Shown here one piece after another: positions 1-33,887 of a DNA stretch of 33,887 bases. The stretch is from the NCBI GenBank assembly GCA_017528675.1, contig JAFXOO010000142.1:1-33887 (forward strand), written 5' to 3'. The stretch is from Oscillospiraceae bacterium. Lineage in GTDB: Bacteria > Bacillota > Clostridia > Oscillospirales > Ruminococcaceae. Below the pieces are notes generated by a model, which saw nothing but the letters and a program-made list of their open reading frames with translations, was not told the origin of the DNA and ran no database searches. The translations under genes were made by a program, and so were the position numbers. Within the stretch, counting starts at the first letter, position 1, and the number at the start of each line of letters is the position of its first letter.

Positions 1-106
1 GGGCCGAAGGCCCCGCAATATAGCCCCTCCCCCAATGGGGGAGGGGTTGGGGTGGGGGCGCTCACCGGTGCGCCAGCACCAGAAAAAGGACTTTATCGAC
101 AAGCTG
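1..106 (+). repeat. Interspersed GC-rich multi-hairpin element, copy A (5' part cut off by window start)
   Basis: Collinear with 19342-19448 and 33710-33820. Contains GGGCC-GAA-GGCCC hairpin (1-13), GCAATATA, 10-bp hairpin CCCCTCCCCC-AAT-GGGGGAGGGG (24-46), G-run block (37-58), GGTGC-GCCA-GCACC hairpin (67-80) and tail AGAAAAAGGACTTTATCGACAAGCTG (81-106). Confidence 0.85.
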
Positions 107-108
107 AG

Positions 109-128
109 GCGCCCCCGGCAGGGGGCGC
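109..128 (+). terminator. GC-rich hairpin GCGCCCCC-GGCA-GGGGGCGC immediately 3' of repeat copy A
   Basis: Perfect 8-bp stem with 4-nt loop, followed by TTGTCAT (weak U tract). It sits in the same position relative to the element tail as hairpin 19450-19478. Confidence 0.35.
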
Positions 129-197
129 TTGTCATAATCCCGCCGCCTCCCGCATAGAGATGAAGCAGGACTCAATACTGACCCGGAGGTAATCGCT

Positions 198-890
198 ATG
201 CAAGAAGGACTATCCGAGCTGTCAAAAAGATACAGCGATGAAATGCTCCGCCTCTATGGCGGCAGGCAGGATATGCAGAAGGAGGCATCCGGAATCTCTG
301 CGCCGGAGCCTCCGACCCCCGACCCGGAGCCGCCGACCCCCGACTCAGAGCCGCCGATCCCCGACCCGGAGCCGCCGATCCCCGGCCCGGAGCCGGAGGA
401 TTACGCCGATCCTGTCCTCCCCGAATACATCCGCCCGGAGCCTCCGCAGCTCCCGGAGGAGTGGGCGGCACAGTCTGCCTATGAGAAAGCCAACACTGCT
501 GAGGGGCGGCTGCGGGTCGTGGCTGCTGCGGCAGACAGCGCCTTCCCGGTACCAGGAGCAAGGGTGCTCATCTACACCCGCATCGGGGAGAAGCGCTATC
601 TCAACTACCTGCTTACAACCGATGCAAACGGCGAAACACCGACAGTCGTGCTTCCTGCACCGCCTGCGGATCTGAGCCAGGTGCCGGAGAATCTTACACC
701 CTATGCCGTCTGCGAAATTGAGATCTCCGCCAGAGGCTTTTTCCCGACGCAATCCCTCGATGTCCATGTTTTCGCCGGTGTGACGACCCGCCAGGAATTC
801 CAGCTCGTCCCTCTGCCGCTGAACATGACGCCGGAGGATGTCATGGAACTCAGCCCCGAAGGCCGTTCTGTGGATGAGGAGGTGGACTGA
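198..890 (+). CDS. Hypothetical proline-rich protein with a C-terminal region resembling carboxypeptidase-regulatory-like beta-sandwich domains
   Basis: ATG 198 preceded by GGAGGT (185-190); 230 aa. PEPPTPD-type heptad repeats are followed by RLRVVAA..ARVLIYT..TDANGETP. The stop overlaps the next start (TGATG 888-892), suggesting translational coupling. The domain call is from motif resemblance only. Confidence 0.6.
   Translation: MQEGLSELSKRYSDEMLRLYGGRQDMQKEASGISAPEPPTPDPEPPTPDSEPPIPDPEPPIPGPEPEDYADPVLPEYIRPEPPQLPEEWAAQSAYEKANTAEGRLRVVAAAADSAFPVPGARVLIYTRIGEKRYLNYLLTTDANGETPTVVLPAPPADLSQVPENLTPYAVCEIEISARGFFPTQSLDVHVFAGVTTRQEFQLVPLPLNMTPEDVMELSPEGRSVDEEVD
303..395 (+). repeat. 21-bp in-frame tandem repeat (about 4.3 copies) encoding PEPPTPD/SEPPIPD/PEPPIPG
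   Basis: CCGGAGCCNCCGAYCCCCGAC units at 303, 324, 345 and 366, with a partial unit at 387. Confidence 0.85.
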
Positions 891-2287
891 TGCTGACCGG
901 TGAGCCGTTTGTGCCGCTGAATATCACTGTGCATCTTGGTGCGCCGGATGAAGCGGCATCCGATGTCATTGTGCCGTTCCCGGAGTACATCAAGAATGTG
1001 GTTTCCAGCGAGATCTATCCGACCTGGCCGGATGCCGCCATCCGTGCGAATGTCTATGCGATTGTGAGCTTTGCCCTGAACCGTATCTACACCGAATGGT
1101 ACCGCTCCCGTGGCTATCCCTTCGACATCACCGCTGTGACGCAGTACGACCAGAAGTACATTGAAGGCCGCCAGATCTACGACAACATCGCCGTCATCGT
1201 GGATGAGCTGTTTGATGATTATATCCGCCGCCAGGGGCGTGTGGAGCCCTTGTTTGCGGCATTCTGCAACGGAACAACCGTGACCTGCAACGGCCTGTCA
1301 CAATGGGGGACGGTGGATCTTGCCAACCAGGGGCTTGTGCCGTATGAGATTTTGCAGTATTACTACGGGGAGGATATCGAGATCGTGAGAGATACGCCCG
1401 TCCGGACCAATACCATGTCCTATCCCGGCGAACTGCTCGGTGCAGGCTCTGCCGGTGCTGCTGTACAGACACTACAGATTCAGCTCAACCGCATTTCCCG
1501 GAATTATCCGGCTATCCCGAAGATACCGAATGCCTCCGGGCAGTATGATGCCGCCACAGAGGATGCCGTGCGCACGTTCCAGCAGGTCTTTGATCTGCCG
1601 GTGACCGGTACGGTGAACAAGGCAACATGGTACCGGATTGCCTACATCTACACCAGTGTAAAACGCCTTGCCGAGCTCGATTCCGAGGGCGTTTTCCGTG
1701 AAGAATTCCCGCTTCAGTTCAAGCAGGAGCTCAGACCTGACATGCAGAGCGAGCAGGTGCGTGGGCTGCAATACTTTCTGGCAGTGGTGGGGGCGTATTA
1801 TGAATCTGTCCGTCCCATCCGTATCACAGGCGTGTACGATGACCAGACCGAAGCCTCCGTCCGGAGCTTCCAGCGTGTCTATGGCCTGCCGGAGACAGGT
1901 ATTGTGGACGAGGCAACCTGGAATGACCTGTACCGTGCCTATGCAGGCATTGCGGCATCCATCCCGAAGGAGGATGCAGAGTGGATCCCGGCACTCTATC
2001 CCGGTACGGTGCTACAGGAGGGCGTGACGAGCGAGGATGTGCGGATTCTGCAAACCTACCTGACCTATATCCACAACACCGTGCCGGAAATACCGGCGGT
2101 GCGGACAACGGGGTATTTCGGCCCGCTGACCAAGGCATCCGTCATTGCCTTCCAGCGCTATGCAGGGCTGAACCAGAATGGTGTTGTCGGCGCTGTGACC
2201 TGGGACGCCATCGCCGGGCTCTATTCCGATCTGCGTTTCGGTTACGAAAAACGCCCCTACCAGTCGCCAGGGTATACCATCCGATAG
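890..2287 (+). CDS. Peptidoglycan-binding protein: SleC-like (cortex-lytic-enzyme-like) N-terminal domain plus three PG_binding_1 repeats
   Basis: The N-terminus (FVPLNITVHLGAPDEAASDVIVPFPEYIKNVVSSEIYPTWPDAAIRANVYAIVSFALNRIYTEWYRSRGYPFDIT) matches my recollection of the mature SleC-type domain. Three G..V..LQ..L....P...G.YD..T..AVR.FQ...GL..TG.V...TW repeats follow. Confidence 0.8.
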   Translation: MLTGEPFVPLNITVHLGAPDEAASDVIVPFPEYIKNVVSSEIYPTWPDAAIRANVYAIVSFALNRIYTEWYRSRGYPFDITAVTQYDQKYIEGRQIYDNIAVIVDELFDDYIRRQGRVEPLFAAFCNGTTVTCNGLSQWGTVDLANQGLVPYEILQYYYGEDIEIVRDTPVRTNTMSYPGELLGAGSAGAAVQTLQIQLNRISRNYPAIPKIPNASGQYDAATEDAVRTFQQVFDLPVTGTVNKATWYRIAYIYTSVKRLAELDSEGVFREEFPLQFKQELRPDMQSEQVRGLQYFLAVVGAYYESVRPIRITGVYDDQTEASVRSFQRVYGLPETGIVDEATWNDLYRAYAGIAASIPKEDAEWIPALYPGTVLQEGVTSEDVRILQTYLTYIHNTVPEIPAVRTTGYFGPLTKASVIAFQRYAGLNQNGVVGAVTWDAIAGLYSDLRFGYEKRPYQSPGYTIR

Positions 2288-2341
2288 CACAACCCCTGCC
2301 CCCTCCCGCCGGAGAGGGAAATTCCAGAACAGGAGGCCATC

Positions 2342-2851
2342 ATGTACAGTCCAGAACAAGAAAAGGCGCATATCTATGAGCTCCAGCAGATGCTTTACGG
2401 CATATCCCTTCGCAACCCGGCGGTTCCCGGTGTCATTCCGGACGGCATCTACGGCGAGGAGACTGCCGCCGCTGTGCGGGCGTTTCAGCAATACTACGGC
2501 CTGCGGGTGACAGGTGAGGCAAACGGTGCCACCTGGGAGAAGATTGCTGCGGTCTATCGGGCGATGCAGGATATGTCCCCGGCACCGCTGGATGCCTTCC
2601 CGCAAAAGCCGGGTACAGTGCTCCAGGAGGGAGCACACGGCTTCCCGGTCATGGTTTCGCAGGCGGTTCTGCTGGCGCTTTCGGAGCAGTTCGAGAACAT
2701 TCCGCCGTGTGCAGTGACCGGCGATCTCGATGCGGATACCGTGCGGGCGCTACAGCCATTCCAGAAGCTTTGCAGCCTGCCCGTCACCGGAAAGCTTGAC
2801 TGTGCCACATGGAATATGCTTGCGCAGGCGGGGGATGCCCTGCGGACATAG
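2342..2851 (+). CDS. Peptidoglycan-binding domain protein (two PG_binding_1-like repeats)
   Basis: 169 aa. Repeats are IPDGIYGEETAAAVRAFQQYYGLRVTGEANGATW and VTGDLDADTVRALQPFQKLCSLPVTGKLDCATW. RBS-like AGGAGG lies upstream of ATG 2342. Confidence 0.8.
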   Translation: MYSPEQEKAHIYELQQMLYGISLRNPAVPGVIPDGIYGEETAAAVRAFQQYYGLRVTGEANGATWEKIAAVYRAMQDMSPAPLDAFPQKPGTVLQEGAHGFPVMVSQAVLLALSEQFENIPPCAVTGDLDADTVRALQPFQKLCSLPVTGKLDCATWNMLAQAGDALRT

Positions 2852-2856
2852 AAAAG

Positions 2857-2877
2857 CCCCTCCCCGATGGGGAGGGG
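2857..2877. terminator. Hairpin CCCCTCCCC-GAT-GGGGAGGGG between convergent genes
   Basis: Perfect 9-bp stem between stop 2849-2851 (+) and stop 2887-2889 (-). The same 21 nt form hairpin H3 of the interspersed element at 19367-19387. Confidence 0.55.
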
Positions 2878-2886
2878 GGTCTGCTG

Positions 2887-4326
2887 TCATAGAAATTCCT
2901 TCAACTGCTCCTTCACCTCGCTGTACTGCATGCCGATAAGTGTGCAGTGCCGGGGAGATTCGGAGCGGAAATAGAGCAGTACATGGCATTTTCCTGTGAG
3001 ATGATGCCAGAAATGCCGGTGAATCCGCACCTTGACAATGCGGTTGACATCGCAGATGATCGTGTGGAAGGTCAGCCCTTTGCAGTACCGGATGCAGGCG
3101 TGGTTCCTGGAAATGGAAATACCCGTGGTTGTGAAGGCAATGAACTGCACGATTGTCTTCCAGATGATCGGAATTTCGATCATGATGATGAAATACCGGA
3201 TCACATCATCAAATGCCGGAAACAGCCGCAGCAGCACAGAGGATGCCGGGATGACGGCAGCCGCTGTCAGGAACGGGATGCAGATATACCCCCACCAGGA
3301 ATGCCACGGCGGCCGCAGCTTGTTTCTGGAAAGCCGGCTGCCGGGGAAGATCATCGGCATCGTTTCCTCCAGCTCACGCCGGGTGAGAATGGGCATGCAG
3401 ATCGGGATAGCCCCCTGCATGCTGCCGTAGCCGGGGCAGTTGACTGCCAGCGAAAAGATGCGGCAGAGCTTGGTCAGGACATTCTGCCGGATGTCGATGT
3501 AATTGACCTTGCGGCCGCTGAGATAAAAATGCCGCCGTGTCACAAGACCGCTGTTCACAGCGATCATGCGCTTGTCGCTCTCCATTCTGAATCCGCCGTA
3601 GCGGATGAGATTGGCAAGAAAAGAAAGCAGCCAGGTGGACAGGATGAGGATGCCCAGCGCCACCGCTGCCGGCGGAATCCCCATGAGCCGCCCCGCCAGT
3701 GTCGCAGAGATGCTGTTGAGCCGTTCCGTCACCTGGAATTCATGCAGAAGATCCCGTGCAATACGGCCGCCCTGGAACCAGAAAACAGCCAGGTACAGTG
3801 CTCCGGAAAAGCTGGAGGAGAAGATCATCGAAAACAGCAGCGTCCGCCAGATGCCGACCCTGTCGGAAAAGTGGTGCCGCTTGCCCTGCCGGAGCCGTGG
3901 AATGGCAGAGAGAAACAGCTTTTCATCCCGCCGCCGGATAAGCAGCTTGATGTCCGTGGCCTCCAGAAGGCCGCCCGCTGCATCGGCGTAGAGGTACTCT
4001 CCGCCGAACGGCCGCAGCCAGACCGGCTGCTCCACGGCCATGACGGAGAGATTCCGGATGGGCAGGAAGCGCTGCCGGGTGAACAGAATCCCGTCCCGGA
4101 CATAGAGCTGCTCCTTCACGATGCCGAACTCCCGGAAGTACCAGTTCAGAAAGCCATAGCCAAAAATGGCAAGCAGAATCAGAAGCTCAAACCAGGTACC
4201 CCGCAGCCATGCTTCGATATCCTCACGGGAAGCGAAGTGATAGGCGCCCCGCACGATCGGAAAGATCAGCAGCCACAGGTTTTTCATGCTGTAGCGCAGG
4301 ATGCGCAGCGGATGTTCACGGCGCAT
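2887..4326 (-). CDS. YdbT-like membrane protein with repeated bacterial PH (bPH_2/DUF304) domains
   Basis: TM pairs alternate with soluble ~80-aa modules three times. I place the start at ATG 4326 (MRREHPLRILRY), preceded by a GGGGG RBS, which trims the ORF-track start 4374. It overlaps the upstream ydbS-like stop by 11 nt, as in the B. subtilis ydbS-ydbT pair. Confidence 0.75.
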   Translation of the reverse strand: MRREHPLRILRYSMKNLWLLIFPIVRGAYHFASREDIEAWLRGTWFELLILLAIFGYGFLNWYFREFGIVKEQLYVRDGILFTRQRFLPIRNLSVMAVEQPVWLRPFGGEYLYADAAGGLLEATDIKLLIRRRDEKLFLSAIPRLRQGKRHHFSDRVGIWRTLLFSMIFSSSFSGALYLAVFWFQGGRIARDLLHEFQVTERLNSISATLAGRLMGIPPAAVALGILILSTWLLSFLANLIRYGGFRMESDKRMIAVNSGLVTRRHFYLSGRKVNYIDIRQNVLTKLCRIFSLAVNCPGYGSMQGAIPICMPILTRRELEETMPMIFPGSRLSRNKLRPPWHSWWGYICIPFLTAAAVIPASSVLLRLFPAFDDVIRYFIIMIEIPIIWKTIVQFIAFTTTGISISRNHACIRYCKGLTFHTIICDVNRIVKVRIHRHFWHHLTGKCHVLLYFRSESPRHCTLIGMQYSEVKEQLKEFL

Positions 4327-4762
4327 GGAATACCCCCTTTTGCTGGAGGAGTGCTGCAAAGGACACACGGTCATCCCGGTTCAGGAAAGGTACCGTAAGA
4401 TGTCCGCCGTACATGTGCAGTACCACAAAATTGAGCCCGAAAGCGCCGTCAAACGGTCCGGAGAGAATCTGTACGAACTGCACACGTTCAAACCGCACGG
4501 ACTGTGCCCGCCGGAACAGAATGCCGGCAGTGACGGTGATGCCTGAGGAGGTGACTGTGCAGCTCAGCATGCGGAAGTACAGCGGCAGGATGCAGAAGGC
4601 AGGGATCGCAGCAATCACGCATACCACGATGATGACGCCCCACATGACATTCGGCCAGCGGTCAAGCACAGCGCCCGCAAGGGCAATCAGCCCTGATGCC
4701 GCCAGACAGACAGACAGCATGATTGTCCACAATGCAGACTGATCGGCATGATAATCCTTCAT
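4316..4762 (-). CDS. YdbS-like small membrane protein with a single bPH_2 domain
   Basis: 148 aa: two TM helices followed by ITVTAGILFRRAQSVRFERVQFVQILSGPFDGAFGLNFVVLHMYGG, typical of bPH_2. Operonic with the YdbT-like gene. Confidence 0.75.
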   Translation of the reverse strand: MKDYHADQSALWTIMLSVCLAASGLIALAGAVLDRWPNVMWGVIIVVCVIAAIPAFCILPLYFRMLSCTVTSSGITVTAGILFRRAQSVRFERVQFVQILSGPFDGAFGLNFVVLHMYGGHLTVPFLNRDDRVSFAALLQQKGVFHAP

Positions 4763-4859
4763 CTGCGCCCCTCCTTCCCGGCAGAATCATTCTGATTCTA
4801 TTATAGCATACGGAGAGGGCGAATGCAAGGGAATCCGATAGAAAAGAGGGAATACACCG

Positions 4860-6194
4860 ATGCATTTTCTTTCGACGGTGAGCAGCCTGCTCTGGGGCAG
4901 CGGTCTGGTCGGACTGCTGCTCGGAACAGGTGCCTGGTGCCTGATGCGGGACAGATGTGCACCGCTGCGCAGTCTGCGATGGCTGCTTGTCCGCCGTGGA
5001 GGCAGCGGCAGCCGTGCGCATACGCCGTTTCAGGCGTGTATGACTTCGCTTGCGGCGGCAATGGGCACGGGTAATATTGCCGGTGTTGCCACAGCGCTCA
5101 CGCTCGGCGGCGCCGGAGCGGTATTCTGGATGTGGATGGCGGCACTGCTTGGGATGGGACTGATCTATGCGGAAAACGTCCTCGGCTGTCACTATCGCCG
5201 GGACGGCACAGCAGGTGCGGCAGCCTATCTGCGCTACGGCCTGCAAAGTCCCCGGCTTGCGGGAGCCTTTGCCGTATGCTGCGTTGCAGCCTCCTTCGGC
5301 ATGGGAAACATGACCCAGAGCCACGCTATGGCGCAGACCTTGCAGGCAGCATGGCGCATACCGCCGCTCCTCACGGGTCTGACTGCCGCTGCTGTGACGG
5401 CCCTTGTCATTCTCGGCGGTGCAAAGCGCATCGGACGATTTGCGGCAGCCGCTGTTCCGCTTGTGAGCGTGATCTATCTTGCGGCGGCAGGGGCAGTGCT
5501 GCTCCGCTGCCGTGCACAGCTCCCGGATGCGTTCGCAGCCATCTTCCGGGGCGCATTCGGCGTGGATGCCCTGACCGGCGGTATTTCCGGCGCAGCCGTG
5601 CAGCGTGCGGTGACAGCCGGCGTGCAGCGGGGCGTGTTCTCGAACGAAGCGGGCCTCGGCAGCAGCGGACTGCTGCACGGCGAGGCAGACGGCGATGAAC
5701 CGGCATTTCTCGGCGCATGCGGGATACTGGAGGTCTTTGCGGACACATTTGTGTGCTGCACGGCAACGGCACTGGCAGTTCTGTGCAGCGGCGCATCCGG
5801 TGCAGACGGTGCCGCACTTGTCCTGGAGGCATTCCGCAGGGGGATCGGGTCTGCGGCAGACTATCTGCTGCCGCCGGTCATAGCGGTATTTGCACTCTGC
5901 ACGCTGGTGGGCTGGAGCTATTGCGGCAGCAGCGCTTTGCAAAGTCTGACCGGCGGGCGGTTCCTGACGGCATACAGGATCGTGTTCTGCGCTGCGGTGC
6001 TGCTGGGGGCTGAACTGCGGCTGGAAGCCGTCTGGATGGCGGCAGACATCGCCAACGCCTGCATGGCATACTGCAACCTGCCGGGAATTCTGCTGCTCTA
6101 TCCGCTGCATAATACGCCGCAGACTGCCTATACTTCTTCAAAAGAAGGAAAGGCGGTTTCCCCATGCAAGCAATCCTGTTCTGTGACAAAATGA
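4860..6194 (+). CDS. Alanine/glycine:cation symporter (AGCS family)
   Basis: 444 aa polytopic protein with the conserved AAAMGTGNIAGVATAL..GGAGAVFWMW block characteristic of sodium:alanine symporters. Confidence 0.85.
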   Translation: MHFLSTVSSLLWGSGLVGLLLGTGAWCLMRDRCAPLRSLRWLLVRRGGSGSRAHTPFQACMTSLAAAMGTGNIAGVATALTLGGAGAVFWMWMAALLGMGLIYAENVLGCHYRRDGTAGAAAYLRYGLQSPRLAGAFAVCCVAASFGMGNMTQSHAMAQTLQAAWRIPPLLTGLTAAAVTALVILGGAKRIGRFAAAAVPLVSVIYLAAAGAVLLRCRAQLPDAFAAIFRGAFGVDALTGGISGAAVQRAVTAGVQRGVFSNEAGLGSSGLLHGEADGDEPAFLGACGILEVFADTFVCCTATALAVLCSGASGADGAALVLEAFRRGIGSAADYLLPPVIAVFALCTLVGWSYCGSSALQSLTGGRFLTAYRIVFCAAVLLGAELRLEAVWMAADIANACMAYCNLPGILLLYPLHNTPQTAYTSSKEGKAVSPCKQSCSVTK

Positions 6195-8020
6195 CTGAAT
6201 GTATCCCTCTTACAGACTGTCCCGAGGCGCTGCTGCCGATCTGCAATGTGCCGCTTCTGGCGAGACTCCTGCGGTATCTGGAGCGCAGCGGATTTGAGGC
6301 AGCGGTGCTTCTTGCGGCAGACAGCCGCATCCGCCGCATGCTCGACAGCCTCCCGCTGCAAATGCCGGTGCGGCTTGCACGTTCCCTGACGGCAGTCCGT
6401 TCCGATACGCCGTCGCTGCTTCTGCGCAGGCTTTGTGTGCCGGAATGGGAGATGGGCGAGCTGTACGCACTCTGCGGCAGGGAGCCGGTGCGGCTGTTCA
6501 CCCCGGACGGGAGCTTTGCCGGAGCGGAGCTGCATCCGGCAGGCTCGGCGTTTCTGGAGCCGGAGGCATCTGTGGTGCCGCAGCATGCCCGCTTCTGGCG
6601 TGCGGACAACCCCGGAGGCTACCGGGCGCTTCAGCAGCATCTCCTCGGAACCGGTACGGAACGGCGCATTGCCGAGGGCGTCCGCATCGGCAAGGATGCC
6701 GTGATCGACAGCCGGACTGTCATTGGCGCAGACTGCGTGATCGGCGCAGGTGCGCAGATTTCCGGCTGCATCCTCGGTGACGGTGTACAGATCGGCGCCG
6801 GCGCTGTGATCGAGGACTGTGTCATCTGTCACCGTGCGCTTGTGGACAGGGACACGGTGCTGCAAAATACCGCCGTCCCCGAAGGCGTGGTCTGTTCGGC
6901 ACATGCCCGGCACCGCCGTATGCTGCGGCTGGAACCGGAGGACGGCATCTGCTGGCAGGATCCGAAGTGGAATACCCCCGCTGCGGCACTCCGGGCGGGT
7001 GCAGCAATGACTGTGCTGGACGGTGCCCTTGCGGTCGGCTGCACGGACAAAGCGGGCGAGAGTCTTGCAATGGCAGCGGCAGCCGGGGCGGTTTCGCAGG
7101 GCGCAAGGGTCTGGTTTGCCGGGTGCTGCACCCTGTCGCAACTGCTGTGTATCGGCAGAATGACAGGCTGCGGGGCGTTTCTCTGCGCATCCGGCAGCGG
7201 GATGATCCGGCTGCTGCCCTTCGGCAGGGACGGCGCACCGCTGACAACAGCCCAGGCAGAGCGCCTCCAGCAGGCGCTTGATGCGGAGCTTTCCGAACGC
7301 ATTGTGGACGAGGGCGTGCTTTCCGATGCTTCCGGGCTTCTTCCGCTGTGGGAGGAGCAATGCCGTGCGCTGGTGCCGGCACAGCATCCGGAAATAACCG
7401 TGAGCTGCGGAGAACCGCTGCTCCGGCAGGCGGCAGACCGGATTTTTGCCGGGGGAACAGGCGGACAGATCACGCTGGCACTGACTGCCGACGGCACCGG
7501 TGCCGGCGCTTTCACACCGGAAACAGGCATGCTCACCAGAGAGCAGCTTCTTCTGATAGCAGCACTTTCCGTGGCGGAACAGGGAGAACCATGCATCCTG
7601 CCGGCGGATTTTCACCCGGCAGCAGAGCAGTTTGCCATGCAGGAGGGCATCCGCATCCTGCGGCAGTATACGTCGTCGATCACAGCCGCTGTGCTTTCCG
7701 CCCGGCAGGGAATCCTGACGGACGGCGTGCGGCTGTTTGCGCATGTGCTGCGGGCGCTTGCTGCCCGGAAGCTGACACTTGCCCAGGCGGCAGCGCTCCT
7801 CCCGGAGATGCACACTGTCCGCCGCACGGCCGTCACATCGCTCACCCGCCAGCAGGTGCGGGCACTGCGCCGTTATGCCGGCCCGCAGATGCGGGTCACA
7901 CTCCCGCCGCACAGCCGCCTTGTCAGGATTCAGGCACATGCCGATTCGATGGAAGCCGCTGCGGAGCTCTGCGCCGGATGGGAACAGCACCTCCGGGAGG
8001 CGGAACGGTCAGGCCAATGA
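6164..8020 (+). CDS. Nucleotidyltransferase-fold / left-handed beta-helix / phosphohexomutase-like fusion protein, apparently catalytically degenerate
   Basis: N-terminus aligns to sugar-1-P nucleotidyltransferases (..PLTD..PEALLPICNVPLL), but G-G-x-G-T-R is replaced by CDKMTE. Hexapeptide repeats follow (IGKDAVIDSRTVIGADCVIGAGAQISGCILGDGVQIGAGAVIEDCVI). The C-terminal half is PGM/PMM-like, with CASGSGM where TASHNP is expected. Confidence 0.65.
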   Translation: MQAILFCDKMTECIPLTDCPEALLPICNVPLLARLLRYLERSGFEAAVLLAADSRIRRMLDSLPLQMPVRLARSLTAVRSDTPSLLLRRLCVPEWEMGELYALCGREPVRLFTPDGSFAGAELHPAGSAFLEPEASVVPQHARFWRADNPGGYRALQQHLLGTGTERRIAEGVRIGKDAVIDSRTVIGADCVIGAGAQISGCILGDGVQIGAGAVIEDCVICHRALVDRDTVLQNTAVPEGVVCSAHARHRRMLRLEPEDGICWQDPKWNTPAAALRAGAAMTVLDGALAVGCTDKAGESLAMAAAAGAVSQGARVWFAGCCTLSQLLCIGRMTGCGAFLCASGSGMIRLLPFGRDGAPLTTAQAERLQQALDAELSERIVDEGVLSDASGLLPLWEEQCRALVPAQHPEITVSCGEPLLRQAADRIFAGGTGGQITLALTADGTGAGAFTPETGMLTREQLLLIAALSVAEQGEPCILPADFHPAAEQFAMQEGIRILRQYTSSITAAVLSARQGILTDGVRLFAHVLRALAARKLTLAQAAALLPEMHTVRRTAVTSLTRQQVRALRRYAGPQMRVTLPPHSRLVRIQAHADSMEAAAELCAGWEQHLREAERSGQ

Positions 8021-8122
8021 GACACAGCCGGCCGCTCATGGTGACGGTTCATGCAATGCTGAGCGGAACAATGCGCAATTTTAGCCAAATTGCCAAATCT
8101 GCAAGCCTGTTTCCGGAAGTGC

Positions 8123-8151
8123 TTGACAAATCAAGGCAATTCAGATATAAT
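8123..8151 (+). promoter_or_regulatory. Consensus sigma-70/SigA promoter (TTGACA-17-TATAAT)
   Basis: TTGACA 8123-8128, 17-nt spacer, TATAAT 8146-8151. It is the only perfect consensus promoter I found in the window. Confidence 0.7.
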
Positions 8152-8157
8152 AATAGT

Positions 8158-8460
8158 ATATATCCTTATCCGCTACAGGCGTATGAGAGATTTATGATCG
8201 GAATTTATGGCAGTATCGCCTTAAATGATAGACAGAAGCCGGGAACCGGCTTCTTACTTAGCGCCGCCGGAATATGACGGCAGAACCAGAGCAACTGTAT
8301 GCAGACGATCTAACCTTGCTCCTGAATTGTACGCAGAAGCCCCGCCGCTGCGGGATTCTGCCTGAGAGCCACTGCGTGTGGCTCTGTTTTCCTGTGCCCC
8401 AAGCTGCTGCTGACGACTTAGCCGGGGATCCGGAGCAGGACGGTGTGCTGCTGCTTTTGC
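8158..8460 (+). promoter_or_regulatory. Long (~300 nt) structured 5' leader, or independent small transcript, upstream of rnj
   Basis: No convincing ORF. Contains hairpin GAAGCCGG-GAA-CCGGCTTC + TTACTT (8236-8260), hairpin AGAGCCAC-TGCGT-GTGGCTCT + GTTTT (8365-8390) and CTG-rich segments that could pair alternatively with GAGCAG (8431-8436). Confidence 0.35.
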
Positions 8461-10317
8461 ATGCGTGAAAAGAGAGGTATTGTATTGAATAATCAGAATC
8501 ACAACGGAGGAGATCCCAAGAGAAAGCGTTACGTCATCCACCGGGCAAAGGGCAAGAGCCAGAAGCCGGCGATCAAGAAGCCCATGCCGCCGGCACATGC
8601 ACAGCAGCCTGTCCGCCAGCAGATGCAGGCGCCGAGGAGCCGTGCCCATGAACAGCACCGCACACCCGTGCGCATCATCCCACTGGGCGGCCTGAACGAG
8701 ATCGGCAAGAATATGACCGTGTTCGAGTGTGCAAATGACATGTTCATCCTCGACTGCGGCCTTGCGTTCCCGGATGCCGAAATGCCCGGCGTGGATATTG
8801 TCATCCCGGACTTCACCTATGTGGAACGCAACAAGGAAAAGCTGCGGGGCATCGTCATCACCCACGGACATGAGGACCATATCGGCGGTCTTGCGTATCT
8901 GCTGAAGAAGGTCAATGCTCCCGTCTATGGCTCCGCCATGACCATCGGCCTGATCAAGCACAAGCTTGAGGAGCATGGGCTTCTGAACAAGGTGAGCCTG
9001 AACGTGATCGAATCCCGCAAGACGGTGAAGATGGGCTGCATGGCCGTGGAATTCATCAAGGTCAACCATTCCATTCCCGGCTCAATGGGTATGGCAATCC
9101 ATACACCGGCCGGCATTCTCGTGCATACCGGCGACTTCAAGGTGGACTATACCCCCATCGACGGCGGCCCGATTGACCTTGCCCGCTTCGGTGAGCTGGG
9201 CAGCAGGGGTGTCCTGGCGCTCATGGCGGATTCCACCAATGCCGAGCGTCCGGGCTATACGCAGTCTGAGCGCAAGGTGGGCGATTCCTTCGAGAAGCTC
9301 TTTGTCAAGGCAGGCAACCGCCGCATCATCATTGCAACGTTCTCCTCGAATATCCACCGTGTGCAGCAGATTGTGAATATGGCTGCCAAGAACGGGCGGA
9401 AGATTGCCGTGCTCGGCAGAAGCATGATCAATGTCATCACCACGGCGCTGGAGCTGGGGTATCTTGATGTACCGAAGAACACCATCATCGACATCGAGAA
9501 CATGAACCAGTATCCGCCGGAGCAGATCGTGCTCATCACGACCGGCAGCCAGGGCGAGCCGATGTCGGCGCTCACCCGTATGGCAATGCATGACCACAAG
9601 AAGGTCAACATCACCCCGATGGACTTCATCATCATCTCGGCAACGCCCATTCCCGGCAACGAGAAGCATGTGACCAAGGTTGTCAACGAGCTGCTCAAGT
9701 CCGGTGCAGAGGTTATCTACGAGTCCATGTATGAAGTACATGTCTCCGGCCACGCCTGCCAGGAGGAGCTCAAGCTCATGCTGGCACTCGTGAAGCCGAA
9801 ATTCTATATCCCCATGCACGGCGAATACAAGCATCTGGTCAAGAATCGTACACTGGCACTGGAAATGGGCATCCCGAAGGAGAATGTCCTCCTTGCCTCC
9901 ATCGGAAATGTCATCGAAACGGACGGCACCAAGCTCCAGGTCGTTTCACAGGCACCGGCAGGCAGGGTTCTGGTGGACGGTCTTGGCGTCGGAGATGTCG
10001 GCTCGATTGTGCTGCGTGACAGAAAGCACCTGGCAGAGGACGGCCTGATTATCATTGTGGTCGGCATCACCCGTGCCACCGGCGAGGTGGTATCCGGGCC
10101 GGATATCATTTCGAGAGGCTTTGTCTATGTACGGGAAGCCGAGGAACTGATGGAGCAGGCAAAGCAGCTTCTGTGCCATACGCTTGCCGAGTGCAGCGTC
10201 TATGAGCTCAAGGAGTGGGTGCCGCTGAAGGGCAAGCTCCGGGATGCACTGTCCGACTTCATCTTTGAGCAGACCAAGCGCAGCCCGATGATTCTTCCGA
10301 TCATCATGGAAGTCTGA
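8461..10317 (+). CDS. rnj: Ribonuclease J (metallo-beta-lactamase / beta-CASP family)
   Basis: VRIIPLGGLNEIGKNM, ITHGHEDHIGG and the beta-CASP and C-terminal domains are all recognisable. Start is uncertain: ATG 8461 has no RBS, while in-frame TTG 8485 is 7 nt after GAGAGG. The ORF-track GTG 8443 is unlikely. Confidence 0.9.
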   Translation: MREKRGIVLNNQNHNGGDPKRKRYVIHRAKGKSQKPAIKKPMPPAHAQQPVRQQMQAPRSRAHEQHRTPVRIIPLGGLNEIGKNMTVFECANDMFILDCGLAFPDAEMPGVDIVIPDFTYVERNKEKLRGIVITHGHEDHIGGLAYLLKKVNAPVYGSAMTIGLIKHKLEEHGLLNKVSLNVIESRKTVKMGCMAVEFIKVNHSIPGSMGMAIHTPAGILVHTGDFKVDYTPIDGGPIDLARFGELGSRGVLALMADSTNAERPGYTQSERKVGDSFEKLFVKAGNRRIIIATFSSNIHRVQQIVNMAAKNGRKIAVLGRSMINVITTALELGYLDVPKNTIIDIENMNQYPPEQIVLITTGSQGEPMSALTRMAMHDHKKVNITPMDFIIISATPIPGNEKHVTKVVNELLKSGAEVIYESMYEVHVSGHACQEELKLMLALVKPKFYIPMHGEYKHLVKNRTLALEMGIPKENVLLASIGNVIETDGTKLQVVSQAPAGRVLVDGLGVGDVGSIVLRDRKHLAEDGLIIIVVGITRATGEVVSGPDIISRGFVYVREAEELMEQAKQLLCHTLAECSVYELKEWVPLKGKLRDALSDFIFEQTKRSPMILPIIMEV

Positions 10318-10370
10318 GAAAAGACTGCTTGGTATAGACAATAGTTCGACAACAGTCAGGGGGTGGGGGA

Positions 10371-12326
10371 TTGAAACCAAAACAGCATGCCAGAATATGG
10401 ATTCTTGCGTTTTTGCTGATACTTTCTGTACTGCTGCCTTCAGCAATGCTGTACTGGCGGGGAGATTCCCTCGGCTTCCTGTACTGCATTCCGGGCGCAG
10501 TGAGCGTCGGCATCGGCGTATGTATGCTGCTTTACACCAGGCGCAACCAGCTCAACTATATTGCAGAGCTCAATGAGATCAGCGAAAATGCCCAGCTTGC
10601 GGCACTACAGCAGCTCCCGTTCGGCTTCTGCGTCATTGATGCGAAAGGCATCGTGGTGGAGTATAACCAGAGCTTCCGGGATGAAATCATGGACGGCGAG
10701 GACATGTTCGGCAGGAATCTGCTGGAGCGGATTCTGTTCAAGCCCTCTGATGCAGAACAGATCGTGACCTGGAAGAAGCGGCATTACCGGCTCTCGTCGC
10801 TTCCGTTTGAAGACGAGAACGGCAGGAAGCTGACCACGGTGCTCTGGGAGGACCGGACAGAGCTTGAAAGCCTGCGGGATACTTATCGGAAAACCCGCCC
10901 CTGTGTGGTACTGCTCGTGATTGATAATTACGAGGATATGATTCAGAACATCAAGGAGAGCGACCGCCTTGCAACCGGCGTTTCGATCGAAAAGCTCATG
11001 GAGAGCTTTGTGGCGGATACCGGCGGTATTCTGCGGCGGCTGAAGAATGACCGCTTCATTGCTGTTCTGGAGGACCAGTATATGCAGCAGATCGTGGCAG
11101 AGAAGTTCCCGATTCTCGATGCTGCCCGGCAGATTCTGATGGGCGGCCGTGACACCGTGACGCTTTCCATCGGCGTCGGGCAGGGCGGCGATACGCTTCA
11201 GGAATGTGAACAGCTCGCCCAGCAGAGCCTTGAAATGGCGCTCGGACGGGGCGGCGATCAGGCTGCGCTCAAGAAAAAGAACGAGGACTTTGAGTTCTTT
11301 GGCGGCAAGTCGCAGGGCATCGAAAAGAAATCCCGTGTCAAGACCCGTGCAGCGGCAAAAATGATCCGGGAACAGATTCAGAGCAGCCGGAAGGTCTTCC
11401 TGATGGGACACCGCTACGGCGACCTTGATTCCATCGGCGGATGCTGCGGCCTTGCCGGTGCAATCCGGATTATGGATAAGCCGGTGCGGGTGGTGTGCGA
11501 CCCGAAAAAGAACCTCTCCCAGCAGCTCATTGCCCTTGTGAAGGACGAGATTGGCGCATCCCTGTTCCTGACACCGGAACAGGCAGTGGATGCCATCACG
11601 GACGACACGCTGCTTATCATCGTGGATACCAATAACAAGGACATCATCGAAAGCCCGGAGCTGTACCAGCGTGCCAAGCGTGTGGTTGTCATTGACCACC
11701 ACCGGCAGAGCGTGAATTATGTGGACAACGCAGTGCCCTTTTATCATGAGCCGTTTGCGTCCTCTGCCTGCGAAATGATTACGGAGCTGTTGCAGTATTT
11801 CCAGCTCACCAGCGATCTGGATCCGGTGCTTGCGGAGTGCCTTCTGGCGGGCATTATGCTCGACACCAAGAATTTCGTTATGCGCACGGGTGTGCGTACC
11901 TTTGAGGCTGCGGCCTACCTCAGAAAGCTCAAGGCGGATACCATCCGTGTCAAGGGGCTGTTCTCCGGGTCGATTGATGCCTACCGCAGCCGCACCGAGA
12001 TTGTGAGTTCGGCGGAGATTTTCGGGCGGTTTGCCATCGCCCTCGTTCCGGAAAACACGCCGGATGTGCGGATTGTGGCGTCGCAGGCAGCGGATGAACT
12101 GCTGAACATCACCGGCGTGGATGCGTCGTTCACCATCTGTAAAGTCAAGGGGAAGGACGAAGAAGTCAATATCTCCGCCCGTTCCTATGGTGATGTCAAT
12201 GTACAGGTCATTATGGAACAGCTTGGCGGCGGCGGCCACCAGTCAATGGCGGCAACACAGATCTCCGGCATCACTCCGGAGGAAGCAAAACAGCGGTTGA
12301 TTGCCGTGCTGAGAGAAACGGAATAG
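10371..12326 (+). CDS. gdpP: GdpP-type cyclic-di-AMP phosphodiesterase (2 TM, PAS-like, degenerate GGDEF, DHH/DHHA1)
   Basis: Two N-terminal TM helices. DHH motifs are [26 protein letters not shown] and [11 protein letters not shown]. It occupies the classic position immediately upstream of rplI-dnaB. The start is TTG 10371, after a G-rich RBS. Confidence 0.85.
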
Positions 12327-12351
12327 CCGCATACGGAAAGGATGCATTCAC

Positions 12352-12798
12352 ATGAAGGTTATTTTTTTACAGGATGTCAAGGGCTCCGGCAAGAAGGGCG
12401 AGCTCAAGGAGGTTTCTGACGGCTACGCACGCAATATGCTCCTGAAGAAGGGGCTTGCCGTGGAGGCAACACCGGAGAATCTCAACAAGCTCCAGGGTGC
12501 CCAGGCCTCTGCACAGCACAAGATTGATGTGGAGAAGGCGGCTGCCGAGGAAAACCGCACAAAGCTCCACGACAAAAAGGTCGTCATCAAGGCAAAAGCC
12601 GGCACCGGCGGCCGTCTGTTCGGCTCCGTGACGGCGGCGAACATCGCACAGGCGATTTCCGAGCAGTTCGGCGTGCAGCTCGATAAGAAGAAGATTACGC
12701 TGAAGTCCGATATCAAGGCATTTGGCACGTTCTCTGCCGAGATCCGGCTGTACACCGGCATTTCTGCCACGGTGACGGTTGAGGTGGAGGAAGCATAA
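12352..12798 (+). CDS. rplI: 50S ribosomal protein L9
   Basis: [36 protein letters not shown] is a canonical L9 N-terminus; 148 aa. Confidence 0.95.
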
Positions 12799-12811
12799 AT
12801 CAGATCAGACC

Positions 12812-12840
12812 GGGCGGTTTCCCCGTGAAGCCGCCCTTTT
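12812..12840 (+). terminator. Putative intrinsic terminator after rplI
   Basis: GGGCGG ... CCGCCC stem (6 bp, 13-nt loop) followed by TTTT. Confidence 0.45.
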
Positions 12841-12870
12841 GCCATCTGTAGACCCGGTAGGAGGGAATTC

Positions 12871-13806
12871 ATGAAAAAGGCATTGAAGATCATCGGCATT
12901 GTGATTGCCGTCATTCTGATTCTGGAAATTCTGGCGGTGCTGGGATGCATCTGCTATCACAGGTTCATGCTGTCAAAGGAGAAGCCCCTCGTGGAAACGC
13001 CGCTTGGTCAGCTTGTTGAGGTGGACGGCCATAACATGAGCATCTATACCGAGGGCAAGGGGGCGCATACGCTCGTCTTTCTCTCCGGATGGGGTGTGGC
13101 ATCTCCGATTCTCGATTTCCGGAGCCTGTACAGCAAGCTCACGGATGAGTACCGGATTGTCGTGATCGAGAAATTCGGCTACGGATTCAGCGATGATGTG
13201 GACAGTGAGCGTTCCTTCGACACCATCCTCCGGCAGGACAGGGAAGCCCTCTCCAAGGCCGGCATCGAAGGCCCCTATATTCTCTGTCCGCACTCGCTCT
13301 CCGGACTTGAGGCGCTGTACTGGGCGCAGAGCTATCCCGATGAGGTGGAAGCCGTCGTGGGGCTGGATATGTCGCTGCCGCCGAACTGTGATGAGGCAGA
13401 TCAGGCGGAAATGAAGGACAGCTACCTGCTCAACAAGTGGTTCAACCGGCTCGGATTCTTCCGGATGATGAATGTTGACGGGATGATAGATGCCCTGCAT
13501 GCCGGTACGCTGACGGACGAGGAGAAGGCGATCTACCGGGCGCTGATCTATGCAAACACCGGCAATGCCGCCCCCGGCAATGAGACGGCTGATACCGTAC
13601 ATATCGCAGAGGTCATTGAAAGCAGTCCGGCACCGGACATCCCGATGCTGCTGTTCATCATGGACAAGAAGACGGAGGCGCAGACCTACGCTTCCGGAAC
13701 CCTCGGCGCAAAAGTCATCCCGCTTGACTGCGGGCATTATGTCCATATTCTCAAAACAGATACCGTCAGCGAGGAAATGCGGACGTTTATCGGAAACCTG
13801 AGCTGA
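12871..13806 (+). CDS. Membrane-anchored alpha/beta-fold hydrolase
   Basis: N-terminal TM helix (IIGIVIAVILILEILAVLG), HTLVFLSGWG oxyanion-type block, nucleophile elbow PHSLSG and a C-terminal GHYVH histidine region. Confidence 0.75.
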   Translation: MKKALKIIGIVIAVILILEILAVLGCICYHRFMLSKEKPLVETPLGQLVEVDGHNMSIYTEGKGAHTLVFLSGWGVASPILDFRSLYSKLTDEYRIVVIEKFGYGFSDDVDSERSFDTILRQDREALSKAGIEGPYILCPHSLSGLEALYWAQSYPDEVEAVVGLDMSLPPNCDEADQAEMKDSYLLNKWFNRLGFFRMMNVDGMIDALHAGTLTDEEKAIYRALIYANTGNAAPGNETADTVHIAEVIESSPAPDIPMLLFIMDKKTEAQTYASGTLGAKVIPLDCGHYVHILKTDTVSEEMRTFIGNLS

Positions 13807-13827
13807 TACACAGAGGAGGAAACTGCA

Positions 13828-15177
13828 ATGGCAGAGAATACCAGCTTCAATGATATTGAAATGCCCTACAGCCTTGAGGCAGAGCAGACTGTCCTCGGCG
13901 CCATTCTCATCGAGCAGGATGTGCTGTCCGTTGTACTGGAGCATGTCAAGCCGGAATGCTTCTTCATCGACCAGCACCGTGCCCTGTTCACGATCATGGT
14001 GCAGATGTTCACAAGCGGCGAAAAGGCCGACGTTGTGACAGTGCTCAATGCTGCCACGGCGGCGCATATCTTTGAAACGGCACAGGAGGGACGCAATTAC
14101 CTAGCGAACCTTGTCAATATGGTGCCGACAGTGTCCAATATCGAAAGCTACTGCAACATCGTTGTCAATAAATACTATATCCGCTCCCTTGCGGAAACGG
14201 CAAGGAGCATCCTCTCCGACATCCAGAGCGGCGAGACCGATGCAGCTTTGCTCCTCGATGCCGCAGAACAGCGCATCTATGACATCCGCCAGGGCAGAGC
14301 CACCACGGGTCTGACACCCATCCGTGAGGTTGTGGCGGAGACCTATAATCACATCGGCCAGATTGCCGGCCCCGACCGGGAGCAGTACCTCGGCATCCGT
14401 TCGGGCTTCTCGTATCTGGATGCGGTGACATCCGGTCTGAACAAGTCAGACCTCATCCTGATTGCCGCCCGTCCTGCGATGGGTAAGACGGCGTTTGCGC
14501 TGAACATCGCCCAGAATGTGGCGGCACACAATCCGGACAAGGAGGTCTGCATCTTCTCGCTCGAAATGCCTCGCCAGCAGCTTGTGTCCAGACTGTTGTC
14601 GTCGTCGGCGCAGGTTGATTCCAATAAGCTCCGCAACGGCCGCCTGACCGGAGATGACTGGGTGCGGCTGGCAACGGGTGCGAGCTATCTGAATGATCTG
14701 CCCATCTATATTGACGATACGGCAAGCATTACCGTGCAGCAGATCAAGGCGAAGCTGCGCCGGATGAAGAACCTCGGCCTTGTGGTGATCGACTACCTCG
14801 GCCTGATCCAGACAACACTCCGGACGGAAAACCGTGTGCAGATTGTCTCCGAAATTACCCGCCAGCTCAAGATCATGGCCAAGGAGCTGGATGTGCCGGT
14901 CATCCTCCTGTCACAGCTTTCGAGAGGCCCCGAAAGCCGTACCGACAAGCGCCCGATGCTTTCGGATCTGCGTGAATCCGGTTCTATCGAGCAGGATGCG
15001 GATATTGTCATGTTCCTCTACCGTGATGCGTACTATAACAAGGACAACGCCAACCAGAATGTTGCGGAATGCATCGTTGCCAAGAACCGCCACGGCGAGA
15101 CCGGCACGATCAACCTGAACTGGGACGGTCAGTTTACCCGCTTCACCACCCTCGAAAAGACCGATGCGCCCGCTTGA
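13828..15177 (+). CDS. dnaB: Replicative DNA helicase DnaB
   Basis: N-terminal PYSLEAEQTVLGAIL, Walker A AARPAMGKTAFALN, Walker B VVIDYLGL and LSQLSRGPE..RPMLSDLRESGSIEQDADIV. Confidence 0.95.
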   Translation: MAENTSFNDIEMPYSLEAEQTVLGAILIEQDVLSVVLEHVKPECFFIDQHRALFTIMVQMFTSGEKADVVTVLNAATAAHIFETAQEGRNYLANLVNMVPTVSNIESYCNIVVNKYYIRSLAETARSILSDIQSGETDAALLLDAAEQRIYDIRQGRATTGLTPIREVVAETYNHIGQIAGPDREQYLGIRSGFSYLDAVTSGLNKSDLILIAARPAMGKTAFALNIAQNVAAHNPDKEVCIFSLEMPRQQLVSRLLSSSAQVDSNKLRNGRLTGDDWVRLATGASYLNDLPIYIDDTASITVQQIKAKLRRMKNLGLVVIDYLGLIQTTLRTENRVQIVSEITRQLKIMAKELDVPVILLSQLSRGPESRTDKRPMLSDLRESGSIEQDADIVMFLYRDAYYNKDNANQNVAECIVAKNRHGETGTINLNWDGQFTRFTTLEKTDAPA

Positions 15178-16489
15178 CGCCGTCCGGCGCTTCCTGCGGG
15201 TACACGATATCCGGGACACCGCCGTCACAGCGGCTCTTTCCGGCGGTGCGGACAGCGTATGCCTGCTGCACTGTCTGCGGGCATGCCGTGAGGCATTCGG
15301 GCTGCGGCTCTCTGCCATCCATGTGCAGCACGGGCTGCGGGGCGAGGAGAGCCTGCGGGATGAGCAGTTCTGCCGGACGCTCTGCACAGCGTGGGAGATT
15401 CCGCTGACCGTGGTTCCCGTTCAGGTGCCGCAGCACACAGGAAGCCTTGAGGCAGCGGCACGGGAATGCCGCTATGCCGCCTTTGCGGCGCATGCAGACG
15501 GCTATGTGGCAACAGCGCACACTGCCTCGGACAATTTCGAGACGATGCTGTTCCGGCTCGTGAGGGGGACGGGGCTGAAGGGGCTTGCCGGTATTCCGCC
15601 GGTGCGGGAGCGTTACCTGCGGCCGCTGCTGCAAGTGAGCCGAGCCGAAGTGGAGCAGTATCTCCGGGATCAGGACATCGGCTATGTGACGGATTCCACG
15701 AATCTGACGGATGATTATGCCAGAAATTTCCTGCGGCATCAGGCGGTGCCGCTTCTGCAAAAGCAGAACCCGGCGCTCGAACAGTCCGCCGCAGAGACCG
15801 CCGACATCCTCCGCACAGAGGAGGATTACCTCGCACAGGCGGCGGAGGCTGCCTATGCACAGGCCCGTCAGCCGGACGGCTCGCTCCGTGGGCTGCGGAT
15901 GCTGCATCCGGCATTGCAGCGGCGCTGCATCCGGCGCTTTCTGGCAGAGAATGCCGTTCCGGCGGGCTATTCGCAGGTGACTGCCGTGCAGGAGCTCCTC
16001 GAAAGCGGCGGCCGCCTGGAAATGGAACGGGGCGGTGTGTGGATCTGCGTCAGCCGTGGCATACTCTTTCCGGAACGTCCCCGGACGGCTGAGACACTGC
16101 TTCGTATCGGAAAAAACTGCCTGTATCCGGGCACTTTTGTCGAGGCTGCGTTGATTCTGCGGGAGGATACCGACAAATTCACAAGTGTTCACAAAAAATT
16201 CACAGATTTTGCGCTGGATTATGATATAATAAGAGGGTGTGCAAGACTGCACAGCCGGCAGCCCGGTCTGCGGATGATTCCGGCAGGCAGAAGCCATCAC
16301 GTTTCTGTCAAGAAATGGCTGAACGAAACTGTTCCTCCGCAGAAACGCCAGAGGATTCACTACCTGTCCGATGACAGCGGCCTGCTCTGGGCAGAGGGAC
16401 TCGGCCCGGCAGCACATGCAGCGGTGACAGCGCAGACAAGACGGATGCTGGTGCTGTATGTTCACGAGTCTGACACACAATGCACATGA
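15164..16489 (+). CDS. tilS: tRNA(Ile)-lysidine synthetase
   Basis: PP-loop SGGADS in ALSGGADSVCLLH, then ATAHTASDNFETMLFRLVRGTG. Overlaps dnaB by 14 nt and lies upstream of ftsH, as in many Firmicutes. Confidence 0.9.
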   Translation: MRPLDAVRRFLRVHDIRDTAVTAALSGGADSVCLLHCLRACREAFGLRLSAIHVQHGLRGEESLRDEQFCRTLCTAWEIPLTVVPVQVPQHTGSLEAAARECRYAAFAAHADGYVATAHTASDNFETMLFRLVRGTGLKGLAGIPPVRERYLRPLLQVSRAEVEQYLRDQDIGYVTDSTNLTDDYARNFLRHQAVPLLQKQNPALEQSAAETADILRTEEDYLAQAAEAAYAQARQPDGSLRGLRMLHPALQRRCIRRFLAENAVPAGYSQVTAVQELLESGGRLEMERGGVWICVSRGILFPERPRTAETLLRIGKNCLYPGTFVEAALILREDTDKFTSVHKKFTDFALDYDIIRGCARLHSRQPGLRMIPAGRSHHVSVKKWLNETVPPQKRQRIHYLSDDSGLLWAEGLGPAAHAAVTAQTRRMLVLYVHESDTQCT

Positions 16490-16583
16490 GCCCGACACAT
16501 ACATGATGTATACTAAGGCATCAATTAGCAGTCAGAGAGAAAGAGTGCTAATTCGTGAGCCATAAAGAAAAGGAGTGGATGAG

Positions 16584-18548
16584 TTGACACCAAAAAGAAG
16601 CAGAGGCATTGTTGCATATCTCCTCGTAGCGGCAGTTCTGATCTTCCTGGCGGTATTCATGCTGCCGAGACTGAACGAGAAGAAGTCCGAGTACACCTAT
16701 TCAGAGATTATGCAGCATTTCGACAACCTTGAGGTGACGAAGTACACCCTCGACCTCGGCAGCGGCGAGCTGAAGATGACGCTTGAGAACGAGGAGGAAA
16801 TCACCTATACTGTGCCGAATGTGTCGATCTTCAAGGAGGAGACTGAGGGCTACCGGCTGCGCTATAACCGTGCGCACCCGAAAACGCCGCTCGATCAGGA
16901 TTATTTCAAGATCACTGACAATTCCTGGATCATCACCTATATCCCGACCTTCATCATCCTGATTATGGGCATTGTGCTCTTTATCTTCATGATGCGCCAG
17001 GCGGGCGGCGGCAAGTATAACAACTTCGGCAAGGCCAATATCAAGGCACAGGCCTCCAATAAGAAGGCGACCTTCGACGATGTGGCTGGTGCCGAGGAAG
17101 AAAAGTACGAGATGGCGGAGATTGTGGATTTCCTGCGGAATCCCCGGAAATACGCCGAAATTGGCGCCCGTATCCCGAAGGGCGTGCTGCTTCTCGGCCC
17201 TCCCGGAACCGGTAAGACGCTCCTTGCCAGAGCTGTCGCAGGCGAGGCAGGATGCCCGTTCTACCCGATTTCCGGCTCGGATTTCGTGGAAATGTTCGTC
17301 GGTGTCGGCGCATCCAGAGTGCGTGACCTGTTTGAGACTGCCAAGAAGAATGCGCCCTCCATCGTGTTCATCGACGAGATTGATGCCGTCGGCAGACACC
17401 GTGGTGCCGGTCTTGGCGGCGGCCATGACGAGCGTGAGCAGACGCTGAACCAGCTTCTTGTAGAGATGGACGGCTTTGAGGCAAACGAGAGCGTGATTGT
17501 CATTGCGGCAACCAACCGCCGTGACATCCTGGATCCGGCACTGCTGCGTCCGGGACGTTTTGACCGCCAGATTGTGGTCGGCTATCCCGACATCAAGGGC
17601 AGAGAGGACATCCTCAAGGTGCATACCAAGAACAAGCCGCTTGCACCCGATGTCAACCTGCACGACATTGCCAGAACGACTGCCGGCTTCACCGGCGCCG
17701 ACCTGGAAAACCTGACCAATGAAGCGGCACTGCTTGCCGCAAGAGCGGACAGGAAGGCGATCACCAACAAGGACATTGCAGAGGCGACCATCAAGGTGGT
17801 TGCAGGCCCTGAGAAGAAGTCCCGTGTCAAGACGGAGCGTGAGATCAAGCTGACAGCCTACCATGAAGCCGGCCATGCCATCTGCACCTACTATTGCCCG
17901 CATCAGGATAAGGTACACGAGATCTCCATCATTCCGAGAGGCATGGCGGGCGGCTATACGCTGTCGCTGCCGGAGCATGACAAGAGCTATAACAGCAAGA
18001 CGGAGATGCACGAGGAGATCATCGTTCTGCTGGGCGGCCGTGTGGCAGAGCAGCTCATCATGGACGACATTTCCACGGGTGCATCGAATGACCTGGAGCG
18101 TGCTACCTCGATGGCACGGAATATGATTACCCGCTATGGCTTCAGCGAAAAGCTCGGTCCGGTGGTGTACGGTCATGACCAGAGCGAACCGTTCCTGGGC
18201 AGGGATTTCAGCAGTACGCCGAATTATTCCGATGAGGTTGCCGCCGAGATTGATGCGGAAATCCGCAACTTTGTGGAGGAAGGCTATACCAAGGCAGAGC
18301 AGATTCTGACCGAGCACATGGATCAGCTCCACAAGATTGCGCAGTACCTGATTGCCAACGAGAAGATCGACGGGCCGGAGTTCGAGCGCCTTATGAAGGG
18401 CGAGGACACCGAGCCGGAGATCACCGAGACAAAGCCGCAGCCGGCACAGGATTCTGCGATGGATGCCTACGCAAAGGATCTGCGTGAGCGCCAGGATGAG
18501 GCAGAGGATAAGCCTGTACAGATGGTACAGGACATGACGGAAGAATAA
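16584..18548 (+). CDS. ftsH: ATP-dependent zinc metalloprotease FtsH
   Basis: Two TM helices, Walker A GPPGTGKT, an SRH region and zinc motif HEAGHA. The ORF-track GTG 16575 overlaps the RBS AGGAG (16571-16575), so in-frame TTG 16584 (8-nt spacing) is the more plausible start. Confidence 0.93.
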
Positions 18549-18556
18549 CACACAAC

Positions 18557-18585
18557 GAAGCCCCCGCTGCGATGGCGGGGGCTTC
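18557..18585 (+). terminator. Intrinsic terminator after ftsH
   Basis: GAAGCCCCCGC-TGCGATG-GCGGGGGCTTC, an 11-bp perfect stem followed by the pyrimidine-rich TCTCTCTATC. Confidence 0.6.
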
Positions 18586-18780
18586 TCTCTATCGGAAAGC
18601 AGGGCCCTGTGCTTTCCGGTCATGAAGCGGGCGATTCAGAAGGACATCTCCCAGCAGGGGGGATGCCACCCCCTTTACGGCGAGCACATTTCTCTGCTAT
18701 TGATAGTCTATGCAGAAAATGTCGTTTTGCGCCTGGAAGTTATTGGTATGATTGCTCATAAATTGTCATCAAATTGACAC

Positions 18781-18809
18781 TTGATTTGTGCAAGAAAATA
18801 TGGTATACT
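18781..18809 (+). promoter_or_regulatory. Promoter TTGATT-17-TATACT with extended -10 TG
   Basis: TTGATT 18781-18786, TGG before TATACT 18804-18809; lies in an AT-rich stretch upstream of CDS 18875. Confidence 0.5.
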
Positions 18810-18874
18810 ATAACATGTATACAGTCTGTTGAAAACGGACATAGAAAGAAGAAAGCGTGTAAGGAGGCAATTGT

Positions 18875-19243
18875 ATGTCATTATCGCTTGGTCTGATGAT
18901 CGGCGGAGCTTTGGTTGCGGTGCTGGGAGGTATCCTCGTATTCACAAAGCTTGGATCGGTGAAAATCCTGTTTGGTATTGTATTGGCGGTGTTCGGACTT
19001 GGTGCGATCGGTGTGGGGTATACGTTGGACCAGTTCAAGGAAGTGACGTATTCTGTGGTGGAAGCGAATCCGGTTTCGCCACGGGATGACGAAGACCAGT
19101 ACCGTGTGACACTCAGGGATGACAAGGGAATCAGTACATGGATTTATGTCAACCAGAGCCAGCTCGACAATTATCAGTCGGGAACTGCGGTGACCATGAA
19201 GAAAAGTCAGCTCAGGCTGCTTCAGGAATCAAAAGTGGAATAA
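18875..19243 (+). CDS. Hypothetical small membrane protein (2 TM plus soluble C-terminal domain)
   Basis: AAGGAGG RBS 8 nt before ATG 18875; 122 aa; two hydrophobic helices then a charged ~65-aa tail. No family recognised. Confidence 0.65.
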   Translation: MSLSLGLMIGGALVAVLGGILVFTKLGSVKILFGIVLAVFGLGAIGVGYTLDQFKEVTYSVVEANPVSPRDDEDQYRVTLRDDKGISTWIYVNQSQLDNYQSGTAVTMKKSQLRLLQESKVE

Positions 19244-19253
19244 ACTGATAAAA

Positions 19254-19282
19254 CTGCCCGCAGAATCCGTATCTGCGGGCAG
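19254..19282 (+). repeat. Terminator-like hairpin, left copy of a locus-specific direct repeat flanking element copy B
   Basis: CTGCCCGCAGA-ATCCGTA-TCTGCGGGCAG (11-bp stem). Repeated at 19450-19478 with one loop substitution. Confidence 0.85.
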
Positions 19283-19287
19283 TTAGT

Positions 19288-19448
19288 CTGTCAAAAAAAG
19301 CTGTTTTGCAGGGTTCGGGGCGGCAGCCCCGATCAGGGGCAGGGGGCGAAGCCCCCGCAATATAACCCCCTCCCCGATGGGGAGGGGGTTGGGGGTGGGG
19401 CGCCTCACGGTGCGCCAGCACCAGAAAATGGACTTTATTGACAAGCTG
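19288..19448 (+). repeat. Interspersed GC-rich multi-hairpin element, copy B (complete)
   Basis: Hairpins are H1 CGGGGC-GGCA-GCCCCG (19316-19331), H2 GGGGGC-GAA-GCCCCC (19342-19356), H3 CCCCCTCCCC-GAT-GGGGAGGGGG (19366-19388) and H4 GGTGC-GCCA-GCACC (19409-19422). Conserved unpaired segments are TTTTGCAGGGTT, GCAATATA and AGAAAATGGACTTTATTGACAAGCTG. Confidence 0.85.
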
Positions 19449-19449
19449 A

Positions 19450-19478
19450 CTGCCCGCAGAATCCGTTTCTGCGGGCAG
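19450..19478 (+). repeat. Terminator-like hairpin, right copy of the direct repeat flanking element copy B
   Basis: CTGCCCGCAGA-ATCCGTT-TCTGCGGGCAG, 196 bp after the left copy; followed by TCTGAACTTTTTT. Confidence 0.85.
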
Positions 19479-19501
19479 TCTGAACTTTTTTCAAAAAACA
19501 C

Positions 19502-19529
19502 TTGCATTAAAAGGATTATCTGCTATAAT
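19502..19529 (+). promoter_or_regulatory. purA promoter TTGCAT-16-TATAAT
   Basis: TTGCAT 19502-19507 and TATAAT 19524-19529, about 60 nt upstream of ATG 19591. Confidence 0.6.
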
Positions 19530-19590
19530 ATACATGTATGTCTTGGTAAAGCGCTAAGACGAAACAAACTATGAGAAAAGAGGAACATGC

Positions 19591-20868
19591 ATGCCTGCTA
19601 ATATTGTTATCGGTACCCAGTGGGGTGATGAGGGAAAGGGAAAGGTCATCGACATCCTTGCTTCCCGTGCCCAGGTGGTTGTTCGTTCCCAGGGCGGCAA
19701 CAATGCCGGCCATACCGTTGTCAGCGGCGGCCAGACGTATAAGCTGCATCTGGTGCCCTCCGGTATTCTGTATCCGGATACGATGTGCCTGATCGGTGCC
19801 GGTGTTGTGCTGGATCCGAAGGACTTCATCGGTGAGCTCGACGAGATGGAGCGCAGAGGCATCTCCACTGCCAACCTCAAGATTGATCCCCGTGCGCATG
19901 TGGTGATGCCGTGGCATATCACGCTTGACGGCCTGTCTGAGGCTTTCCGTGGCGGAAATGACATCGGCACGACCAAGCGTGGCATCGGCCCGACCTATAT
20001 GGATAAATACGAGCGCTGCGGCATCCGTGTCTGCGATCTGATTGACCCGGTGCTGTTTGAGCAGAAGGCACGCTCGACCGGTGCGCTCAAGAACAAGATC
20101 ATCACGGCCGTATATGGCGGTGAGGCACATGACCTCGATGCAGTGATTGCCGAGTACAAGGCTTATGGCGAGCGCCTGAAGCCCTATGTGGCGGATGTAT
20201 CTGTGCTGACCTATGAGGCATATAAGGCCGGTAAGACCATCCTGTTTGAGGGTGCACAGGCGACACTGCTCGATATTGACTTCGGCACCTATCCGTTTGT
20301 GACCAGCTCGCATCCGCTGTCCGGCGGTGTGTGCGTAGGTACCGGCATCGGCCCGAAGATGATCGACAACATCATCGGCGTGGCGAAGGCTTACACGACC
20401 CGTGTCGGCAAGGGGCCGTTCCCGACGGAGCTGTTCAACGAGACAGGCGACACGATCCGCAACAAGGGCGGTGAGTTCGGTACCACGACCGGCCGTCCGA
20501 GAAGAACGGGCTGGTTTGATGCAGTGATTGTACGGCACTCCGTGAGAGTCAACGGCCTGGACGGTCTGGCGATCAACAAGCTGGATACGCTGTCCGGCAT
20601 TGGCGATCTGAAGATCTGCATCGGTTATGAGAAGCCCGACGGCACGAAGCTGCACGACTTCCCGTCCTCTCTTGAGGAACTGGCGGAGTGCAGTCCGATC
20701 TATGAGGAATTTCCGGGCTTTGATGATGATATTTCCGGATGCCGCACATTTGAGGAGCTGCCGGAGACCTGCCGGAAGTACATCGAGCGCCTCGAAGAAC
20801 TCTGTGAGTGCAAGGTCTGCATGGTCGGTGTCGGCCCTGACAGAGAGCAGCAGATCGAACGGCGCTGA
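19591..20868 (+). CDS. purA: Adenylosuccinate synthetase
   Basis: GTQWGDEGKGK P-loop, GGNNAGHT and TTGRPRR; 425 aa. Confidence 0.96.
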   Translation: MPANIVIGTQWGDEGKGKVIDILASRAQVVVRSQGGNNAGHTVVSGGQTYKLHLVPSGILYPDTMCLIGAGVVLDPKDFIGELDEMERRGISTANLKIDPRAHVVMPWHITLDGLSEAFRGGNDIGTTKRGIGPTYMDKYERCGIRVCDLIDPVLFEQKARSTGALKNKIITAVYGGEAHDLDAVIAEYKAYGERLKPYVADVSVLTYEAYKAGKTILFEGAQATLLDIDFGTYPFVTSSHPLSGGVCVGTGIGPKMIDNIIGVAKAYTTRVGKGPFPTELFNETGDTIRNKGGEFGTTTGRPRRTGWFDAVIVRHSVRVNGLDGLAINKLDTLSGIGDLKICIGYEKPDGTKLHDFPSSLEELAECSPIYEEFPGFDDDISGCRTFEELPETCRKYIERLEELCECKVCMVGVGPDREQQIERR

Positions 20869-20871
20869 GCC

Positions 20872-21178
20872 AGCGCCGGCAGACGCATGCCGGGGTTCGG
20901 CTATGGCGGCAGACCGGAACATGCGAACCGGGTGCGGTTGACAGCATGTGGTGCGTGCCTGTACCGGGAAGACGCATGCCGGGGTTCGGCTATGGCGGCA
21001 GACCGGAACATGCGAACCGGGCGCCGTTGACAGCATACGGTGCGTGCCAGTATCGGGCAGATGCATACCGGGGTTCGGCTATGGCGGCAGACCGGAACAT
21101 GCGAACCGGGTGCGGTTGACAGCATACGGTGCGTGCCTGTACCGGGCAGACGGCCGGGGTTCACATTGAGAACAGACC
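20872..21178 (+). repeat. Non-coding tandem repeat: three full 89-bp units plus one degenerate unit
   Basis: Units start at 20882, 20971 and 21060 (exact 89-bp period). By hand alignment the units differ at about 5-7 positions. A fourth, degenerate unit starts at 21149. The period is not a multiple of 3. Confidence 0.9.
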
Positions 21179-21247
21179 CGGTTATGCGCAGAAGGCGCTG
21201 TTATGTGCAGAATCAAATCCCATAGATCCTAAAAAAGATGCTTTTCC

Positions 21248-21322
21248 CCCGCTTTGTGCTACAAAGCGGGCGGGAGTCCAGAGGGCAGCGCCCTCTGGCA
21301 GGGTACAGGGGCAGCGCCTCTG
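21248..21322 (+). repeat. Cluster of three GC-rich hairpins upstream of CDS 21353
   Basis: CCCGCTTTGT-GCT-ACAAAGCGGG (21248-21270), CCAGAGGGC-AGC-GCCCTCTGG (21278-21298) and CAGGGGC-AGC-GCCTCTG (21306-21322, one G-U pair). Confidence 0.7.
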
Positions 21323-21352
21323 ACAACATAGCGAATAAAAGAGGTGAACGAT

Positions 21353-22501
21353 ATGCCAGATCAGGACAATCTGCTTGGCGATACGCCGGAAACGTGGCAG
21401 GGCAATGATGAAAAGAAGGGCGCTCCGGTGCTGGATATGAGCGACCTGGAGGGTCTGCTCGGTGATACGCCTCAGACCTGGGGCGGCAATGAGCAGAAGC
21501 TTGGTGCACCGGTGCTGGAGGAGCAGATAGAGCTTGACAATCCCGGCCAGAGCTGGGAGGATCATAAGCTTGGAGCGCCGGTGCTGGATGAGGCGCCGGT
21601 ATTGGACGAACCGGGCAGCTATACGCCAGAAGAAAAGCGGGGCGATGTGCAGCTTGAGGGCAGTATGGATGATCTGCTCGGCGGCGGTGACCCTGCGAAT
21701 TATGATCCGGTAGCGGAGTTTGTGCAGCGGCTGCAATTTGATGAGGCACTGCTGGAGAAGTTCAGGACGCTTGATGCCGAGCAGCAGCAGCAGGTGACGG
21801 CAATGCGTGCGCAGCAGCTTGGTGTTCCTGCGCCGATGATTCCGAATGAACTGCGGCCGAAGCCGGCTGAGGCTCTGCCGGAGGCTGCGGATGTTGCACT
21901 CGAAGAAGCGCCGCAGACGGAGGAGTACAAGCCGACCTTTGAGGACGAGGATCTCAAGCGCATCAAGGAGGAATCCAAGAAGCCCCAGAAGTATACGCCG
22001 CCTCCTATGGAGCTGACGGAGGAGAAGAAAAAGGAAAACATCCGCATCATGAACGAACTGCGTGAGGAACGGGAGCGGGAACTGGCACATAAGGGCTTTA
22101 TCCAGCTTATCATCCTGACGGTGGTCGGCGTGATCGGTGCGGTTGCGTTCTCGCTGTTCTTTTCGGGAGCGTTCGGACTGGGCTTCAAGGAGACGCTGGA
22201 GGATAACCGCTTCTTCTCCACGGTACAGGGAATTGCCCCGTATGTGGGCATTGTCATGGCGCTGGCAGCATTGCCGCTGGCGGCACCGGTTCCGCAGCTC
22301 AAGGGCTTTACAAAGCTGCTGTTTGTGCTTGGGTTCCTGCTGTCGCTGTTCCCTGGACTGCCGCTGCTGATTCAGAAGGATGGCCACATGGTCATCAATG
22401 CAATTCTGATTGCGCTGTCAATCGGCTGCTCGCTGGCTGTGGTGTTTATCATGTCCACAAGCGAGGGGATTAACCAGTATAATAAGCACGGCAATTCCTG
22501 A
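21353..22501 (+). CDS. Hypothetical membrane protein: N-terminal 28-aa repeats, charged coiled region, C-terminal multi-TM domain
   Basis: ATG 21353 is 8 nt after GAGG, whereas the ORF-track GTG 21344 overlaps the RBS. Repeats are LLGDTP.TW.GN..K.GAPVL[DE] x2 plus a partial copy. KE-rich segment, then about 4 hydrophobic helices. No family recognised. Confidence 0.7.
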   Translation: MPDQDNLLGDTPETWQGNDEKKGAPVLDMSDLEGLLGDTPQTWGGNEQKLGAPVLEEQIELDNPGQSWEDHKLGAPVLDEAPVLDEPGSYTPEEKRGDVQLEGSMDDLLGGGDPANYDPVAEFVQRLQFDEALLEKFRTLDAEQQQQVTAMRAQQLGVPAPMIPNELRPKPAEALPEAADVALEEAPQTEEYKPTFEDEDLKRIKEESKKPQKYTPPPMELTEEKKKENIRIMNELREERERELAHKGFIQLIILTVVGVIGAVAFSLFFSGAFGLGFKETLEDNRFFSTVQGIAPYVGIVMALAALPLAAPVPQLKGFTKLLFVLGFLLSLFPGLPLLIQKDGHMVINAILIALSIGCSLAVVFIMSTSEGINQYNKHGNS

Positions 22502-22520
22502 GACAGGCGGAATGCCGTCT

Positions 22521-22569
22521 GCACTCACCGGTGCGCCGGCACCAGAAAAAGGACTTTATCGGCAATCTG
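22521..22569 (+). repeat. Solo 3' fragment of the interspersed element (copy E)
   Basis: GCACTCACCGGTGCGCCGGCACCAGAAAAAGGACTTTATCGGCAATCTG aligns with 58-106 of copy A with 4 substitutions. Contains hairpin H4 and the tail only. Confidence 0.8.
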
Positions 22570-22609
22570 AAGAAAATTGCACTGAAGTGTGCAATTTTCT
22601 TCTTTTTTT
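22569..22609 (+). terminator. Strong intrinsic terminator
   Basis: GAAGAAAATTGCAC-TGAAGT-GTGCAATTTTCTTC (14-bp perfect stem) followed by TTTTTTT. Confidence 0.85.
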
Positions 22610-22649
22610 CGGCATGTGTGAAAGGGCTTTGCCCGGAAAGGAGAATGCC

Positions 22650-23063
22650 ATGCTGAAAGCAGATGGAAAGTATATCGACACGCTGCCGGTTCAACAGCTC
22701 CTCTCGCAGGAGGAAGCAAGAGTGGATCGCATCACAATCGAGGTGGACAGGTATTACGGGACGCATGATCTGGCGGATTTCCTGTTCGTGATGCGGGGAA
22801 TTCTGCCCTCCGGCGGGGAGACAGAGGCGGTACTGGAAAAGGAAACGGACGAGGATGTCATCCGGCTGTGCTGGGAGGTGGGGCCGGGCTTCACGCAGGA
22901 GGCAGGCACTCTGGTGCTGGATCTCTTTGCGTACCGCTATGAGGAGGCGGCTGATCCCGATGAGGATCCGCCGGATTATCTGCTCCGGTACCAGCTTCCG
23001 CCGGTACAGGTGCGGGCGGTTCCGGTATGTTCTTCCTATGAGGGAGCCGGGGATGCTGTTTAG
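22650..23063 (+). CDS. Hypothetical acidic 137-aa protein
   Basis: GGAAAGGAG RBS then ATG 22650 (MLKADGKYIDTLPV...). The upstream part of ORF 22410-23063 runs through the repeat fragment and terminator and is not coding. No family confidently recognised. Confidence 0.6.
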   Translation: MLKADGKYIDTLPVQQLLSQEEARVDRITIEVDRYYGTHDLADFLFVMRGILPSGGETEAVLEKETDEDVIRLCWEVGPGFTQEAGTLVLDLFAYRYEEAADPDEDPPDYLLRYQLPPVQVRAVPVCSSYEGAGDAV

Positions 23064-23078
23064 CATCCTGTAATCCAC

Positions 23079-23107
23079 AGGCGGCACTTTTCCAAAAAGT
23101 GCCGCCT
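23079..23107. terminator. Bidirectional hairpin between convergent genes
   Basis: AGGCGGCACTTT-TCCAA-AAAGTGCCGCCT, a 12-bp perfect stem. The arms are nearly identical to the terminator at 30368-30393. Confidence 0.6.
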
Positions 23108-23156
23108 CGCCGTATGGCGCAAGGGGGTGCAAAGCCAACAACTTAGCAGAATAAAA

Positions 23157-23239
23157 CCTGCGGGTGCAGGGCGGTCACCGCCCTGCCGGGGGAGGTTTAG
23201 GAGGGGCGAGTAGCCCCTCCTGAGTCGGCGTAAGCCGAC
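23157..23239 (-). other. Cluster of GC-rich hairpins downstream of the XRE-family gene
   Basis: GTCGGC-GTAA-GCCGAC (23224-23239), AGGAGGGGC-GAGTA-GCCCCTCCT (23199-23221) and CAGGGCGG-TCA-CCGCCCTG (23167-23185). CCTGC-GGGT-GCAGG (23157-23170) is followed on the minus strand by TTTTATT. Confidence 0.65.
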
Positions 23240-23260
23240 AAAGAAGCCTAAGTCACAACG

Positions 23261-23863
23261 CTACATCTGCAAAAGCTGCACCACCAGCACGCCTGCCGCA
23301 ACCAGCAGCTCTGCGGCTGCCACCACGATCACACCGATGTACAGCTTCTTCCGGGTGCTGCGTTTTGCCCGTTCCTGCTGCTTCTCGATGTCATCGAGCG
23401 TTTCGCCGTGCAGGAATGCCAGCACCTCACGGTAGGTCTGGATGTCGTTCTGTTCCTTGAACTGCTCCATCTTATGGAACGCCAGAAAGATCACGACCGC
23501 CAGCACTCCGGCAAGCATGCATCCGAGCAGCCTGCCGACCTCACCGCCGTACTCCACCAGAGCCGTTACGCCGAACATCAGCGCAAACAGGCTCCCAATG
23601 CCGAGCCAATGCAGCCGCTTCAGGGTCTTTGCATCCTCATTCTGTACCGTGTTTTTCATAATCTCCACATCTCCTTTGACAAGTTCGTCGAGTGAAACAC
23701 CAAAGAGATCGCTCAGGATCAGCAGACTGTGTACATCGGGATAGCTCTTTTCCGTCTCCCAGTTGGAAACCGTCTGCCGGCTGACATAGGCCTTCTCTGC
23801 CAGTGTCTCCTGCGACCAGTTCTGTTCCGTCCGCAGCCGTTTGATCGTCTTACCAAGCTCCAT
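23261..23863 (-). CDS. XRE-family helix-turn-helix regulator with C-terminal transmembrane segments
   Basis: ATG 23863 (MELGKTIKRLRTEQNWSQETLAEKAYVSRQTVSNWETEKSYPDVHSLLILSDLFGVSLDELV) preceded by AAGGAGGG. Three hydrophobic helices lie in the C-terminal half. The ORF-track start 23968 is trimmed. Confidence 0.85.
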   Translation of the reverse strand: MELGKTIKRLRTEQNWSQETLAEKAYVSRQTVSNWETEKSYPDVHSLLILSDLFGVSLDELVKGDVEIMKNTVQNEDAKTLKRLHWLGIGSLFALMFGVTALVEYGGEVGRLLGCMLAGVLAVVIFLAFHKMEQFKEQNDIQTYREVLAFLHGETLDDIEKQQERAKRSTRKKLYIGVIVVAAAELLVAAGVLVVQLLQM

Positions 23864-23902
23864 CGTGTTCCCTCCTTTCTGCCGGGCTCTCCGGCTGATC
23901 TC

Positions 23903-23931
23903 ATCATAGCAGATGTGGTGTGAAAATGCAA
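23903..23931 (-). promoter_or_regulatory. Promoter of the XRE-family gene (TTGCAT-17-TATGAT on minus strand)
   Basis: Reverse complements: ATGCAA 23926-23931 gives TTGCAT and ATCATA 23903-23908 gives TATGAT, with a 17-nt spacer. Confidence 0.5.
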
Positions 23932-23980
23932 CCAAAGCTCTTTGACATCCGACAAAAATCGTTGTCAAAGAGCTTTGACA
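23930..23980. promoter_or_regulatory. Two operator-like palindromes (TGTCAAAG-NN-CTTTGACA)
   Basis: O2 at 23963-23980 is TGTCAAAGAGCTTTGACA, with perfect 8-bp arms. O1 at 23930-23947 is AACCAAAGCTCTTTGACA, with a partial left arm. Centres are 33 bp apart and O1 abuts the -35 of the XRE promoter. Confidence 0.55.
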
Positions 23981-24379
23981 TCACATATCTGCGTCATTTC
24001 CAAGCTGAAACCTACCCGGCAGCAGCTCTCCGAGCGTGTGCACGCCGTCCGTCAGGATGACCCGCAGAGCCTCCCCGCCGAACTCCGCCAGAACCTGCCG
24101 GCATGCCCCGCAGGGCATACAGGGCGCATCCGGTGCATGCCCCTCCGGTGCCCCACAGATGGCAACGGCACGAATTTTCCGGTGCCCCTCCGAGACTGCC
24201 TTGACAACCGCCGTCCGTTCTGCGCAGATACATTCACCATAGGCAGCATTCTCGACATTGCAGCCTGTAAAGACCGTCCCGTCCTCTGTCAGGAGCGCTG
24301 CGCCGACCGCAAAATGCGAATACACGCAGTAGGCACGTTCCCGTGCCGCACGGGCTGCCTGCATCAGTGTTTCCTCCAT
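23981..24379 (-). CDS. cdd: Cytidine deaminase
   Basis: Zinc-binding motifs CAERTA and PCGACRQ. I place the start at ATG 24379 (MEETLMQ), after a GAGGAGGGGG RBS; the ORF-track GTG 24406 is less likely. Confidence 0.9.
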   Translation of the reverse strand: MEETLMQAARAARERAYCVYSHFAVGAALLTEDGTVFTGCNVENAAYGECICAERTAVVKAVSEGHRKIRAVAICGAPEGHAPDAPCMPCGACRQVLAEFGGEALRVILTDGVHTLGELLPGRFQLGNDADM

Positions 24380-24424
24380 AGGCTCCCCCTCCTCTTGCAA
24401 TTTCACAGCAAGTGTGCTATAATG

Positions 24425-24452
24425 AAACAGGAGGCCGTGAAGCCTCCTGTTT
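24425..24452 (-). terminator. Hairpin after ackA
   Basis: AAACAGGAGGC-CGTGAA-GCCTCCTGTTT, an 11-bp stem lying 7 nt downstream of the ackA stop (24459-24461). Confidence 0.6.
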
Positions 24453-24458
24453 TACGCA

Positions 24459-25658
24459 TTACTTGGAAATGAGCGCCAGCGTATCTCTCGCGATCAGCAG
24501 CTCCTCATTGGTCGGAACGACCCATACCTGCACCTTGGAATCGGAGCGGGAAACCTTCTGGAGCTTGCCGTGGATGCCTGCATTGGTCACGGGGTCGATC
24601 TTGATGCCGAGGATATCCATATCCGTGCACACATCCTCACGCACGTCCGGTGCGTTCTCACCGATACCGCCGGTAAACAGCACTGCATCCAGACCGTTCA
24701 TCGCAGCCGCAAAGGCACCGATGTACTTCTTGATCTGGTAAACGAGCATTTCCTTGGACAGCAGCGCTCTCTTGTTGCCCTGCTCCGCTGCAGCGGATAC
24801 GTCACGGTTGTCCGAGCCGACGCCGGAAACGCCCAGGAAGCCGGACTTCTTGTTCATGTAGTCGCTCATCTCAGCCGGTGTGAAGCCGTGCTTCTCCATG
24901 ACAAAGGTCACAGCAGACGGATCCACAGCGCCGGTTCTGGTGCCCATCAGCACGCCGTCGAGGGGCGTGAAGCCCATTGTGGTATCCACGGATCTGCCGC
25001 CGTCAATGGCAGTGATGGAGGAGCCGTTGCCGAGGTGGCAGGATACGATCTTGAGATCCTTGACATCCTTGCCCATTGCCTTGGCGAGCGCCTGGGATAC
25101 GAAGCGGTGAGAGGTGCCGTGGAAGCCATACTTTCTGACATGCAGCTTCTCGTAATCCTCATACGGCAGACCGAACATGAATGCCTTCTCCGGCATGGTC
25201 TGGTGGAATGCCGTGTCGAATACGACTGCCTGCGGTACGGAAGCCGGCATGACGGACTTGCAGGCACGCAGTGCCAGCGCATGGGCATGGTTGTGAACCG
25301 GTGCCAGATCACGCAGCTCGTCGATCTTGTCGATGACCTCATCGGTCACGAGGGTTGTCTCGGAGAAGACCTCAGCGCCCTGCACGATACGGTGGCCGAC
25401 AGCGGAGATCTCGCTCATGTCCTTGATGACAGCGGCATCGCCGGTGGTCAGTACCTCCACGAGCTTCATGAAAGCCTCGGTGTGGGTCGGGAATGCGCAG
25501 TCTGCATCATAGGTTCTTCCGTCAGCGGTCTTGTGGGAAACGTGGCCGTCGATACCGATGCGGTCGCAGTTACCCTTTGCCAGGACGCTCTCGTCCTCCA
25601 TGTTCAGGAGCTGGTACTTCAGCGAGGAACTGCCTGCATTGACAACTAAAATCAGCAT
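24459..25658 (-). CDS. ackA: Acetate kinase
   Basis: MLILVVNAGSSSLKYQL N-terminus, with the rest collinear with AckA. Start ATG 25658 after AAAGGAAG; the ORF-track start 25703 is trimmed. Confidence 0.95.
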   Translation of the reverse strand: MLILVVNAGSSSLKYQLLNMEDESVLAKGNCDRIGIDGHVSHKTADGRTYDADCAFPTHTEAFMKLVEVLTTGDAAVIKDMSEISAVGHRIVQGAEVFSETTLVTDEVIDKIDELRDLAPVHNHAHALALRACKSVMPASVPQAVVFDTAFHQTMPEKAFMFGLPYEDYEKLHVRKYGFHGTSHRFVSQALAKAMGKDVKDLKIVSCHLGNGSSITAIDGGRSVDTTMGFTPLDGVLMGTRTGAVDPSAVTFVMEKHGFTPAEMSDYMNKKSGFLGVSGVGSDNRDVSAAAEQGNKRALLSKEMLVYQIKKYIGAFAAAMNGLDAVLFTGGIGENAPDVREDVCTDMDILGIKIDPVTNAGIHGKLQKVSRSDSKVQVWVVPTNEELLIARDTLALISK

Positions 25659-25719
25659 ATGACTCTTCCTTTCGGTTTTGAAATAAATGGATGCCCCGCA
25701 CAAGCCGGGCAGTCATTAC

Positions 25720-25748
25720 TATTATAACCAATTATCCGGAAAATTGCA
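25720..25748 (-). promoter_or_regulatory. ackA promoter TTGCAA-17-TATAAT (minus strand)
   Basis: TTGCAA 25743-25748 (its own reverse complement) and ATTATA 25720-25725, which reads TATAAT on the minus strand. Confidence 0.6.
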
Positions 25749-25821
25749 AGTGTTTTTTCAAACATTTTACAATTCCGGTAAAAAAGAATGGATTGCACGC
25801 CGTGCAGAAAGGAGCAAAACC

Positions 25822-26802
25822 ATGAATAGGAAACCATTTCTTCCGCTTCTCCTCGTCCTCGCCCTGACGGGATGCAGCGCCGGGACGGAGAGCAGTACGC
25901 CTGCGGCAAACCCGGAGACCGAGCCGGTGACCACATCCGCAGCAGAGGAAACCTCCGGCCCGGAAACAGCCGGGACGGAACCGACAGACGCTCCGACCGA
26001 AGCGCCTACAGACGCTCCGACCGAGCCGCCCACAGAAGCCGCCGATCCGGAGGAGATTGCCTACCGCTTCCTCTCTGAGGAGCTGATCCCGGCAGATGGC
26101 CTGTCCGATCTCCAGCACTATCTTGCGATTGACTGGGAGTTGGCCTCCCCGACCTGCGGAGAGCTTGTGCCGCCGCAGTCCACCCAGGGCATCATCAGCG
26201 CAGCCGTGGAGGATTTCAGCGGTGACGGCGTACCGGAGCTGCTGACGGTTGTGTCGAGGGGCTATCGCATCGACCTGGATTTCTACACGATTGCAGATGA
26301 CACCTGCCGCATGATCGGCAGCTATTCGATTGAGAGCAGCCAGAGCGTGAATATCACCCCGGAAATCAGCATCAAGAACGGCAAAGTGATCGTGGAGTAC
26401 AGCTCCATGGCACTGCCCGGATGCAGCAGCTACGGCAATGCCTTCATCGCTCTTTCCGCCACGGATGGCGGCATCAACACGCTCTGTGAGCTTTCCGGCT
26501 TCCGTGTTCCCGGCTCTATGACGCTGAATGTAAACGGCTCCGTCAAGCTCGATGTGGCCGTGGATGAAATGGAGGATGACAACTCTCATCCGGATATTGA
26601 GCAGGCGGCCATGCAGTGCTTGCAGGATGCCGGTCTGGATCCGGTCAGCGTACAGGCAGGCTGGTCAGAGAGTATGGATCTGAGCTATGGCATTTACCCG
26701 CAGATCGAGGGAAAGACGAAACTCTTTGACACCACCTCTGATGAGGAGAGCAATGTCCGGTTCAATGACTATACCGGCCTGCGGGACAAGCTCGCACAGT
26801 GA
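25822..26802 (+). CDS. Lipoprotein of unknown function (paralog 1, one module)
   Basis: AAAGGAG RBS, ATG 25822, signal peptide with lipobox LALTGC, TE/AP-rich linker, then a module with EIAYRFLSEELIPADGLSD ... GIISAAVEDFSGDGVPELLTVV. The ORF-track start 25687 is trimmed. Confidence 0.8.
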   Translation: MNRKPFLPLLLVLALTGCSAGTESSTPAANPETEPVTTSAAEETSGPETAGTEPTDAPTEAPTDAPTEPPTEAADPEEIAYRFLSEELIPADGLSDLQHYLAIDWELASPTCGELVPPQSTQGIISAAVEDFSGDGVPELLTVVSRGYRIDLDFYTIADDTCRMIGSYSIESSQSVNITPEISIKNGKVIVEYSSMALPGCSSYGNAFIALSATDGGINTLCELSGFRVPGSMTLNVNGSVKLDVAVDEMEDDNSHPDIEQAAMQCLQDAGLDPVSVQAGWSESMDLSYGIYPQIEGKTKLFDTTSDEESNVRFNDYTGLRDKLAQ

Positions 26803-26836
26803 CCGCTGCCAGTATGCAGCAGAAAGGAGCAGGCCC

Positions 26837-28474
26837 ATGAAAATGAAACCATTTCTTCCGCTTCTCCTCGCCCTCGCCCTGACGGGATGCAGCGCCGGGA
26901 CGGAGCGCAGTACGCCGGATGCAGTGCCGGAGACTGTTCCCGTGGCCGATGTCACCGCCGGGGAGACTGCTGAGGTACCCGCTGTAACAGAAGCCCCCAC
27001 AGAGAAGCCCACAGCCCCGCCCTCCGAAGCCATGCGTTATCTCCAGGATGCGCTCGTCCCCCTCTATGGCCTGTCCGAACTCACGCCCTACAGCCCGAAG
27101 CAGGCGCCGCCCGCATCCGCACTGGGCATCCTCAGCGCCGTGGAGCAGGACTTCACCGGCGACGGCACGCCCGATCTGCTCATCGTCCGGCAGGATGAAA
27201 CAGCATGCCTCCTCGACCTTTACACACGCACCGGCGCAGACTATGATCTCGCTTACAGCTATACCTGCTGTTCGGCGGCAGATCAGCCCGCCGCACTGGT
27301 GCATCTCTCGCAGCAGGATGATCTGCTGCTTGTAAACGGCAGCGATGCCTTGCACAGGCGTTATGCTGTCCTCAGAGCCACAGACAGCGGTTTTGAAGAA
27401 ACAGCCGTGCTCGGATATGCCCGCAGTGAAGACTACAGCAATGTCAGCTATACGATCAACGATGTGCCGCAGGAGCTTAAAATGGATCAGCCCGGTGTCG
27501 AGGATCGTCTGAGCCCGTTCGGAGAGCTTGTAGCGCATTCCTGTGATGCCCTGCGCAGCGGCGGTGTCCGCATCCCGGAAACCGAGGCGCTGACGGACAT
27601 CAGCTATTCCTCTAACGCCATCCGCACTGTTTCCGGCATGATCCAGGAGCAGAAGGATATCTTCCGCCATGATTTATCTGATCGTTTCTCTGATGACAGT
27701 ACCGCCTTCGGCATCGACTTCACCGGTCTGCCAAGAGAACAGGCGGCAGACTCGCCGGAGAAAATCGCCCGCCGCTTTCTGCGCACTGAGCTGATCCCGG
27801 CCTGGGGGCTGTCGGATCCCGGCGCCACCTATGATCTGGCGTGGCATGAGGACAGGGGCATCGAGCCGGAGCTGCCCCACGATGCACAGGGCATCGTCGG
27901 TGCCTTCGTGCAGGACTTTGGCGGCACACCGGTGCTCCTGACCATCCGTGCAGAGCGTACCACGCTCGTCCTCGACAGCTACCGCATCGGGGATAACACC
28001 TGCACCCCGCTCGCAAGCCGGACGCTTCCGGGCTGTGCCACCCGGATCTACCGGCAGGGCGACCTGCTGCTGGCCGATCACTTCAGGAACGGGACAAATT
28101 CCTACACGGCAGAGCTGACCGCCCTGCGCCTGACCGCCGACGGCCTGGAGGATGTGCTGCATATCGTCCAGTCCGATACACCCGGCAAGGAGACGCTCCT
28201 GATCGACGGCGCCGAGGTCATGACGGCGGCCGATGTGCTCGACCCGGACAGCGTGAAAGGCACTGTGCAGGCAGCGCTCGGCAAAGCCGGTATCCGCTGC
28301 GAGGACGTTTCTTATCTGATCGCAAGCGAGCTGCCCTATGAGGCTTCCTGTGATATGCTCGTATTCACGCTTTCCGATGAGGACAGCATCCTGACACTCG
28401 GCGGCTTCGGCGCCTACCGGGATGTCTGGCTGGAAGACAAAACCGGTCTGCGTGCATGGCTGCGCCGCAGGTAG
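26837..28474 (+). CDS. Lipoprotein of unknown function (paralog 2, two modules)
   Basis: AAAGGAG RBS, ATG 26837 and the same signal peptide/lipobox. The module occurs twice (AMRYLQDALVPLYGLSE..GILSAVEQDFTGDGTPDLLIV and KIARRFLRTELIPAWGLSD..GIVGAFVQDFGGTPVLLTI). The ORF-track start 26687 is trimmed. Confidence 0.8.
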   Translation: MKMKPFLPLLLALALTGCSAGTERSTPDAVPETVPVADVTAGETAEVPAVTEAPTEKPTAPPSEAMRYLQDALVPLYGLSELTPYSPKQAPPASALGILSAVEQDFTGDGTPDLLIVRQDETACLLDLYTRTGADYDLAYSYTCCSAADQPAALVHLSQQDDLLLVNGSDALHRRYAVLRATDSGFEETAVLGYARSEDYSNVSYTINDVPQELKMDQPGVEDRLSPFGELVAHSCDALRSGGVRIPETEALTDISYSSNAIRTVSGMIQEQKDIFRHDLSDRFSDDSTAFGIDFTGLPREQAADSPEKIARRFLRTELIPAWGLSDPGATYDLAWHEDRGIEPELPHDAQGIVGAFVQDFGGTPVLLTIRAERTTLVLDSYRIGDNTCTPLASRTLPGCATRIYRQGDLLLADHFRNGTNSYTAELTALRLTADGLEDVLHIVQSDTPGKETLLIDGAEVMTAADVLDPDSVKGTVQAALGKAGIRCEDVSYLIASELPYEASCDMLVFTLSDEDSILTLGGFGAYRDVWLEDKTGLRAWLRRR

Positions 28475-28503
28475 CTCAACGAACAAAAAGAAGGAGAATC
28501 ACA

Positions 28504-29706
28504 ATGAAAGTCAGCGCCATCATCTGCGAATACAACCCCCTCCACAATGGCCATGTCTACCACATCGAGGAGACCCGCCGCAACGGAGCCACCCACATCG
28601 TCTGCATCCTGAGCAGCAATTTTGTCCAGCGCGGCGATGTATCGCTCCTGAGCAAATTTGACCGTGCACGCCTTGCCATCCAGGCGGGTGCGGATCTCGT
28701 GATCGAGCTGCCCACGCCCTTTTCCTGCGCCGCCGCCGAGGTCTATGCCTCCGGTGCCGTGTCCATCCTGAACCGGCTCGGCATTGTGGACGAGCTGAGC
28801 TTCGGCAGCTCCACGGGCAACATCGAGGACATCGCCCTCCTGACGGAAGCATCGCTCTCCACCACCAGGATCTACGGCGACCGCATCCGGGAACGTATGA
28901 AGCAGGGCGAATCCTACCCTGCCGCTGTCTGGGAGATTGTCCGGCAGCGCTACGGCAACCAGGTTGCCGGGAAGATGCACGACCCGAATAATCTCCTTGC
29001 GATTGAATATGTCAAGGCGATGCAGCGCCAGAAGGTGCAATTCAAGGCGTTCACCATTCCGAGAAAATGCGTGATGCATGACAGCCCCCTGACCGAGGAG
29101 CACTACGCCAGCGCCAGCTATATCCGGAAATCCGTCATGGAAGGCGAGCTGCGCTATGTGCATTACATGCCACGCTATGCCGCCCGCTATCTCTCTGACC
29201 GTATCGGTGAGGGCAGGGTGGCAACCTTCCGGCAGCTTGAGCGTGTGGCACTCTACCGCATGCGCACCATCACCGAGCAGGAGCTGCTGACGGTTCCGGA
29301 TATGACCGAGCAGCTTGCCGGCCGGTTCTATGCGGCACGGAATGCCAACTCCCTGGAGGAGCTGCTCTCCCAGGTCAAAACAAGGTGCTATACGATGTCC
29401 CGCATCCGCCGGATTGTGATGTGTGCCCTCATCGGCCTGCGTAAGGAGGCGCTGCTGCTTGAACCGCCCTATGCAAGGGTGCTGGCGTTCAGTGACCGTG
29501 GCCGGGAGCTCATGGGCATTGCGCAGAAGAAGACTTCCATCCCCATCAATACCTCCCTTGCAAAGCTCCGGGATGAGGACCGTGCCTGTGAAGTGTTCGT
29601 GAAGATGGAGGAGCGTGCCTCCCATGTCTACGGCCTTGCACAGGGGACGATCTCGTCCGCCGAGGAGGATTTCCGTGCCCGCATTATCAAGGAGGACAGA
29701 GCATGA
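28504..29706 (+). CDS. tmcAL: tRNA(Met) cytidine acetate ligase (TmcAL / YlbM, UPF0348 nucleotidyltransferase)
   Basis: MKVSAIICEYNPLHNGHVYHIEETR N-terminus with an HxGH-type motif; ~400 aa, collinear with the YlbM family. AAGGAG RBS before ATG 28504. Confidence 0.8.
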   Translation: MKVSAIICEYNPLHNGHVYHIEETRRNGATHIVCILSSNFVQRGDVSLLSKFDRARLAIQAGADLVIELPTPFSCAAAEVYASGAVSILNRLGIVDELSFGSSTGNIEDIALLTEASLSTTRIYGDRIRERMKQGESYPAAVWEIVRQRYGNQVAGKMHDPNNLLAIEYVKAMQRQKVQFKAFTIPRKCVMHDSPLTEEHYASASYIRKSVMEGELRYVHYMPRYAARYLSDRIGEGRVATFRQLERVALYRMRTITEQELLTVPDMTEQLAGRFYAARNANSLEELLSQVKTRCYTMSRIRRIVMCALIGLRKEALLLEPPYARVLAFSDRGRELMGIAQKKTSIPINTSLAKLRDEDRACEVFVKMEERASHVYGLAQGTISSAEEDFRARIIKEDRA

Positions 29707-30356
29707 CCATCCGCAGCGTAATCCTCGACATGGATGGCACCCTGCTCGACTCCATGCCCATCTGGCACGAGATTGACATACGGTTTTTTGAGGAAAACGG
29801 TCTGACCTATCCGGAAGGATTATCCGAGCAGGTCAATAAGATGTCGATGGAGGAATGGGCGGAGTTCTTTGTCCGTGAATTTGATATCGCCCATCATACG
29901 CCGGAAAGTGTCATCCGGCGCATCGAGGAGATGGCAGCGGAATACTACACGGAGCGCATCCCGCTCAAGCCCTTTGTCACGGAATTTCTGGATTATCTCG
30001 ATGCTAAGGCAATTCCCTACGGCGTTGCCACGGCAACCTACCGCAGCTCAGCAAGTGCCGCCTTGCAGCGGCTCGGTGTTTTGCAGCGGATGCGGTTTCT
30101 CCTCACCGCCGAGGATGTCCCCGGCGGCAAGACAACGCCTGCGATGTACCGGCGTGCCGCATCTCTGCTCGGCACCGCCCCCGCCGATACGCTTATTGTC
30201 GAGGATGCGCTCCACTGCGTCCGGATGGCTGTGCAATGCGGTTTTCCGGTCGCTGCCGTCCACGATGCGAGCTGCCCGCCGGCGGAATGGGCAGAGATCT
30301 GCCGCCTTACGCCGCTGCATGGGGAAAATCTGCGGGAGATTTTGTTGAATCTGTAG
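29703..30356 (+). CDS. HAD-superfamily hydrolase (subfamily IA, beta-phosphoglucomutase-like)
   Basis: DMDGTLLDS motif I, a T/S motif II region and a VEDA motif near the C-terminus. Overlaps the tmcAL stop by 4 nt (ATGA). Confidence 0.8.
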   Translation: MTIRSVILDMDGTLLDSMPIWHEIDIRFFEENGLTYPEGLSEQVNKMSMEEWAEFFVREFDIAHHTPESVIRRIEEMAAEYYTERIPLKPFVTEFLDYLDAKAIPYGVATATYRSSASAALQRLGVLQRMRFLLTAEDVPGGKTTPAMYRRAASLLGTAPADTLIVEDALHCVRMAVQCGFPVAAVHDASCPPAEWAEICRLTPLHGENLREILLNL

Positions 30357-30367
30357 AGAAAACCAGG

Positions 30368-30393
30368 CGGCACTTATGAAAAGTGCCGTTTTT
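30368..30393 (+). terminator. Intrinsic terminator after the HAD gene
   Basis: CGGCACTT-ATGAA-AAGTGCCG followed by TTTTT. Confidence 0.75.
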
Positions 30394-30416
30394 GGGAACA
30401 TCCCGCCCGTTTTTCC

Positions 30417-30445
30417 TTGACGGAATAGGAAAAATCCGGTATAAT
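30417..30445 (+). promoter_or_regulatory. putP promoter TTGACG-17-TATAAT
   Basis: TTGACG 30417-30422 and TATAAT 30440-30445. Confidence 0.65.
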
Positions 30446-30479
30446 GAAAATGATATTTCCCCGAAAGGAGGCACCCCCA

Positions 30480-32021
30480 ATGGGTTCCGTCAAAATCATC
30501 ATTCTCTGCACCATTATCGCCTATCTGGTGCTGATGGTCGTCATCGGCTTCATCTATTCCAAGAGGAATGACAATGCCGGTGATTTCTACTTAGGCGGCC
30601 GTACACTCGGCCCGATTGTCACCGCCATGAGCGCTGAGGCATCCGACATGTCAAGCTACCTGATCATGGGTCTGCCCGGACTTGCCTATTTTTCCGGTGC
30701 ATCGGAGGTGAGCTGGACAATCATCGGCCTGTTCATCGGCACCTACCTCAACTGGCTCTTTGTTGCAAAGCGGCTGCGCATTTACTCCCAGAAGACCGGC
30801 TCGATCACGATTCCGGATTTCTTCTCTGACCGCTACCGTGACAACAAGCATGTCCTGCTTGGCATTTCCGCACTCATTATCCTGATCTTTTTCATTCCCT
30901 ACACCGGCTCCGGCTTCTCTGCCTGCGGCAAGCTGTTCAATACGCTGTTCGGGCTGGAGTATCACACGGCCATGATTATCAGTGCGGTCATCATCATTGC
31001 CTATACCAGCCTGGGCGGCTTCCTTGCCGCCAGCACGACTGACCTCATCCAGAGCATCGTCATGACACTGGCGCTTGTTGTTCTGGTCAGCTATGGCGTC
31101 GTGCATGCAGGCGGTGTGCAGAATGTCATTGACAATGCACAGTCCATGTCGGGGTATTTCTCGCTGACATCCGGTTACAACGAAGAAACCGGCCAGAGCA
31201 CGCCCTTTGGCTTCTTCCCGATTGTTTCAACGCTGGCATGGGGCCTTGGCTATTTCGGTATGCCGCATATCCTGCTGCGCTTCATGGCAATCCGCAACAA
31301 GGATGAGGTGCGTATCTCCCGCCGCATTGCTTCTATCTGGGTGATTATTTCCATGTTTGTGGCAATGTGCATCGGCTTTATCGGGCGTGCACTCTCTGCA
31401 AACGGCACACTCCGTATCTTCCACGGCAATTCTGATGCAGAAACACTCGTTGTGGAGCTTGCGAACAAGATGAGTGAGCATGGGTTCCTGCTGATTCTGG
31501 CTGCCGGTCTGATCTTCTCCGGTATCCTTGCGTGCACGATGTCTACTTCTGACTCGCAGCTTCTTGCGGCAGCTTCTGCCATGTCCGAAAATATCATCGG
31601 CGGTGTTTTCGGAAAGAAGCTCAATGATAAGCACTCGATGCTGACGGCTCGTATTGTCTGCATTGCAATTGCGGTGCTCGGCGTTGTGATTGCCTGGGAT
31701 CAGAACAGCTCGGTATTCCGGGTGGTTTCCTTTGCGTGGGCCGGATTCGGTGCAACCTTCGGGCCGGTCATGCTGACGGCGCTGTTCTGGAAGCGTTCCA
31801 ACGAGTACGGTGCCATTGCCGGTATGATTGCCGGCGGCGTGACGGTGTTTGTCTGGAAGTTCCTTGTCCGTCCGATCAATGATGCGCTGAATATCTATGA
31901 GCTTCTCCCGGCATTTGTGGTTGCCATGATTGCCATTGTGATCGGCTCGCTGGTAACGGCAGCGCCCGATCAGGAAATGATCGAGGAGTTCGACAGCGTC
32001 CGTGAGGAAGCACATTCGTAA
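30480..32021 (+). CDS. putP: Sodium:proline symporter (SSS family)
   Basis: FYLGGRTLGPIVTAMSAEASDMSSYLIMGLPG block and about 13 TM helices. AAAGGAGG RBS before ATG 30480; the ORF-track start 30444 overlaps the -10 box. Confidence 0.88.
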   Translation: MGSVKIIILCTIIAYLVLMVVIGFIYSKRNDNAGDFYLGGRTLGPIVTAMSAEASDMSSYLIMGLPGLAYFSGASEVSWTIIGLFIGTYLNWLFVAKRLRIYSQKTGSITIPDFFSDRYRDNKHVLLGISALIILIFFIPYTGSGFSACGKLFNTLFGLEYHTAMIISAVIIIAYTSLGGFLAASTTDLIQSIVMTLALVVLVSYGVVHAGGVQNVIDNAQSMSGYFSLTSGYNEETGQSTPFGFFPIVSTLAWGLGYFGMPHILLRFMAIRNKDEVRISRRIASIWVIISMFVAMCIGFIGRALSANGTLRIFHGNSDAETLVVELANKMSEHGFLLILAAGLIFSGILACTMSTSDSQLLAAASAMSENIIGGVFGKKLNDKHSMLTARIVCIAIAVLGVVIAWDQNSSVFRVVSFAWAGFGATFGPVMLTALFWKRSNEYGAIAGMIAGGVTVFVWKFLVRPINDALNIYELLPAFVVAMIAIVIGSLVTAAPDQEMIEEFDSVREEAHS

Positions 32022-32027
32022 ATACCG

Positions 32028-32064
32028 CCCGCAGCCCCTCTTGTCCGGAGAGAGGGGCTGCGGG
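32028..32064. terminator. Bidirectional terminator between putP and the ABC ATPase gene
   Basis: CCCGCAGCCCCTCT-TGTCCGGAG-AGAGGGGCTGCGGG, a 14-bp perfect stem followed by CTTTATT. Confidence 0.75.
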
Positions 32065-32066
32065 CT

Positions 32067-32789
32067 TTATTCGTCCTTCTGATAGGCACGGCAGATCTCC
32101 GCAGGGGCGCCCTCTGCACGGACGCTGCCGTCCTGGAGCCAGATGCACCGGTCGCAGACAGCCGCAAGCTGGGCGGTGTCATGGGAAACAAGCAGAATGG
32201 CTGTGCCGCTGCGGCGGATCTCTTGCAGACGGGCAAAGCACTTTTCCTGAAAGGCGGCATCTCCGACGGCCAGGATCTCGTCAATGAGCAGAATGTCCGA
32301 ACCGACATGCACGGCAACCGAGAATGCAAGACGCATATACATCCCTGAAGAATACGTCCGCACCGGCTCGTGGATGCGGCTGCCAAGCTCCGAAAAGCGG
32401 ATGATGTCGTCCAGACGGCGGTTGGTTTCGGCTCTCGTCAGACCGAATACGGCGGCGTTGGTGCGGATGTTCTCGATGCCTGTGAGGTCGGGGTGAAAGC
32501 CTGCGCCAAGCTCCAGAAGCGCAGAAACACGGCCGTTGACTGTGATGGTGCCCGCATCCGGGCAGAGGATGCCGCTGACGAGCTTCAGGACGGTGCTCTT
32601 GCCGCAGCCGTTGCGCCCGACGAGTCCGACCGCTTCGCCGGGACGTACCCGGAGGCTGAGATTTTGCAGCACGGTGCGGCACCCGGCAGGACGGCGGCGG
32701 AGCAGAAGGAGATCCCGGAGCTGTGCGCCGCCCCCGGACTGCGTGCGGAAGGACTTGCTGACCTGATGCAGCGAAATAGCGTACTCCAT
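32067..32789 (-). CDS. ABC transporter ATP-binding protein, TagH/polysaccharide-polyol-phosphate export type
   Basis: Walker A GRNGCGKST, signature YSSGM and Walker B ILLIDE. ATG 32789 overlaps the permease stop (TAATG). Confidence 0.85.
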   Translation of the reverse strand: MEYAISLHQVSKSFRTQSGGGAQLRDLLLLRRRPAGCRTVLQNLSLRVRPGEAVGLVGRNGCGKSTVLKLVSGILCPDAGTITVNGRVSALLELGAGFHPDLTGIENIRTNAAVFGLTRAETNRRLDDIIRFSELGSRIHEPVRTYSSGMYMRLAFSVAVHVGSDILLIDEILAVGDAAFQEKCFARLQEIRRSGTAILLVSHDTAQLAAVCDRCIWLQDGSVRAEGAPAEICRAYQKDE

Positions 32790-33568
32790 TACAGCACCTC
32801 CGCAAAGCGGCGTTCGAGGCGTGCAAACACGCACCAGCCAAGCAGCAGCACGGTGACACCCTGCACGGCGGCATACAGGAGCGCTGAGGGCGGGGGAAGC
32901 GTACCGCCGCAGAGCATGTCCCGGTAACAGCCGATCAGGGCAGTCATGGGATTGAGTTGCAGCAGCGGGCGGAACCGTGCCGGAATCATGGAGATGTCAT
33001 ATACAACCGGGGTGAGATACATCCAGAGCATGGAAAGAATGCCGAGGATGTGCTCCAAATCCCGGAAATAGACGGTGACAGAGGAAACCAGAAGCGAGAT
33101 GCCGAGGGCGAGCAGGAATTCCGACAGCATGACCGCCGGCAGAAGCAGCAGCGTGCCGGGATGCAGGCGCACACCGGATGCAGACGATGCGGCAAGGACA
33201 ATCAGGAAGCACAGGAGCATGTTGATGAAGCTCCCTGTGACATAGGCGGCAGGGAGGACGGCCCGTGGGAACCAGATTTTCCGGACGAGCTCCTTTTCGG
33301 CAAGGACACAGCCGGCGCCGCCGGTCAGCGAGGCGGAAAAGAACAGCCACGGAATGAGCGCTGTGAACAGAGAGAGCGCATAGTGCTCGGCCGGTGCTTT
33401 CAGGATGTGTGAGAAAATGAACGTATAGACGCCGAGCTGTAGAAGCGGGCTTGCAAATGTCCAGAGAAAGCCGAGAGCGCTGCCCTTATAGCGGCTGCGG
33501 AGATTGCGCTGTACGAGACAGCGGATCATCTCACGGTAGGCATAGAGGGCACGGAGCTGTGCAAACAT
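32789..33568 (-). CDS. ABC-2 type transporter permease (TagG-like)
   Basis: MFAQLRALYAYREMIRCLVQRNLRSRYKGSALGFLW, typical of ABC-2 exporters, with 6 TM helices. Start ATG 33568; the 5' part of ORF 32789-33835 runs through the interspersed repeat and is not coding. Confidence 0.85.
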   Translation of the reverse strand: MFAQLRALYAYREMIRCLVQRNLRSRYKGSALGFLWTFASPLLQLGVYTFIFSHILKAPAEHYALSLFTALIPWLFFSASLTGGAGCVLAEKELVRKIWFPRAVLPAAYVTGSFINMLLCFLIVLAASSASGVRLHPGTLLLLPAVMLSEFLLALGISLLVSSVTVYFRDLEHILGILSMLWMYLTPVVYDISMIPARFRPLLQLNPMTALIGCYRDMLCGGTLPPPSALLYAAVQGVTVLLLGWCVFARLERRFAEVL

Positions 33569-33626
33569 GGCGGAACACTTCCTTTGCGTTTTTCGTAATC
33601 TGTAATAGTATGCCCCGAAAATCATA

Positions 33627-33887
33627 AAAAAAGCAGACAACCTCCGGAACGGAGGCCTGTAAAAAACAATTTTTGCAGGGTTCGGGGCGGCAGCCCCGAT
33701 CAGGGTGCAGGGGCGAAGCCCCCGCAATATAGCCTCCCCTATCGGGGAAGGTGCCGCCGAATGGCGGCGGAGGGGGCGCTCTACGGTGCGCCGGCACCAG
33801 AAAAATGGTTTTGCTGACCCGAAAAAAGCAGACAACCTCCGGAACGGAGGCCTGTAAAAAACAATTTTTGCAGGGTTCGGGGCGGCA
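33627..33887 (+). repeat. Tandem 195-bp units, each a hairpin CCTCCG-GAA-CGGAGG plus interspersed element (copy C complete, copy D cut by window end)
   Basis: AAAAAAGCAGACAACCTCCGGAACGGAGGCCTGTAAAAAACAATTTTTGCAGGGTTCGGGGCGGCA occurs at 33627-33692 and again at 33822-33887 (offset 195). Core C (33657-33820) is collinear with copy B, but the G-run block is replaced by an extra hairpin GCCGCC-GAAT-GGCGGC (33753-33768). Confidence 0.85.

Follow-up and report, generated by a model that had tools for sequence, protein, structure and literature searches.

Between positions 19253 and 19479 of the DNA analyzed here, the terminator hairpin of a small gene occurs twice, and a compact block of further hairpins lies between its two copies. 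How did a single terminator come to stand on both sides of such a block, and is the block an element that takes terminators as its targets? The stretch in question, hereafter called the window, is a complete 33,887-nt contig from an Oscillospiraceae bacterium, and both its start and its end fall inside copies of the same element.

At this locus (locus B), a 31-nt direct repeat, ACTGCCCGCAGAATCCGT[A/T]TCTGCGGGCAGT, occupies positions 19253 to 19283 and 19449 to 19479 at an offset of 196 bp, and its copies are identical at 30 of 31 positions, the sole mismatch lying in the loop of the hairpin. Between the repeats is a hairpin-rich core of 165 nt (19284 to 19448) with four GC-rich hairpins and conserved linkers. 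The original prediction had described this core and the same hairpin on both flanks, with one loop difference and a 196-bp offset; all of these features are present where it had placed them, although the core extends to 19284 to 19448 and the repeat is 31 nt long. The left hairpin (19253 to 19283, + strand; 12-bp stem and 7-nt loop), the terminator of a 122-aa gene, is without a T-run and is fused directly to the 5' end of the element, and the right one (19449 to 19479, + strand), which by its score is an intrinsic terminator, retains its T-rich tail at 19485 to 19492.

The complete copy at locus B (copy B; 19284 to 19448, + strand) is read, with all of its parts on the + strand, as a 5' terminal inverted repeat, TAGTCTGTCAAAAAAAGC (19284 to 19301; consensus CAGnCTGTCAAAAAAGC), a block TTTTGCAGGGTT (19304 to 19315), hairpin H1 (CGGGGC-GGCA-GCCCCG; 19316 to 19331), hairpin H2 (GGGGGC-GAA-GCCCCC; 19342 to 19356), a block GCAATATA (19357 to 19364), hairpin H3 (ACCCCCTCCCC-GAT-GGGGAGGGGGT; 19365 to 19389), hairpin H4 (GGCGC..GCGCC; 19399 to 19416) with an alternative fold, the 3' subterminal hairpin GGTGC-GCCA-GCACC (19409 to 19422), and the 3' end GGACTTTATTGACAAGCTG (19430 to 19448), which includes the 3' inverted repeat. 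The subterminal hairpin and the sequence that follows it, AGAAAAnGGACTTTATYGACAAGCTG, the latter containing the 3' inverted repeat, are referred to below as the 3' module (19409 to 19448, + strand). Relative to shuffled controls, the folding z-scores of locus B were -10.8 for the + strand and -8.8 for the - strand.

A scan of a genome collection with a 20-mer from the conserved 3' module found the family in one GTDB species only, represented by an uncultured Clostridia MAG (CAMNDR01); the other five matches to the 20-mer were chance matches within coding sequences. PurA of this MAG is 96% identical to that of the window and the gene order is common to both, indicating that the MAG is a sister species. 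At least 12 copies are present in the MAG loci, with the hairpin/element/hairpin layout at eight loci, and dockerin and cellulase genes are found within the same MAG loci. Close-relative contigs, with GlmS proteins 94% and 86% identical, contained no element copies in 34 kb. As far as searched, the family is restricted to the two sister species, which are uncultured gut or rumen Clostridia of a cellulolytic, Oscillospiraceae-like kind.

The evidence base consists of about 10 full copies in these two closely related species, with loci drawn from independent assemblies (ENA, Logan, and the NCBI MAG). Every full copy (10/10) has on both sides a locus-specific repeat that covers a hairpin, so that the constant core and locally variable duplicated hairpin of the original prediction, and the generality of the flanking duplications on which it had hinged, were both confirmed. 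The repeats measure 31 nt at locus B, 30 nt at locus D of the window, about 27 nt at L001, 28 nt at L002 and at L007, 32 to 34 nt at L008, about 32 nt at L009, 37 to 45 nt at L010a, 19 nt at L010b, and 32 nt at L013b. Since these repeats, of about 19 to 48 nt, lie exactly at the element boundaries in 10 independent loci of two species, chance is excluded. At most loci the breakpoints are 0 to 3 nt from the stem feet, before and after the stem, and thus the duplication length (19 to 37 bp; 37 to 45 bp at L010a) follows the size of the hairpin. The terminator T-run is found only after the hairpin copy that is not fused to the element 5' end, and it is outside the repeat when it is on the element 3' side. 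The bases 5' of the left end vary, with no conserved tetra- or pentanucleotide before it. Where a second insertion lies beside an old remnant (L008 and L013), the new left boundary is the same hairpin foot as the old one, as expected of a structure-defined cut. Differences between the two hairpin copies are mostly in loops (locus B, L002, L008, and L009), which suggests that both stems are under continued constraint or selection, or that some mechanistic feature is responsible; inversion of the loops was rejected because the reverse complements do not match.

A separate observation concerns L010:2281-3324, where an identical 29-nt hairpin stands on both sides of a segment of 987 bp that comprises a promoter and a pilin-like gene and has no inverted repeats. 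The bracketing of this segment implies that hairpin duplication may not be specific to the element.

Are the paired hairpins older than the insertions? Homologues of the 122-aa gene are found in the CAMNDR01 MAG (76% identity) and in another species (71% identity), and after the stop codon of both there is one homologous hairpin with a T-run and no element. The hairpin is ACTGCCCGCAGA..TCTGCGGGCAGT in the window and ACTGTCCGC..GCGGGCAGT and ACTGCCTGC..GCGGGCAGT in the relatives (the latter two also given as ACTGTCCGC..GCGGGCAGTtgctttttt and ACTGCCTGC..GCGGGCAGTTTTCTTTTT). A single hairpin was seen at the orthologous 122-aa sites of L009, L031, and L033. The hairpin is thus a native terminator, doubled only where the element is present; this accords with the earlier proposal that it ends the upstream gene, and no hairpin pair pre-exists in the relatives. 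No contig of the window species has the B site without the insertion; each either contains it or breaks off within it. At L009, we considered whether the purA terminator had been captured and rejected this, as the purA-proximal hairpin is an inverted fragment of a variant subfamily.

Further polymorphism was found in the glmS-feoB spacer, which in the MAG (L013) contains two insertions, an old 3' remnant and a full copy, and in L042 has one hairpin and no element. L042 comes from the same sample as L036, which encodes a protein identical to that of the window, and L042, with its empty glmS site, is probably from the window species. The glmS site of L040, a close relative without the element, has a different terminator and is therefore uninformative as an exact empty site. 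A simple tandem duplication of the unit [element + hairpin] was rejected as a general origin, since it predicts the order [E][hp][E][hp] and not [hp][E][hp], and the empty sites hold one hairpin.

Both species have an insertion at the terminator that separates a 385-aa gene from the gene after it. In the window this terminator carries a 3' remnant in + orientation (copy C) with one hairpin, and in the MAG it carries a 250-nt element of the variant subfamily, in opposite orientation to the genes and with the hairpin duplicated. Judged from these sequences, this terminator has been struck independently in the two species, by different subfamilies and in opposite orientations. The uniform + orientation emphasized in the original prediction consequently holds inside the window and not in general, the sister-species copy being inverted relative to syntenic genes.

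Remnants are informative as well. The 3' remnants (copy C, L005, and L008b) are without an upstream hairpin copy, and a solo 5' remnant lies at L012:2800-2870, where the T-run is on the 5' side. A remnant retains whichever end abuts the T-run-bearing hairpin copy. That the polarity follows the T-run fits selection for a functional terminator and argues against a 5'-truncating, RNA-mediated process.

The window itself contains four to five copies in 34 kb, all on the + strand. Copy A (1 to 106, +) has lost its 5' part at the contig start and is trailed, as had been noted before, by a local hairpin of a different sequence at 108 to 128. Copy C is a 3'-module remnant (22524 to 22569, +) that abuts a single native terminator (22569 to 22602). 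Locus D has a 30-nt repeat, AAAAAAGCAGACAACCTCCGGAACGGAGGC, at 33627 to 33656 and 33822 to 33851 (+), with an element copy (33653 to 33821) between, and the start of a second tandem copy (33851 to 33887, +) that runs off the contig. Its target is the minus-strand terminator of a glycogen-synthase-like (glycosyltransferase) gene beyond the window, a long terminator in the L036 assembly. The 30-nt duplication and the outer hairpin, 35 nt in full, do not have the same limits, and AGGC(C)TGT, which stands in the element end as well, makes the junction ambiguous. L036, another assembly of locus D, crosses the repeat and has a single element only; the additional 66 nt with which the window ends are accordingly a second copy in tandem that only some genomes have, although they may instead stem from an assembly wrap. 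Thus, a second complete locus with its own duplicated hairpin was rightly recognized, whereas the 195-bp period reported at the window end reflects the second tandem copy that is absent from L036. Besides, a stand-alone bidirectional terminator hairpin at 2854 to 2879 is identical to H3 of the element at 24 of 25 positions, loop included, and may represent a link between the interior modules of the element and host terminators.

Comparison of the copies revealed what is constant in the element. Its termini form imperfect inverted repeats, 5'-CAGnCTGTCAAAAAAG...CTTTATYGACAAGCTG-3': at the exact termini, CAGTCTGTCAAAAAAG and the reverse complement CAGCTTGTCGATAAAG match at 12 of 16 positions (p ~3e-5 by a binomial estimate), and a weaker likeness continues about 35 nt inward from either end. 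The original prediction had described no terminal inverted repeats, and on this point it needs amending. About 30 nt inside each end, on the same strand, there is a 5-bp stem with a tetraloop (GGGGC-GGCA-GCCCC and GGTGC-GCCA-GCACC), and the stem pairs of GGTGC-GCCA-GCACC are unchanged in 11 of 11 aligned copies. Both ends bear an outward-facing TTGACA. The end points of the element agree to the nucleotide at seven to eight loci (AGnCTGTC... ...GACAAGCTG), where it has no microhomology with its flanks.

The remainder is variable. The copies are dispersed, measure 113 to 250 nt, and contain no ORF. The interior is modular: H1 is missing from L002, an extra hairpin, GCCGCCGAAYGGCGGC, is present in copy D, L002, and L012, and L001 and L008 carry an insert of 55 nt. 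The 113-nt copy L010b is a deletion derivative in which only the two end regions are kept. A second subfamily (L009, L005, and L008b) resembles the first only in its ends, over about 15 nt on the 5' side and about 55 nt on the 3' side; the latter stretch includes the 3' module, which is common to both subfamilies and to most remnants. Conservation of the ends with variation of the interior implies that the ends are presumably the protein-recognized part. In H3, compensatory changes preserve pairing (pairs 145/159 and 146/158), and several target terminators share with H3 and the hairpin at 2854 to 2879 the CCCCTCCCC/GGGGAGGGG type. It may be speculated that the interior modules are captured target hairpins.

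If the element is mobile, which enzyme moves it? Pfam searches of window ORFs of at least 130 aa gave no transposase, integrase, or reverse transcriptase (RT) among the best 25 of 38 matched families, in agreement with the original prediction, which had reported no transposase, integrase, or RAYT-like gene in the window. When 44 MAG ORFs and 75 window ORFs were searched, only housekeeping functions were found among the best 25 families, outside which weak matches could lie. The window and the MAG loci (about 60 kb) revealed no domain of a transposase, integrase, RT, HUH enzyme, or Cas1, and no autonomous IS whose inverted repeats match those of the element turned up in the window or the other loci examined. 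The element has no match to a described family in Rfam, plasmids, or phages: Rfam gave none in the whole window at the gathering score or at relaxed thresholds, the best sub-threshold matches being hairpin artifacts, and BLAST against plasmids and phages gave none. In scans of metagenome contigs, 10 of 10 matches were due to chance, and viral contigs contained no element match, a single match to the 5' block being likewise due to chance. In the literature, searched as open-access text, we came across no account of an insertion that copies an entire terminator hairpin.

Given the empty sites, the duplications at 10 of 10 full copies, and the lack of a match to any known family, it is very likely that the element is mobile, now or recently, and that it targets terminator hairpins and duplicates them, which supports the original prediction of a non-autonomous mobile element with these habits. 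As to how it inserts, we lean toward a MITE-like non-autonomous element that is inserted by staggered strand breaks at both feet of the terminator palindrome. Such an element, of about 110 to 250 nt and without an ORF, would depend on a trans-acting enzyme encoded elsewhere, which would recognize the ends through the imperfect terminal inverted repeats and the subterminal 5-bp/tetraloop hairpins. Integration would take place into the GC-rich palindromes of intrinsic terminators, with breakage or transfer of one strand at one palindrome foot, or a few nucleotides from it, and of the opposite strand at the other foot, and gap repair would then copy the whole hairpin to both sides. With cuts at the feet, the target duplication would be set by DNA structure and its length would follow the hairpin size. 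The enzyme may recognize a cruciform or a hairpin; an extruded cruciform would bring the two feet adjacent in space, so that even an ordinary short-stagger enzyme could yield a hairpin-long duplication.

The products are accounted for by the same staggered-cut scheme. The only complete terminator would be the copy beside the original T-run, and the other copy would be fused to the element end, by which the element probably becomes part of the 3' untranslated region (UTR) of the upstream gene. Repeated insertion at one terminator would generate tandem [hairpin][element][hairpin][element] arrays, and decay would leave an element end joined to the T-run-bearing hairpin. A more specific form of the scheme, which we put forward tentatively and consider rather doubtful, is that an integrase or transposase recognizes the extruded terminator palindrome, as a cruciform or a folded hairpin, and performs strand transfers at its two feet, so that the duplication is shape-defined and hairpin-long, a geometry with a parallel elsewhere in the duplication of a palindromic CRISPR repeat by Cas1-Cas2; arrays would arise by repeated insertion, and captured hairpins could become interior modules.

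Other routes to the same arrangement have to be weighed, and one of them is a template-switch copy-in without a dedicated transposase: a polymerase would leave the copied palindrome, re-anneal by microhomology to an element elsewhere, return upstream, and copy the hairpin again. L010a, which is without about 9 to 10 nt at both element termini and has microhomologies with the target at its junctions (CTG(C/T)CA and CTTTATC), fits template switching better and counts against the staggered-cut model, as do the discrepancy between the 30-nt duplication and the 35-nt hairpin at locus D and the failure to find a partner enzyme in the window or about 60 kb of MAG loci; the AGGC(C)TGT common to target and element at the locus D junction and the pilin-like gene segment within identical hairpins without inverted repeats agree with it as well. 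However, template switching would not be expected to stop at the same end nucleotides at seven to eight loci with flanks free of microhomology, and the conserved inverted repeats, the sole parts common to both subfamilies, are as expected of protein-binding ends. We regard it as unlikely. The recombination-templated duplication that the original prediction had entertained may still apply to one atypical locus, L010a. A still smaller chance is given to transposition of single-stranded DNA through an HUH/Y1 enzyme, either RAYT-like or as for PATEs of the IS200/IS605 type, that acts on hairpins of the lagging-strand template. The single orientation of all window copies over 34 kb, regardless of gene direction, would follow naturally from such a process, and the similar same-strand subterminal hairpins near both ends and the hairpin-forming targets recall it, but the target duplication and terminal inverted repeats present here are both absent from such elements, the left end is preceded by no conserved tetra- or pentanucleotide, the sister-species copy is inverted relative to syntenic genes, and neither the window nor the MAG loci (about 60 kb) yielded a Y1/HUH gene.

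Two further explanations are very improbable in our estimation. In the first, a SINE-like element would spread by target-primed reverse transcription, with the 3' module as the RT site, staggered nicks giving a variable duplication and incomplete cDNA giving 5' truncations. Bacteria are not known to use this process. It is consistent with the variable duplication length, with a 3' module common to two subfamilies with different bodies, and with several 3'-only remnants, yet these 3' remnants have no upstream hairpin copy, terminal inverted repeats are present, and no RT was found in the window or the MAG loci; target-primed reverse transcription with 5' truncation was rejected as a main model once L012:2800-2870, a solo 5' remnant with the T-run on its 5' side, had shown that polarity follows the functional terminator. 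The second, no more credible, takes the element as a selected structured RNA or 3'-UTR module (an mRNA stabilizer or small RNA) that spreads by recombination, its mobility being secondary. The fold z-score of -10.8, the compensatory changes in H3 (145/159 and 146/158), and the position between stop codon and terminator speak for an RNA function, whereas the lack of an Rfam match, the conserved ends around a dispensable interior (L010b and L002), and the occurrence in both orientations relative to genes speak against it, and the hairpin duplications are left unexplained.

To our knowledge, every well-studied transposon family duplicates its target over a constant length that is characteristic of the enzyme. 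If staggered cutting at the palindrome feet is correct, a duplication that matches the hairpin in length from one target to another would point to capture of the target by DNA structure. The duplication of a whole hairpin on both sides is an unusual footprint, and it suggests an enzyme that reads DNA shape rather than sequence. The element would then be a natural system that links cruciform or hairpin geometry to strand-transfer spacing. Furthermore, it would provide bacteria with a simple route to long structured 3' UTRs, tandem terminators, and repeat arrays. The element also accounts for the breaks at terminators in short-read assemblies of these Oscillospiraceae, the window contig having both of its ends inside copies.

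Several known systems resemble the element in part. Class C group II introns, ribozymes about 2 kb long that comprise domains I to VI and carry an RT ORF, home to intrinsic terminator stem-loops and insert downstream without duplication. They share with the element the specificity of a mobile element for terminator stem-loops, but the element is 165 nt long, has no match to an intron model, and has its hairpin duplicated. In REP/BIME-RAYT systems, an imperfect palindrome of 20 to 40 nt that contains a conserved tetranucleotide is repeated, and a RAYT gene is linked to it. Here a composite of 165 nt is repeated, the flanking palindromes differ from locus to locus and do not themselves form the repeat, and no Y1 gene was found in the window. 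PATEs derived from IS200/IS605 have neither inverted repeats nor target duplication, and their insertion point lies on the 3' side of an invariant tetra- or pentanucleotide; the element has both inverted repeats and duplications, and its left-flank bases vary. The choice of a target by secondary structure or as an extragenic palindrome, not by a linear consensus, is shared with the RAG transposase, which prefers hairpin and cruciform targets (PMC1618415), and with IS1397/ISKpn1 and ISPpu9/10, which insert into REP palindromes (PMC8450116, and partly background knowledge). Their insertion points are the tip or the loop of the hairpin, or else one particular position, any duplication being short, and none of them duplicates the entire palindrome.

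The product at locus D, with its tandem growth, also resembles the [palindrome][insert][palindrome] that results from Cas1-Cas2 spacer and casposon integration, in which opposite-strand attacks at the borders of an often palindromic repeat are followed by gap repair that duplicates the whole 24- to 48-bp repeat (PMC4940900, PMC8390005, and PMC5137440). This is an analogy of mechanism only: unlike in CRISPR, the insert is constant and the palindrome is locus-specific, and no cas1, casposase, or CRISPR array was seen. In the IS1202 group, target duplications are 16 to 28 bp and no target structure has been found (PMC10132070). The element is similar in its imperfect inverted repeats, in a target duplication of more than 15 bp (here, 19 to 37 bp), and in internal TGTC...GACA near the ends, but the IS1202 family has the termini 5'-TGT...ACA-3' and a DDE (TnsB-like) transposase, and the element has the termini CAG...CTG with TGTC/GACA 5 nt inside and targets a hairpin.

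The closest likeness is to MITEs. The element is shorter than 500 bp, has no coding capacity, and occurs in multiple dispersed copies; its terminal inverted repeats are conserved over copies and subfamilies; a target duplication, atypical in that it coincides with a hairpin, accompanies 10 of 10 full copies; and its insertions are polymorphic with empty sites (L009, L031, and L033; L042 versus L013). It qualifies as a MITE on every testable criterion, the partner IS being missing. Pneumococcal BOX elements, boxA-boxB(n)-boxC, are MITEs with modular interiors (PMC10969869 and PMC3049150). BOX-type MITEs and the element are alike in being small, intergenic, multicopy, and without an ORF, in having partly complementary end modules around variable internal hairpins, and in their deletion derivatives, adjacent insertions, and presumed trans-acting transposase. 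We found no sequence similarity between the element and described MITE families (Rfam, plasmids, and phages searched). Whereas known MITEs make fixed duplications of 2 to 10 bp that are set by the transposase, the duplication here is 19 to 37 bp, comprises the whole terminator hairpin, and varies from one target to another.

The junction between purA and the gene encoding a 122-amino-acid (aa) protein upstream of copy B is occupied differently in the window species and in two relatives. In both the sister-species CAMNDR01 assembly (L009:3860-5780) and a contig of another relative (L031:570-2990), a ricin-lectin/dockerin gene of 616 to 710 aa separates these two genes; the window species is without this gene, and the MITE-like element occupies that junction (compared region, window 19480-19590). 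Where a spacer separates purA from the 385-aa gene, an 89-nt unit is present three times in tandem in the window (20878-21152; 91 to 95% identical); these copies are GC rich and bear no relation to the element. Instead of these repeats, the same spacer of the CAMNDR01 assembly contains an inverted fragment (L009:2300-2345) from the variant subfamily, a group that shares only its ends with the element.

At locus D, the hairpin and the element start occur for a second time, in tandem, at the contig end (33822-33887), whereas another assembly of this locus (L036:2040-2200) has one copy followed by the remainder of the terminator. This mismatch reflects either a true copy-number polymorphism or an assembly wrap-around.

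Besides, in the CAMNDR01 assembly, a 987-bp segment lies between identical 29-nt terminator hairpins (TCCCCCGCAGGTGTCTCCTGCGGGGGATT; L010:2281-3324 in CAMNDR010000013). No inverted repeats and no likeness to the element were found in this segment; thus, insertions duplicating hairpins may extend more widely than the MITE alone. A promoter of its own is present in the segment, as is a gene for a type-IV-pilin-like protein with the N terminus MKTRKNVKGFTLVELIVVIAIIGVLAAIL.

At window 2854-2879, two convergent genes are separated by an isolated bidirectional terminator that matches H3, the third internal hairpin of the element, at 24 of 25 positions, loop counted. This CCCCTCCCC/GGGGAGGGG type is common among the terminators of these genomes (L002, L007, and L013 in the CAMNDR01 assembly and L042, a contig probably from the window species).

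Other repeats were located within open reading frames (ORFs). A 21-nt periodic repeat of five units (GAGCCGCCGACCCCCGACCCG; window 285-410), which codes for a proline-rich stretch, lies within the first ORF (198-890). Two copies of a 129-nt segment (25804-25932 and 26819-26947; 86% identity, 1015 bp apart) fall in neighboring ORFs whose frames overlap (25687-26802 and 26687-28474), and weaker additional repeats occur nearby (26077, 27047, and 27785). These repeats suggest that the two ORFs are paralogous repeat-domain genes.

GC skew was positive across 1 to 24 kb of the window and slightly negative across 22.5 to 31.5 kb. The genes at 8443-18545 encode DnaB helicase, ribosomal protein L9, GdpP, FtsH, TilS, and PurA, a set that in Firmicutes is usually found near the replication origin.
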